Origin: a virus | Taxonomy: Duplodnaviria > Caudoviricetes | Length of the DNA stretch: 52,875 bases | Reading direction: 5' to 3' (one strand) | IMG/VR virus record: IMGVR_UViG_3300044478_000026 | Span: 1-52,875 of that record | Shown: in pieces, positions 1-52,875 of the stretch | Layout of the letters: each line of letters opens with the position of its first letter | How positions within the stretch are numbered: the stretch's first letter is position 1 | Position numbers and translations under genes: made by a program | Notes under the pieces: generated by a model | The model's input: the letters and a program-made list of their open reading frames with translations, nothing else | The model's database searches: none | What the model was told of the DNA's origin: nothing

Positions 1-612
1 GGTGGTGGCTCGCGCCGCGACCCAGATGCTGTTCGGGAAGCGCAGCTCCTTCTTGGTCGGCTCGAAGGCGAAGTTCTTCTGGAAGTACGGGCTCGCTTTG
101 ATTTTCGAGGCGATGTTCTCGAACGCCACCTTGGTCGCCAGTTGCTCGTTCACCGAGAGGCACACCAGCGAGATGTTCGTGTCCTTGGCGATACCGAGGG
201 TCTTGTACGGGTCATGGAGGCAGGAAAGCTCGTAGAGCACCCGGCACACACCGACCGAGGCGGCAAACGTCTTTCCCCAGCCGATGGAGCCCGTGAAGAT
301 GGACTCGTGGTAGCCGCCGGAGAACAGCTCGATGAGGTCTTCGAGGAGCTTCGGGTAGATGTTCTCGCAGGTGTTCCCGAGGTAGTAGGGGTCCTTGACG
401 AACTGCTCCATCGAGACCGGCTTGGTGCGGTACTCGGACTCCGCCAGCGCGTTGAAGAGTCCCCCGGTGTTCCCAGTCCGAAGCTCGGCGAGGAGGATTT
501 CGAGAGCGGCGCGCTCCTCTTCAGAGAGCGAACCCATCTCCTTGCGAAGCTGCTCTTCAATCTCCTCGGCGGTACGAACGCTGCGTAGCCGACCGGCGCT
601 CTCGTTGATCAC
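1..612 (-). CDS. terL: Terminase large subunit, N-terminal part (runs off window)
   Basis: Not in the ORF track. My translation from GTG 612 (overlapping the upstream TGA) is open to base 1: MINESAGRL...PVSMEQFVKDPYYLG...HESIFTGSIGWGKTF (Walker A)...ISLVCLSVNEQLA, typical of large-phage terminase ATPases. Confidence 0.85.
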   Translation of the reverse strand, partial: MINESAGRLRSVRTAEEIEEQLRKEMGSLSEEERAALEILLAELRTGNTGGLFNALAESEYRTKPVSMEQFVKDPYYLGNTCENIYPKLLEDLIELFSGGYHESIFTGSIGWGKTFAASVGVCRVLYELSCLHDPYKTLGIAKDTNISLVCLSVNEQLATKVAFENIASKIKASPYFQKNFAFEPTKKELRFPNSIWVAARATT

Positions 613-1358
613 GGACTGTCCTCGGCAGCTTCCTCCACAGGAACTTCGACTTCCGCTTCCACCTCGGGCTCGGTCTCAGGCGCAGACAGAACCTCGGCAT
701 CCACCGTGTCCAACGAGCCCCCGCGCCCGTCCGCCAGCGCGAGGAACCGCTCCGCGATGCCCAGCAACTTCCGGCGGGAGTCCGGCGACTCCATCGCCTT
801 GACCACCTTCGCGTCGTACTTCTGCGCCACCTCCGCGACCACCTTCGCCTCGACTTCCATCTTGCCGAGGTTCCGCTGGTTGAGACCGAGGTCCATCTTG
901 AGCTGTGCGATGTCGGAGAGAATCTCCCGCGCGGCGCGCATCTCCTGCGTCATCGACGGCAGCAACTTGCCGATGTTCTTCTCGGTCTTGAGGTCGATTT
1001 CGATGCGCTCAAGCTGCTTGCGGTAGAGCGCTTCCATCTCCGCCAGTTCGTCCAAGCCAGCGTCCACCTTCTGAACGGTTTTGTGGAAGAAGTGCGGGAG
1101 CTTCTTCACAACCTCCGCCGCCGGAAGCGAGGCGCGGTACTCGTTCAGGATGGTCTCAAGGCTCGCCCTGCCAACGTCGGTGTACTCGCTGCAATCCCTC
1201 TGGATGTAGTCCGCGACTTGGCTGACCGCCCAGCCGTCCAGCAACCGCTGATGAACCACCTCGAAGCACTTGAGAGAGCGCAGCCGAAGGAACCGGGTCT
1301 CCCGTGAAACCGGACGGATACGGTTCTTGCGCGCGCGCGGAGCAGCCGACGATGCCAT
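609..1358 (-). CDS. Probable terminase small subunit
   Basis: Directly upstream of and coupled to terL; N-terminal HTH-like segment (LLDGWAVSQVADYIQ), helical core, acidic tail. Start moved to ATG 1358. Confidence 0.55.
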   Translation of the reverse strand: MASSAAPRARKNRIRPVSRETRFLRLRSLKCFEVVHQRLLDGWAVSQVADYIQRDCSEYTDVGRASLETILNEYRASLPAAEVVKKLPHFFHKTVQKVDAGLDELAEMEALYRKQLERIEIDLKTEKNIGKLLPSMTQEMRAAREILSDIAQLKMDLGLNQRNLGKMEVEAKVVAEVAQKYDAKVVKAMESPDSRRKLLGIAERFLALADGRGGSLDTVDAEVLSAPETEPEVEAEVEVPVEEAAEDSP

Positions 1359-1400
1359 GCGTCTATGGTACGCACGGCTTTCGGGACTGTCCAACGGACT

Positions 1401-1416
1401 GGGACCATGTGGTCCC
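1401..1416. promoter_or_regulatory. Dispersed palindromic motif copy 1 (GGGACCATGTGGTCCC)
   Basis: Intergenic between polA and terS, upstream of a TTGGAC-N18-TACCAT promoter candidate. Confidence 0.65.
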
Positions 1417-1425
1417 GTCCGAGGA

Positions 1426-3273
1426 TCACGCCTTGTCCGCCCAGCTCGCAACTCCGGACTCCGCCTCGCACTTCGTCGGCACCTTCTTCATCATCGGAGC
1501 CATCCCCTCAACCATGCCGGACTCCAGAGCTTTCCCCACGGCTTCGGCGAACTCAGGACCGTCATCCGCGTGCTCACCGACGATTTCGTCGTGGACCATG
1601 TGGCACATGCCGACCTTCGCGCCGCGCTCCAGCAACACCTTCCCGCCGGAGAGCGCCTTGAACTTCTTGTAGACGATGGGGAGGCTGTTCTTGAGCCCGT
1701 CCGCGCCGGAGCCCTGCACTGGGGTGTTGAAGAACTCGTTGTGCGCGGTCTCCGGGTCAAGGAACCGGCGACGCCCCCAGATGGTGCGCGCCTGCTTGGT
1801 GCGCTGCGCCTCTCGAATCACGAACTGATGCCACTGCTCGACCCCGTGGTACGCCTCGAAGAACTTGCGGCGGAACTTCATCGCCTGCCCTTCGGACAAG
1901 GTCACGCCGTAGTTCGACTTCGCGTAGAGCACCAACTTGGCAGCCTGCATCCCGTAGATGAAGCCGAAGTTCACCGGCTTCGCCTGCTGCCGCTGGTCCT
2001 TCGACACGAGGTGCTCTTCAACGCTGGCGAGGAGCGAAGCAGTCGCCCGGTGAGCGTCGCGGTCATCCACGAAAATCTGGATGAGGACAGGGTCGCCTGA
2101 AATTTCCGCGACGAGCCGCATCTCGATGTTCGAGTAGTCGGCGATGGCGAGCTTCCGCCCGTCTGGCGCGCGGAAGCACTCTCGGAACGCCTTGTCCCGA
2201 GGAATCTGCTGGAGGTTCGGCTTCGACGAGGAGTACCGCCCCGCGCCCGTGAACGGCCAGAACTCGGTGTGGATGCGTCCCGTCCTCGGGTTGACGTGTT
2301 CGAGGTACTCGATGCCGAAGGACTTCTTCCGCTGGGAGTAGCCCCGGTACTCGATGAACTTCTCGACGATGGGGTACTTGCCCGCCAGCATGGCGAGCGT
2401 GATTTCCTTCGTGTCCTGAAGCGGAACTGTCAGATCCTGATGCGTCTCTGCATCCTTGATTTTCTGCGTCAGCCCCATGCGCCGGAACGACTCCAGCATC
2501 TGTTCCGGCGAGTCGAGGTTCAGACTCTTCTTGTCGGAGAGCGGGATGCCGGGCAGCGCGAGCTGGTCGAACGGGCTCGGCAACTCCTGCATGAGCAGCG
2601 CGCGCGAAGCCCGCCACCGCGCCTCGTTCATCCGCGCCAGCGCAATCCACCGCTCCTTGTCGATGTAGAAGCCGTTCAGCTCGATGGTGGCTTCGGGGAG
2701 GATGGCATTGAACTCGATGGCGGCGACGCGCACGAGATCCGCCGCCTTGAGCTTCGGAATGAGCACCTCACGCAGCGGCAAGAGGTGCGTGATGTCCTCA
2801 GCGGCGTAGTCGAGCTGGTCCTTGGTCAGCTCAGGAGCAGACCAGTCGGAGCCGCCGAGGTCGGGCGCTTCGGGTCCAATCCCCAGCTCACGACGGTAGA
2901 GCGCGTACAGGTCGTGCGCGACGTGCTTGTACCCGTTGTAGAGCACGTTGGACGCTCGAAAGGCGTCGAAGAGCCGACGGAACTCGACGCCCTCCTTGTA
3001 GAGCATCCACTTCTGGTCGAACTTGAGGTTCTGCCCAACGATGACCGCGTTGGTCGCGTTGAGCGCCGGAACCAGCGCTCCCAGAGTTTTCGTGCGGAAG
3101 AGATCAACGACGTACCGCCCCTTGCCGGTGTTGAGAGAGCACAGCCGAATCTCCCCGTCACGCGGGGAGAGCGCTGTCGTCTCAAGGTCGAATGCCACCG
3201 TCGGGCACGACTCCACCTCGCGGGCGATGTGCGCCAGCCGTTCAGCGTCTGTGACGTACTCGTACGAGAGCAT
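1426..3273 (-). CDS. polA: DNA polymerase family A with 3'-5' exonuclease
   Basis: Exo motifs AFDLETT, GQNLKFD, YAAED; polymerase motifs ADYSNIEMR, RQQAKPVNFGFIYG, MVHDEI; no 5'-3' exonuclease domain. Confidence 0.97.
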   Translation of the reverse strand: MLSYEYVTDAERLAHIAREVESCPTVAFDLETTALSPRDGEIRLCSLNTGKGRYVVDLFRTKTLGALVPALNATNAVIVGQNLKFDQKWMLYKEGVEFRRLFDAFRASNVLYNGYKHVAHDLYALYRRELGIGPEAPDLGGSDWSAPELTKDQLDYAAEDITHLLPLREVLIPKLKAADLVRVAAIEFNAILPEATIELNGFYIDKERWIALARMNEARWRASRALLMQELPSPFDQLALPGIPLSDKKSLNLDSPEQMLESFRRMGLTQKIKDAETHQDLTVPLQDTKEITLAMLAGKYPIVEKFIEYRGYSQRKKSFGIEYLEHVNPRTGRIHTEFWPFTGAGRYSSSKPNLQQIPRDKAFRECFRAPDGRKLAIADYSNIEMRLVAEISGDPVLIQIFVDDRDAHRATASLLASVEEHLVSKDQRQQAKPVNFGFIYGMQAAKLVLYAKSNYGVTLSEGQAMKFRRKFFEAYHGVEQWHQFVIREAQRTKQARTIWGRRRFLDPETAHNEFFNTPVQGSGADGLKNSLPIVYKKFKALSGGKVLLERGAKVGMCHMVHDEIVGEHADDGPEFAEAVGKALESGMVEGMAPMMKKVPTKCEAESGVASWADKA

Positions 3274-3281
3274 CGTACGGG

Positions 3282-3764
3282 TCAGTCTGCGCGCACCTGC
3301 CGCCTACGCCCCTTCGAGAGGCGGTACTCGCCGGGCGTCACCTTCTCCAGCCACCGCGCCCGAATGAGCCGTCGCAGGCTGTTCCGCACCCACGAATTGG
3401 CGCGCTTGGCTGGCTGGCTCGGAAATGCCACGTCAGCGAGGTCCTCGATGGTGAGCACCTCCCGCGCAGTCCGCGCGACGAAACACCCGACGACCTTCTT
3501 CTCCTTCTTGTTCAGGGCGTCGAAGGACAGGGACTCGATGGGCGGCGCGGACTGCCCCGACACGGGCTTACGCCTCGCCTTCGCCCTCGCCGCCTTCACC
3601 TTCGCCTTCGCCTTGGCAGGCTTGGACTTCGGCTGGCGCTTGCGCCGCCCCGGCACGAGCAACGTCGCCGTCGCGTGCGCCTGCGGCTGCTTCAGGAGGT
3701 CAGCCGCCTTGCTCAACTCCGAAGCCAACGGCGCGGAGGTCTCCACCTGCGTCTCGGTGCTCAT
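3282..3764 (-). CDS. Putative DNA-binding protein (K/A-rich linker plus winged-HTH-like C-terminus)
   Basis: KPAKAKAKVKAARAKARRK segment; LTIEDLADVAF...WVRNSLRRLIRARWLEKVTPGEYRLS resembles a wHTH. Confidence 0.55.
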   Translation of the reverse strand: MSTETQVETSAPLASELSKAADLLKQPQAHATATLLVPGRRKRQPKSKPAKAKAKVKAARAKARRKPVSGQSAPPIESLSFDALNKKEKKVVGCFVARTAREVLTIEDLADVAFPSQPAKRANSWVRNSLRRLIRARWLEKVTPGEYRLSKGRRRQVRAD

Positions 3765-3820
3765 GTCTCACGTCCTGTTGAAGGGCAACAACGCCCCATC
3801 CCTTTGTGGGATCTCCAGCG

Positions 3821-3849
3821 AACCTAGTAGTAGGCTAATTGATTGTCAA
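3821..3849 (-). promoter_or_regulatory. Sigma70-type promoter TTGACA-N17-TAGGTT
   Basis: Member of the repeated TTGACAAT...TACTA promoter family; would drive the 3764/polA operon. Confidence 0.65.
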
Positions 3850-3857
3850 CCCCGACT

Positions 3858-4046
3858 TCAGGGCTTCGTCAAGGACTTCTTCGTCGGAGCCGCGTCGGGA
3901 TCTGGACCGGGATCCAACACCGGCTGAACCATGCCGGTGTCGCGCGTGAACCGACTGGGCATCTGCGCGAGCGCCTTCTCTTCGTCCTCGATGTCCTTCA
4001 GCACCTGCTGAAGCCACGGAGAGGGGACAGGTGTCGGCGTAGTCAT
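3858..4046 (-). CDS. Hypothetical protein
   Basis: ATGA overlap with the zeta gene stop; AGGAG upstream. Confidence 0.55.
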   Translation of the reverse strand: MTTPTPVPSPWLQQVLKDIEDEEKALAQMPSRFTRDTGMVQPVLDPGPDPDAAPTKKSLTKP

Positions 4047-5350
4047 GCGGCTTTCTCCTTCGGCTCGCCCAAGGAAACAACCAAGTCGAGAAACCGGGAA
4101 TCGTGAACCTGCTCACCGGTAGAAGAGCGCTCGTAGGCGACGACTTGGCTCTGCTGCCCGTTCCGGCGACCCGTGTCCATCAGCGCCATCCCGTCGATGT
4201 CCTTGTTCTTCAGCAGCGCCTTGAACGTCCTCGGAAGCTGCGCTTGCAGGAACTCGATGACATCAGGAGGAACAAAGCGCCCTGTCCGCTGACCGCGACT
4301 CTCGCTGCGCAACAACAACTCGTCCAAGTCATCGACGTAGGCAACCACGACGTTGACCTTGTACCCCTGCTTCTTCAGACGGGGCAACAACGTGTTCTCA
4401 ATCCACGGAAGATTCCCGCCCGTTCCCTCCATGACGTAGTTGAAACGCCCCGCCTCCGCCTCCGCAACGAGTTCGTTGTTCAGCTTCAGCGCCTCGTCCT
4501 TCACCGACGCCGCCCCTGTCCGAACTCCCAGCTCCACCGCCCGCTCGAACTCGGGAAGCCGTTCCAGAATCAAGTCAGGGTCGAGCTTCACCGCGTTGTC
4601 GTAGGTGTGCCCGTTGCGCGTGGACTTGCCCGACGACGGCGGACCGATGACGAACGTGAACATCGGCGATTCACCTTCAGGAACCGGCTGGGCGTTACCC
4701 CACAAGCGCGGACGAATGTCCTCAAAAATCTCCTTGTGGATCTTGCGCCGCTCCGGGTTCCACTGCTGGGTCTCCTTGTTGAAGTACTTCTCCGCAGTGT
4801 TCTTCGGAATCTCCGGGTGCGACGTCAGTGCGAACGCATCACTCGGGTCCACCCGACGCCAACTTCCGTCCGACTGCTTCTCGTAGGTGTGACCGTCACG
4901 CCACTTGTGGCGCTCCCCGACCTTCGCCGGAATCCCGCGAGCTTCGAGCACGGCGAAATCCAGTTGCGCGTCCGCCGACGCCAGCACCCCCGGAGGCAGG
5001 TCGTAAAGCGGCTTGAAGTAGTCGCGGAAAAACTCCAGTACGTCTTCGTCCTCGTCCCACAAGTCCAAGAGCGCGTCCATCCCCGTGAGCCCCGCGTGCT
5101 TCACGTTCTTCAGGGTCAGCGGCTCGAACACGCACAAGGGACTGCCCACGTCCGCCGGGAGAACGGCAAACCCAACGTCACCTCGGTCATGAAACTGCCC
5201 CGCCTCTACGCGCTGCGCCATGTTCCGGCGGTTCATCCACCAACTGAGACCTCCGAAGTTGAAAACAGGACGAAACGCCACGTACCGGAGCTTTCCGCCA
5301 TCAGGCAGGTGTTCAGTCACTCGGTAGAGGTCTTTCGCGTCAGGTCGCAT
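4043..5350 (-). CDS. Zeta-toxin-like P-loop kinase domain protein
   Basis: GPPSSGKST Walker A, LDPDLI, NYVMEGT, GYKVNV, RGQRTGRFVP match the zeta/PezT pattern; about 190-aa N-terminal extension. Confidence 0.85.
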   Translation of the reverse strand: MRPDAKDLYRVTEHLPDGGKLRYVAFRPVFNFGGLSWWMNRRNMAQRVEAGQFHDRGDVGFAVLPADVGSPLCVFEPLTLKNVKHAGLTGMDALLDLWDEDEDVLEFFRDYFKPLYDLPPGVLASADAQLDFAVLEARGIPAKVGERHKWRDGHTYEKQSDGSWRRVDPSDAFALTSHPEIPKNTAEKYFNKETQQWNPERRKIHKEIFEDIRPRLWGNAQPVPEGESPMFTFVIGPPSSGKSTRNGHTYDNAVKLDPDLILERLPEFERAVELGVRTGAASVKDEALKLNNELVAEAEAGRFNYVMEGTGGNLPWIENTLLPRLKKQGYKVNVVVAYVDDLDELLLRSESRGQRTGRFVPPDVIEFLQAQLPRTFKALLKNKDIDGMALMDTGRRNGQQSQVVAYERSSTGEQVHDSRFLDLVVSLGEPKEKAA

Positions 5351-5351
5351 G

Positions 5352-8300
5352 TCAGAACCCCAGAGGCTTCACGTACTTGTCGTAGACCGCCTGCGCCGAC
5401 GACTCCACGACAACGAAGTCCTCGATAGGGACACCGTTCACTTCGTGGAGCCCCTGCGTCTTCGCCTCCGACACCAGCGCAACGCGCGACGCCTCACTCT
5501 GCGTGACGATGCGCAAGATGCGAGAGGCGTGAACCCCGGACATCCAGTCAATTTCGTTGGTGCCCGTTCCACTCGGGTCAGAGTCTCGCCGCTTGATGGT
5601 CTCCGACATCGACAAACGACTCTTCCACTTGTCCGGCATCGAGGTGTCCTTACCCTCAGCCCCGAACGCATCGTAGTGGTAGAACGCGACGTCGAGACGA
5701 TCCGCTTCGTCAGGCGGAAGGATGTACTTGTAGGGACCGCCTACGTTCCCCGAGTTGGTGTGCTGGAAGAGTCCGCTCTTCGCGCTGTTGGTGGTGATGG
5801 CTCGCCACATGCCGAACTGCGCCCCACCAGTCCTCATATCATCGCTATCAGACGCGCCTTGTCCTCCGCCGCCGATCAGCATCCTTGAAACGATGGAGAG
5901 CGGACCGGACTCCTTGAGCGCCTGCACAATGAACTTCGGCGTAGACGCAGAAGTCTGGAAGTACTTGAGCGCCGGTTCTCCATCTCCACCCTTGGGGAGC
6001 AGGTCCTTCCAGCGCCCCGCCTTGTAGAAGCTCTTGATACCCGGCTGCACCTCGACTTCCTGCGAGTCGAGCAAGGGCGCGAGCGACTTCCTCGACTTCA
6101 CCTTGGAGGTGAGCGTCGCTACGTTGAAATCTTCCGGGGCGAGAGCGCGCTCGATGTCCGGCGCTTCCGTGAACAGAATCTGATGGAGCTTCTGGACCTC
6201 TCGGTCCTCCGGAGTCGGGTCATGCAGCACGGCGTCAGCCAGACCGGGCTGCGCCGCGTCCAACAAGTCTCGCAGCGCGCCCGTCAGACTCTCCCCCGAG
6301 TCGAGTTCCAACTCGGCAGCCATCAGTCCTGCCGTAGCGTACGGGTTACTGCCGCACATCTTGAGTTCGTGCTTTCCCTTCTTCCACACACGCGCCGGAA
6401 TAGATTCCCACGCGCCCTTCCACTCGACATTCGTCTGCCGCAGAGCATCAGCCGCCGCGTCGTACTCCACCATCTTGAAGTCGAGAGACCCACTCGCTCC
6501 GGAAGACGTCAGCGTCTTCCATCCGGTGTCCTTCCCAGCAACCTTCACCCGGTCCTTCAGCTTGAAGGTAACGAGCAGCTTGGTCTTGCCGTCCGTCTTG
6601 ACGACGCGCCGAACATTGATGGTTCCGGTAGAACCCCACAGAGCAGGTCCGTCGGACGGAAAGGCACGACCGAGCCGAGTGAGCTTGATGTCTCCTGAGT
6701 TCGCCTTGTCGAGATCCGCGAAGGACTGCGCGATGGGTCGCGCGGGGGCGTGAGCCGGGAGGTACGACGGCGTGCCGGGGTGCGGAGGAATCTTGCCCTT
6801 GGCAGCAATCTGCTCTTCCGGGGTGATGACCTGCTGCTCCGTGATGAACGCCTTGTCGAGCGCCTCGCGGCTCACCGGGATGAGGAACTTGCTCCCGCCA
6901 CCCTCCTTCTTCTTCTCAACAGGAGCAGACAGCGCCGTGAGTCCCATCTTCTTGAGGAACTCCTCAGCCTTCGTCACACCTTCGGTTCCGTACACCTTGA
7001 GCGCGTAGCGAGTCGGGTCCTCGGCTCCATCCTTGGACTTCCACGGCCTCACCTTGACACCCATCTCGTCCGCAACCATCGCAGCGGTCTTCTTGATGTC
7101 CTTGATGATGGGCTTCGGCTTGGCTCCAGCCGCGACCCAGCCTCCCGAGTCGAAGGCGAACTTCCCCTCTTCGCCGGTCTTCTCCCCGAACACCTCGGTC
7201 AGCGCCTGCTCGACGCGGTACTTGGTCGTGTTCTTCCGATTGACTGCGTCCTGCACGAAAGCGTCTTGGAGGAGACGGTTACCGGGGTGACTCGCCTCCG
7301 CAATGGGACGAACCATCGCCTCGAAGTCAACCGGTGGAATCTTCCCCAGCGCGGTAAACACCGCGCCCGCCGACAACAGCTCCGCCGGAGACGCCGCGAG
7401 CTTCTCCCAAACCGGGTCAGTGTCGGGGCGTCCAACGAGTCCGGACCCGGAAGGAACAATCCACGACAACACTCCCTGCATCGCCTCGCGCTTCTCCCCT
7501 GCCGAAACAGCATCGAGCCCTGTGAGGGTCTGGAGCGCCTTCTGCGCCGTCGCTGAAGCCGCCGCAGCTTCTGCCTCCTTCGGCGGCTGTACGGCTGTCG
7601 CCGCCGGAACATCGACGGGCTCGCCCGGCGTCATAGGCGGAGCCGCCGCAACCGAGGCAGCCGAGGGTACGACCGGCTTGGTAGCGCCGACCCAACCACC
7701 GACCGCCTTCAGCTTCTTCAGCACGTACTTCACCCGCTTGACGCACACTTGATGCTTGTCGCCCGTCACATAGGCGAGCTGCGCCGCCGCGTCATTGGGG
7801 TTGAAGTTATACGCCGCGAGCTGCTGGAGTGCCTTGTAGTACTCGCCGCCCTGCGCAATGCCCATCGCCGCTGCGGCATTCTTCACCGACGCAATCGGCG
7901 GCGGAACGTAGTTCACCGGTTTGGGGACGGGCTGTGTGCCCACGGGAGCCGGAGCCGTCGGCAGCGACTGCGCGGTAGCCGCAGGAGCCGCAACCACTGC
8001 CCCTTCGGGCACCCATCCACCCGCGAAGGTGAACTTGCCCTTCTTCTTGGTCCGCTTCTCGTAGAGGCCCGTGATGAACTTCTCGAAGTCCGGTCGGATG
8101 TTCTGCTTCCGCCCAATAGCCTGCGCGTAGAAGGCGCTGATGAGGTTGGCATCGACGAGCTTCGGCTGCTGGGCCGCGTAGCCTGCCAGCTCCTGCGCGT
8201 AGGCATCGTCCGGAATCTTCTCAATCGCCTCAATGGCGCTCTTCATCACCGTCGGGTCGAAGTCCATCTTCCCTTCGGCGAACGCAGCCCAGAACTTGTT

Positions 8301-11300
8301 GTAGTAGGGCGGGTTCTCCATCGTGTTCGGGTGGTAGTCGGTCGAAAGCTCATCCGGCGTGTTCGGCAGCGCCGGGTTCGCCAGCATGAACTTGAACGCC
8401 TGCTCCTTGTCGATGCCGGTCACCCGACCGTCCGGCAGAATCAGAAGGTTCGCTCCGTGCGAGTCGTGCTGGGACATCATCCAGTCGAGGATGTGCTCCG
8501 CCGCCACGTCCGCCTTCTGCTGCGTCGTCAGCGCCGCAGGAACCTTGCTGGCGAGATTGCCGGTCGCCTCCACCCACGGCTGAATCGCCGCAGGCTTGCC
8601 TTCGTAGGTCGTCAACCCCACAGGCACGGTGTTGGACTTCACCGCCAGTCCGACCTTCGCAAACATCGCCGCCGCTGCCGCCTTGAAGGGCTGCGGCTTC
8701 TTGGTGTTCTTGTCGGCAGCCAGCTTCACCATCCACTTCTTGCCACTGGCGTCCTTGAACCAGTGCTTCTCGCTCGCCCCACCGATTCCAGAGGCAGGCC
8801 CTGCATACGTGAGCGATGCCAGCGCCGGAAGGACGGGCGTCGCAAGGACGCCGGGAACGGGAGAAGCAGGCTTCGGGGCGGCAGCCGTACCCGTCTTGGG
8901 GAACTTGAACAAGTCCATCGGGTGCTGCGACAACTCCCCGCGCTTCTTCATGAGCCCGGAGAAGAACAACTCGAACTCCGTCCGAACTCCGTTCTTGCGG
9001 GCAAGAATCGCGGAGAGCTTGGGTACACGCTCTTCGACCGGAAGCGCGTCGATGTACGGCTGAACCGCCTTCCGCCAGTCGTCCTCCGACACTCCCTCGA
9101 CCGCTTGGATGAACGGCAGCACATCGTTGGGGTCGAGGTCGAGCTTCTTCTCCGCGTACAAGTTGTAGAGCGCGTTGTAGACAGGAGGAGAAGGGTTCGG
9201 CTCGTAGTCGGTCGAGAGCTTGTCCTGACCGATGAACTTGAACGCCTGCTCCTTGTCGATGCCGAGGATGCTGCCGTCCTTCGTCTTGATGAAGTTCCCG
9301 ATTTTGCAGTCGTGGTTGGAACAAACCCAGTCGATGACCCGCTCGCGCTGAAGCTGCCGGATCTGCTCAGGCGACAACGCCTTGAGGTCTTCGTCTGCTG
9401 TCTTGTTCGTGCCGAGCATCGTGATGTTCGGCACCACCGGCTGCACCGTGCCCCAGTCACCGTCCTTCTCGACCGCCCTCACGGGCACGTACGCGCCCGC
9501 GCCCGCGATGAGCGCCGAGAGATTGCTCGCCACCTCGCCGCCTCGGGCGCGCAGAACATCCGCCCCGTGCTTGTAGAGGAACAGGTTGCCGCCGCTGTCC
9601 TTCATGAACCGCTTCGGCTTGTTCCCTCCGAGCTTCTTCTGGGCGTCGCCTGCATCCGTGAGGCTGGAGAGGGGCGGCGGAGCAGGGAAGTGTCCGGCGG
9701 GAGCCGGAGCAGGCGCAGGCTCCGGGGAGACCTTGGCGGGCTCCACTTCTGTGCCCGCCGTCGGGAACTTGAAGACAGAGTGCTTCGTGCCGACGGTGAA
9801 CTCGTCTCCGCCGGGAGACTCGATGACGATTCCGACCTCCTTCATCAACTGACGGAAGTTGGTCGCGGCAGCGCCTGCCGCAGCGTAATCCATCCCGAGC
9901 AGCTCCTCGGCAGCCTGTTGCAGCGCCGACTGGAGCGAGAAGGGGGCTCCGATGTCGTAGTCGGCGAGCACACCGAAAAACACTTCATCCTCGGGCGAGA
10001 TGTCCCCGTGCTCGACGTACTTGTCGTAGACGTCCTTGGGGATGCTGGCGAGGTACGCCTGACCTGCCGCCACCATCGCCTTCTTCTTCGTCTCCTGCTC
10101 CGACGGCGGGTTCTTGGTGAACTCGTAGTCGAGGAAGTCAGGCAGCCCGTAGGCCGCGTTGACGAGCTTCGTCAGGACCTTCTGGACCTGCGGAGCGGTC
10201 GCCTGAATAGGCGAGGCGTACACAAGGTCAGAAATCTCGTTCCCAGCGCTCGTGAGGGAGCCGTCGAGCTTCAGTCCTTGGGCGAGCTTCTTCCTCCAGA
10301 CCGCCAACATCTTGGCTTCGGAGCCGGAAGCGGAGAACCCGAGCTTGGTCGCCAGCTCTGCCGTCTTGGCGTCCACCGGAATGTCGAGCGAGCTGAGGTC
10401 TGGAACCGGGTAGTCCAATACCGGCTTCTTCGCCGGGTCCTTCTTCATCAGCTCACTCCAGCTCACGGTCGCCGGAATCGCGTCGATGAACTTGTCAGCG
10501 ACATACGTCATGAACTTTTCGGCGTCTGCGCCATCCCACCCCAGCGCCACGAGGTCGTCGTAGGTCGCATCCTTCGGCGACTTGGCCCCTCCGTTCGACT
10601 GCCAGAGGTTGAGGAGCTTCGCCTCTTCGGAACCAGCCGCAAAACCCGCCTGAACGACCAAGTCCGTAATCTTGGGAGACAGACCCACCAGTGACGCAGG
10701 CAGCGGCGCGTAGGTCTTCCCAGACGGAGGCGTGAACGGGGGCGGAGCGGCAACCGGCTCAGGCTCCGGCGGCTTGGACTTCTGGAGCGCGTTGGTGTGG
10801 ATGGGGAGGTCCAAGTCATGGAACGGCGCGTCCACGATGCCCACGACGGACTTCTTGTTGAGGGTCGCCAGCGCGAGCTTGTTCAGCGCGGCAGCCAACT
10901 TTTGCGCATGATCGTGGTCGATCTTCGGGTTGACAGCGATGAGCGCCGCCACCGCCAGCCCCTCGTCGCCGCCGTTCGTCACCAGCGCCGACAACGCCCA
11001 GTCACCGATGGTCCCCGGCTTGATGTCGAGCTTCTTCTTGAGGTCGTTGACCTTCTCCACGGGCAGGTTCGCCAGCGTCGTAACAGGAGCCTCGACGGGG
11101 GCCGTGGGCGCGGCGGTGGTGGTGGTCTTCTTCTTCTTGGTGGTCTTCGTCGGAACAGAGACCAACCCGGCGTGCGCCATCTTCTGATGCACCTGCGCCA
11201 CCACGGCAGCCGCGACGTCGGGGTGGAGCCCTTGAGCAGACGCCAAGGTCGCCGAAACACCCTTGAGGTCGTCAGGGCTCGCCTTGATGAGACCCACAGC

Positions 11301-12119
11301 CAGCGCCGCATCCGTTCCGGACTTGTACCCGAGCGAGGCAATGAGGTCGTCGAGTTCCTTCGACGCCGCAGGCTCCGGAGGCGCGGAAGGCGCAGAAGCC
11401 GACACCGCGACGGTGGGCGCGGAGATGACCGGAGCCCCCTCCTTGCCGAGCGTGAACTTCACGACGAAGTCGATTTCGTCGAGCGCATCCGTGGTGATGA
11501 GCCCCTTCGCCTTGAGCGCCGGAAGCACGTCCGTCTCGATGAAGTTGGCAGCCCACCCGTAGCCCTTGCCGTACTTCTGAGAGACGGCGCTCGCAGCTTT
11601 CCCGGTGTCGCCGTGCTGATGGAGCTGGGCAACGACGAACGCTTCCTTGGAGTCCGGCGCGTAGCCCAGCGCCTGCACGGTGGCCGTCACAGGGTCGGTC
11701 GTCGGCGGGGGAGCCTCGGGAGGCACGCCCTGCTCGGCGTCTTTCGCCTTCTTCGCCTTGTCCTGCCAGTTGCCGCCGAACTTGGCGACCATGTCCTGCA
11801 CGAACTTCTTCGTCTTCAGGAGCTGCGCCTGAATCTTCGGGTCGTCGAAGTTGACGGACTGGAGGTACGACTTCATCTCCTCGTCGGGAGTTGCAGGCTT
11901 CGCCAGCTTGCCGGGGCGCGGCAGAATCGCCTGCTGACCCAGCGGCGTCGCGTACGGCACGTTCACCCAGCCGTCCTTGGTCTTCTGGCGCTTGACCTTC
12001 TTCCCGGCGACCTTCCAGAGCGACACCCAGCCGATGGGCAGTCCAGCCTCAGTCAGAGGGAACAGGTCCGAAGAGGAGAGCCCAGCAACGTCGTCATTCC
12101 AGAGGTCGAAGCGGCTCAC
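5352..12119 (-). CDS. Giant multidomain protein: helical repeats, two HipA/PI3K-like kinase domains, ART-like C-terminus
   Basis: Kinase 1: GGNKPK..FLYKH..DWVCSNHDCKIGN..GIDKEQAF. Kinase 2: GGASEK..WMVK..DWMMSQHDSHGAN..GIDKEQAF. Start GTG 12119 with GAGGAG SD. Confidence 0.85.
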   Translation of the reverse strand: MSRFDLWNDDVAGLSSSDLFPLTEAGLPIGWVSLWKVAGKKVKRQKTKDGWVNVPYATPLGQQAILPRPGKLAKPATPDEEMKSYLQSVNFDDPKIQAQLLKTKKFVQDMVAKFGGNWQDKAKKAKDAEQGVPPEAPPPTTDPVTATVQALGYAPDSKEAFVVAQLHQHGDTGKAASAVSQKYGKGYGWAANFIETDVLPALKAKGLITTDALDEIDFVVKFTLGKEGAPVISAPTVAVSASAPSAPPEPAASKELDDLIASLGYKSGTDAALAVGLIKASPDDLKGVSATLASAQGLHPDVAAAVVAQVHQKMAHAGLVSVPTKTTKKKKTTTTAAPTAPVEAPVTTLANLPVEKVNDLKKKLDIKPGTIGDWALSALVTNGGDEGLAVAALIAVNPKIDHDHAQKLAAALNKLALATLNKKSVVGIVDAPFHDLDLPIHTNALQKSKPPEPEPVAAPPPFTPPSGKTYAPLPASLVGLSPKITDLVVQAGFAAGSEEAKLLNLWQSNGGAKSPKDATYDDLVALGWDGADAEKFMTYVADKFIDAIPATVSWSELMKKDPAKKPVLDYPVPDLSSLDIPVDAKTAELATKLGFSASGSEAKMLAVWRKKLAQGLKLDGSLTSAGNEISDLVYASPIQATAPQVQKVLTKLVNAAYGLPDFLDYEFTKNPPSEQETKKKAMVAAGQAYLASIPKDVYDKYVEHGDISPEDEVFFGVLADYDIGAPFSLQSALQQAAEELLGMDYAAAGAAATNFRQLMKEVGIVIESPGGDEFTVGTKHSVFKFPTAGTEVEPAKVSPEPAPAPAPAGHFPAPPPLSSLTDAGDAQKKLGGNKPKRFMKDSGGNLFLYKHGADVLRARGGEVASNLSALIAGAGAYVPVRAVEKDGDWGTVQPVVPNITMLGTNKTADEDLKALSPEQIRQLQRERVIDWVCSNHDCKIGNFIKTKDGSILGIDKEQAFKFIGQDKLSTDYEPNPSPPVYNALYNLYAEKKLDLDPNDVLPFIQAVEGVSEDDWRKAVQPYIDALPVEERVPKLSAILARKNGVRTEFELFFSGLMKKRGELSQHPMDLFKFPKTGTAAAPKPASPVPGVLATPVLPALASLTYAGPASGIGGASEKHWFKDASGKKWMVKLAADKNTKKPQPFKAAAAAMFAKVGLAVKSNTVPVGLTTYEGKPAAIQPWVEATGNLASKVPAALTTQQKADVAAEHILDWMMSQHDSHGANLLILPDGRVTGIDKEQAFKFMLANPALPNTPDELSTDYHPNTMENPPYYNKFWAAFAEGKMDFDPTVMKSAIEAIEKIPDDAYAQELAGYAAQQPKLVDANLISAFYAQAIGRKQNIRPDFEKFITGLYEKRTKKKGKFTFAGGWVPEGAVVAAPAATAQSLPTAPAPVGTQPVPKPVNYVPPPIASVKNAAAAMGIAQGGEYYKALQQLAAYNFNPNDAAAQLAYVTGDKHQVCVKRVKYVLKKLKAVGGWVGATKPVVPSAASVAAAPPMTPGEPVDVPAATAVQPPKEAEAAAASATAQKALQTLTGLDAVSAGEKREAMQGVLSWIVPSGSGLVGRPDTDPVWEKLAASPAELLSAGAVFTALGKIPPVDFEAMVRPIAEASHPGNRLLQDAFVQDAVNRKNTTKYRVEQALTEVFGEKTGEEGKFAFDSGGWVAAGAKPKPIIKDIKKTAAMVADEMGVKVRPWKSKDGAEDPTRYALKVYGTEGVTKAEEFLKKMGLTALSAPVEKKKEGGGSKFLIPVSREALDKAFITEQQVITPEEQIAAKGKIPPHPGTPSYLPAHAPARPIAQSFADLDKANSGDIKLTRLGRAFPSDGPALWGSTGTINVRRVVKTDGKTKLLVTFKLKDRVKVAGKDTGWKTLTSSGASGSLDFKMVEYDAAADALRQTNVEWKGAWESIPARVWKKGKHELKMCGSNPYATAGLMAAELELDSGESLTGALRDLLDAAQPGLADAVLHDPTPEDREVQKLHQILFTEAPDIERALAPEDFNVATLTSKVKSRKSLAPLLDSQEVEVQPGIKSFYKAGRWKDLLPKGGDGEPALKYFQTSASTPKFIVQALKESGPLSIVSRMLIGGGGQGASDSDDMRTGGAQFGMWRAITTNSAKSGLFQHTNSGNVGGPYKYILPPDEADRLDVAFYHYDAFGAEGKDTSMPDKWKSRLSMSETIKRRDSDPSGTGTNEIDWMSGVHASRILRIVTQSEASRVALVSEAKTQGLHEVNGVPIEDFVVVESSAQAVYDKYVKPLGF

Positions 12120-12182
12120 AGCGGCTCCTCGGGTCGGTGAAAACACCCGGACTTCATACCGTACCGATGCTGATCTTGGAAC

Positions 12183-13004
12183 TCAGACTGCTTCAGCTTC
12201 GAGCACATCCGGCTCCGCCGCATCAGGCTCCGCCGCATCCGACGACGCGCCCGACTTGAGTGCCTTCGCCGCCCGCTTGGCAGCCTCATCCATGATGGGA
12301 CCGAGGAAGGCGTTGATGTCCGCGCCGGACTCTCGGCAGTAGTTGAGTACCTTGTCCAACGAGCGCTTCATCTTCCGGTCCATCTGGACGTAGACGTGCT
12401 CTTGGTTCCCGAAGGTGAAAACCATGAACGACTGGTTCATGGTGTCGCCGTGCTTGGCGAGCATCATCTGCACGATGTCCGTCAGGTCTTGGAAGGTCTT
12501 CGCTTCCTTCGCCGCCGCATCCACTGCCGCGTGCATTTCCTTCGGCAGGGACTTCTTCACCTGCCTTTTGATGTCGCCGACGAGCTTCTGGAAGATGCGC
12601 GTGTCGGAGAACCCGAACATCTGCTGGAGCGAGTCCCTGCCGTACTTGTCCGCCAGCTCGTTGTAGAGCTTGGCGAACTTCTCAGGGTCGAGCTTCCCGC
12701 CGATGGCGTTGAGACGAACGGTCTCGAACTTCTGGAGGTCGGCATCCTCCCACTTCTTGCCGGTCAAGACCGCCGCTGGGACCTCATCGAGCCCAGCCTG
12801 CTGACACGCCTTCCAGCGGTGCTCGCCACCGATGATGCGGAAGTTGCCGTCGGTCAGCGCGACCACCTGAACGGGAACGAGGCAGCCGTTCTCCTTCACC
12901 TCGTCCACGAGCCGGTTGAAGGTCGCCTCATCTTGGGTCTGGGGGTTCCAGCCGTTCGGAATCAGCTTGTCGATGGGCAGGTACTTCAGGTCGGGCTTGG
13001 TCAT
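12183..13004 (-). CDS. ParB/Srx-like N-terminal domain protein
   Basis: LPIDKLIPNGWNP...LVDEVKENGCLVPV...IIGGEHRWKA; AGGAG SD. Confidence 0.85.
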   Translation of the reverse strand: MTKPDLKYLPIDKLIPNGWNPQTQDEATFNRLVDEVKENGCLVPVQVVALTDGNFRIIGGEHRWKACQQAGLDEVPAAVLTGKKWEDADLQKFETVRLNAIGGKLDPEKFAKLYNELADKYGRDSLQQMFGFSDTRIFQKLVGDIKRQVKKSLPKEMHAAVDAAAKEAKTFQDLTDIVQMMLAKHGDTMNQSFMVFTFGNQEHVYVQMDRKMKRSLDKVLNYCRESGADINAFLGPIMDEAAKRAAKALKSGASSDAAEPDAAEPDVLEAEAV

Positions 13005-13063
13005 GGAAAACTCCTGTGTTCAGGAGATCTTACCGTAAGACGCCCTCCGAAGCAGGTACGGTT

Positions 13064-13279
13064 TCAATCGCCAAGCAGGACCTCCGACAGGTTGCCGCAC
13101 TTCCCCGCGACCACCTTCAGCTCGCCGCAGCACTCCCGGACCAGCAGCTCCAGTTGCTCCTCGCTTCCGGGAGCGTCAATGACCGGCAGCCCCTGCTCGA
13201 AGGTGGAGATCCACTTCTCCAAGAGCTTCTTGGCGCTCTCCAGTTCCGAAACAACGGTGTCCGACGAGACGTTGAGCAT
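13064..13279 (-). CDS. Hypothetical protein
   Basis: TGATG coupling with upstream gene; GGAGG SD. Confidence 0.65.
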   Translation of the reverse strand: MLNVSSDTVVSELESAKKLLEKWISTFEQGLPVIDAPGSEEQLELLVRECCGELKVVAGKCGNLSEVLLGD

Positions 13280-14208
13280 CAGTCCTCCTTGGCGATCTTC
13301 TCCAGCGTGGACAGCCCGTAGAGCACTTCCTTCGTCTTCGGGTCCACGACCACGAACTTGTAGCCGATGAGCTTCTCCAGCTTGGCGACGTACCGAAGCC
13401 GCTGCTCCTCGCTCGCCTTGGTGAAGTCGTTGTTGGACAGGAAGTCGAGGCAGATGAGCGACAGGTTGTGCCCCGCCGACGACTTGTCGGTGAGTTCGCC
13501 CGCGCGCTTGAGGGCCGTCTTCACCGTCTCAAGCTGGTCCGGGTAGAACGAGAACATCTTCGAGAAGAGCTGCTCGCCGGAGTCCTTGCCCCACTTGCCC
13601 GGACCCATCGACTCCTCGATGGCTTCGTCCTCGCGCTCCTCCTGCGTCTTCTCGTGCGAGAGCGTGTTCGACTTGACGACCGGGTCGCCCTCGGCGCGAA
13701 CAGCGGCCTCGACCTCAGCGTCTTCCTTCTGGTCGAGCGACTTCCGCACCTTCGCATCGACCGTCTGGTAGTTCGAGTTCTCCGCCATCTCGATCCACTT
13801 CTCTGCGTTCCGCTTCGTCAGCACCCGCATCAGCTCCCGCACCTTCGAGAGCCCGAGGCGCAGAAGACGCGCGCGCAACGGCCCCTTGTCGAGCCCGTCC
13901 AGTTCGACCTCCAGACGGTAGTAGATGAAGCGCAGCCGCTCCGCCCGCTTGTAGTGCAGCCCCAGCTCCTGCTCGGCGTAGTCGCGGAAGGACTTGTACC
14001 CCCACTGCACGTAGACGGGCGCGTTCTTCGCGTCGCCGTCGATGGGAACGTCGTAGACCTTGTAGAGAATCTCAGAGAGTTCGAGGAACTGCTTGTCGAT
14101 GTCGTCCACCAGCTCCTTCGCCCGCGAGCGCACCTTCTTCGCCCACGACTTGGTGCCGACATCCGACTCCGAGTTCTTGCCACCGTCGATGACGCTCAGT
14201 GCCTTCAC
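13279..14208 (-). CDS. Hypothetical protein with GYKSFRDYAEQELGL motif (DUF3102-like)
   Basis: Start GTG 14208 overlaps the ssb stop; GAGGAG SD. The upstream part of the tracked ORF is a shadow of ssb/ruvC. Confidence 0.75.
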   Translation of the reverse strand: MKALSVIDGGKNSESDVGTKSWAKKVRSRAKELVDDIDKQFLELSEILYKVYDVPIDGDAKNAPVYVQWGYKSFRDYAEQELGLHYKRAERLRFIYYRLEVELDGLDKGPLRARLLRLGLSKVRELMRVLTKRNAEKWIEMAENSNYQTVDAKVRKSLDQKEDAEVEAAVRAEGDPVVKSNTLSHEKTQEEREDEAIEESMGPGKWGKDSGEQLFSKMFSFYPDQLETVKTALKRAGELTDKSSAGHNLSLICLDFLSNNDFTKASEEQRLRYVAKLEKLIGYKFVVVDPKTKEVLYGLSTLEKIAKED

Positions 14209-14537
14209 GCGATGTCTCCTCTGGAATCCTGCTCCTTGGGCAGGAAGATGATTTCTTTCGCACGAACCTCGGTCAACCCGCCATGCTGCCCGTCCCGGTT
14301 CATCAGCTCGCCTTCCACCAGCACGTACACACCCTTGATGAGCTTGCCCTTGCAGATGCGGACCAAACCGTCGGGGTAGACGTTCACCTTCACGAAGGCG
14401 GTGACGATGCTTCCGCCGGAGGTGTGGCGGTCTGACGCCATGTGGAACCCGCAGACCTCGTCGCCCTTGCCAGTTCGACCGAACTCGATGGCTCCGGTGA
14501 CGTTGCCGCTGATGATGACCTTGTTCAAACCCCTCAC
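14205..14537 (-). CDS. ssb: Single-stranded DNA-binding protein, bacterial OB type, without acidic tail
   Basis: GLNKVIISGNV...LIKGVYVLVEGEL...TEVRAKEIIFL; GTG overlaps the ruvC stop. Confidence 0.85.
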   Translation of the reverse strand: MRGLNKVIISGNVTGAIEFGRTGKGDEVCGFHMASDRHTSGGSIVTAFVKVNVYPDGLVRICKGKLIKGVYVLVEGELMNRDGQHGGLTEVRAKEIIFLPKEQDSRGDIA

Positions 14538-15103
14538 GACGCCTCCTTGGTGACCGCACGGAGGAGGCGGAACACCTCGCTGTCCCGGCAAGCCAACACG
14601 GCTCCCAGCGCATCATACGGGTGTTCCAGCTTCGAGCGAGGGACGTCCGCGCACAGCGCGCGGGTCTCCGCCCCGAACCGAGACTGAACCGCCGCCTGCA
14701 CTTCCTCCTTCGAGGCGGTCTTCGCCCCCGCCACCGCCAGCTTGATGCCCATCGGGGTGACTTGGAGCACCGGTACATCCAGCAGCGACGACAACGCCGA
14801 CACGACGCCCCAGCACATCGCCATCTTCGCGGCGACGCTCGAACTTCGTGGGAAAGACATCGTCTCCGCGCAGATAGCTCGAACAGGACCATGTGGTCCC
14901 TTGGTCAGGGTGTCATGCAGGAACACGGAGATTTCGCGCGCCCGCCGGACGTTGTCATCCGCCGCCAGCACGGCTCGCTTCTTCGAGGACTTCTCAGTCT
15001 CGAACACACCCATCCGCACCGGGCGCTCGCCGGAGGGTCCAAGCAGTACGAGCGCGTAGCCGATGCTCGCAAATCCGGGGTCCAAGCCGAGCACCGGAAT
15101 CAC
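14534..15103 (-). CDS. ruvC: RuvC-family Holliday junction resolvase
   Basis: VLGLDPG..IGYA, ICAE, TPMGIKLAVAG..ASKEEVQ, HPYDALG. Confidence 0.92.
   Translation of the reverse strand: MIPVLGLDPGFASIGYALVLLGPSGERPVRMGVFETEKSSKKRAVLAADDNVRRAREISVFLHDTLTKGPHGPVRAICAETMSFPRSSSVAAKMAMCWGVVSALSSLLDVPVLQVTPMGIKLAVAGAKTASKEEVQAAVQSRFGAETRALCADVPRSKLEHPYDALGAVLACRDSEVFRLLRAVTKEAS
14886..14899. promoter_or_regulatory. Dispersed palindromic motif copy 2 (GGACCATGTGGTCC)
   Basis: Exact copy inside ruvC. Confidence 0.5.
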
Positions 15104-15468
15104 TCCACACCTCGGCGCATCTCCTGCTTGACGTTCTGAATCAGGGCGAACCGGTCGTGCAGAACGATAGCTCCCAGCACGTCGTCAGCATCCTTGTGCG
15201 TCGTCAGCCCCCCGGTGGCACTCCGCGACAGCGCCTTCTTGCGCCGGAGCCCGATGGCGTTCACGACGAGGTCGAACTGCTCCTTGTGCGCCTCCACCCA
15301 GCCCGAGGTGTCGAGGAAGCAGAGCGCGCAAATCGGCTGCGACTCGTCCCCGTACCGCGCGTGCTGTACGCGCCAGTGCGCAGTCGGCTGCTGACACTGC
15401 GAGCAGACGTAGTTCGTGTCGTGGTGCGCCGGAGTGAGGCAGCGAGTCGAGGGGACGATGGGTATCAC
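15100..15468 (-). CDS. Zn-finger protein
   Basis: CSQC...CALC; GTGA coupling at both ends. Confidence 0.65.
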   Translation of the reverse strand: MIPIVPSTRCLTPAHHDTNYVCSQCQQPTAHWRVQHARYGDESQPICALCFLDTSGWVEAHKEQFDLVVNAIGLRRKKALSRSATGGLTTHKDADDVLGAIVLHDRFALIQNVKQEMRRGVE

Positions 15469-16346
15469 GGCGAGATGTCCTCCGTGTCCGACTTGAAGCA
15501 CAGCCTCTTGACCGAGCACGCCTCCGCGCGAGGACAGTCGCTCGTGGCGCAAATCCGCTGAGGAACCGTGCCGTCCTTCAGCCCGATCTTGATGCTCGTG
15601 AGAAGCGCCTTGATGGCGGCAATGGTGGACTCGTCGCGCTCGACGTGGTGCTCCTTGAGCGCGTCCAACCCGTTCTCACCCTTCACCCAGTAGAGGATCT
15701 TCCCCCACTTGAATCCGGTGAGCCACATATAGACGTGGACCTGAATGACATGCCCGACGAGCGGCGCGTGCTTCACCTCCCACGCCGACTTGCCTCCGGC
15801 GGACTTCGCTTCGAGGACACCCATGCCGGGCAATCCGGGAAGAACAAGGAAACCGTCGCAGTGGGCGGTGATGCGGTACTCGTCGTTGACGAACTGGTGT
15901 TCGACGTACTGGAAAACTGCTTCCCCTCTCGCGTTGTTCGGAACCCCACACTTCGCACACTTCTCCGGGCGAGGAACAACCGTGTCGGAGACGGGCTTTC
16001 CGGACTCGACGGAGCCGTGGGTGTGTCCGCACATGATGCACTTCCACAACCCGTAGATGACGTTGATGGCGGGGAGCGCGTGGTTCTGGAGACCCCAGTG
16101 TAGCGACGTCCCGTGCAGAAAGATGAGCAGGGTACTGGCGTCGAACTTCACCTTGCGCTTCACCTGATGCTTGAAGCGCAAGATTTCCTCACGCCCACAC
16201 AGGCTGGAGATGGCGGAAGCCCGAACATACCCGTCAGCCGTCAACGGATCTTCGAGCCGGTCCTCGAACCAGTTCTCCGACAACAAGGTCTTGAGCGAAC
16301 CGCTCGTTATCGCCTTCGACCCAGCAACCAGTGAACCCAGTGCCAT
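15465..16346 (-). CDS. Cas4-like PD-(D/E)XK exonuclease with Zn-ribbon insert
   Basis: SAISSLCGRE, GTSLH, HCDG, LEAKS, QVHVYM, C-terminal Cys cluster; insert CIMC...CAKC. Confidence 0.85.
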   Translation of the reverse strand: MALGSLVAGSKAITSGSLKTLLSENWFEDRLEDPLTADGYVRASAISSLCGREEILRFKHQVKRKVKFDASTLLIFLHGTSLHWGLQNHALPAINVIYGLWKCIMCGHTHGSVESGKPVSDTVVPRPEKCAKCGVPNNARGEAVFQYVEHQFVNDEYRITAHCDGFLVLPGLPGMGVLEAKSAGGKSAWEVKHAPLVGHVIQVHVYMWLTGFKWGKILYWVKGENGLDALKEHHVERDESTIAAIKALLTSIKIGLKDGTVPQRICATSDCPRAEACSVKRLCFKSDTEDISP

Positions 16347-16612
16347 CGTCCCCTCTTCGTTCTCGCGTCCGAAATCGCACTACCGACGACTCGTTTCACT
16401 TCCTTCAGCAGAACCTCAGCCTCGCGCGGAGTCAGTTCTATGCCACAGGTCTGACATGCCCACCAGCGGTCAGCCTCCGACCACTCGTAGGCGTCGTCGC
16501 AGGTGACGCAGAGGATCTTCAGGACCCCGGTATCGGGGTCCACCTCCACGCGAGTCCGCGTCAACGGGTCCAGCACCATCTCCCGTCTCACCACTTCGAG
16601 CGCGGACGTCAT
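16307..16612 (-). CDS. Zn-ribbon protein
   Basis: CVTC...WWACQTCG; ATGA coupling. Confidence 0.65.
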   Translation of the reverse strand: MTSALEVVRREMVLDPLTRTRVEVDPDTGVLKILCVTCDDAYEWSEADRWWACQTCGIELTPREAEVLLKEVKRVVGSAISDARTKRGRWHWVHWLLGRRR

Positions 16613-17250
16613 GCCTTCGGCATCCCCTTGTTCGCGTTCAGAGCGTCGTACAGCTTGGCTTGCTCCAAGAGCCGGTCCACGTCTTCCTGACGGGACGGAG
16701 CGAGAGCCAGACTCACACGGAACTTCTCCAAGGCGACTTCACGCTGCGCGGCGTTGTTGAAGACCCGCGCCTCGAAAACCGCGTCCGAGATGTCGTCATC
16801 CGTCGGAGCCGGGTGCCCTCGCTGCGCCGCCAACGCTGCTACCCGCGCCTGCATCGCCTCCCGGTAGAACACCGTGCGAAGGGACGACAGCAACCCGAAG
16901 AGGAAGAAGCAGGTCGCCTCCCTCGACTCCGGCACGGAACCCGTCAGCATGTCGCGCGCCGTCTCCGCGAGAAGATTGCGGAGCCCACCGAGCAGCGCCA
17001 CCTCGAAGCTGCCCGCGCGCGCCCGCACCCACGCGACGTTGAGCGTGCGCTCCAAGAACTCCGCCACCCGCTTCTTGGCGAGGTTCTCCTGCTCGGCAAC
17101 GCGGAGATACGCCTCCAGCTCCGTGTTGGTTGGAGGAGGCGGAGGAGGCTGGGGCGGCTGCGGAGGGGGTTCGCGCTTGGCGTCCCGCTTCGTCGTCCTC
17201 GTCTTCCTCGACTTCGGCTTCGGCTTCGTCCGTTGTTTCTTGGCTGCCAT
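16609..17250 (-). CDS. Hypothetical protein
   Basis: Basic and Pro-rich N-terminus, helical body; GGAG SD. Confidence 0.7.
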   Translation of the reverse strand: MAAKKQRTKPKPKSRKTRTTKRDAKREPPPQPPQPPPPPPTNTELEAYLRVAEQENLAKKRVAEFLERTLNVAWVRARAGSFEVALLGGLRNLLAETARDMLTGSVPESREATCFFLFGLLSSLRTVFYREAMQARVAALAAQRGHPAPTDDDISDAVFEARVFNNAAQREVALEKFRVSLALAPSRQEDVDRLLEQAKLYDALNANKGMPKA

Positions 17251-17277
17251 CCGGTACTCCCACTCACTGCGTCCGTT

Positions 17278-17598
17278 TCAAGTCTGAAGGAGCGTGCGCA
17301 TCCTTTCAGCCACCGACTCGACTTCTTCACCCTTGCGCTGAAACGACAGCTTCTTCTGGAGGCGACTCACCCTCGCCGCCTTCGACTTGTACATGGTCCG
17401 CTTCGGATTCTTCTGCCGAGAGGCGATTTTCCGCTCCGACGAGTCCGACCGGCTCTGAATCCTACCGCGCGCCCGAAGCGCCTTCTTCGGGCGCTGCTTC
17501 TTCGCCAGCTTCGCCCGCGTCCCGGACTGAGGCTTGAGCTTCCTCGGCTGGATACCAGCCAGCTTCTGAAACTCGGTGAGCAGGTCGAGCGACGACAT
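17278..17598 (-). CDS. Highly basic small protein
   Basis: MSSLDLLTEFQKLAGI... followed by a K/R-rich body; ATG overlaps the upstream TGA. Confidence 0.7.
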   Translation of the reverse strand: MSSLDLLTEFQKLAGIQPRKLKPQSGTRAKLAKKQRPKKALRARGRIQSRSDSSERKIASRQKNPKRTMYKSKAARVSRLQKKLSFQRKGEEVESVAERMRTLLQT

Positions 17599-17951
17599 CA
17601 GTTCAGCTCCAGTTCCTTCTTCAACAAGACCGACGCATCGCAGGTACAGCCCTCGGAGTCCTCGTGGTGCTGCGCCAGCGTCGCAGCTTTCCCCGCAGCA
17701 TACGCCTTGGCGAGCAGCGCCAACATCTGCTCCCGCCCGACGCCGTGCAGTCGGGCCACCCCGTCCACTCGACCCAGCTCGTAGGCGAGCGCGCCAAACA
17801 CGCCCTCCAGCAGGCGCACGACGCCTTGTTCGTGGGAAACCTGCCCTTGAAGCTCGGCGGAGCCCCACGTCTCGGCGATGAGGTTCTGGAGCGCACCACC
17901 GAACTCAACAGCGACGGAGCGGTGGTCGGGATGCGGGACACGCGAACTCAT
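17598..17951 (-). CDS. Hypothetical protein
   Basis: ATG 17951 with GAGG SD; coupled to neighbours. Confidence 0.65.
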   Translation of the reverse strand: MSSRVPHPDHRSVAVEFGGALQNLIAETWGSAELQGQVSHEQGVVRLLEGVFGALAYELGRVDGVARLHGVGREQMLALLAKAYAAGKAATLAQHHEDSEGCTCDASVLLKKELELN

Positions 17952-18065
17952 GCCCTCGCCTCGGGCACGTAGACCACGCTGACCAGATTTACGTCTGATC
18001 CCCGCCAAACCGCCTCCGGGTCACGCGCATCGGGACCGGATTCTCTCAGGGAGTTCATGGTTTGC

Positions 18066-18530
18066 CTACCCCTGCTGGGAGATCCGCCGGAAAAGGTCAA
18101 GGGGAATGAGCGCCCACTCACTGTCGGGCTCCCCCGGACGCTTGGCCTCGAACGTGACGATGAGCGCGGGGGTCGTACCGTGAACACGCGCCCCGTCGCT
18201 CACCTTGTCGAGCCACTCCCGCTCCAACCGGATGCCCTTCAGGTCGGTGCGCTTGTGCTCGATGTGGAACTTCGCGTTGGCGATGTCGCCGTCCAACGTG
18301 ACGTTCTCGAACCCCTCCTTGAGCTTCTCGCCCCGGAACGACACGTTGGAGACCTTGGCGACCTTGGCCCACTTGGACCGCGACTTCCCGCCGGAGTTAG
18401 GCAAGCGCCGCCCGCCTAGCTCCTTCGCCAGTCGCAGCTCGTGCTTCTTCGACCGCCGGTAGCGGTCGTGGTTCGCCTCTTCGAGCCACTTCAGCTTCAC
18501 GCCCTTACGGGGGCTTTCATCGTCACTCAT
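18066..18530 (-). CDS. Hjc-like PD-(D/E)XK resolvase/endonuclease
   Basis: KKHELRLAKELGGRRLPNSG...GDI...FHIEHKRT...WLDKV...PALIVTF. Confidence 0.8.
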   Translation of the reverse strand: MSDDESPRKGVKLKWLEEANHDRYRRSKKHELRLAKELGGRRLPNSGGKSRSKWAKVAKVSNVSFRGEKLKEGFENVTLDGDIANAKFHIEHKRTDLKGIRLEREWLDKVSDGARVHGTTPALIVTFEAKRPGEPDSEWALIPLDLFRRISQQG

Positions 18531-18708
18531 CTTGAGTCTCGCTGACGGTCTGATCAGGCGCGCAGGTCGAATGACCGTTCGCACATCGCCAGATCCACCG
18601 CATGGGAAAAGACAACAGACTACTGGGGTCTGGCTCCGCCTGAGCCAAACCCCCACAGACCGCGCACGAACTGGTCTCCGGCGCTACTGCTCCGGGGTCT
18701 CCTCCCAC
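18523..18708 (-). CDS. Small Zn-ribbon-like protein
   Basis: CAVCGG...WIWRCANGH fills the recA-resolvase gap; start uncertain. Confidence 0.4.
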   Translation of the reverse strand: MGGDPGAVAPETSSCAVCGGLAQAEPDPSSLLSFPMRWIWRCANGHSTCAPDQTVSETQDE

Positions 18709-20126
18709 GTCTCCGCGAGGTTCATCACCTTGAAGAGCGTCATCCGCAGCCTGCGGCTGAAGTCGATGTCCTTGAGGAGCTTCTCCTCGATTTCGCCCTT
18801 CGTCTTGTAGTCCTCGCCCATGCAAAGCCACGACGACCCCTCCTTGCGAACGAGCCCAACCTTCTGAGCTTCGACCATCACCATGTCCTCGTCCGCCACC
18901 TCGCCCTTCCTCTTGGTCTCGGTGTCCCTCAGAACGAGCCGGATGGTGCCGCCCACCTTGGGCACCGCCGACTTGTTCTTCTCGACGTCGAAGCCCATGT
19001 CCACCCAGAGCGGCTTGGGGTGATTCGGGTCCTCGGCGTCCGCCTCCTTCTCGAACTCGAACTTGCCGGGGCGCATCCGCACCTCAGCAGCGGACGCGAA
19101 GCCGGGCGCGAGCCCGCCGGGCTGCGTCTCGGGATTGCCGAACATCACGCCCAGCTTCATGCGGATCTGGTTCGTGAGGAAGACGGTCGGACGCCGCTCA
19201 CTGTCGAGCGCCACCGCATTGATGCCGGAGACGAACTTTCGCGTGCCCTTCCCGATGACACGCGGCTGCACACCCATCGTCTCCTTCTCGGTGGACTCCT
19301 CGATTTCCTTCTGCGGCGTGAGGAAGGCGATGGAGTCGAGCACCAGCACGTCGCAGTTGCCGGAGCGCACGAGCGCGTCGCCGATGTCGAGCGACTGCTC
19401 CGCGTACTCAGGCTGCGAGAGGAGCAGCTTGTCGAGGTTGACCCCGAGACGCTCTGCCCACGGCTTGTCGAAGGTGCCCTCGACGTCGATGAAGCCGCAG
19501 ACACACTCGCGGTACTTCTCACACGCACACTTGGGCTTGATGCGCGCACCGCGCTCCCAACCCTTCACGCGCGTGCCGTCCTCCTTCGTGTACCAAGACG
19601 GCGTCAACTCGACGAACTTGTCGTCCTCGCCGTCCCAGCGGTCCACCGGGCGCACCGTCCAGACCTTCTTGGGCTTGTCGAGCTTCTTCACCTCGCCGGT
19701 CGCGGCGTCCACCTCCTCATCCACCTCCACCTCCTTCAGCCACTCGACGAAGCTCCAGCAGTTGCTGCACATATGCTGGGCCTGCGCGAGCGTCTTCAGG
19801 AGCGTGTACGTCTTCCCGGCGGACTTCATGCCGAAGATGGTGTTCACGCGCCCCTGCGGCCACCCTCCACCCAACGCGAGGTCGAGCGGAAAGATGCCGG
19901 ACGGGATGCGGAAGCTCTTGGCGACTCGCACGTCGGAGGCGGTCGTCAGGATGGTCGCGCCGTGGTCCTGCTTGATCTTCTGGAAAGCCTTGCTGCCCAG
20001 AATCTTCTGCCACCGCCCCTTCGGCGCGTTCGCCAGCTCCTGTTCGAGCGCGGACGCCTCCTCCGCCTTCTCTTCCTTGGTCTTCTTCGGTTCCGGCGCT
20101 TCTTCGACCTTCTTCTTCCTCGGCAT
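18684..20126 (-). CDS. recA: RecA recombinase with insertion
   Basis: IPSGIFPLDLALGGG, GMKSAGKT, FIDVE, LVLDSIA, TNQIRMKLGVMFGNPETQPGG. Confidence 0.95.
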   Translation of the reverse strand: MPRKKKVEEAPEPKKTKEEKAEEASALEQELANAPKGRWQKILGSKAFQKIKQDHGATILTTASDVRVAKSFRIPSGIFPLDLALGGGWPQGRVNTIFGMKSAGKTYTLLKTLAQAQHMCSNCWSFVEWLKEVEVDEEVDAATGEVKKLDKPKKVWTVRPVDRWDGEDDKFVELTPSWYTKEDGTRVKGWERGARIKPKCACEKYRECVCGFIDVEGTFDKPWAERLGVNLDKLLLSQPEYAEQSLDIGDALVRSGNCDVLVLDSIAFLTPQKEIEESTEKETMGVQPRVIGKGTRKFVSGINAVALDSERRPTVFLTNQIRMKLGVMFGNPETQPGGLAPGFASAAEVRMRPGKFEFEKEADAEDPNHPKPLWVDMGFDVEKNKSAVPKVGGTIRLVLRDTETKRKGEVADEDMVMVEAQKVGLVRKEGSSWLCMGEDYKTKGEIEEKLLKDIDFSRRLRMTLFKVMNLAETWEETPEQ

Positions 20127-20134
20127 GGTTGCTC

Positions 20135-20185
20135 CTCAGTCGCTAGAACGGCGAGTTGCTCAGTCGCTAGAACGGCGAGTTGCTC
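20135..20185. repeat. Tandem duplication of 24 bp (CTCAGTCGCTAGAACGGCGAGTTG x2)
   Basis: Exact copies at 20135-20158 and 20159-20182. Confidence 0.9.
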
Positions 20186-20583
20186 TTCTTCATCGCCTGA
20201 ATGTCAGCCACCTCGGTCTTGACCTTCTCTTCGACCCAGTTCTTGGCCCACTCGTAGGCGGACTCGACCTCTTCCCGGTAGCAGGGCACCGTCACCGACA
20301 CGGAAATCCGAGCCGACTCGAAGTTCCCCGTGTTGATGGTCAGCCCGAGATCCACCCCAACCGTCGCAGGGGCAGTAACGAAGCGATGCACCGCGAGCTT
20401 CTCCTCCTTGACCTCCGGCGGAGCCGCATCAGCCCACGACTTGTCGCCTGCCTTCTTGAACTGGCGGGAGACCACCACCTCGACGGGAGCGTTCTTCTCC
20501 ATGAGAAGTCGCTGCTCCCACGACTGTTCCGCCATGCCCAGAACCTTCAGCGCCTGAGCGAGCGCATCCTTTGCCGCAGCCAT
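20167..20583 (-). CDS. Conserved-looking phage hypothetical protein
   Basis: TINTGNFESARISV motif; GGAGG SD before ATG 20583. Confidence 0.75.
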   Translation of the reverse strand: MAAAKDALAQALKVLGMAEQSWEQRLLMEKNAPVEVVVSRQFKKAGDKSWADAAPPEVKEEKLAVHRFVTAPATVGVDLGLTINTGNFESARISVSVTVPCYREEVESAYEWAKNWVEEKVKTEVADIQAMKKSNSPF

Positions 20584-20612
20584 TGTCCGTACCTCCAGTC
20601 CTGCGTCCGTGT

Positions 20613-21446
20613 TCAACCCACCAACTGAGCTTTCCCGCCGAACATCTTCGCCTTCCGCCAGCCCTCCTCGATGGAGGACCGGAACTGCTTCCACGCCTCA
20701 GACCGAGGCGCAGCACTCAACTCCCGCGCCACGAAGGCGGCTTTCACCACCTCCAACATCTCCTCGGTGTAGAGCCGCCGACCGACCGAAGAACCCCGGT
20801 AGGGCGTCTCCGGCAGGTAGTTCTTTCGCTCCATCTGCGACACCGTCACCACGGTCTTGCCGACCTTGTCCGCCAGCGCCCCGATGGTGAACATCGGCAG
20901 ACTGACACGCCGACCGTCCGACAGTTGGAGCATCCGAGGCTCGTTCTTGGCGGCGCGCTCGGCGCGCACATCCGGAAGCCGACCCTTCGCCTTGAGGATG
21001 TCGTGGATCTTCTGAATGTCATCGACCGTGTAGAGCCGGTCGCCGTTCGGACCACGAACCGACGCCTGCGGAATGACGCCATCCTTCTCCCACAGTCGAA
21101 TCGCCTGAACCGACACCCGGAGGCTGCCCGCGAACGCCCCGACCGTGCAGAGCGTCATCGGCTTCCCGTCGATTTCCATCCGAACGGTCTTCCACTTGGG
21201 ACGCTGCCTCGTGAGCAGCTCGCCGGACCCAGCACCCTTCGGGGCGAGGGCCGCGAGCTTGGCTGCACGCTTCTCCGCTCGCTGCTGCGCGCGGTACTGC
21301 CGGTTCCGCTCCAGCACTTCCTTCCGGTACGCAGGGTCGTTCTTGTAGCGGCTGCGGCGCAGCTTGTTGAAGCTGGCGGAGTTTTCCTTGTACCACCGCT
21401 GGAACTTCTCGCTGCTCTCGGCAGCGTTCGGCTTCTCGTCGCTCAC
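20613..21446 (-). CDS. Regulator with two MerR-type HTH domains
   Basis: TVGAFAGSLRVSVQAIRLWEKDGVIP...GDRLYT and FTIGALADKVGKTVVTVSQMERKNYLP...GRRLYT; GTG 21446 with GGAGG SD. Confidence 0.85.
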   Translation of the reverse strand: MSDEKPNAAESSEKFQRWYKENSASFNKLRRSRYKNDPAYRKEVLERNRQYRAQQRAEKRAAKLAALAPKGAGSGELLTRQRPKWKTVRMEIDGKPMTLCTVGAFAGSLRVSVQAIRLWEKDGVIPQASVRGPNGDRLYTVDDIQKIHDILKAKGRLPDVRAERAAKNEPRMLQLSDGRRVSLPMFTIGALADKVGKTVVTVSQMERKNYLPETPYRGSSVGRRLYTEEMLEVVKAAFVARELSAAPRSEAWKQFRSSIEEGWRKAKMFGGKAQLVG

Positions 21447-21465
21447 GTCTGATTCCTCCGTAGGC

Positions 21466-21494
21466 GTGGTAGCAGGCATAACCTCAATCGTCAA
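21466..21494 (-). promoter_or_regulatory. Promoter TTGACG-N17-TACCAC
   Basis: -35 overlaps the helicase stop codon; precedes the MerR gene. Confidence 0.55.
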
Positions 21495-22834
21495 CTTACC
21501 TTCTGGTAGTACCGGTCGCGCGACTCACCCTGCTTCACGCAGTACGTGAGTCGATCATCCCGGAAGTCCACTACCACCGGCTCCTTCTTTCCTTCATACG
21601 GGCGCAGAATGCGACCAACCGCTTGTTCCACGTCGGACATCGGCGTCGTCAGGAACAACGTGTCGAGCGCCGGAATGTCCAAGCCCTCTTCGGCGAACTG
21701 CCGGGTAGCGAAGATGACCTGCTTCTTGGCAGCCACGTCCAAGGCGTCTTCCGTCATGCCCCCGACGTAGTACCCGATACTGGGCAGCGGCTCAGTCTCT
21801 TCCTTCCACTGCTCCTTCAGCTCGTTCTCCATCGCCGTCAGGTGCGCGAGCCGCTCCGACAGGACCAGCACCTTGCGCCCCGCACTCAGCGCGAGCACCA
21901 GTTGCTTGCCGATGAGCTTGTTGCGCGCCTTGTTGGCGCACATGAACTTGAGCAGCAGGGACTTGGGGATGAGCGACGGGTTCAACGTCGGCGTCTTGAT
22001 GAGGTTGAACTCGGTCCACACGCGCCGCACCTTCGGCTTCATCCGCTGCTCCGAGGCGGAGAAGAGGATGTCCCCGATGTGGTAGTAGAAGACGTTGTCG
22101 CTGCCGTCCTTCCGGCGCGGCGTCGCGGTGATGCCTAGCCGCCACTTCGCCTTGAACTTCGGAGGCACCTGAGACCACGTCGCCGCTCCGATGCGGTGGG
22201 TCTCGTCGGTGATGACGAGTCCGGGCCACTGGTAGAACGCGGAGCCGTAGTCACGCCCCACCAACGAGTGAACCATCGCCAGCGCGATGTGCTTACCCTT
22301 GAAGTCGCAGGTGTCCTCCTGCACGTACCCGACCTGAGCGCCCGGCAGAAACTGCTCGATGCGCTCACGCCACTGGTTCATCAGGAACTCCTTGTGGACC
22401 ACCACGAGCGTCGGAACCTGCATCTCAGCGGTGAGCGCCGCCGACCACACCGTCTTTCCCCATCCCGGCGAGGCTCGGAGGATGCCGCCGTACACCCCCG
22501 CCCGGAACTGGTCGGACACGGAACGAAGCGCCCGCGCCTGCTCTTCACGAAGGCTGCCGGAGAACTTCAGAGGTCCGCCCCAGAGGTCTTTGCGCCCCTC
22601 GGTGACGTCGAACTCGACCTCGTGCTGCGGCTTGCGATTGGCGAGGTAGTACTGCCGCGCGACACCGATGTACTCCGTTTCCTCGCGGTAGAGCCGGATG
22701 GGGCTCGGCGGGTCGCCGGGGTGGTCGCCCACCTTCCTCGGCATGACAGTGAGCTTGGCGCGCAGCAAACGGAGTTGGTTGTCCCCGAAGTCTGCCTTCC
22801 GCAGCCACGCCCATCCGTCGATGCGGACCTTCAT
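21491..22834 (-). CDS. SF2 DExH helicase (UvsW/Rad25-like)
   Basis: LREEQ, SPGWGKT, ITDETH, GITATP, EGLDIP, QAVGRILR. Confidence 0.93.
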   Translation of the reverse strand: MKVRIDGWAWLRKADFGDNQLRLLRAKLTVMPRKVGDHPGDPPSPIRLYREETEYIGVARQYYLANRKPQHEVEFDVTEGRKDLWGGPLKFSGSLREEQARALRSVSDQFRAGVYGGILRASPGWGKTVWSAALTAEMQVPTLVVVHKEFLMNQWRERIEQFLPGAQVGYVQEDTCDFKGKHIALAMVHSLVGRDYGSAFYQWPGLVITDETHRIGAATWSQVPPKFKAKWRLGITATPRRKDGSDNVFYYHIGDILFSASEQRMKPKVRRVWTEFNLIKTPTLNPSLIPKSLLLKFMCANKARNKLIGKQLVLALSAGRKVLVLSERLAHLTAMENELKEQWKEETEPLPSIGYYVGGMTEDALDVAAKKQVIFATRQFAEEGLDIPALDTLFLTTPMSDVEQAVGRILRPYEGKKEPVVVDFRDDRLTYCVKQGESRDRYYQKVS

Positions 22835-23076
22835 CTGCCGAACCTCGACAACGCTCCGCCGGGGCTCTGCTCGACGCCCTGCTGGAACTCGACTTCTCCG
22901 CGCACGGAGTCCGCCCACGTCACCGGGGGCAGCCGCTCCTCCGCGCCAACCGCCATCCACTGCACGACCACGCGCCGCCGCTTCCCGCCAGCCTCTGCGT
23001 AGGCGATGAGGCGCGGCTCGTTCAGGAACAGGGTGGCAGCCAGCAACTTCACGTTCGCCTCCACAGACCGGACCAT
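22831..23076 (-). CDS. Hypothetical protein
   Basis: GAGGA SD; ATGA coupling to the helicase. Confidence 0.55.
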   Translation of the reverse strand: MVRSVEANVKLLAATLFLNEPRLIAYAEAGGKRRRVVVQWMAVGAEERLPPVTWADSVRGEVEFQQGVEQSPGGALSRFGR

Positions 23077-23083
23077 GTGGTCC
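23070..23083. promoter_or_regulatory. Dispersed palindromic motif copy 3
   Basis: GGACCATGTGGTCC overlapping the SD/ATG of 22831-23076. Confidence 0.6.
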
Positions 23084-23147
23084 TCAAAGCGGAAGAGCCG
23101 CGCAGGTCACTCCTACGCGGCTCCTCCAGCATCAGAACGTCACGGGC

Positions 23148-23933
23148 TCAGAACGGAACGTCCTCGTCTGCGCCGTTCTTCGCACCGCCGTCGGAGTCGC
23201 CGGACTCCACCTCGACGCCAGCGAGGATGCTGCGCACCTCGGCGGGGGTCTTGGGGGCGAGCAGCTCCTCGTAGTTGAACGGAACGAGCTTGGGGATGAA
23301 CTTCCCGTCCTCGGACTTCTGGACTTGGAAGTACCGCGTCAGCCACTTCGCCGCCTCCGCGTCACCGCCGTTCGCCTTGGTGAACATCTCCTTGAGCGAC
23401 TTGCCCTTGAAGTTCGCCAGCTCGAAGAGCTTCGCCGGGTCCACCTCGCGGAGCTGCTCGAACTCGTCACCGACGTTCGGCGACTTGTCGTCGAGCCGCG
23501 TGCTCTTCCAGAGGATGCCGGTGATGGGCTTCGTCTGGGTCCGCATCTCGAAGCGCTTCACCGTCTTGTGCTTGCCGGGGAAGAACTTCAGCTCGTACTG
23601 GTGCGTGTTGCCCTTCTTGTCCGTCCACTTCGTGCAGTCCACGACGGTCCAGTAGCCGACGTAGTACTTGCTCTTCGCGCCGAGCTTCTCGCAGCAGACC
23701 GGGTCGTACATGCCGGTGAGGCAGGTGATCCAGTTCTTCCACTCGCCGTTGATCTTCGGGTTGTGCTCGTAGAGCGTGACCGGCTCGTTGTCCACGAACA
23801 CGAACTCCGCCGAACCACCGGACTTGATCCAGATTCGGTTGGGTCCGTACATCGTGGCGAGGCGCTGCTCTTCCTGCTTCGCGCTGTCGTAGCCAGTGCT
23901 GAACCACTTCTTCTTCTGCGTCTGAGCTTCCAT
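23148..23933 (-). CDS. Phage-type ssDNA-binding protein (gp32-like) with DEDVPF tail
   Basis: H...C...CC potential Zn site, aromatic-rich core, acidic C-terminus ADEDVPF, replication-cluster context. Confidence 0.65.
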   Translation of the reverse strand: MEAQTQKKKWFSTGYDSAKQEEQRLATMYGPNRIWIKSGGSAEFVFVDNEPVTLYEHNPKINGEWKNWITCLTGMYDPVCCEKLGAKSKYYVGYWTVVDCTKWTDKKGNTHQYELKFFPGKHKTVKRFEMRTQTKPITGILWKSTRLDDKSPNVGDEFEQLREVDPAKLFELANFKGKSLKEMFTKANGGDAEAAKWLTRYFQVQKSEDGKFIPKLVPFNYEELLAPKTPAEVRSILAGVEVESGDSDGGAKNGADEDVPF

Positions 23934-23979
23934 TTTCTAGTTCTCGCTTCTAGGTCTTGAGGTTGGTTGGTACTTCGCT

Positions 23980-24291
23980 TCAGAACGGGTGCTTCTGTTT
24001 CTCGGCACCCTTCCCGGACTGCTCTCCTGCTCCCTTCTCCGCCTCAGCGGGCTTCGCGCTCTCGTCCGTAATCGGCTTCTCGTCGAGACAGATGCGCTCG
24101 ACGAACTTCGTGACGACCTCGTCGCACTTACCACAGAGGTCGGTGAAACTGAACATCTGTTTACCTCCCTTGGAGAGCACCAAGGGCTGCGGCTCGTAGG
24201 CAGGCAACCCGTCCGACAGCTTCAGGTTGCGGCTATCGAACGGCTTGCCGCAGCGGTCACACGTCTTGTGGAACACGAGGTGAACGGCCAT
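23980..24291 (-). CDS. Zn-binding protein (CDRC...DLCGKC)
   Basis: Two CxxC pairs; own promoter upstream. Confidence 0.7.
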   Translation of the reverse strand: MAVHLVFHKTCDRCGKPFDSRNLKLSDGLPAYEPQPLVLSKGGKQMFSFTDLCGKCDEVVTKFVERICLDEKPITDESAKPAEAEKGAGEQSGKGAEKQKHPF

Positions 24292-24299
24292 GCCGAGTT

Positions 24300-24328
24300 T
24301 TCCTACTAGGTGAACTTCGTGTTGTCAA
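24300..24328 (-). promoter_or_regulatory. Promoter TTGACA-N17-TAGGAA
   Basis: -35 contains the TGA stop of 24325-24534. Confidence 0.55.
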
Positions 24329-24534
24329 TCGAAGACGATGTGAACTTCGAGGTCCGGCTGCTCTCCACGGTCCATGTGAACCTTGAGCCTGTCATACACC
24401 TCGGAGCTGACATTCAGGACGACCGACCCGGCTGCGTCACCTCGAAACACCACCTGCGCCGAGTACTTGGGGCCAAGCCCGAGCGCCTCACCCGGACTCT
24501 GCTGAAGCTGAACAACGCGCGCGTGGAGCTTCAT
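24325..24534 (-). CDS. Hypothetical protein
   Basis: ATGA coupling with primase. Confidence 0.6.
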   Translation of the reverse strand: MKLHARVVQLQQSPGEALGLGPKYSAQVVFRGDAAGSVVLNVSSEVYDRLKVHMDRGEQPDLEVHIVFD

Positions 24535-25622
24535 GGCTCTCCCAGAAAGAGGCGCGCATCATCGCGCGAGAAGTCATCAGGATCCATTCCTTGAGGCGTC
24601 GGAACGATGTGCGCCGGGAGACGCACGCTCAACTGCTCGAACATCTTCTGCGACGCCTCGTAGCCGGGCTTGTCTCCGTCCGGCACGATGAGCACGTTGT
24701 CGAAGTACCGGACGATCTTCTCGATCTGAAACTCCGACAGGTGGCTGCCCATCACCGCACCCGCCCTGTACCCGTAATCAACGAGCCTCCACACGTCGAA
24801 GAAGCCCTCCACCACGCACAGTGTGCCGCCCTTCCCGTACTCCCAGAGGTGCTCACCGTACAGGTAGAAGTCCCGACGGAACCCCTTCGCGTGCATGTAC
24901 TTCGGCTTCACGCTGTCGCTGAACGCACGCCCGGAGTACCCGACCAGTCGCTTCTGGACGTCGCGCACCGGAATCATGATGCGCCCGTACTTCGCGTCCC
25001 AACCCACCTCCCAGAGCTTCAACATCTGCGGAGTCGTGTGTCGCGCGTGCAGCAGGTACTCCAGTACCTCCCCAGCAGGCTCTCGCCACTTCGATAGCGC
25101 GTCCTCCGGGAGTACCTGCAAGTCACGCTCACCGACCTTCATCTGGAGGCTCAACTGCACGCCACGAATTCCGGCGATTTCCTTGTTGGGGTCGGAGACC
25201 GACTCCACCGGAGCGGGAGGCGGCAAGTCTGGGCTGCTCGCCTTGGCTGCCCGCCACGCCTCACGCTGCGCGAGCGCCGCCTCCTGTCCCGCGTGCTTCG
25301 CCTTGATTTTCTCGATGAGGCTCCCGAACGTCGGACCGTTGTTCTGCTCGACGAAGACGATGAGGTCGCTGACCTTCCGGTGCGACGCACTCTGGAACTT
25401 GTACATCAGCTCCAACAACGACCCGGAGAAGTTGCAGGCGTGACACTTCGCGCCGCTGATACCCGAGTCGTCCACCATCACCGTGAAGCTCGGGTGCGCG
25501 TCCACGCGCTTCGCGTGCGTGTACGGCGCAAGCGGACACGACGAGTAGACGTGCTGCCCGCTCTGGTGGATGCGCGTGCTCCCCAACCGCGAAAGGAGCG
25601 TCTGGATGTTCGAGGCGTTCAT
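24531..25622 (-). CDS. dnaG: DNA primase (Zn finger plus TOPRIM)
   Basis: CPL..H...CHAC; RIMIPVRD..LVGYSGR..PKY; VVEGFFD; PDGDKPG; DPDD. Confidence 0.92.
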   Translation of the reverse strand: MNASNIQTLLSRLGSTRIHQSGQHVYSSCPLAPYTHAKRVDAHPSFTVMVDDSGISGAKCHACNFSGSLLELMYKFQSASHRKVSDLIVFVEQNNGPTFGSLIEKIKAKHAGQEAALAQREAWRAAKASSPDLPPPAPVESVSDPNKEIAGIRGVQLSLQMKVGERDLQVLPEDALSKWREPAGEVLEYLLHARHTTPQMLKLWEVGWDAKYGRIMIPVRDVQKRLVGYSGRAFSDSVKPKYMHAKGFRRDFYLYGEHLWEYGKGGTLCVVEGFFDVWRLVDYGYRAGAVMGSHLSEFQIEKIVRYFDNVLIVPDGDKPGYEASQKMFEQLSVRLPAHIVPTPQGMDPDDFSRDDARLFLGEP

Positions 25623-25942
25623 CCGCGCTTCTCCGACGACTTGATCGGCGGCGGTGCCACGAACTTCCTGTAGAGCACGTCGAACTTCCGTGACACGAGG
25701 AACTTCCCATCCAGCCGGTGACGCACTTCACGCAAGAGTCCACGGCCCGTAGGCACAGGTCCCACCGCCGTCTGACGCAGAAAGCCGTACTCCTTGAAGC
25801 GAGACTGGGCGATCTCTAGCGCAGCGAGGAAGCGGTCCTTCGGACTTCCCTTGATCTTCTTGTCCTCAAGAATCGCCATCGTGGCGTGCTTGATCATCGT
25901 GGGAATCAGCAGCGGGTTGGGCGGATTGGGAGTCGTCGCCAT
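25619..25942 (-). CDS. Hypothetical protein
   Basis: GAGGA SD; coupled between dnaB and primase. Confidence 0.7.
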   Translation of the reverse strand: MATTPNPPNPLLIPTMIKHATMAILEDKKIKGSPKDRFLAALEIAQSRFKEYGFLRQTAVGPVPTGRGLLREVRHRLDGKFLVSRKFDVLYRKFVAPPPIKSSEKRG

Positions 25943-25950
25943 GCGTCCTC

Positions 25951-27288
25951 CTAGAAAGGCACCTCGTCGGGGTTACCGGCGAACGGGTCGCCCGAGTCCA
26001 GCTCGGCGGCGTCACTCCCGCCGCCCCCACCAGTTCCTCCAGACGGACCTGCCGCCTTGGGCAACTCGGAGAAGTCCATCGTGTCGAAGTTCCAGTTGCA
26101 CTCGATCTCCTCGCTCTCGCCCTCGCGCACCTTGAGCGGCTTGAGCATGAGCCGATGGTTCTTCCGCATCTCTTCGGTCTGGATGAGGCCGTAGATGAGG
26201 TCGGCGTTCCAGCCCGCCACGTCCGAGAGCGCGATGTTCTCCGCCTGCACCGTCTTCGCTTGGTTCGTCTTCACCTCGCGGTTGAACTGCATCGTCACGA
26301 GGATGGGCACCTTGCGGCGCTTATTGATGCGCTTCAACTCGTCGAAGGCGTTCGCCGCGCGCTCCTGCCGCGTGAGCCCATGCACCTTCAACAGGTACGC
26401 ACCGTCGAGAACGACGATGTCCGCGTTGCACTCCTCGATGGCCGCATCGAAGCTCTCCATCGAGAAGTCGAAGTTGCCGCCGACGATGTTGAAGTTCGGC
26501 GAGTTCACGAACTGCTCCACGCCCTCGTAGAGCTTCTTCTCCAAGAACGTGCCCAACTTGCCGGTGCGCAACGCCTTGTACGGCAGCTTGAGCTTGATGG
26601 CGTACCAGCGCATGGCGATGCGCTGCTTCGCCATTTCCGTCGTCGCGTAGAGCACGCGCACCGGGCGCTTCGTGCCGTCCGGGTTGAGAATCTCCTGCTC
26701 CCACGCCGTTCCGGCGAGCATGATGCTCGTCCACGTCTTTCCGATGCCGAGGCGCGCAACGAAGAGCGCCAAGTCCTCCGGCCAGAAACCCATCGTCGCG
26801 TCGTTGATGGTCTTCCACGGCGACAAGATGCCTGTCGCCCCGCCCTTGATGCGCTCGTAGTACTCGATGACGCTCGGACCCAGCGCGGGGAGACTTTCCA
26901 CCAGCGCGCCAGCGAGGCGCTCCTTCCGCATGTCCCGGAGGAACTGGTCAATGAGCGTGAGGCTCTCCTGCGGCGCGGTCTGGAGCCGCGTCGCCACCTC
27001 CATCAGTGCCTTCTCGACTCGGCGAGTGACGTGGCGGTCGAGGACCTTGTCCGCCCAGTAATCCACCGTGCCCTGCATCTGCGTGTCGAGCGCGACGCCC
27101 GTTCCGTTGGAGACGATTTCCATCGCCGGAACTTCGCCGTCCTTCTTGGTCCGCTCGATGATGAACGCGAGGGCCTTCCCGCCTTCCTCCACGACGAAGT
27201 CCGTCGAGACGCCCTTTTCCACGAGACGGCGCAGTCCCGCTTTCCCCTCGCGGAGCACCGCGACCACCAACGCCTTGTCGATGTCCAT
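25951..27288 (-). CDS. dnaB: DnaB-like replicative helicase
   Basis: ARLGIGKT, LYATTEM, VVLDGAYL, MQFNRE, ADLIYGL, LKVREG. Confidence 0.93.
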   Translation of the reverse strand: MDIDKALVVAVLREGKAGLRRLVEKGVSTDFVVEEGGKALAFIIERTKKDGEVPAMEIVSNGTGVALDTQMQGTVDYWADKVLDRHVTRRVEKALMEVATRLQTAPQESLTLIDQFLRDMRKERLAGALVESLPALGPSVIEYYERIKGGATGILSPWKTINDATMGFWPEDLALFVARLGIGKTWTSIMLAGTAWEQEILNPDGTKRPVRVLYATTEMAKQRIAMRWYAIKLKLPYKALRTGKLGTFLEKKLYEGVEQFVNSPNFNIVGGNFDFSMESFDAAIEECNADIVVLDGAYLLKVHGLTRQERAANAFDELKRINKRRKVPILVTMQFNREVKTNQAKTVQAENIALSDVAGWNADLIYGLIQTEEMRKNHRLMLKPLKVREGESEEIECNWNFDTMDFSELPKAAGPSGGTGGGGGSDAAELDSGDPFAGNPDEVPF

Positions 27289-27291
27289 GAA

Positions 27292-28095
27292 CTACTTTCC
27301 CCCCTTCGTCCGGGCCTTCGGCTTCGTCTCGTCCTTCGTCTCGTCCTTGGCGTGCAGCTTCTCCGCGAGCTGGTCCATCTTCTTCGCGCGACGGTCCTCG
27401 CCGGTCACCTCCGTCGGCACCAAGTACGGTCCCACGGTCTCGAAGAACGGTCCATGCTTCACGACGACCTTCTGCGGCATCGTCGTCGTCAGCAGCGTCA
27501 CCTTCCGCCGCTGACCCCGTCCAGCCACCAAGTCCATCAGCTCTTCGAGCTTCAGGTACGGCAGCTTGAGGTCGGACTCTCCGAACGAGTCGAGCACCAG
27601 CACGTCCACCTCGCGCACCCGCTCCATGACGGACTGGTCTGCATCGAAGTCGTGCTGAAGTCGAATCGCGTCCCGAAGCTCGCTCGCTCGGATGAAGTAC
27701 CCCGTCTTGAACCGCTCACGCGCCGCCTTCAGCAACACCACCGCAGCAGCGGTCTTCCCCACGCCGGGCGGACCCCACAGGTACAAGCCCGCGCCCTCCC
27801 CCATGAACTCGTCGAAGTTCCGCAGGTAGTTCTTGAGCACGCCCTGCACGCTCGGCGTCGCCGCCGCGTACGTCACGCGCCAGAACTCCTCCGGCACGTT
27901 CATGCGCCGCAGGTCCGTCACCGTCAGCGGGTGACGGCACGCTGCGCAGTTTTCTCGACCCTTGGGAATCGCCCGGAGCTGCTTGCAGGTCGCGCAGGTC
28001 TTCACCTCGAACGGCAGCTCGCCACCCGCGCTCACGCGCGCGAGGGCCTCCAGCCGCTCCCGCTCCATCCGTTTGGCATCAGTCTCGTCCGTCAT
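27292..28095 (-). CDS. DnaC/IstB-like AAA+ helicase loader with N-terminal Zn finger
   Basis: CATC...CAAC; GLYLWGPPGVGKT; VLVLDSFG; TLLTT; VTGEDRR. Confidence 0.88.
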   Translation of the reverse strand: MTDETDAKRMERERLEALARVSAGGELPFEVKTCATCKQLRAIPKGRENCAACRHPLTVTDLRRMNVPEEFWRVTYAAATPSVQGVLKNYLRNFDEFMGEGAGLYLWGPPGVGKTAAAVVLLKAARERFKTGYFIRASELRDAIRLQHDFDADQSVMERVREVDVLVLDSFGESDLKLPYLKLEELMDLVAGRGQRRKVTLLTTTMPQKVVVKHGPFFETVGPYLVPTEVTGEDRRAKKMDQLAEKLHAKDETKDETKPKARTKGGK

Positions 28096-28176
28096 CCGCG
28101 ACCTCTCGTAGAACCCCACAGGAAGGGCTCTGGCTGCCCGCACAAACGCGAAACGACCCCAAGGTGGGGGTCACAC

Positions 28177-29511
28177 CTACCCCCCGACCGCCTGACCCCG
28201 CAGGCGGGCAAGCATCTCCGCCGGAGGGTTCTTGCCGGGGTTGGCCCGGCACCACGCCTCGACCTCGTCCTCCGCCGACTTGGCCTGCACCGCCAGCGCC
28301 GACTCCGGCACCAGCGTGTCGCCGACCGCCAACAGGAAGCCAACCGTTGGAATCATCGGGGCTTTCTTGAGGCGCTCCCGGAGCTTCTCCCAGTTCGCTA
28401 CTGCAAACCTGAAGTACCCCTCGACCGCGCTCTCTGAGAACTTTCTCACGAGCGTCGCGCACTGCCCCGCCTCCTTCGTCGCCCGGCGCTCGACCGTCCC
28501 GTCCGCCCGCTCACGGACCGTCCACCACTTGCCGATGTGGCTCTCAGGCAGGTCCGGCCACTTCTCGCGGACCAGCTCGTGCCACAGGTCGTAGAGCCGC
28601 CGGATGGGAGCGCCCTTGCCGCCGGGCTCTCCCCCGAGGTTCTTCTCCTTCTGGACGCGCTTCGCGGCTTTCGTCGCCAGCGCCTTGTCGGTCTTCGCCT
28701 TGGCGGCAGCCTCGACGGCTCGGAGCATCTCCAGCTTGTTCATGTCTTCAGCCTCGTCGTGGAGGAGGGGGTCGCGCGGAACTGGGGGTGGTGGTCTTTT
28801 CCGGCTGTTCCGGTCGCGGATCTTGTTTTTCGCCGGAGCCGCCGCGCGCGAGCGAAGCGAGCGTGCCGCCTCCGCGTCAGCGGAGGCTCCGCGCAGCGGT
28901 TTCCCTCTTTGGCTATTCCCTCTTTGGTTATTCCTGCTTTCTCTATTCTGGTGTCTTGCTAGCAAGACAAGGCTTGTCTTGTCCGCGAGACAAGCCTTGT
29001 CTTGCTGGCGAGACAAGCCTTGTCTTGCTGGCGAGACAAGGGGGGTCTCCGAGAAGGCCCGCAGGGCTTCACCTTTCGCCTCCGCATTCATCGTTTTCAG
29101 CGCCTCTCCGCCGACCTCTTTCCGGAACGCGGCGAGACGTTGATCTGCGAAGTAGACCTCGGCGTCCTCTCCGACGAGCTTCTTCGAGCGGAAGCCCACC
29201 TCGTAGACGCGCTCCGTCTTGTCGCCGTTCGTGTTCAGGCGGCGCAGCCACCCCAGCTTCTCCAGCTTGCCGATGTGCAGCGACACGTTCTGCCGGTTGA
29301 CTCCGACGGCTCCACCCAGCGCGGACTGGTTCACGTAGGCGACCACCTGCGACGGCTTGGGCTGGAAGTCCCCACGCCGTTGCCCGGAGCGCCACACGTA
29401 GCGTCGGATGTGGAGGTACACGAGGAGCGTCACGGCTCCGACGGCTGCTGAAGCCGACAGGTCGAAGAAGTCCTGCGGCAGTTTCAGATACGGCGGACGC
29501 TTCTCGGACAT
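28177..29511 (-). CDS. Replication initiator (lambda-O-like architecture)
   Basis: N-terminal wHTH (NQSALGGAVGVNRQNVSLHIGKLEKLGWL), internal iteron array, directly upstream of the loader and dnaB. Confidence 0.8.
   Translation of the reverse strand: MSEKRPPYLKLPQDFFDLSASAAVGAVTLLVYLHIRRYVWRSGQRRGDFQPKPSQVVAYVNQSALGGAVGVNRQNVSLHIGKLEKLGWLRRLNTNGDKTERVYEVGFRSKKLVGEDAEVYFADQRLAAFRKEVGGEALKTMNAEAKGEALRAFSETPLVSPARQGLSRQQDKACLADKTSLVLLARHQNRESRNNQRGNSQRGKPLRGASADAEAARSLRSRAAAPAKNKIRDRNSRKRPPPPVPRDPLLHDEAEDMNKLEMLRAVEAAAKAKTDKALATKAAKRVQKEKNLGGEPGGKGAPIRRLYDLWHELVREKWPDLPESHIGKWWTVRERADGTVERRATKEAGQCATLVRKFSESAVEGYFRFAVANWEKLRERLKKAPMIPTVGFLLAVGDTLVPESALAVQAKSAEDEVEAWCRANPGKNPPAEMLARLRGQAVGG
28899..29040. 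repeat. Replication origin: four 18-bp palindromic iterons plus AT-rich skewed tract
   Basis: TGTCTTGnnnGCRAGACA at 28952, 28975, 28998, 29021 (period 23 bp); adjacent pyrimidine-rich tract with TTCCCTCTTTGGYTA x2. Confidence 0.85.
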
Positions 29512-29553
29512 GCGGTCCCCGCCACCGTCATGACCTTTTCAGCCCCGAGGACC

Positions 29554-29634
29554 AAAAAAGCGAGCAGGTCCGGGGACGCCCGCCCAAGCTGGAGCCGCAC
29601 GTCGCTCCTAACTGAGCTTTCCCCGGACCTGCTC
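29554..29634 (-). terminator. Long leader hairpin followed by T6 (attenuator-like)
   Basis: Perfect 15-bp inverted repeat 29562-29576 / 29620-29634, then GCTTTTTT on the minus strand. Confidence 0.6.
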
Positions 29635-29769
29635 ACACCTGAGAATACGTGGAAGTTCATCGTGCGTCCTACCTCCAGCGAACTCGGGCGAGAGCGCGAT
29701 GGAGGGGCGCAGGGTGTACGCCCTGCGGGTCGAAGTTGTCAACGACGGAAGTTTCCCTCGGAGGATCCG

Positions 29770-30090
29770 CTACTTCACGCGCTCCCATCTCTTCGCCACG
29801 TAGGCGCTCTTGAGCCCGTCCTTGAAGTGGGCCACGTCGGAGTAGACCTCCGCGTCCTCGTTGTCGCAGACGTCGATGCGCTCGAAGAGCGCGCCCTTGG
29901 CGAGCGGAGTGATGCTCCAGACCGCGAGCCCGCCGGGCTTGCCGTACCGCACCACCAGCACCGTGCCGTCGTCGAAGACGACCAGCGCTCCGTCGTCGGC
30001 GTCATCGTCCCCCACGTAGTTGGACTCGCCGGACACATCACCCTCGAACTCGATGAGGTCGTCACTCGCGCCGTACACCTTCGTCGTCAT
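29770..30090 (-). CDS. Phage hypothetical protein (YGASDDLIEFEG motif)
   Basis: ATG 30090 in ATGA overlap. Confidence 0.75.
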   Translation of the reverse strand: MTTKVYGASDDLIEFEGDVSGESNYVGDDDADDGALVVFDDGTVLVVRYGKPGGLAVWSITPLAKGALFERIDVCDNEDAEVYSDVAHFKDGLKSAYVAKRWERVK

Positions 30091-30296
30091 GTCACCCGCT
30101 CCTTCAGCTTGCGCCGGTACTCTTTCATCCACGCCTCGATTTCGAGCGCGATTCGATGCGCCTCCTCCACGAGGCGCTGCTTCTCCGGGTCGCGTCGGTT
30201 CGTCCGCTTCGCCTCGTCGCGCTTCGCTCGGTACACCGCCAGCAACTCGGCGGCGCGTTGCGCGCACTCCTCTGCGGTGAGCCCGTCGGAGTTCAT
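30087..30296 (-). CDS. Hypothetical protein
   Basis: ATGA coupling; helical. Confidence 0.65.
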   Translation of the reverse strand: MNSDGLTAEECAQRAAELLAVYRAKRDEAKRTNRRDPEKQRLVEEAHRIALEIEAWMKEYRRKLKERVT

Positions 30297-30562
30297 TCCT
30301 TCTCCCCGAGGACCTCCAGCATCCGGCGTCCGTAGGCGATGTAGCCCCGGTACTTCTTGATGAACACCTCGCGCACCTTCTCGGGGAGCGCTTCGACCGG
30401 GTCGCAGTCGCAGTGCCAGTTCTCCATGTAGTGGTCGTGGGCGATTTCGTGCATCGTCTCCCTCTCCTCCTCCACGGACGGCACGTAGTCGTACCAGCGG
30501 TACTCCTCGTGGTCGCCCTGATGACCGGGACCGTACATGAACTTGTACCTGTACCAAGCCAT
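30293..30562 (-). CDS. Hypothetical protein
   Basis: TGATG coupling; GAGG SD. Confidence 0.7.
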   Translation of the reverse strand: MAWYRYKFMYGPGHQGDHEEYRWYDYVPSVEEERETMHEIAHDHYMENWHCDCDPVEALPEKVREVFIKKYRGYIAYGRRMLEVLGEKE

Positions 30563-30918
30563 CAGAGCCTCGCGTCTTCTTCCGCGTCGAGCAGCGACCG
30601 TTCGTCCACCCCGTGCTTCACCTGCAACCGCGTCTCCATGCCGTCGATGACCGACCGGACGTAGTTCATCACCATGAGCGCCTCGTGCGTGGAACTGGTC
30701 CGCACGCAGCCGTTCAGCCGGTCCACCAGCCGCGCCAACTCTTTCACCGACTCAGTCAGGCAGCGGTCTTCTTTGAGTGGCGCGTCGGTCGGCGTCTCGC
30801 ACTTCACGCAGCAGGACAGGAAGAACCGGAGGTGACCGACCCGCACCTGACGCTTCGTAGGCGTCGAGCAGAAGTGGCAGGGCACGGACTTCTTCAGCGT
30901 CTGGTGGGTCTGCATCAT
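30562..30918 (-). CDS. Hypothetical Zn-finger protein
   Basis: CHFC...CCVKC; GGAGG SD, ATGA overlap. Confidence 0.65.
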   Translation of the reverse strand: MMQTHQTLKKSVPCHFCSTPTKRQVRVGHLRFFLSCCVKCETPTDAPLKEDRCLTESVKELARLVDRLNGCVRTSSTHEALMVMNYVRSVIDGMETRLQVKHGVDERSLLDAEEDARL

Positions 30919-31619
30919 TCCTCCCCGAGGTACTCCTTGAGGTCGCCGAAGAAGTTCGGGACAGACGCGGACACCGCGAAGTGCCCGCCGTCGAGGAAGG
31001 CCGAATCCCGCCACAGCCACTTCCCCCGCTTCTCGATGGCGGCTCGCAGCCCCAGCGCCTCCGTCTTCTTCGGCAGCACCGCGAGCGGGTTGCCCTCTGC
31101 CGCCGGAAGGAACAGGTCGATGAGCTTCTGCATCTCCGGGAAGACGGGCTCGAAGCGGTCGTCCTTGAACCCCTTCTTCAACTCCGCGCAGATGTTCTTC
31201 GCCCACTTGACGAAGTACTCCGGCTGGAGCGGCTCCCAGTCCTCCGGGCCGTAGGGCAGGCAGTACGAGAAGGACTCGACGTAGTCGCGCCGGTTGATGC
31301 GCTCTTGCGCGAGCGTCGGCTTCTTCAGCACGCGCTCGAACTCTTCTCGACCCAACCCGATGATGTGCGCGCGAAGGTCGTCGAAGCCGTCGTCTCCGAC
31401 TCCATCCACAACCTTGTCGAGCACGCGGTAGAGGTGACGGGAGAGCGCATGGAAGACCTCGCGCACGCGCACCGCCTTCTCCGGCGTCCACGTTCGCAGC
31501 AGCGCCAGCTTCACTTTGCGAGTGTCGGTGGTCTTGGTGCCCCAGCCGATCTTCTCCACCTCCGCCCAGAACTCGTCCAGCGCCTCCGGCTTCACGTCTT
31601 CCAGCTTCGAGTGAATCAT
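30915..31619 (-). CDS. DUF4240-like protein
   Basis: DEFWAEVE...GDDGFDDLRAHIIGLGREEFE pattern. Confidence 0.65.
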   Translation of the reverse strand: MIHSKLEDVKPEALDEFWAEVEKIGWGTKTTDTRKVKLALLRTWTPEKAVRVREVFHALSRHLYRVLDKVVDGVGDDGFDDLRAHIIGLGREEFERVLKKPTLAQERINRRDYVESFSYCLPYGPEDWEPLQPEYFVKWAKNICAELKKGFKDDRFEPVFPEMQKLIDLFLPAAEGNPLAVLPKKTEALGLRAAIEKRGKWLWRDSAFLDGGHFAVSASVPNFFGDLKEYLGEE

Positions 31620-31939
31620 GCGCCCTCCTTGAACGGGTGGACCTCGAACACGCCCTGCGCGTCACGCGACGCTCGCATCCAGCTTCCGCCCCGCGCGTCG
31701 TGTCCGTTGTACGTCTCTTCGAGTACGCCGTCTGGCTGCTGCTCCGGGGGCGCGTAGGTGTCCGGGAACGACCACACAGCGATGGCGTAGTTCGGCGTGT
31801 TGAACATCACCTTCGCGCACGCGCTCTCGTCCGCGCGCGCGACCTCGAACGCCCGCTTCAACGTGCGGTACGTGCCGAGCGTCTTGTCCTCCTCCACGCC
31901 CTCGAAGTACCGGTGGCTGGTCAGGATGAAGAACTTCAT
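31616..31939 (-). CDS. Hypothetical protein
   Basis: Coupled ORF with native codon usage. Confidence 0.65.
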   Translation of the reverse strand: MKFFILTSHRYFEGVEEDKTLGTYRTLKRAFEVARADESACAKVMFNTPNYAIAVWSFPDTYAPPEQQPDGVLEETYNGHDARGGSWMRASRDAQGVFEVHPFKEGA

Positions 31940-31941
31940 CG

Positions 31942-32397
31942 TCAGAGGTCTCCCACCTGCTCAAGCGCCAGCGCGTAGTCGGGGACCGCCTCGCCCTTCG
32001 CCCGAAGCTCGTCGTTCATCTTCTTCCAGACCTCACGAGTCCTCGCGCGCTGCTCTCGCAGGTAGTTCTGCCTCCAGTCGCGCAGCCCCTCGACGTCCTG
32101 CATGTGACGGGGCATGGGAAGGTCGTAGTTGGTGAGCCCTTGGTCGCTGGCGCTACGGCTCTCGCCCGTCCACTCCGGCTTGCCTGCCGCCACCCAGCAG
32201 GCGTGGTGCCAGACCTCCGGGTGGTCCACGTTCAGAATCTCGAACTCCCCGCTGCCGACGCGCCCGTAGCCGTCGTAGAAGCCGATGACCCGCGAGCCGT
32301 CCCGCTCCAGCACGACCGCCTTCGTCATCCAGTCGCTGGGATGACCCTCGCGCACCGAGTGAGTGCAGCCCTTGCATTCCCACGAGAAGAAGCCCAT
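31942..32397 (-). CDS. Hypothetical protein (MGFFSWECKGC...YDGYG)
   Basis: GGAGG SD before ATG 32397; promoter upstream. Confidence 0.75.
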   Translation of the reverse strand: MGFFSWECKGCTHSVREGHPSDWMTKAVVLERDGSRVIGFYDGYGRVGSGEFEILNVDHPEVWHHACWVAAGKPEWTGESRSASDQGLTNYDLPMPRHMQDVEGLRDWRQNYLREQRARTREVWKKMNDELRAKGEAVPDYALALEQVGDL

Positions 32398-32414
32398 GTC
32401 CGTCCTCCGTGTGG

Positions 32415-32465
32415 GACTTAGTAACAAGAGGGTGCATTGTCAAACGCGGAAGCTGTCGCTAGATA
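32415..32465. promoter_or_regulatory. Divergent promoter pair sharing one TTGTCAA -35 core
   Basis: Minus: TTGACA-N17-TAAGTC. Plus: TTGTCA-N17-TAGATA, 6 nt before ATG 32472. Confidence 0.65.
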
Positions 32466-32471
32466 CGGGGC

Positions 32472-32777
32472 ATGAAGACGAACAAGATCCGAATCCTCGT
32501 CGTGCGCGTCGGTCAGCCTGCCGTTGTCGAGGAGCACGACCTGACGCTGGAGGTCATGCAGCGGCTGGTGGGCGGCTACGTCGAGTCGGTGGACCTCGGC
32601 GGTGGCATCTTCATGTCGTGCAACGAGGAGGGGAAGTTGCAGGGGCTGGCTCCGAACTTCGCGCTCCCCGGCGACCTCATCGTGGGCGACGTCTTCTTCT
32701 GCCGCATCAAGGACAGCAACGAGGCGTCCCTCACGGACGCGGACATCAAGCGCATCCGCGCGAAGCTGGGGAGGTAG
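32472..32777 (+). CDS. DUF3846-like protein
   Basis: LEVMQRLVGGYVESV...CNEEGKLQGLAPN...IVGDVFF. Confidence 0.8.
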   Translation: MKTNKIRILVVRVGQPAVVEEHDLTLEVMQRLVGGYVESVDLGGGIFMSCNEEGKLQGLAPNFALPGDLIVGDVFFCRIKDSNEASLTDADIKRIRAKLGR

Positions 32778-32779
32778 TC

Positions 32780-33109
32780 ATGGGAACTGGACCGTATGGC
32801 GTGAGCGAGACGAACCCGCTGCCGAACTCGAACTACCACTCGGAGCCGCTGGCGGACGCCGTCTACTGGAACGACCCGAAGCTCGCGTACATCGAGCGGC
32901 TGCGGCTGCTCTCCGACCCCGGCTACCCGTTCTGGGACGTCAGCTACTGCTACGGGCGGTTGAAGACCGGCGAGAAGGTGCGCGTGGGCCTGCCCTTCAG
33001 CGAGCTGCCGAAGCGCAAGATGTACGAGGCGCTCATCAAGTACGCGAAGGCGGACAAGGTCTACGCGAAGGGGCTCAAGGTCTTCGACGCCATCTCCACC
33101 CTGAACTGA
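32780..33109 (+). CDS. Hypothetical protein
   Basis: GGAGG SD, ATG 32780; RLRLLSDPGYPFWDVSYCYG. Confidence 0.75.
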   Translation: MGTGPYGVSETNPLPNSNYHSEPLADAVYWNDPKLAYIERLRLLSDPGYPFWDVSYCYGRLKTGEKVRVGLPFSELPKRKMYEALIKYAKADKVYAKGLKVFDAISTLN

Positions 33110-33116
33110 GGACACC

Positions 33117-33320
33117 ATGCGGCTCTTCGTCATCAAGAACCTCGACATCAACAAGTACGTCGCCATCATCAGCCCGGCAGCCATCGCGGGCGGCAGCTAC
33201 ACGTCGAGGCTCGAAGAGGCGCGCACCTTCGCTACGCGCGAAGCCGCCAAGGCGGATGCCTGCGAGAACGAGCGCGTGTACGAGGTGACCGAGTTGCTCA
33301 TGCCTCCGGTGGACCTGTGA
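33117..33320 (+). CDS. Hypothetical protein
   Basis: GAGGA SD. Confidence 0.7.
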   Translation: MRLFVIKNLDINKYVAIISPAAIAGGSYTSRLEEARTFATREAAKADACENERVYEVTELLMPPVDL

Positions 33321-33511
33321 TTGGTTCCTACGTCTGCGTGTGCGGGCACCTCGACTCGACCCACCACGAAGGACGGTCGGGGCGGTGCTCCGGGTGGTTG
33401 ACGGAGCGCTGCTCGTGTACCCAGTTCCGTCCGGACCCCTTGTACTCGAACAACCAGCCGCCTCCAGAGCACCCGTCGCAGCGGCTGCCGAAGCCCAAGC
33501 CGGTGAAGTAG
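33317..33511 (+). CDS. Small Cys/His-rich protein
   Basis: CVCGH...H...C...CSC..F; GTGA coupling. Confidence 0.6.
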   Translation: MIGSYVCVCGHLDSTHHEGRSGRCSGWLTERCSCTQFRPDPLYSNNQPPPEHPSQRLPKPKPVK

Positions 33512-33521
33512 GGTCGCGCCG

Positions 33522-33860
33522 ATGGCCGCGTACGCCGAGCATCTGGACACCTCTTCGCCCACCATCACGCATTCCGCGACTACGAGTGGACTCGTTCGCA
33601 TCGTCTACAGCGCCAACGACACGACGACCGCGACGTCGGACCCGTGGCAGGCGACGCCAACCGCCTACTCGACGATTACGTACACCCTCCCTCCGCCTGA
33701 GCCTGACTGGGCGGAGGTGGCCCGCGCCGAGAGGCGTGCCTCGTCGATGGTGCCGCCTCCGCGCGAGAACCGTGCGAAGGAGCGTCGGCACCTGAAGGAG
33801 AGGCGCGGCTTCCAGCAGATGTGCCGCCTACCCTGCTATCGAGGCTCCCGGACTCGTTGA
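33522..33860 (+). CDS. Hypothetical protein
   Basis: Fills the operon; Thr-rich N-terminus. Confidence 0.5.
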   Translation: MAAYAEHLDTSSPTITHSATTSGLVRIVYSANDTTTATSDPWQATPTAYSTITYTLPPPEPDWAEVARAERRASSMVPPPRENRAKERRHLKERRGFQQMCRLPCYRGSRTR

Positions 33861-33914
33861 CAAGCTGGTGCGCGCGCCGTGATATGCGCTTTAGATCCGC
33901 TCGGAGGACAAACC

Positions 33915-34283
33915 GTGACCACGAAATGCCCGCAGTGTCGGAGTCGAGAAATCCGGCAAACGGACAAGTTCGACGGTACGAACATCGACCCGGACGAAGT
34001 CGTTCACGACTTCGAGTGCGACAACTGCGGCTGCCTGTTCAACATCTACTTCGCCCCAGTCGAAACCAAGGTCTTTGAGCGCGGCACCCTGTTGGATCCC
34101 GAACCGGAGCCAGCTCGCAAGGGCTCCGGCAAGAACTTCCGAGTGCAGAAGCTCCACAACCCCAAAGAGCAAGTCGGGATGCCGAACACCCACAAGTGGG
34201 CGGTGATGTCCGACGACGGCTTCTACGACAGCTACCGCACCAAGGCTGAGGCTCAGTCGGTGGTGGCTTCTTTCGAGAACTGA
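33915..34283 (+). CDS. Zn-ribbon protein
   Basis: KCPQC...FECDNCG; GGAGG SD before GTG 33915. Confidence 0.7.
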   Translation: MTTKCPQCRSREIRQTDKFDGTNIDPDEVVHDFECDNCGCLFNIYFAPVETKVFERGTLLDPEPEPARKGSGKNFRVQKLHNPKEQVGMPNTHKWAVMSDDGFYDSYRTKAEAQSVVASFEN

Positions 34284-34296
34284 GACCACATGGTCT
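34283..34296. promoter_or_regulatory. Dispersed palindromic motif copy 4 (AGACCACATGGTCT)
   Basis: Intergenic, abutting TTGACC; orientation flipped in the plus-strand island. Confidence 0.65.
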
Positions 34297-34330
34297 TGAC
34301 CCTCGGTTCTCGACGAGCGAGGGTCCGTCC

Positions 34331-34657
34331 ATGCACACCAATATCAGCAAGACTCCGCGTTGTCGGTGGTGCGACAGGGAGCCGGAGTTTTCTCCGACCG
34401 TGGCGACCACGCGCGTGTGCGAGCACTGCGGCGCGATGCAGGACCCCATCATCAGCCTCAGTGGTCCGGCAGGCGGCAAACCGCGCATCTCGTTCTTCAT
34501 CAATCCGGACGACGGACTCTTCGTCGAGTTCGAGAAGAGCGTCGGAGATGAGACCGTGCGCTACACGCTGTCTCCCGCGCTCCTCCAGAAGGCGGGTGTT
34601 CCGGTCTTCAAGGCACCCTTCCCGCTCAACGGGAAGGTCGTGGACCGGGGTCTGTAA
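34331..34657 (+). CDS. Zn-ribbon protein
   Basis: CRWC...CEHCG. Confidence 0.65.
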   Translation: MHTNISKTPRCRWCDREPEFSPTVATTRVCEHCGAMQDPIISLSGPAGGKPRISFFINPDDGLFVEFEKSVGDETVRYTLSPALLQKAGVPVFKAPFPLNGKVVDRGL

Positions 34658-34865
34658 GCTCCTGTCCCCGGATGAGGGCGCAGAGCTTCGACATCTCCTC
34701 CGCGCATCCCTTCAGCGTCCGCAACTGCGCCTCGACGGCAAGCGCGAGCGTTGGGTCACTCTTCTTGATGGACTCCAACGCCGGAGCGAGAGCTTTCTCG
34801 GCGCGGGCGGCTTGGTCCACCAGCACGTCGAGCACGGCTCGGGCGGCTTTGAGGTCTATCTCCAT
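34626..34865 (-). CDS. Hypothetical helical protein
   Basis: GGAGAG SD inside a hairpin. Confidence 0.6.
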   Translation of the reverse strand: MEIDLKAARAVLDVLVDQAARAEKALAPALESIKKSDPTLALAVEAQLRTLKGCAEEMSKLCALIRGQELTDPGPRPSR

Positions 34866-34895
34866 CTCTCCAGAACTAAAGGATCTGGAGAGATG
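34863..34895 (-). promoter_or_regulatory. 12-bp hairpin occluding SD and ATG
   Basis: CATCTCTCCAGA-N9-TCTGGAGAGATG. Confidence 0.6.
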
Positions 34896-34905
34896 AAGCT
34901 AGTTC

Positions 34906-35481
34906 CTACACCCCGAGGGCGTACTGGAAGTGTACGCGAGAGCAGAGCGCGACGAACTCCTCGTGGGTGAGGTTGCTCTTCATGAGGTTCATTTTTCGAG
35001 TAACCCAGTGCAGGTTGTCCTTTGAACTGTCTCCGCCACGCAGAGTAGGTGTTTTGTGGTCGAGAGATGCGCTGCTCGGTGTTCTTCCACCCAGCGTCAT
35101 TGGTTCTCCAGAGTAGGCGCACAGTCCCTGCTGTCCTTGCCAGAGCGCCCACGCCTCTAAGGGGTCTGCTCCGTGCGCGACCGCCCGACTCTTGATCCAA
35201 CAGGATTCACAGAACGACTGAGAGGCGTGGTGGACAATCGCTTTGCCGCCCCCACACCAAGTGCAGAGTCCGCTGGCTCTGCGCCGGGCAAAGCGCCGTT
35301 CTCTCTGCTTCCGAAATCGGGCGCGGCACGGAGCGCATTCATTCCGCCCCTTCGTAGGTCGTCGGTCTCCGCACTTCGGGCACAGACCGGCCCGACGTCG
35401 TGCATCTACGCGAACAACACGGTTCTCGCAGCGGTTGCATCGACCACTCGGATGTTTCGACTTCGCTCCACACGGGCACAT
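34906..35481 (-). CDS. HNH (homing) endonuclease with repeated CxxC Zn-ribbons
   Basis: GLCAYSG...SLDHKTP...GGDSSKDNLHWVTRKMNLMKSN; repeated GLCxxCG units; more A/T-ending codons than flanking genes. Confidence 0.85.
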   Translation of the reverse strand: MCPCGAKSKHPSGRCNRCENRVVRVDARRRAGLCPKCGDRRPTKGRNECAPCRARFRKQRERRFARRRASGLCTWCGGGKAIVHHASQSFCESCWIKSRAVAHGADPLEAWALWQGQQGLCAYSGEPMTLGGRTPSSASLDHKTPTLRGGDSSKDNLHWVTRKMNLMKSNLTHEEFVALCSRVHFQYALGV

Positions 35482-35520
35482 GCCCGGAGCTTCTCACACG
35501 CCGTTGGCGTATTGAAAGTG
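34933..35520 (-). mobile_element. Putative free-standing homing element carrying a replacement endolysin 3' end
   Basis: Defined by duplicated HFQYA(N/L)GV-stop coding segments at 35494-35520 and 34906-34932. Confidence 0.65.
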
Positions 35521-35988
35521 CATACTATCGCGTGTCGAGCGCCACGCACCGCCCCAGTTCCAGCCCTGTTCGGTGAACGCCGCCACCCACTCCGGAGGCA
35601 GGTCCGTCACCAGCGTCTTGGCGACCGGGTTCTTGTCCCAGTTCACGTCGAACGCGCAGCCCCACGAGTGCAGCGAGAGCGGGTTCTTCGGGTCGTGCAT
35701 CTGGTGGCGCGGAACATGACCGCCCAGCATCCGCACCTTGTACTTCGGCGCGCGGCGCATCGCTTCGCCGAGGCAGTACTCGAAGATGGGGACGACCTTG
35801 TAGTGCATCTGGATGTTGAGGCCCGTCTTGCAGACGTTCCGCAGCATCACGATGTTGTCCTTCTCCCATGTGTCGTCGATGTCGATGGCACCCTTCGCCA
35901 GCTCGACGTACTTGAACTCGCCGTACACCTTCTTCACGGCAGCCCAGCCGTTCGGGGGCGGGAACGAAACTGCAATCGGGGTCGGCAT
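35494..35988 (-). CDS. Endolysin, peptidase M15 family
   Basis: R...LSLHSWGCAFDVN...WGGAW...DSMHFQ Zn-peptidase motifs; AGGAG SD. Confidence 0.9.
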   Translation of the reverse strand: MPTPIAVSFPPPNGWAAVKKVYGEFKYVELAKGAIDIDDTWEKDNIVMLRNVCKTGLNIQMHYKVVPIFEYCLGEAMRRAPKYKVRMLGGHVPRHQMHDPKNPLSLHSWGCAFDVNWDKNPVAKTLVTDLPPEWVAAFTEQGWNWGGAWRSTRDSMHFQYANGV

Positions 35989-35997
35989 GGTGTTCTC

Positions 35998-36378
35998 CTA
36001 GCGGTTCTTCCGTTCGGGGGCAGGTCCTCCGATGCCTCCGAGGACCGGCGGCAGCTTACCTTGAACCATCCCCGCTCGAAGCGTTTCGAGCTGCTCTGCA
36101 TGGTCGAGCAAGACGCTCGTGCGGCGAGTCAGGAACTGAAGCTGCTGGGTGAGCAGGTCCAACTCCTGCACGGTGAGGTCGTACTGCTTGGCCTGAGCGA
36201 GGGTCCGAATGCTCTCGGGGCGCACACACTCCTGCCGCACCCGGATCCGAATCGCCTCGTCGAACTCCTGCTTGAAACTCCGACGCTGAAACTCCCCGGC
36301 AGCCAGCCACACCACCACCAGCACGAGGATGGCTCCGACGAACTTCAGGAACGCGAACAGGACTTCTCTCAGCATCAC
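35998..36378 (-). CDS. Membrane protein (single N-terminal TM, helical), possible lysis accessory
   Basis: VLFAFLKFVGAILVLVVVWLAA; directly upstream of the endolysin. Confidence 0.6.
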   Translation of the reverse strand: MMLREVLFAFLKFVGAILVLVVVWLAAGEFQRRSFKQEFDEAIRIRVRQECVRPESIRTLAQAKQYDLTVQELDLLTQQLQFLTRRTSVLLDHAEQLETLRAGMVQGKLPPVLGGIGGPAPERKNR

Positions 36379-36677
36379 TACCTCCTCGGCTTGAGAGCCG
36401 CCTGAACGACCCTGAGCGCCTGACGCCCGGACTCCGTCCGACGAACTTCCCGGTCCAACAGCAGTCCCTCCAGCCTCTTCAGAAGTGCCGGGGGAGGTGG
36501 GAGGTGGATCTTACTGATCTGCGCCGGTCTGTCACCCGCCGGAGCCTTGATGCTCACGAGCCCCCAGTCATTCTCCGAGGTTGAGGCGTTCTCCTTGAAG
36601 CCCTTCAGCTTCGACAGCGCCTCCGCCCGGCTACGGCACAACACTCCGACAGCGGTCCAAGTCCTCGGTGTCCGCAT
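36378..36677 (-). CDS. Hypothetical protein
   Basis: GGAGG SD; coupled. Confidence 0.6.
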   Translation of the reverse strand: MRTPRTWTAVGVLCRSRAEALSKLKGFKENASTSENDWGLVSIKAPAGDRPAQISKIHLPPPPALLKRLEGLLLDREVRRTESGRQALRVVQAALKPRR

Positions 36678-36692
36678 CTCCCCTCCAGAGTT

Positions 36693-36974
36693 TCAGTCGT
36701 TGCCGCAGAGCGAATCCATCTCCGGTCGTACCATGAAGCACGGAGTCCCCTCACCGACCCACGCCCCGACGACGTTGAACTCGAAGAACTCCTCCGCCTC
36801 CTCGAAGCTCAACCCATCGCGGTCCATCAGGATGTCGATGCACGTCGCCCGGTCGTAGACCGCTACCGGCGGCTGCCCCGGTCGCTGCGCGTACCCCATC
36901 AGCGCCGCGTCGAATCCGTCAGCCAGCAGAATCTCGTCCACTTCCTCTTCAAGCCACGCGCGCGTTGAAGTCAT
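36693..36974 (-). CDS. Conserved-looking phage hypothetical protein
   Basis: LADGFDAALMG...AVYD...EEAEEFFEFNVVGAWVGEGTP. Confidence 0.8.
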   Translation of the reverse strand: MTSTRAWLEEEVDEILLADGFDAALMGYAQRPGQPPVAVYDRATCIDILMDRDGLSFEEAEEFFEFNVVGAWVGEGTPCFMVRPEMDSLCGND

Positions 36975-37014
36975 CGCGCGTCGAGTAGCACATAGGACCT
37001 GAATGGTAAACTGG

Positions 37015-37203
37015 TCAGCGCTGAGGATCTTTCCGGGTCAGCGAGCCGAGCATCTCGAAGAGTTGAGCCACCGTGTTCCACTTCTCTCCGACAGCCCACT
37101 CCATCGGCGCTTCGGCCTGCTTGATGACCCCGTCAGCGCCCACGACGAGTTCGAGCACCACTCCTCGGAAATTGAAGATCCACGTTGTGTCCGAGGGAGT
37201 CAT
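37015..37203 (-). CDS. Hypothetical protein
   Basis: Fills gap in operon orientation. Confidence 0.55.
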   Translation of the reverse strand: MTPSDTTWIFNFRGVVLELVVGADGVIKQAEAPMEWAVGEKWNTVAQLFEMLGSLTRKDPQR

Positions 37204-37212
37204 GCCCCCATC

Positions 37213-37449
37213 TTAGACCCAACCCTTGCCTGCGCAGGTAGGGCACACCTTGACCGAAGCCAAAGCCCAGCGCCCGTCGATGAGTTGGAGTTTTCCGCTC
37301 TTTCGGAGCCGCTGAAGCGCGCGATCCAACGTCTGGTTCTCGCTCTGTCCCGGCAGTCCGAGGTGCGCACGCATCTCCCGGTTCGACTTGGGACCGTGCT
37401 TCAGCATCTCCTCGACCGCCTCTTCCATGAACTTCCCTTTGATGGACAC
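37213..37449 (-). CDS. Small winged-HTH protein with C-terminal CPTCAGKG
   Basis: LDRALQRLRKSGKL...GRW. Confidence 0.65.
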   Translation of the reverse strand: MSIKGKFMEEAVEEMLKHGPKSNREMRAHLGLPGQSENQTLDRALQRLRKSGKLQLIDGRWALASVKVCPTCAGKGWV

Positions 37450-37460
37450 GTCGCTTCCCC

Positions 37461-39326
37461 TCAGCCGTTTCTCAGGTACTTCACGAAGCTCGTCGATACG
37501 AGCCGCACCAACTCATCCCCGAAGCTCTTCTCCGGCATCCTCCTCCAGTTGGTCGTCGGACCGAACATGAAGGACAGCATGTCGTCCCCAACATCCCGCC
37601 CGACGAGCACGCCCGTCACGTTCATCCCGAGCCTCCGCGCGTGACGAACCTCCTCACGCACGAACCCAGAGAGCGTCTTGGTGCCATAGGCGTTGCCCTT
37701 CTTGGAGACGTGCGTCGGAAACCCGTCTGTCAGGCAGATGATTTGCTTCGCCTCGGCTCCAGCCTCCATGAAGCGGTTGCAGACCCTCAGCGCGAGATGC
37801 AACGGGGTGTTGCCTGAAACGATGGCGTTCTTGGAGACGAAGGTGAAGTCCTTCTGCTTCGTGTCGAAGCGCGTGATGTCCAGCTCGCTACCGTGAATCG
37901 ACTGGAAGCCCCAGATGTGGAACTCGACGAACGGGAAGTCCAGCGCCTTCGCCAGAATCCGGCACGCCCGCTCCGCCTGCTTCGTCTTCGCCCCCGCCAT
38001 CGACCCTGAGCGGTCGATGAGCAGGATGACCTTGAACCCCCGTCCCTTCTCTTCTGCCTGAAAGCACGGCACTGGCTGTCGGGTAAGACGCGCCTCGATG
38101 TACGCAGGTACGTCGATGATGCTGCCCTGCTCGTGCAGTTCGTACTTCCGACGACCCATCACCCGGAAGAAGACCGCGCGCAGCTTCTGGACCGTGTCGC
38201 GGTCCTCCGGCGCGAGCGCCGAGTTGCCCGCCGCAGGAACGTCCTTCAGGTTCACCTTGCCGAAGGCGTTCTTCGTAATCCAGTCGTCCACCTCCATCTG
38301 CTGACCGAGCGCCTCGCGCGCCTCCGCGACGATGTCGTTCATCGCCGCTTCGGATCCCGTCAGGTAGTCCTCCAACTGCTTCGCGTCGTTCGTGTTCAGT
38401 CGCGCGACGAAGTTCGCCAAGTCCTTGGCGTGCTGCGCCTCTTCCTTGCGCGGGTACTTGGGCAGCTCCGTGTCGTTCGCCCGCATGAAGAGCGCTGACG
38501 GCGTGTCTGATTCCGCCACCAACCGCTTCATGCCCTCGAACCGTTCCGTCACGTCCGCCACCACTGGCTCGACGGAGACCACATGGTCCGCGCTCGGAGT
38601 TCCGCTGGGGTCTTGCGGAAGTCCTTTCGGGGGCGGCGGAAGCCCGCGCATCTCGCGGAGGGCCTCCGAAACGAGGTGCTGCACGAGCCACTTGGACACC
38701 GCGAGCGTGGCTCCAAACGAACGGCGCTTCACCTTCCCCATCGCCTCCAGCAGGTAGGGAAGGAAGCGGCTGTACCGCCCCGGAGGCGGTTCGATGCCCG
38801 CCGCAACGACGGTGAAGTAGACGCCGAGGCTCATGTGCGCCCGGTCCTTCCACTTCTGCATCTCCTCCCGGTGGCAGGCTTGCAGCAGCTCGTAGCTGCC
38901 GGGGTAGAGCAGCGCCCACAAGGACTCGCACCGGATGTCCTCCAGCACGCCCACCACGGCGTTGAGGAACTCCGCCATCTGGGACTGAACGCCGCCGAGC
39001 CCGATGGTGTTCGCCTTCTTGAGCGCGTCGTCGATGACCGCGAGGTAGCTCTCGATGAACAGCTTCTTCGCCAGCCCGTTCGACTGGAACAGGACGTGCG
39101 ACAGCTCGTGCTCGACAATCTGGTAGAAGTACTTGTGCTCGAAGGGCGCGATGATTTCGTGCCCGTCGGTCCTCGGTGAGTTCCCGTCCTTCAGCCACAG
39201 ACGTCGGCGCGTCAGTCCCGCGAAGGTAGCGACGGTCTTGTACGCCGCGCCCCTGATGTTCTCTTCGAGGGTCTTCCGGTAGAGCGCGTCGAGGTCAACC
39301 GCCTTCCCCAGCGCGTACTCGTTCAC
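37461..39326 (-). CDS. VWA domain protein (CobT/NorD-like) with N-terminal HExxH
   Basis: VEHELSH; LEDIRCE; MIDAS LIDRSGSM, GNTP, LTDG. Confidence 0.88.
   Translation of the reverse strand: MNEYALGKAVDLDALYRKTLEENIRGAAYKTVATFAGLTRRRLWLKDGNSPRTDGHEIIAPFEHKYFYQIVEHELSHVLFQSNGLAKKLFIESYLAVIDDALKKANTIGLGGVQSQMAEFLNAVVGVLEDIRCESLWALLYPGSYELLQACHREEMQKWKDRAHMSLGVYFTVVAAGIEPPPGRYSRFLPYLLEAMGKVKRRSFGATLAVSKWLVQHLVSEALREMRGLPPPPKGLPQDPSGTPSADHVVSVEPVVADVTERFEGMKRLVAESDTPSALFMRANDTELPKYPRKEEAQHAKDLANFVARLNTNDAKQLEDYLTGSEAAMNDIVAEAREALGQQMEVDDWITKNAFGKVNLKDVPAAGNSALAPEDRDTVQKLRAVFFRVMGRRKYELHEQGSIIDVPAYIEARLTRQPVPCFQAEEKGRGFKVILLIDRSGSMAGAKTKQAERACRILAKALDFPFVEFHIWGFQSIHGSELDITRFDTKQKDFTFVSKNAIVSGNTPLHLALRVCNRFMEAGAEAKQIICLTDGFPTHVSKKGNAYGTKTLSGFVREEVRHARRLGMNVTGVLVGRDVGDDMLSFMFGPTTNWRRMPEKSFGDELVRLVSTSFVKYLRNG
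38577..38588. promoter_or_regulatory. Dispersed palindromic motif copy 5
   Basis: GACCACATGGTC inside the VWA gene. Confidence 0.45.
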
Positions 39327-40204
39327 GCGATTGCACCCTCGCTGACCGCCACGCCGAAGATGGACTGGATTCGCTGCTTCACCGTGTTGCGGTCCTCGCC
39401 GTCGAACTTGCCGATGAGCACTCGGAGCGCGCGGTTGAGCCCGATGAGCGCGATGTCCTCGATGACCTGCTGCACGTCGCGCGGAGACAGGGCGTACTCC
39501 AGCGACTTCTGCCGCGTCTCGATGGCGAGCTGTATGACGCGGTCGATGATGCGCTCGCCGTCCTTCTTGTAGTCCTCGGTCAGCTTCTTCAGCATTCCGG
39601 GATCCACGACGCCGTCAAGAATGGCTTTCTCCTGCGTCGGGTTCGGGTAATCCAGCGCGAGCAGTCGGAACCGGCTCTTCAGGTCCTCGTTCAAGGCGTA
39701 GACGCCGCCGTAGACCGCTGTGTTCATCGTGCCGACGAACCACAGCTTCGCGCCGTCCTTCAGCTTGAAGACCTTCTGGCACTCCGGCACCTCGATTCGC
39801 CGCCGGAAGTCAGCCAGCCCGTTGAGCACCTTCTGCATCTGGGGAGCTAGCCCGTTCACCTCTTCCAGCACGAGGATGCACTGCCCGACCTCGTTGGCGA
39901 CCTCGAAGGCTGACGTCAGAGGTCCGAGGATGAACGGGGAGTCGTTGCCTCGGAGGATGTGATGCCCGATGAGGTGGCTGCGCCGCACGTCCTCGGAGCA
40001 GTCGAAGGTGATGATGGGCGACTTCACCTTCGCTGCGTAGGTCTGGAACGAAAGCGTCTTCCCGATGCCTTTCGGTCCAACCAGTACGAGGTTCGAGTTG
40101 AACGCCATCCCCTCGTACAACCCGTGCAGCCCGAACACGTCGATGAACTTGAGTCCCTCTCGCGGGGCGTACTCCGCCGCCGCCATCCGTTCCACGTCGC
40201 TCAT
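39323..40204 (-). CDS. MoxR-class AAA+ ATPase (CbbQ/NirQ/NorQ-like)
   Basis: GPKGIGKT, CSED, GPLT, LVLEEVN, GTMN, LNEDLKSRF, LSPR. Confidence 0.9.
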   Translation of the reverse strand: MSDVERMAAAEYAPREGLKFIDVFGLHGLYEGMAFNSNLVLVGPKGIGKTLSFQTYAAKVKSPIITFDCSEDVRRSHLIGHHILRGNDSPFILGPLTSAFEVANEVGQCILVLEEVNGLAPQMQKVLNGLADFRRRIEVPECQKVFKLKDGAKLWFVGTMNTAVYGGVYALNEDLKSRFRLLALDYPNPTQEKAILDGVVDPGMLKKLTEDYKKDGERIIDRVIQLAIETRQKSLEYALSPRDVQQVIEDIALIGLNRALRVLIGKFDGEDRNTVKQRIQSIFGVAVSEGAIA

Positions 40205-40226
40205 GTGTTTCCCCGGAAGGCGAGCG

Positions 40227-40790
40227 TCAGGACTTCGACTTCTTCTTGGACGGCTTCTTCGGCTCCTCGGTCAGAGGCTCCGTCTTCGGCTTCGCTGCCT
40301 CGGTCAGCATCTGCGACGTCTCCTCGTTGGGGTCTACGGAGAGCGCGTAGGACACCTTCCGCAGCGCATCGACGTCCGCCGCCTTCAGCTTCCCGAGTTC
40401 GACGAGGTAGTCGATTTTCGAGGGGTTGATGCGCTTCTCGGTCACCGTGTCACTCACGTCGTCGAGCGAGAGCCCGTTCTTCACGAGCAGGGTGTTGAGC
40501 GCACCCTCCTCCGGCATCTTCGCCACCCGCTTCTCGACCGAGGCGACCTTCCCGTTGACCTCGAAACGGTAGTGCCCCTTCTCGGTCGCCGTGCCGACCT
40601 GCTTCACGTCGTCCTTGAGCCGGGCGTTCAGCACCTCGCGCCGCTTCGCCAGCTTGTCCTGCTCGAACTGGATGGCAGCGTAGAGGTCCATCCGCTGCTC
40701 GATGTTCAGCTTCTCGTGGTCCGCGTGGAGCAGCTCTCCACTCAGGGCAGGCACCACTTCCGTCTCCACCAGCTCTTTCAAGGTCTTCAT
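40227..40790 (-). CDS. Hypothetical protein (coiled-coil N-terminus)
   Basis: AGGAG SD; promoter TTGACG-N17-TAAGCA at 40822-40850. Confidence 0.75.
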   Translation of the reverse strand: MKTLKELVETEVVPALSGELLHADHEKLNIEQRMDLYAAIQFEQDKLAKRREVLNARLKDDVKQVGTATEKGHYRFEVNGKVASVEKRVAKMPEEGALNTLLVKNGLSLDDVSDTVTEKRINPSKIDYLVELGKLKAADVDALRKVSYALSVDPNEETSQMLTEAAKPKTEPLTEEPKKPSKKKSKS

Positions 40791-40846
40791 TTTGTCTCCT
40801 CGGGTCCGTGTTCGGCGAATGTGCTTACCAGTAGCACTATGCTACG

Positions 40847-41080
40847 TCAATCCGGTTGACGTACCTTCCGGTGGTACTCCTCCGTGAGCTTCTTGCGACG
40901 AGCCAGCTCCTTCTTCATCGAGAAGAGGGCGTTGTTGAGATGGTGGTGCGCCATCTCCACATCCTCTGCTACCCCGGCTGGTGGAGTTTTCAGGCTCCTC
41001 AAGTCTGCGAGGTGAGTTTCGAGCCGCCGGAGGTCAGCCTCCGCCTGCTGGTAGCACTGCCAGAGAGTTTTCCCGCGCAC
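40847..41080 (-). CDS. Hypothetical helical protein
   Basis: AGGAG SD before GTG 41080. Confidence 0.55.
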   Translation of the reverse strand: MRGKTLWQCYQQAEADLRRLETHLADLRSLKTPPAGVAEDVEMAHHHLNNALFSMKKELARRKKLTEEYHRKVRQPD

Positions 41081-41225
41081 TTCGTTCTCCTGTGGTTCGT
41101 GGTGGTTCAGAAACCTTTGGGCCAGAAGCAGTGGTTCTCGTGCTCCAACATCACGGCGCGGAGCAGCTTCTGCATCTCCGAGTAGGGCACGTTCTGCTCT
41201 CGTGCTGCCGCGTGCATCGCCAGAA

Positions 41226-41564
41226 TCAGCGTGTCTTGCCCGCATTGCTCCCGGATGAGGTGCCGGGTGAAGGCGAGGAGGAGAGGGAACGCAATCGCCG
41301 AATCATCGCCTCTCGGTCGGAGTTGAAGAGCGTCGCGCTGCACCCCGCCCCGATTCCCATCGTCTCCTCCATCGCCGCCCGCAGCTCCGGCGTCCCGTCG
41401 ATGTACAGCCCGCAGCGCCACTGAATCCCCACCTGCCGCAGGTACGGGCAGCCCTTTTTTGTGTCCCACGTCAGTCCGTCCTCTCGCATCTGGTGCGCGC
41501 TGTAGCCGCACGGTCCGCGTCGGCACTCGAAGCCGCAGCCAACGCACTCGCCTCTGTCACCCAC
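41226..41564 (-). CDS. Cys-cluster protein (YkgJ-like pattern)
   Basis: CVGCGFECRRGPC...CPYL...CGLY...GAGC. Confidence 0.6.
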   Translation of the reverse strand: MGDRGECVGCGFECRRGPCGYSAHQMREDGLTWDTKKGCPYLRQVGIQWRCGLYIDGTPELRAAMEETMGIGAGCSATLFNSDREAMIRRLRSLSSSPSPGTSSGSNAGKTR

Positions 41565-41862
41565 CACTGGTCTTCTCCGCCCGCTCGATGAGGAACTCCC
41601 AGAATGGCTGCTTCGCGCCTTCGACCCAGCCCAGCTTCTTCGCCGCCTGCTCCAGCTTGGCGAAGGCGACGACGAAGTCCGCCGTCCCCTTGGACGCCTT
41701 CCAGTCCTTGATGAGACGAATGACACCGTCGAGCTTCTGAGCGAGGTCGCGGTACTCGTCGCCGGTCTGGAGGCGCTCCTCGGAGTAGAGGCGCTTCGCC
41801 ACTGCTTCGAGGGTCTGCACCTCGGTTCCCAGCACGATGTACGCAGCCAAGTCCTTGGGCAT
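41557..41862 (-). CDS. Hypothetical protein
   Basis: GGAG SD, ATG 41862. Confidence 0.65.
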   Translation of the reverse strand: MPKDLAAYIVLGTEVQTLEAVAKRLYSEERLQTGDEYRDLAQKLDGVIRLIKDWKASKGTADFVVAFAKLEQAAKKLGWVEGAKQPFWEFLIERAEKTSGG

Positions 41863-41864
41863 GG

Positions 41865-42278
41865 TCACTCCGAGTCGTCGAACTTGCGGATGCTGCGGAT
41901 CCAGCTTGAGAACTTGTGCGGCGGGTCGTTCGGCAGGTCGTTGTAGCCGCCGCCGACCGCTCCGTAGATGGTGCCCACGAGACGCTCGGCGCGCTCCAAG
42001 TGCTCCACGTCCACGAGCCAGCGGTCGATGTGCGATTTGAGAAGACCCCGCTCCGCTAACTGCAAGGCGTGGGTCTTGTAGGCGTCGTTGTAGTCCTTCA
42101 GCTCCTTCTCGAAGCGCCCGCGCTCGTGCTCCCACTGCGACTTCGCCTGCCGCTCGATGAGCTTCAGGTGCAGTCCGCACGACACGAAGGCGTCGATGAA
42201 GTCGCGGCACTCAACGAGGTGGTACAGCCGCTCCTTCACCTTGTCGAGCACGTCCTCGGACTTGATGTCGATGTTCAC
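41865..42278 (-). CDS. Hypothetical protein
   Basis: GTGA coupling. Confidence 0.7.
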   Translation of the reverse strand: MNIDIKSEDVLDKVKERLYHLVECRDFIDAFVSCGLHLKLIERQAKSQWEHERGRFEKELKDYNDAYKTHALQLAERGLLKSHIDRWLVDVEHLERAERLVGTIYGAVGGGYNDLPNDPPHKFSSWIRSIRKFDDSE

Positions 42279-42484
42279 AGCGGTCCTTCTCTTTCAGACG
42301 AGTCGTCCTCGATGGTGTTGTCCAGCGCGGCGTGCAATCGCTCCAGCATCCGCTTCGCTTCCCGAAACTTGGACTGACGCTGCGGACTCGTTTTCCTACC
42401 GGGATCCGCCGCGAGGACTTCCTCTAGCGCCCAAATGAGCGTCTTCAACGATTGAAGGTTCCCGACCTTGAAAAGCACTTTCAC
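42275..42484 (-). CDS. Hypothetical protein
   Basis: GTGA overlap with the ligase stop; AGGAG SD. Confidence 0.55.
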   Translation of the reverse strand: MKVLFKVGNLQSLKTLIWALEEVLAADPGRKTSPQRQSKFREAKRMLERLHAALDNTIEDDSSEREGPL

Positions 42485-43512
42485 GTCGGCTCCTTCCACA
42501 CGCACATCTCCGGCGTCTTGTCGGGGCGGACCCTGACGAACTGGGCGTGGCGAAGCGCGCCCGAGGCGAACCGCTCCCAGCCCATGAACTCGCAGACCAC
42601 CTTCCCGACGTACTTCTCCTGCAACAGGTTGTCGGGGCAGTTCTTCTGGAAGACCTGAGTCAGCTTCCCGTTCTTGAAGAGCCCCCAGAGCCCCGCCGGA
42701 GCCCCGCCGGGCGTCTTGCCGATGCCGCAGAGGACGTAGTCCTCGGTCAGCCGCTTCTTGCAGCGGTGCCAGAGGTCGGTCTTCCCGTCCACGCGCGGCG
42801 TGAAGTACTTCGAGTCGGCGCGCTTCAGCACGCAGCCCTCGAAGCCCTGCTCCAGCCACTCGTCGTACCGCTGGCGGAACTTGTCGGTGAAGTACGGCAC
42901 GAGCGGGAAGCGCGAGGCGCAGAGCGCGTCGAACTCCCCGTGGATGTTCTCCAGCAGCGTGCGCCGGTCCTTCCACACCAGCGAGCGGTGGTCCTGCGCC
43001 CCTTGCGGGAAGTCGAACAGGTTCAAGCGGCGGAAGCCGTGCTTGAGGTAGAGCTTCGTGGACGCCTCGGTCGCCGCCTCCAGTTCTCCGACGAGGACCG
43101 TCCCCTCGACGAGCGGGAGCGGCATCATCAGCAGGTCGCCCGTGTTCGCTCCACCGACGAGCCCGGTCTTCGCGTCGCGGCTCTTGAGCGAGTGCGGCAG
43201 ACCCTTCGCCGGATTGCCGACCGTGAGCATCGCCCACATGCCGTCGTGCTTCGGCTCGATGATCCACCCGCCCTGCTTCTCGAACTTCTCCAGCGTCTCG
43301 GGCTTCACTTCGAGGTCCGGTCCCAAGTACCACGGCACGCGATGCAGTCCGGTGTCCTTCTTCAACGCCTTGGCGATGTCCGGTGCCTTCGGGCACGCCG
43401 GGAGAGGCGCGACCTCTTGCTTCAGGAGCAGGTCAGGCACGTCGAGCTTCGACTGCGAGACCGTCTTCAGGTCGTCGAGCGACGCTCCGTTGAGGAAGTC
43501 CTTGAGAAGCAT
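42481..43512 (-). CDS. ATP-dependent DNA ligase (compact)
   Basis: EPKHDG, VGEL, LFD, EGCVLKR, LRHAQFVRVRPDK. Confidence 0.9.
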   Translation of the reverse strand: MLLKDFLNGASLDDLKTVSQSKLDVPDLLLKQEVAPLPACPKAPDIAKALKKDTGLHRVPWYLGPDLEVKPETLEKFEKQGGWIIEPKHDGMWAMLTVGNPAKGLPHSLKSRDAKTGLVGGANTGDLLMMPLPLVEGTVLVGELEAATEASTKLYLKHGFRRLNLFDFPQGAQDHRSLVWKDRRTLLENIHGEFDALCASRFPLVPYFTDKFRQRYDEWLEQGFEGCVLKRADSKYFTPRVDGKTDLWHRCKKRLTEDYVLCGIGKTPGGAPAGLWGLFKNGKLTQVFQKNCPDNLLQEKYVGKVVCEFMGWERFASGALRHAQFVRVRPDKTPEMCVWKEPT

Positions 43513-43514
43513 CG

Positions 43515-44051
43515 TTAGATCCCCGACCCCATGAACGCCTCAGCTTCCGCCTTCTCCTGCTCGCGGCGCTCGCGCATCCGCTTCTCGTAGGGGGTCTCCT
43601 TCTTCACCGCCTTGCCGAAGGGCAGGACGTAGATGACCGTGTCGGGGTTGCCGTCCCAGACGTACTCCATGCCGATGGACTTGCAGACCTCCGCGATGCG
43701 GTCCCCGATTTCTTTCGTGGTGAGCCCCACCGTCTTGAGCGGAGGAACCGGAGGCCCGTTGAAGTTCCAGCCGTCGCCCGTCACCTCGACGGGTCCGTAG
43801 CGCAGCGGAACCTCCACGCTCTCGCCTCGGTACTCCGCGCGCTCCAGTTCCTGCGCGGTGTACTGGTCCTGCGCGTGGTTGAAGATGAAGCCGAGACTCT
43901 TGAGCTTCTTGTCCTCGGGGTTCTTCAGGAGACGCTCACGGTACTCCGTGGCGATTTGCGCGCCCGCGCACGAGGAGCAGCAAGTGAACCGCTGCCGGGC
44001 ATCGAAGCCCGCCGCGCGCAGTGCCTTGAACAACGGGGTCAGTTCCTTCAT
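43515..44051 (-). CDS. Hypothetical protein (ARQRFTCCSSC...HAQD...WDG motif)
   Basis: AGGAG SD; ATGA coupling. Confidence 0.75.
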   Translation of the reverse strand: MKELTPLFKALRAAGFDARQRFTCCSSCAGAQIATEYRERLLKNPEDKKLKSLGFIFNHAQDQYTAQELERAEYRGESVEVPLRYGPVEVTGDGWNFNGPPVPPLKTVGLTTKEIGDRIAEVCKSIGMEYVWDGNPDTVIYVLPFGKAVKKETPYEKRMRERREQEKAEAEAFMGSGI

Positions 44052-44320
44052 GGCGTGTTCTCCTGTCCAAGTTCGACTTCGACACCCTGCTCCGTCTCGC
44101 GGAACAGGAACCTCGCACCGATGGGGCGGTTGAACCGAAACCGCTCCATGTCTTCCGTGTTGCTCGCGCTCTCCAGCGCCACCACCACGTAGGAAGAGCG
44201 CTCCTTCCTTGTCCACACGGTCTCGCTCCGGAAGTAGTCCGCGACGAAGGTCGCAGCGCAGCGCCGCGCGTTACGGCTCGGCGCTCCTTCCCACTTCCCG
44301 ACTCGCACCATGCGCTTCAT
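44048..44320 (-). CDS. Hypothetical protein
   Basis: ATG 7 nt after the -10 of the upstream promoter. Confidence 0.6.
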   Translation of the reverse strand: MKRMVRVGKWEGAPSRNARRCAATFVADYFRSETVWTRKERSSYVVVALESASNTEDMERFRFNRPIGARFLFRETEQGVEVELGQENTP

Positions 44321-44327
44321 ACGAATG

Positions 44328-44438
44328 CACTTAGTAATGGCATGGTGGATTGTCAAACCGCCCCTGTGACGCTATCTGTCAGGGGTCGCAGGTACAGTCG
44401 TTCGTCGCAGTGACAAACCCTTTCCCCATCGCTAGGTG
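44328..44438. promoter_or_regulatory. Divergent promoter region
   Basis: Minus: TTGACA-N17-TAAGTG. Plus: TTGTCA-N17-TATCTG on the same core, and GTGACA-N17-TAGGTG 6 nt before ATG 44445. Confidence 0.6.
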
Positions 44439-44444
44439 CCCGAC

Positions 44445-45752
44445 ATGAAGCTCGAACTGACCATCAAGACCGATTACCTCCCGAACTGGGGCGTGTGGCA
44501 GGGGCTGCGCGAGCTGGTGCAGAACGCGCGGGACGCGGAGCTGGAGCTGGGCGCTCCCATGACGGTGGACTGGTACAACGACACCCTCCGCATCGAGAAC
44601 GACGGCGCGATCCTGCCGCACGAGGCGCTCCTGCTCGGCCACACCACGAAAGTGGGCCGCGAGGAGTTGATTGGTCGCTTCGGCGAGGGTCTGAAGCTGG
44701 GCATCCTCGCGCTCGTGCGTGCTGGGATGCCGGTCAAGATTCGGAGCGGCTCCGAGGTCTGGGTGCCGACCATCCAGCGCAGCGAGAAGTTCAACGCCGA
44801 CGTGCTGGTGTTCGACGTGCAGGGCGGGCGCAAGCCGGAGAACCGGGTCCGCATCGAGGTCGGCGGCGTCTCCAAGGATGTGTGGGAGGGCGCGAAGTGG
44901 AAGTTCCGGTTCCTCAGCAAGGACTCGGAGAACACCGCCGTCTCCACGCCCAGCGGGACGCTGCTTCTCGGTGAGAAGATGAAGGGTCACATCTTCATGA
45001 AGGGCATCTACGTCTCGACCGACGCGAAGCTGGAGTACGGCTACGACCTCGCGCGCGGGGAACTCGACCGCGACCGCAAGATGGTGGACCAGTACGACTT
45101 CATGTTCCGGGCGCGGGACATCCTCGCGGAGGCGAATGCCAAGCGCCCTGACCTGCTCTCCGGCTTCGTCGCTGCGCTGGAGAAGGGCTCGCCGGACGTG
45201 CGCGGCTTCGACACGTACTCGTACGTCCCGGCGGAGGTGAAGCAGGCTGTGGCGGCGGACTTCACGACCAAGCACGGCAAGGACGCGGTGCCGGTGCGCA
45301 CGCTGGGCGAGTCGAAGGACCTCGACCACCTCGGCAAGAAGGGCGTCGTCGTCGGCGAGGCGCTCGCCAACGTGCTGGCGTCCGCGCTGCCTTCGGCGGC
45401 GGAGGTGAAGGAGGCGCTCAAGGAGGAGACCCTCGCGCGCTACGGCTGGTCCGACCTGACCGAGGTGGAGCGTCAGAACCTGACCGAAGCCATCGACCTC
45501 ATCAACGCCTCTGGCGTCGCCAAGGCGTCTCTCGACCACATCGACGTCGTGGACTTCCGGTCCCCGGACTTGCTCGGGCTCTTCAAGGGCGGGCGCACCC
45601 TGCTCTCGCGGAAGCGCCTCTCTGACCGCAACGTCAGCCTCATGACGTTGGTCCACGAGGTGGCGCACCACGCAGGCGAGGACGGTGCCAAGGACCACGT
45701 CGCTGCTGTCGAGGCGATCTGGAGCGGGATTGTGGCGTCCCTGCGGAAGTAG
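44445..45752 (+). CDS. GHKL ATPase fused to C-terminal HExxH metallopeptidase-like domain
   Basis: LRELVQNARD, ENDG, LLGHTTK, IGRFGEGLK; C-terminal TLVHEVAH. Confidence 0.85.
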   Translation: MKLELTIKTDYLPNWGVWQGLRELVQNARDAELELGAPMTVDWYNDTLRIENDGAILPHEALLLGHTTKVGREELIGRFGEGLKLGILALVRAGMPVKIRSGSEVWVPTIQRSEKFNADVLVFDVQGGRKPENRVRIEVGGVSKDVWEGAKWKFRFLSKDSENTAVSTPSGTLLLGEKMKGHIFMKGIYVSTDAKLEYGYDLARGELDRDRKMVDQYDFMFRARDILAEANAKRPDLLSGFVAALEKGSPDVRGFDTYSYVPAEVKQAVAADFTTKHGKDAVPVRTLGESKDLDHLGKKGVVVGEALANVLASALPSAAEVKEALKEETLARYGWSDLTEVERQNLTEAIDLINASGVAKASLDHIDVVDFRSPDLLGLFKGGRTLLSRKRLSDRNVSLMTLVHEVAHHAGEDGAKDHVAAVEAIWSGIVASLRK

Positions 45753-45944
45753 TCAGCGCCCCCGGTAGGGCACCCGCGCGTTCAACCACTGCCTGCGGCG
45801 CTCGCATGGGCCGCAGGGCTTGATGCCTACCGCCTTCGTCACCTTGGCGATGGTGTCACCGAGACCCTTCGAGGGCTCGGGCTTCCGAAGCTCCTGCTTT
45901 GCCTCGGCGATCTGGAGCATCTGCTCCCGAGTTTTCTCGTCCAT
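45753..45944 (-). CDS. Small phage protein (GLGDTIAKVT...CGPCERRRQWLN)
   Basis: Recognisable phage motif; TACTCT 7 nt upstream of ATG. Confidence 0.7.
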   Translation of the reverse strand: MDEKTREQMLQIAEAKQELRKPEPSKGLGDTIAKVTKAVGIKPCGPCERRRQWLNARVPYRGR

Positions 45945-45964
45945 GCGCCCGAGAGTACCAGCCC

Positions 45965-45978
45965 GGACCATGTGGTCC
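45965..45978. promoter_or_regulatory. Dispersed palindromic motif copy 6
   Basis: GGACCATGTGGTCC directly after a stop codon. Confidence 0.65.
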
Positions 45979-46445
45979 TAGCGGGCGCGACCGTTCCGCA
46001 GCTCCAGCAGTGCCTCGCGGACGATGACGGCGTCGATGCGCAGCACCTCGGCGATGTCCGTGGCGGAGACAGGCTCGTCCTGATTCAGCCGCTTCAGGTA
46101 CTCGAACACCCGCGCCTTCATCTGCGAGTTGGGGTTGGTAGGCGCGGCACGAGGCGGAGGCATCCCCGGCAGCGCCACACCGGGCGGAAGCTCCGGTCCA
46201 TCCACGGGTCCTCCGAACCCGCCCGGAACGGGCTGTACGGGCTGCACAGGAGCCGCCACCGCCGCCGAGACCGTTCCCACCAGCCCGGCGATGAGCTTGG
46301 CGTGTTCCGCCAGCAGAGGCATCAGCTCCGCCTCCAGCGCCAGCACCCTGCCCTGCGCTTCGTCTCGCACCGCCCGCGCCTTGGAAAGCTCGGTGCTGAT
46401 GCGCGCGATGTTCGTCCCCAGTTCGACCAGCTTGCTTGCGTCCAT
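45978..46445 (-). CDS. Coiled-coil / Pro-rich / wHTH protein
   Basis: RVFEYLK...VSATDIAEVLRIDAVIVREALLEL. Confidence 0.7.
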   Translation of the reverse strand: MDASKLVELGTNIARISTELSKARAVRDEAQGRVLALEAELMPLLAEHAKLIAGLVGTVSAAVAAPVQPVQPVPGGFGGPVDGPELPPGVALPGMPPPRAAPTNPNSQMKARVFEYLKRLNQDEPVSATDIAEVLRIDAVIVREALLELRNGRAR

Positions 46446-46483
46446 TGGTTCCCTCGTCCGTGGAGGACGGTTCTATACCTCAA

Positions 46484-46690
46484 CTACGCAGTAGGCGTCA
46501 TGTAGACGACGATGCGGGGGTTGAGCCCGTAGTGCCAGACCACTTCCTCGACGCGGTAGCGCCCGTTCGGGAGCGGGGTCGGTCCGCGCATGTTCATCTC
46601 CCACTCGACGATGCCGCCCTTGGTCGGGACCGGGTAGTGGGCGGAGTCGAGGGTCGCTTCGACGTCGGGAGTGCAGAAGTAGATGATCAT
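46484..46690 (-). CDS. Hypothetical protein
   Basis: ATGA coupling. Confidence 0.6.
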   Translation of the reverse strand: MIIYFCTPDVEATLDSAHYPVPTKGGIVEWEMNMRGPTPLPNGRYRVEEVVWHYGLNPRIVVYMTPTA

Positions 46691-47001
46691 CGGGTCTTCC
46701 GGGCCTTCTTCTTCTTCGTGGCCGGGCCGCTCCCCCAACCCGTGAGGTGACAGAACTCCGTGTAGACGGCGGTGTCCTGTCGCGGCGAGCCCGCGCCCAA
46801 GAACGAGCCGAGGACCTTGTGGACCACGTTCGCCAGCAGCACCGCCTTCACCTTGGGCGGAAGCAGGTGCCAGTTGTCGGGCCACCCCACGGACGTCCGC
46901 GTCGTGACCTTCTCCAGTTCGGCCTCCCCCTCAGCCTTCGGTACGCCGACCACCGTCGGGTACGCCGTGGAGATGCTCAACGTCTTCCGGTTGAACTTCA
47001 T
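46687..47001 (-). CDS. Hypothetical protein
   Basis: ATGA coupling; GAGG SD. Confidence 0.65.
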   Translation of the reverse strand: MKFNRKTLSISTAYPTVVGVPKAEGEAELEKVTTRTSVGWPDNWHLLPPKVKAVLLANVVHKVLGSFLGAGSPRQDTAVYTEFCHLTGWGSGPATKKKKARKTR

Positions 47002-47354
47002 GCCTCACCATTGCTTTCCGGCGTGAACTCCACGCTCTTGTAGTCGCAGTAGCACCGCCCCGAGTGCCCGGCGGGCAGACAGCAGGTGTACGCCATGATG
47101 GGGACGGCTCCGCCGCACTTCACCCGGACCTCCCAGAAGGGCGTGTCGCCGATGCGGGCAGACGCTCCCGGCGGCAGCTTCGACTTCACCAGCGCTCGCA
47201 CAGCGTTCGTCAGTTCAACCTCCAACGGGGTCCGGTAGTGCCCCAAGGGACACTTCTCGTCGGAGCAGGGGAACTTGTCGCAGCGGTGCGCGGGCTCTCG
47301 GCGCTCGAACGGCTGCCTCGTCTTCCGGCGCGCGACACGCTCCTTGTAGCTCAC
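46998..47354 (-). CDS. Cys/His-rich hypothetical protein
   Basis: GTGA coupling; CCLPAGHSGRC. Confidence 0.6.
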   Translation of the reverse strand: MSYKERVARRKTRQPFERREPAHRCDKFPCSDEKCPLGHYRTPLEVELTNAVRALVKSKLPPGASARIGDTPFWEVRVKCGGAVPIMAYTCCLPAGHSGRCYCDYKSVEFTPESNGEA

Positions 47355-48355
47355 GAGTCCCCGTCCTTCTTCGGCGGCGCAGGCAGGAGGTCGATGGGCG
47401 GGGCGACCTTCGCACCCATCAGCCGCTCCAGACCGACCTGCTGGAGCGTCTTCTGCGCGAACGCCTCGATCTCCGTCTTCCCCTCGGCCACGATGTGCTC
47501 GATGCGCTCGTGCATCTGCTTGGCGATGAAGGGCATGGACTCCGTCAGCTTCCGTCGCGCGGAGTGGATGCGGTCCCGCAGGTCCTCGCGCTTCGCCTTC
47601 GTCGGAGCCTTGTCCGCGAGCAGAGCCGTCGCCAGCTCCTCCGCCTCCGCGAGCAGAGCCGCCGCCTTCTCCTGCGCCTGCTTGATGTCCTCGTGGAACT
47701 TCTCCACCTCGACCTGCTGAGGGCACTCAGGCATCTGCTGCCCGCCGACGTAGGCGAGGGTGCAGGGCACGCCCTCTCCGTTTCCGACAGAGGAGAGCAG
47801 CCGCGCCCACTGCGCCTCGGACAACCCGATTTCGAGGAGCCGCACCTCACCCGCCGTGCTGGCGCGGTCGTTCGAGAGCCCCCGGTGCTTCACCGCACGC
47901 TGAACGGTGAGGCGCATCGAGTGCTGGTGCGTGAAGGGACTCATGAAGAGTGACTGGGAGCCCTGAATCCGACCGACCGTGACGACCCCGTAGCTGGGGT
48001 GCCGCTCCGGCTCCCAGTCGTCGTCGTGGGCCGACCGCTTCAGGTTCTCCTCGTAGCGGCGGTCGAACTCCGTCGCCACCTTCGTCCAGTCGGGCGGCAT
48101 GTCCACGACCGTCCGCACCTTGCAGAAGTCGAGGTGCTTCCAGCCCTTGGTCTGGTACGGCTGCGCGTGTCCGCTGAGTCCGAGTCCACCGTCGGCCTCG
48201 ATGAAGGCGTAGTTGATGGTCTGGCTGTAGGTCGTGCCGTCGCCCCCGACGTTGGTGATGAGCGCGGGACGAAGCTCCTCGCCCGCCTCACCCTTCACCG
48301 GAATGGCAACGACCTGTCCTTCCTCGAACGTCGTGTCCTCGCTCTTGCGCGGCAT
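47351..48355 (-). CDS. Hypothetical protein
   Basis: AGGAGG SD; EIGLSEAQWARLLSSVGNGEGVPCTL motif. Confidence 0.8.
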   Translation of the reverse strand: MPRKSEDTTFEEGQVVAIPVKGEAGEELRPALITNVGGDGTTYSQTINYAFIEADGGLGLSGHAQPYQTKGWKHLDFCKVRTVVDMPPDWTKVATEFDRRYEENLKRSAHDDDWEPERHPSYGVVTVGRIQGSQSLFMSPFTHQHSMRLTVQRAVKHRGLSNDRASTAGEVRLLEIGLSEAQWARLLSSVGNGEGVPCTLAYVGGQQMPECPQQVEVEKFHEDIKQAQEKAAALLAEAEELATALLADKAPTKAKREDLRDRIHSARRKLTESMPFIAKQMHERIEHIVAEGKTEIEAFAQKTLQQVGLERLMGAKVAPPIDLLPAPPKKDGDS

Positions 48356-48372
48356 CCTGCCTCCTTGGAGGA

Positions 48373-48401
48373 CAGGTAGTAGCAAGCAGCAGGATTGTCA
48401 A
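48373..48401 (-). promoter_or_regulatory. Promoter TTGACA-N17-TACCTG
   Basis: Repeated family; -35 contains the upstream stop codon. Confidence 0.7.
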
Positions 48402-48826
48402 TCGTCCTTCGACAAGGCGTAGTGCCGCTTCTTGTCGTAGCCGGGCAGCTTGCGCGCGAGTGCCACGAGCTTCTCCCGCGCCTGACGGTACGTAGCTCGC
48501 GCTTCGGACTCCGCGTGCTCCAGCGCCCGCAGCGCCCGCTGCATGTCGGCGTCGATGCTGCGCGTCAGCGCCTCGACCTCCTTGAACTCCGGGAGGTCGC
48601 GCACGTCGGAGTCGCGCGCAGTCCGGGGCGGCAGGACGACGGGGTTCGGACCGAAGCGGTCCACGCCAGTTTCCCACCAGCGCTCCTTCGCGTAGTCGTC
48701 CCAGTCGTCCACGAACGTCTCGATGCTGCCGAGCAGCTCGGAGCGCGCCTCCGCGACGAAGTCGTCTTCGGTCTCGTCGTCCATGTTCGCCTCGACCAGC
48801 TTCAGCATCTGCTCGCGGATGTTCAT
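48398..48826 (-). CDS. Hypothetical protein
   Basis: GAGGA SD. Confidence 0.7.
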   Translation of the reverse strand: MNIREQMLKLVEANMDDETEDDFVAEARSELLGSIETFVDDWDDYAKERWWETGVDRFGPNPVVLPPRTARDSDVRDLPEFKEVEALTRSIDADMQRALRALEHAESEARATYRQAREKLVALARKLPGYDKKRHYALSKDD

Positions 48827-48862
48827 GTGTTCCTCGACTCCGAGACTACGCGGCGCTGACAG

Positions 48863-49261
48863 CTACGCGCTAGCGGACTGCGTGGGCATCAGGTACTTCG
48901 TCTTGAAGTCCTTCCAGAACGGACCCGTGACGGGGTCGCTGAAGTGCGACTCCGCCAGCTTCACGGCGTTGCGGTCGAACGCCCAGCCGAACGCGACGTG
49001 TGGCTCGACCTGCTCGTGCGCCTTCCTCGCCTTCCAGCACGCGACGTATTCTGCGACACGCGGCAACGTGTCGTCGTTCTCCGCGCGCGTTGCGAGGTCG
49101 CGCATCCACGCGCGCAGGCGCGCGCACTCCGGGCACCCGAAAGTCACGGGTCCGTTGTCACTCGGCTCGGTCCTGACTGATCCGCTCGCCTCCGTCGTCT
49201 CCTCCGGCGTCAGCGTCCTGTCAGGCTTCTCGAAGTCCCACACCGGCTTTGGGTAGTCCAT
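48863..49261 (-). CDS. Hypothetical protein
   Basis: TGATG coupling. Confidence 0.65.
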   Translation of the reverse strand: MDYPKPVWDFEKPDRTLTPEETTEASGSVRTEPSDNGPVTFGCPECARLRAWMRDLATRAENDDTLPRVAEYVACWKARKAHEQVEPHVAFGWAFDRNAVKLAESHFSDPVTGPFWKDFKTKYLMPTQSASA

Positions 49262-49617
49262 CAGTCGTAGTCTCGCTCGTACTCGCGCTCGCGCGCCATG
49301 TCGGCGCGGTCCTCCATCGCAGCTTCATACCGCGCCTCGTCTTCGTCACGCGCGGCGTCGCAGATTCTCTCCTCCAGCGACTCGAAGGTCTTCTCGTCGA
49401 TTTCGTCCTCCGCGATGACGCGCCCGCCCTTCTTGTCCTCGGTGATGCTGAGAACCTCCACCTCCTCGGGGTCGCCCGGATAGCCGGGGTCACCGTTCGA
49501 CAGGTAGAACACGTCCGGCGTCGCCGGGGAGTACGAGTACTCGACCACCACGTCCACCTCCGCCCCGTTCTTCAGTTCGATGGTGGTGCTGAAGCTCGAC
49601 TTGAGCGGCTTGCGCAT
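49261..49617 (-). CDS. Acidic phage hypothetical protein (GDPGYPGDPEEVE)
   Basis: AGGAGG 6 nt before ATG 49617. Confidence 0.75.
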   Translation of the reverse strand: MRKPLKSSFSTTIELKNGAEVDVVVEYSYSPATPDVFYLSNGDPGYPGDPEEVEVLSITEDKKGGRVIAEDEIDEKTFESLEERICDAARDEDEARYEAAMEDRADMAREREYERDYD

Positions 49618-49634
49618 GTGCATCCTCCTGCGTG

Positions 49635-49663
49635 GAGGTATCAACCAAGAAAGGGATTGTCAA
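49635..49663 (-). promoter_or_regulatory. Promoter TTGACA-N17-TACCTC
   Basis: Repeated family. Confidence 0.7.
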
Positions 49664-49665
49664 AG

Positions 49666-49938
49666 TCAGCCCTCATCGCCCGGCAGCTTCTTGATGTCGC
49701 GGACGAGCGCCTGCATCAGGCGTCGCGTGTTGGGGAACTTCTTGAGGTGGTTCGGCTGACGTCGGAAGTAGCTCCGCACGAAGATGGTCGAGTCCACCGT
49801 CTTCGGGCGCGCGTAGGAACCGTTCGCCTCCCAGAGCTTCGAGACTCGCTCCGCGCGCGCCTTGGCGCAGTCCGCGCAGTCACAGCACTTCGCGTGACCG
49901 TTGAACCCGAGGCTGTAGGGCTTGTTGTCGGACTTCAT
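49666..49938 (-). CDS. Hypothetical protein (H..CCDCADC)
   Basis: ATGA coupling. Confidence 0.6.
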   Translation of the reverse strand: MKSDNKPYSLGFNGHAKCCDCADCAKARAERVSKLWEANGSYARPKTVDSTIFVRSYFRRQPNHLKKFPNTRRLMQALVRDIKKLPGDEG

Positions 49939-50135
49939 GACTGCACCAGCATCGGCATGAGGAGCATCCGCATCTGCGAGTCGGGCTGGATGACCTCGGT
50001 GTCCCGACCCTCGCGCTCGATGCGCTCGTCGAGGAACTTCACGGCGCGGCACTGCTTCCCGCCAATCGCCGCGCACAGGTCTCGGTACTCGCCCAGCGTC
50101 GCCGGGCACTCGTTGCCTTCTTCGTCCTTCCGCAT
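49935..50135 (-). CDS. Hypothetical protein
   Basis: GAGGAGG SD. Confidence 0.7.
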   Translation of the reverse strand: MRKDEEGNECPATLGEYRDLCAAIGGKQCRAVKFLDERIEREGRDTEVIQPDSQMRMLLMPMLVQS

Positions 50136-50144
50136 GTCGCCTCC

Positions 50145-50588
50145 TCAGTCCATGTCGTCGTAGAACTCGCCTGCGTTGATGGCGTCCGGCACGAGCGCGA
50201 GGGTTCCGCCCTCCACCACGTCCACGTAGCTCCAGTTCCGCCGAGGGGAGAGGGTACGCACGAAGAGGTGACCATCCTTCTCCAGCGCCCACACCGGCAC
50301 GTTGAAGTGGTCCCAGACCGGAGCAGTGCCCTTCACCCAGAGGCGGATGTTCATCGTGTTGCTGGTGCCTCCGGGGTGCGAGGGGTCCAGCCCGCTCCGG
50401 TTGAAGCCCTTGGGGAGCCCGAGCGCGATGTGACCGACACCCAAGATGCTGGTGCCGAGGACGTGGGACTGGCACGTCGCGCCGTACTGCTCGTGCGGCT
50501 TGAACTTGCCGCACTTCGTGTCGCTGCCGCACACGCAGCCGGGGCACTGGAACTGCTCGATCATCGTCTTGGCGTGGTTGTCTCTCAC
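50145..50588 (-). CDS. Cys-rich hypothetical protein
   Basis: GAGGA SD; FQCPGCVCG. Confidence 0.75.
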   Translation of the reverse strand: MRDNHAKTMIEQFQCPGCVCGSDTKCGKFKPHEQYGATCQSHVLGTSILGVGHIALGLPKGFNRSGLDPSHPGGTSNTMNIRLWVKGTAPVWDHFNVPVWALEKDGHLFVRTLSPRRNWSYVDVVEGGTLALVPDAINAGEFYDDMD

Positions 50589-50596
50589 GGTCGTCC

Positions 50597-50776
50597 TCAG
50601 CGTTCGGAGGTGGCCTGCTGCACGTCTTCCCTGAACTCCCGAGCCCGGCGCTCCGCTTGTTCCCGCGTCGCACCGTAGAACCGGGCGTAGAGCAGCCCTC
50701 GGCTGTCGAGCACCGTCACGGTCCAGCCGGAGCGGCTGTCAGGGTGATGCTTCTGTTCCGCAGGAAGGATGCGCAT
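50597..50776 (-). CDS. Hypothetical 59-aa protein (not in track)
   Basis: MRILPAEQKHH...FYGATREQAERRAREF...; fills the gap in operon orientation. Confidence 0.55.
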   Translation of the reverse strand: MRILPAEQKHHPDSRSGWTVTVLDSRGLLYARFYGATREQAERRAREFREDVQQATSER

Positions 50777-50780
50777 GGGT

Positions 50781-51077
50781 TCAGGGCGCGAAGAGGCGAC
50801 GCATCCCCTCCAGCGTCCCGCCGTAGCGGTAGAGGCTCACCAGCATGTCGCGGTTGGGCGCGAGCCGCTCGTCCCAGCCGATGCGAATGGACGCGATGTG
50901 CTCGGGGTCAGTCAGGCGCTCGCTCTCGATGCGCTCGATGCACCGGTTGAAGCGAACGACCTCCTTCGTGTTGATGCCCTGCCTGATGATCCGGCAGGAC
51001 GCGGCGTAGCTCGCCAGCGACTCCGCCTCGCTCACCACCTCAGCTCCGGTCATCTCCTCGACGGTCTTCCAGCCCAT
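50781..51077 (-). CDS. Hypothetical protein
   Basis: GGAGG SD, ATG 51077. Confidence 0.65.
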   Translation of the reverse strand: MGWKTVEEMTGAEVVSEAESLASYAASCRIIRQGINTKEVVRFNRCIERIESERLTDPEHIASIRIGWDERLAPNRDMLVSLYRYGGTLEGMRRLFAP

Positions 51078-51096
51078 GCGTGCCACCTCCGCATGG

Positions 51097-51125
51097 CAGA
51101 TAGTAACAAGACAGGGGATTGTCAA
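51097..51125 (-). promoter_or_regulatory. Promoter TTGACA-N17-TATCTG
   Basis: Repeated family. Confidence 0.7.
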
Positions 51126-51126
51126 C

Positions 51127-51140
51127 GGACCATGTGGTCC
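51127..51140. promoter_or_regulatory. Dispersed palindromic motif copy 7
   Basis: GGACCATGTGGTCC between a stop codon and the -35 (1 bp gap). Confidence 0.7.
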
Positions 51141-51436
51141 TACTCGGTCAGCTCCGCTTCCAGCCCGTACCCGAGCTTCTCTTCAGCGATGCGCCGCGCG
51201 CGCTCCACGAGCCTCGCTTGAAGCGCTTCGTCTTTCACCAGCCCCGTCACGTTCAGGTGGACGAAGTACACCGCGAGCAGGCTCGCCGCCTCCAGCTCGT
51301 CGTACTCCCGCACCTCCAGCAGGTCGCCTCGCGCGCGCTGGGAAATCTCCAGCCCCTTTGCCACGTTCACGCTGGTGTAGTTCGAGTGGTAGAGCGCAGC
51401 GGACTTCTTGAGCTGCTTCTGCTCGATGTACTTCAC
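51140..51436 (-). CDS. Hypothetical protein
   Basis: GTGA coupling; GGAG SD. Confidence 0.65.
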   Translation of the reverse strand: MKYIEQKQLKKSAALYHSNYTSVNVAKGLEISQRARGDLLEVREYDELEAASLLAVYFVHLNVTGLVKDEALQARLVERARRIAEEKLGYGLEAELTE

Positions 51437-51639
51437 GACTTCTCCGTGCCGTTCAGAAGCTCCAGCCGCCTGCGATTGATGAAGTCCGTCAGCGCCGAAC
51501 GAAGCAGCGCCGATAGGCGCGTGTCCTTGTGTTGACGGAACCATTCGACTCGCCGGAACTCAGGTGAGGCTTCCCACGCGATTTCATGCTCGCGGCAAAG
51601 CACGGCAGTGCCGGAGGGGGTGGGACAGAGGATGCACAT
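51433..51639 (-). CDS. Small Zn-finger protein
   Basis: MCILC...LCREH. Confidence 0.65.
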   Translation of the reverse strand: MCILCPTPSGTAVLCREHEIAWEASPEFRRVEWFRQHKDTRLSALLRSALTDFINRRRLELLNGTEKS

Positions 51640-51642
51640 GGT

Positions 51643-52119
51643 TCACTTCGAGGGTTGGTTGACCGCGTACGAGAGCGTCACCGTCAGGACGCACCCGACC
51701 AGAAAGCCGCCCAGCATCCCAACCGCCGGACCGTGCTGCTGCCACCAGCCGGGCTCGGCCTTCTTCAGCGCCTCGTCCGCCGCCTTCAGGCGAGCCTCGT
51801 ACAGCTCCCGGTGTGCCTGCCAGAGCATCCGGTCGGACTCGTAGTTCCGCCGAAGCTCCGGGTAGCGGATGCGGAACGTCGCGTCACGGGCAGCTCTCGC
51901 CTCGGACACGAGGATGCCGCTCCGAGAAAGCTCCTCGCCCTTCTCCGCCGGGATGACCCACTCCCCCGGCGGCGTCCCCGGAGGCAGGGGCTCCGTCGCG
52001 GGGTCGGGAGGCAGGGCGCGGTCCTCCACCCGCTTCTCGATTGCCACCGTCGGAACGTAGGCGGAAGGCGTCGCACAGCCGATGAGGAACACGAGACTCA
52101 GGGAGATGAACGCGCGCAT
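51643..52119 (-). CDS. Lipoprotein with C-terminal TM segment, spanin candidate
   Basis: Signal MRAFISLSLVFLIG-C; Pro-rich linker; C-terminal AVGMLGGFLVGCVLTVTLSYAV. Confidence 0.7.
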   Translation of the reverse strand: MRAFISLSLVFLIGCATPSAYVPTVAIEKRVEDRALPPDPATEPLPPGTPPGEWVIPAEKGEELSRSGILVSEARAARDATFRIRYPELRRNYESDRMLWQAHRELYEARLKAADEALKKAEPGWWQQHGPAVGMLGGFLVGCVLTVTLSYAVNQPSK

Positions 52120-52127
52120 CGGTCCCC

Positions 52128-52652
52128 TCACTTCTTCGGAGCGTACTGCTGAACCATGTCTTCGTACTTCGCGGGGAGCGACACGGCGTCGGCGCGGGAC
52201 TTCACCCGCTTCAGATTCATCCGAAGCGCGTCGTGAAGACCGTCGCCGTCGCCCTCCACGCCCGCGTCAGGCGTACCAGCGTCGGCGGCTCCGACAGCAG
52301 ATTCGGGGAGCAGCGGCGGGCGCACAGGAACCGCCGTCGGAAGGGGCGGACGCCCTCCGACTCGCTCCTCCGCCACGATGAGCTTCAGCGCTTCGCGGAG
52401 CACCCGAACCTCTCCCTCCAGCGCAAAGAGCAGGTGCTTGGTCTCCTCCAGCTCTCTTTGCTGCCCCTCGAAGTCCTTCTGCTGCGCCTCGAAGGCGGTA
52501 CGCAGCGCCGTGTACGCCGCCGCGCCCTGAGCCTCGGACTCCACCTGTGACTTCTTGTAGGAGGCGAAGCCAGAGATGGCGGCTGGAAGCGCCACGAGGG
52601 CAATCTTCCCAGCCCAGCTCCACGCCTTGCGCTCACGTTCTGACATCGTCAT
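52128..52652 (-). CDS. N-terminal TM plus coiled-coil protein (i-spanin-like)
   Basis: IALVALPAAISGFASY followed by a long heptad region; directly upstream of the lipoprotein gene. Confidence 0.6.
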   Translation of the reverse strand: MTMSERERKAWSWAGKIALVALPAAISGFASYKKSQVESEAQGAAAYTALRTAFEAQQKDFEGQQRELEETKHLLFALEGEVRVLREALKLIVAEERVGGRPPLPTAVPVRPPLLPESAVGAADAGTPDAGVEGDGDGLHDALRMNLKRVKSRADAVSLPAKYEDMVQQYAPKK

Positions 52653-52875
52653 GGGTAGTCCTTGGGCTCGTGTTTGAACTCCATCAACAACTCCGCAGCG
52701 GGCGGGGGCGAGGGCTCCGTGAGCGGCGGGAGCTTCGACACCAGCTCGGGCTTCAGTTCCAGCACCAGCGCGCGGACTGCCAGCTCCATCTGCCGCGTCT
52801 GCTGGACCATCTTCTCCACCTCGACCGCCAGTAGCCCCAAGGCCGTGGGGACTGCGAGCATCGCGTTCGCAGCAG
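52649..52875 (-). CDS. Hypothetical protein, probably 5'-truncated by the window
   Basis: ATGA overlap with the next gene. Confidence 0.5.
   Translation of the reverse strand, partial: AANAMLAVPTALGLLAVEVEKMVQQTRQMELAVRALVLELKPELVSKLPPLTEPSPPPAAELLMEFKHEPKDYP

Follow-up and report, generated by a model that had tools for sequence, protein, structure and literature searches.

Gene Organization at the Endolysin Locus

The window, which is the whole stretch of viral DNA that was analyzed (52,875 nucleotides), contains an M15 endolysin gene followed by an HNH gene, and the two encoded proteins end in nearly the same eight residues. The locus contains the following features, all of which lie on the minus strand.

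35988..35494, minus strand: M15 endolysin CDS, 164 aa, ending ...RDSMHFQYANGV plus TGA, with its own complete stop
35521..35532, minus strand: left-flank signature of the occupied (HNH-bearing) allele, R-D-S-M (CGC GAT AGT ATG); the empty allele has 12 letters encoding K-D-A-M
35494..35520, minus strand: replacement tail H-F-Q-Y-A-N-G-V plus TGA, starting at the third-zinc-ligand codon, inside the segment missing from the empty allele
35482..35493, minus strand: spacer from the endolysin stop to the HNH start, 12 nt
35481..34906, minus strand: HNH ORF, 191 aa, ending ...LCSRVHFQYALGV plus TAG
34933..35481, minus strand: HNH endonuclease proper (codons 1–183), three CxxC...CxxC zinc-ribbon-like modules and then a Cas9-type HNH domain
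34906..34932, minus strand: displaced native endolysin tail H-F-Q-Y-A-L-G-V plus TAG, now HNH codons 184–191 and stop
34933..35532, minus strand: segment absent from the HNH-free allele, 600 nt, from the comparison with the X6 contig

The C-terminus of the endolysin reads RDSM-HFQYANGV-stop, and that of the HNH protein reads SRV-HFQYALGV-stop. The two 27-nt tails (35520..35494 and 34932..34906) are identical at 20 of 27 nucleotides and 7 of 8 amino acids, and they are 588 nt apart in the same frame. The earlier note had described matching tails with the HNH gene downstream of the endolysin, and its layout, identities, distance, and frame all agreed with the recount. When the last eight residues were compared among the 946 pairs of the 44 long window ORFs, the endolysin/HNH pair was the only one to share more than four, with seven. 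No other ORF in the window has a match to HFQYALGV better than 4 of 8 residues, and a search for further HF[QE][YFW] stretches (fossil endolysin tails) in the window region and in loci L001, L002, L003, L086, and L087 returned the known copies only. The 12-nt spacer has no evident Shine–Dalgarno sequence.

The endolysin is a Peptidase_M15_4 or LAS-type zinc peptidase, as indicated by Pfam PF13539 (E 2.2e-15) and by PHROG endolysin families. Both the SxHxxGxAxD motif and the C-terminal D-x-x-H with the third zinc ligand are present. In the comparison with PDB 2vo9, the L-Ala-D-Glu peptidase Ply500 (E 1.2e-4), SLHSWGCAFD falls on SNHNYGVAVD and DSMHF on DYPHF, so that SLHSWGCAFD and DSMH align with His80/Asp87 and His133 of Ply500 (chain numbering offset of 12, counted). 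The zinc ligands of Ply500, including His133, are taken as named in the accessible text of PMC3315420. The tail histidine (His157) aligns with His133, the third zinc ligand, as expected from the claim that it is the last zinc ligand of an M15 peptidase. The two motifs are shared with Ply500- and LysB4-type L-alanoyl-D-glutamate peptidases (PDB 2vo9, 6akv), whereas the window endolysin has only 25 bits of similarity to them and, at 164 aa, consists of a single domain and lacks a cell-wall-binding one. The HNH-carrying insertion point is located inside the endolysin coding sequence, 8 codons before the stop and just ahead of the His157 codon.

HNH Protein and Its Family

The HNH domain matches PHROG 1035 (E 1.6e-17) and several HNH PHROGs, and its profile matches Cas9 HNH domain structures (E 5.9e-6). 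The match to Pfam HNH_4 has 18.6 bits, which is under the cut-off of 22 for that family. The catalytic residues D141, H142, N156, and N165 are invariant in nine aligned HNH sequences. Profile matches and catalytic residues together place the window protein in the HNH (beta-beta-alpha-metal) endonuclease superfamily.

An HFQYA-type tail was found in 4 of the 162 collected HNH-family proteins, one of them a fragment of the window's own protein and the rest its three closest relatives. The other proteins (0/158) have no such tail and show different motifs, for example xxVAxRFP, after EFVxLC. HNH-family matches in 79 viral loci mostly stop at residue 183–184. These comparisons show that the HFQYA tail is foreign to the HNH family, as far as the collected sequences represent it. 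Unlinked HNH homologues ending in HFQYAxGV, which the earlier note had named as evidence against its reading, did not appear among these proteins outside the closest relatives and the window's own fragment.

HNH-Free and HNH-Bearing Alleles in Close Relatives

Occupied and empty natural alleles were found with flanks that are about 95% identical. The HNH gene is present in runs X1, X2, and X3 and absent in X6, an activated-sludge metagenome run from a different study. The X6 contig (2142 nt, depth 17.8) matches 34505–34932 (428 nt, 15 differences) and 35533–36059 (527 nt, 16 differences). It lacks 34933–35532 (600 nt) and has 12 other letters there, which encode K-D-A-M. Because X6 skips the segment and K-D-A-M joins the downstream copy, the HNH-free endolysin ends in the downstream copy. 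Its end passes through 34906–34932, and at most 2 of the 15 differences could fall in these 27 nt. The earlier note had predicted that an HNH-free endolysin would finish with the downstream copy and continue directly into the sequence below 34905, as the X6 contig does. The X3 contig (76,319 nt) covers 34303–36059, including the HNH gene, with 98 differences, and X2 gave pieces inside the HNH gene at an identity of at least 99%.

Within the 600-nt segment, the R-D-S-M codons are followed by the replacement tail and its stop, then by the spacer and HNH codons 1–183. Judged from these contigs, the insertion and its exact limits are established, and the downstream copy is shown to be the native one. 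The segment is probably a homing-endonuclease cassette of the free-standing HNH type inside the M15 endolysin CDS, placed ahead of the third-ligand codon His157.

Endolysin–HNH Loci in Other Phages

A metagenome scan with a four-sequence HNH alignment found two further loci, L086 and L087. In L086, the endolysin ends ...RDSMHFQYATGL and is followed after 12 nt by an HNH gene ending ...SRVHFQYATGL. The two tails of L086 are identical at 8 of 8 amino acids, and every difference in those eight codons is synonymous. In L087, the endolysin ends ...VDSMHFQYATGL, its stop overlaps the next start (ATGA), and the HNH protein ends ...SRVHFQYASVS. The L087 tail copies are 581 nt apart, and thus they are not in one frame. 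Downstream, L087 has the neighbouring genes that are also found in the HNH-free loci L001 and L002. The HNH gene is present in the window, X2, X3, L086, and L087 and absent from X6, L001, L002, L003, and L091. As read from these alignments, the same endolysin–HNH layout is shown in three diverged phages, and the cassette is absent from a close relative. Single-protein scans of viral contigs gave three endolysin loci, all without this HNH gene, and one distant HNH locus. A blastn search with 34300–36400 against phage GenBank DNA gave no match.

The residues before the zinc-ligand histidine are DSM in 3 of 3 occupied alleles and in 0 of 5 empty alleles (L001, L002, L003, L091, and X6), which have DAM or DYM. 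The codons CGY GAT AGT ATG are common to the window and L086, though their endolysin genes are 70% identical overall. Over its whole length, the L086 endolysin is closer to L002 (82% identity) than to the window (70%), and this order is reversed in the last 20 codons (70% and 73%, respectively). Whether the X3/X6 polymorphism reflects a gain or a loss would be read from K-D-A-M, which X6 shares with distant empty alleles.

The spot behind the endolysin also holds other insertions, namely an HNH remnant in L001 and an extra ORF in L087.

Codon Use, Composition, and Age of the HNH Gene

The HNH gene has a GC3 of 0.64, the lowest among the 44 window ORFs. The corresponding values for HNH and host genes are 0.56 vs 0.74 in L086 and 0.47 vs 0.65 in L087. 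Codons ending in A or T account for 69 of the 183 codons of the HNH endonuclease proper vs 15.9% in other ORFs (p 7.7e-13), and for 0 of 8 in the displaced tail 34906..34932. In composition, the HNH gene appears foreign to the host genes.

The earlier note had also contrasted the A/T-ending codons of the replacement tail with the usual codons of the displaced one. This contrast is true in the window, although weakly. GAT, AGT, TTT, and CAA make up 12%, 6%, 7%, and 14% of their synonymous sets in the 42 other window ORFs, and Fisher p is 0.017 for the pre-chosen codon stretch. Four A/T-ending codons within six were reached by 11,913 of 100,000 shuffles of the endolysin codons (11.9%). The contrast did not extend to L086 or L087, where the tail copies differ by synonymous changes in both directions and the rare-codon cluster is not repeated. 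Rare codons were therefore rejected as proof of import, being a weak cluster by itself in the window and absent from the other two loci.

The HNH genes of the window, L086, and L087 have 59–66% nucleotide identity among them, a dN of 0.21–0.36, and saturated synonymous sites. Together with the invariant catalytic D-H...N...N, these values point to selection on the HNH protein. The low identity and the saturated sites indicate that the HNH genes are old, and much of their history may be vertical descent and not recent invasion.

In the extreme form of such a history, the segment would be an old immobile resident that descended vertically from one ancient insertion. Deletion, or recombination with other phages, would account for the empty alleles, and the nuclease would be kept for another reason or would be decaying. 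The HNH genes are as diverged as the endolysins or more (66% vs 70% nucleotide identity between the window and L086), the SRV|HFQYA junction, the same in the window, L086, and L087, is compatible with a single origin, and HNH GC3 tracks the GC3 of each host, which suggests long residence. However, the ORF is intact in the three loci and in P0001–P0003, with invariant catalytic residues and a dN far under the saturated dS. Occupied and empty alleles are also interleaved, with L086 and L087 grouping with the empty L001 and L002 and not with the window. In addition, the occupied X3 and the empty X6 share at least 13 of the 15 downstream-flank differences of X6, and a deletion between the tail copies would leave R-D-S-M, whereas X6 has K-D-A-M. 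An immobile resident is thus considered unlikely, and a mobile HNH cassette is the preferred reading.

A Second Host Gene

In locus L024, an HNH protein that is 36% identical ends in ARKVGG, and its gene adjoins an upstream DUF2586 gene whose product ends in AQKVGG. A KVGG end is present in 6 of 69 DUF2586 proteins, which are the query itself and five homologues of 73–85% identity. By this comparison, which is one of protein C-termini, the L024 HNH has captured the tail of a different gene, DUF2586. A viral-contig scan for element-free DNA relatives of the L024 host gene gave L024's own contig only, and a genome scan for relatives of this gene yielded 0 among 124 pattern matches. Tail capture was found in just 1 of 79 distant family loci, and hence it is not a trait of the whole HNH family.

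A possible third case, limited to two codons, is the shared K-W end of the two proteins in L070, L081, L083, and L085. A 4/8 tail match in L011 was rejected as A/T-rich low-complexity sequence.

The HNH gene could also be read as an ordinary intergenic free-standing nuclease gene, with the tail repeat as a by-product of sloppy recombination that has no role in the endolysin or in immunity. T4-type free-standing nuclease genes are intergenic, and many of them share 11–24 bp with the end of the ORF upstream, as stated in the accessible text of PMC2988022, and the spot behind the endolysin does receive other insertions in L001 and L087. In contrast, this insertion is 8 codons inside the CDS and ahead of the zinc-ligand histidine, and the endolysin would lose this ligand without the upstream copy. 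In three loci, the two copies have retained their amino acids although synonymous sites differ between them, and the DUF2586 gene of L024 shows the same pattern. An intergenic origin with an incidental repeat is therefore very improbable, and the reading as a cassette that supplies a substitute endolysin end is retained.

Some phage endolysin genes carry introns with nuclease genes, and the tails are in one frame, 588 nt apart, in the window and in L086. A group I intron or intein that carries the nuclease gene and is spliced out, leaving the downstream tail as the true endolysin end, is nevertheless hardly credible: the endolysin of each of the three loci is complete with tail and stop ahead of the HNH gene, the two copies are separated by a stop codon and a new ATG, the L087 copies are out of frame at 581 nt, and Rfam on 34500–36200 gave nothing at E<=1 except four sub-threshold microRNA matches on a hairpin at 34850–34907. 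The claimed non-intron nature thus agrees with the lack of an Rfam intron family match, the endolysin's own stop, and the L087 frame; neither a ribozyme recognized by Rfam nor a stop-free in-frame insertion was found.

Proposed Mechanism

The cassette consists of substitute codons for the last eight residues of the endolysin with a stop, then a short spacer and after it the nuclease gene. The four codons just upstream are changed from K-D-A-M to R-D-S-M. The cassette has no 3' end of its own, and the nuclease frame enters the displaced native tail and borrows its stop. In a mixed infection, the nuclease may cleave HNH-free alleles in or close to the codons for K-D-A-M-H-F-Q-Y, and the break would be mended from the occupied genome, with the left end pairing in the endolysin body and the right end pairing with the native tail and the downstream DNA behind the nuclease gene, and this repair would copy the replacement tail and the nuclease gene into the recipient.

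The occupied allele may escape cutting for two reasons. First, its upstream copy differs from the empty allele at 8 of 27 nt (K-D-A-M through A). Second, its downstream copy has lost the left half of the proposed site. We infer the homing, cleavage, and immunity of the occupied allele from the sequences. As the nuclease ends in the displaced native tail, homing would rebuild its C-terminus each time from the gene of the recipient. The nuclease's tail would then stay "conserved" without selection in the nuclease, and the translation signals of the downstream gene would be preserved. The earlier note had proposed an intron-less, intein-less element that repairs the endolysin and adopts the displaced tail as its own C-terminus, and this proposal is largely supported by X6, by L086 and L087, and by the tails of the HNH family.

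Relation to Known Mobile Elements

The closest known systems are the fungal mitochondrial mobile ORFs (mORFs) and the yeast WHO elements. The fungal precedent that had been claimed for 3'-end replacement is real. The accessible text of PMC3630166 describes mORFs with a foreign gene C-terminus in atp6 of Allomyces macrogynus and in atp6, atp9, cox2, and nad3 of Glomus. As at the window locus, the endonuclease gene is in the 3' coding part and the inserted C-terminus keeps the host ORF whole, while the native C-terminus stays downstream and resembles the allele of relatives lacking the ORF more closely than the inserted copy does. In contrast, the mORFs described there encode LAGLIDADG or GIY-YIG enzymes in organelle genomes, whereas the window has an HNH protein with zinc ribbons in a tailed phage and duplicates just 8 codons. 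The window nuclease ends in the displaced native tail and its stop, whereas in that text an mORF is joined to the host gene upstream of it or else the native tail goes untranslated.

WHO elements of Torulaspora and Lachancea yeasts home into an essential gene without an intron or intein and replace its 3' part (accessible text of PMC7282813 and bioRxiv 10.64898/2026.08.13.744650). These sources describe allele-specific cleavage, a diversifying target region, and nuclease genes or remnants that pile up behind the host gene, to which L001, with its HNH remnant, and L087, with its extra ORF, may be compared. WHO nucleases are LAGLIDADG–zinc-finger proteins of the eukaryotic nucleus that replace the 3' half of FBA1, whereas the window has a phage HNH. 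Cleavage and gene conversion are proven by experiment for WHO elements, according to the same texts, whereas homing at the window locus is deduced. In its accessible part, the 2026 preprint (bioRxiv 10.64898/2026.08.13.744650) reports the category from yeasts and mentions "bacteriophages" in one general sentence.

T4-type seg/mob genes are similar to the window HNH in being phage genes outside an intron or intein that adjoin a conserved gene, presumably the one cut, in having a start coupled to or overlapping the upstream stop, and in being variably present among relatives; co-conversion of their flanking markers was counted as a further likeness (accessible text of PMC2988022). They differ in that they are intergenic or divide a gene so that it encodes two polypeptides (nrdA, gene 60, gene 43), whereas the window insertion is within a CDS, and the accessible text describes none with a replacement 3' end or a borrowed host tail. 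The window element has its own ORF without an intron or intein and a variable presence, as seg/mob genes do, and it lacks their intergenic place. It has the features of a 3'-end replacer, which are an insertion in the 3' CDS relative to the empty allele, a substitute end, and a native end that persists downstream. No phage description of 3'-end replacement was found in the literature, as judged by titles and abstracts and by passages of PMC10448857 and PMC2988022.

The chances are about even that tailed phages have their own "third category" homing elements, a category described to date from yeast nuclei and fungal mitochondria, in the form of HNH cassettes with 3'-end replacement in the last codons of conserved genes, in at least two lineages and two host genes. 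These would be two lineages of one HNH family on different hosts, the M15 endolysin in the window and the DUF2586 gene in L024. If the nuclease homes as proposed, phages would share the strategy of WHO elements and mORFs, invading an essential gene internally with neither intron nor intein, but by means of another family of nuclease and a duplication of just eight codons. The known routes of selfish nuclease genes between phages would then be widened. The mechanism would also explain puzzling short protein-tail repeats between neighbouring phage genes, and a nuclease C-terminus that repeats that of the upstream gene may serve as a search signature. The occupied and empty alleles with about 95% identical flanks would allow the target site, co-conversion, and recoding-based immunity to be measured directly in a phage lineage from the environment.

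The endolysin and HNH genes

The window is a viral contig fragment of 52,875 bases with a G+C content of 63.7% and a completeness of about 34% (CheckV). Two neighboring genes make up the locus:

35988..35494, minus strand: endolysin, Peptidase_M15_4, 164 aa (Pfam E 2.2e-15; matches to several PHROG endolysin families)
35481..34906, minus strand: HNH ORF, 191 aa, beginning 12 bases past the endolysin stop

The endolysin ends in RDSMHFQYANGV with the stop TGA, and its nearest relatives are encoded on two viral contigs, one 187 kb and one 190 kb long. The nearest solved structure is the Ply500 L-alanyl-D-glutamate peptidase (2vo9), on which SLHSWGCAFD aligns with SNHNYGVAVD and DSMHF with DYPHF. 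The positions aligned are His80, Asp87, and His133 (chain counted with a 12-residue offset), which passages of PMC3315420 give as the zinc ligands of Ply500. The target histidine, named in the earlier note as the last zinc ligand of M15 peptidases, is thus the counterpart of His133, and the cassette insertion point immediately precedes the third zinc-ligand codon. A hydrophobic stretch (FLKFVGAILVLVVVWLAAG) lies at the N-terminus of a 126-aa ORF immediately upstream of the endolysin (35998-36378, minus strand). This ORF matches no family and is a candidate for the holin or spanin of the lysis cassette.

The second ORF ends in LCSRVHFQYALGV with the stop TAG and, by homology, is an HNH nuclease. 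It matches PHROG 1035 (E 1.6e-17) and other HNH PHROGs, while Pfam HNH_4 gives 18.6 bits, below the cut-off of 22. A family profile of 9 sequences matches Cas9 HNH domain structures (E 5.9e-6, positions 111-177), and D141, H142, N156, and N165 are invariant in the family alignment. Three CxxC...CxxC modules within the N-terminal 100 residues plausibly bind DNA.

The duplicated tail

The 27-nt ends of the endolysin (35520..35494) and the HNH gene (34932..34906) lie 588 nt apart and are identical at 20 of 27 nt and 7 of 8 residues, exactly as first described. When the last eight residues were compared in all 946 pairs of the 44 long ORFs of the window, every other pair shared at most four, so the shared tail is not due to chance. 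The HNH family comprises 3,425 representatives at E<=0.001, and the tail was inspected in 162 proteins. HF[QE][YFW] is present in only four of them, namely P0001-P0003, which are the closest relatives at 64-73% identity, and a fragment of 64 aa with the same sequence as the window HNH; this restricts the ending HFQYAxGV, which the earlier note had proposed to check in HNH homologues. The remaining proteins have, past the conserved EFVxLC, endings such as xxVAxRFP. At 79 viral loci with distant relatives (<=48% identity, best segment), the match mostly stops at query residue 183-184, which places the junction between SRV and HFQYA, where it had been proposed. Judged from these homologues, the HFQYA tail is foreign to the HNH family.

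Empty and occupied alleles

Logan contigs from four public metagenome runs were compared with window 34300-36400. In an activated sludge run (X6), which belongs to a different study from the likely source, one contig of 2,142 nt (depth 17.8) covers both flanks and matches 34505-34932 with 15 differences and 35533-36059 with 16. It omits 600 nt and has 12 other letters instead, which read K-D-A-M on the minus strand. Through this join, the X6 endolysin passes from the Thr codon 35535..35533 via K-D-A-M to the downstream copy (34932..34906), whose TAG ends it, and the sequence continues into the region below 34905, as predicted for an HNH-free allele. Of the 15 differences in the downstream piece, the 13 that were located all lie outside the 27-nt tail, which can hold 2 at most; at least 13 are common to a 76,319-nt contig of a wastewater run (X3), which spans 34303-36059, HNH included, with 98 differences. 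A sediment run from another study (X2) holds pieces within the HNH gene at >=99% identity. Some very close relatives therefore carry the cassette, and another lacks it. Because the X6 endolysin finishes in the downstream copy, this copy is the native endolysin tail, and the upstream copy is its replacement; the displaced tail and stop now serve as the HNH C-terminus, as had been claimed.

An origin of X6 by a mere deletion from one tail copy to the other is argued against, since R-D-S-M would remain, whereas X6 has K-D-A-M. A second, more diverged relative (X2 record 11, with 15 differences over 123 nt) codes before window 35548 for ...N-W-K-G-V-K-D-A-M-H (minus strand), with the K-D-A-M motif of the empty type.

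Recurrence in diverged phages

The same layout was found on two further contigs. In L086, a metagenome contig, the endolysin ends in IRDSMHFQYATGL with TGA and is followed after 12 nt by an HNH gene (73% identical) ending SRVHFQYATGL with TGA; the eight tail residues are identical, and the codon differences there are all synonymous. L087 opens with ...VDSMHFQYATGL, its endolysin TGA overlaps the HNH ATG, and its HNH (65% identical) ends SRVHFQYASVS. Genes of 158 aa and about 590 aa lie 3' of this HNH and directly 3' of the endolysin in the HNH-free viral contigs L001 and L002. The L087 tail copies are 581 nt apart and out of frame, which excludes an in-frame insert. An intron or intein was also rejected because a stop codon and a separate start lie between the window copies, and an Rfam search at E<=1 returned only sub-threshold microRNA matches on a hairpin (34850-34907); the element thus appears to lack both, as the earlier note held.

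That note had also stressed atypical A/T-ending codons in the replacement tail. The rare codons GAT, AGT, TTT, and CAA were confirmed against window codon usage, but their cluster is weak (11.9% of shuffles reach it), and the contrast has no parallel in L086 and L087, where synonymous differences between the copies go in both directions. What holds generally is thus a difference in spelling between the copies and not an A/T richness of one of them. The repeat appears to run 3 nt past the stops, with GAA after both in the window (35482-35493; 34903-34905) and TAG after both in L086 (2918-2920; 3506-3508), so the duplicated unit may be 30 nt.

HNH-free endolysins end in KDAMHFQYA(V/T)GL (L001, L002), KDAMHFQYCRGV (L091), and KDYMHFQFATGC (L003), and L001, L002, and L091 use CAC TTC CAG. 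DSM precedes the histidine in all three occupied alleles and in none of five empty ones. The stretch CGY GAT AGT ATG CAC TTT CAR is common to the window and L086, whose endolysin genes reach an overall identity of only 69.7%. The L086 endolysin is 82% identical overall to those of L001 and L002; its last 20 codons are 65-70% identical to theirs versus 73% to the window. This flank signature looks like co-conversion next to a homing site.

The window HNH has a GC3 of 0.64, the lowest among 44 ORFs (others 0.70-0.94). A/T-ending codons make up 69 of its first 183 codons versus 15.9% in other ORFs (p 7.7e-13), and none of its last eight. Among the window, L086, and L087, HNH dN is 0.21-0.36, synonymous sites are saturated, and HNH GC3 tracks that of each host. 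These findings indicate an old protein under selection, a long-term and still polymorphic companion of this phage group and not a one-off recent arrival.

Proposed mechanism and known systems

The sequences show the anatomy, the native downstream copy, the recurrence, the polymorphism, and the flank signature. In the proposed homing, the nuclease would cut empty alleles around the K-D-A-M-H-F-Q-Y codons, a site that neither tail copy of an occupied genome retains whole. The occupied genome would serve as the repair template, with left homology in the endolysin body and right homology in the native tail and downstream DNA, both behind the HNH gene. Such repair would copy the replacement tail together with the nuclease gene. 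Since the homology on the right starts within the tail, the last residues of the nuclease could be renewed from each recipient, which would explain an endolysin-like HNH tail without selection in the nuclease.

In the passages of PMC3630166 consulted, mobile ORFs of Allomyces and Glomus mitochondria consist of an inserted C-terminus, an endonuclease ORF, and the native C-terminus. The window layout matches this, which bears out the fungal precedent cited earlier. The cassette also shares the logic of yeast WHO elements, described in parts of PMC7282813 and bioRxiv 10.64898/2026.08.13.744650 as replacing the 3' part of FBA1. Free-standing nuclease genes of T4 are intergenic or gene-splitting according to passages of the T4 review PMC2988022, and those of the ICP1 survey PMC10448857 describe free-standing and gene-interrupting nuclease genes and no 3'-end replacement. 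Literature listings and a few passages yielded no phage description of the 3'-end-replacing layout. The feature is real, and its original interpretation is largely supported: the element is, by sequence, a phage HNH version of an already described type of homing element, with homing itself presumed. The empty allele provides unusually direct natural evidence for such an element.

A second tail capture

The C-terminus of each HNH family member was compared with the ORF ending near its start at 82 loci. Besides L086, one locus (L024) stood out, where an HNH gene (36% identical) overlaps by ATGA the stop of a DUF2586 gene coding for 489 aa. The tails (3005-3031 and 3574-3600) end FAQKVGG in the DUF2586 gene and RARKVGG plus TGA in the HNH, and all shared codons are spelt differently. 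This TGA directly precedes the start of the next gene, whose GGAGG ribosome-binding site sits within the HNH-borne tail. KVGG ends 6 of 69 DUF2586 proteins (the query itself and five homologues at 73-85% identity), and one further protein (72% identity) ends QKVS; the KVGG tail is thus native to the host gene. On these comparisons, L024 is a further tail capture, independent of the first. None was seen at the other 78 distant loci, so the family as a whole does not share this trait. In the related loci L070 (2990-3004/3469-3483), L081, L083, and L085, an upstream ORF (91-110 aa) and the HNH both end K-W plus stop, which could be a minimal two-codon capture or chance.

Sequences behind the endolysin and HNH genes

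Directly behind the endolysin stop, L001 (3484-3644) carries a remnant of about 150 nt of a different HNH type (C..C..NCH..H). At this position, L087 (626-850) has an ORF of 70 aa that carries a CxxC motif, and L002 (3484-3500) has neither; all three rejoin at a common GAAGAGG(A/C)GTGACG stretch. This spot appears to collect insertions, like the WHO clusters behind FBA1.

Downstream of the window HNH, a hairpin at 34866-34892 (minus strand) has a 9-bp stem (CTCTCCAGA / TCTGGAGAG) and covers the GGAGAG ribosome-binding site just ahead of the ATG at 34865 of a 79-aa ORF. Differences of X3 and X6 at hairpin positions 34867, 34891, and 34892 are not compensatory.
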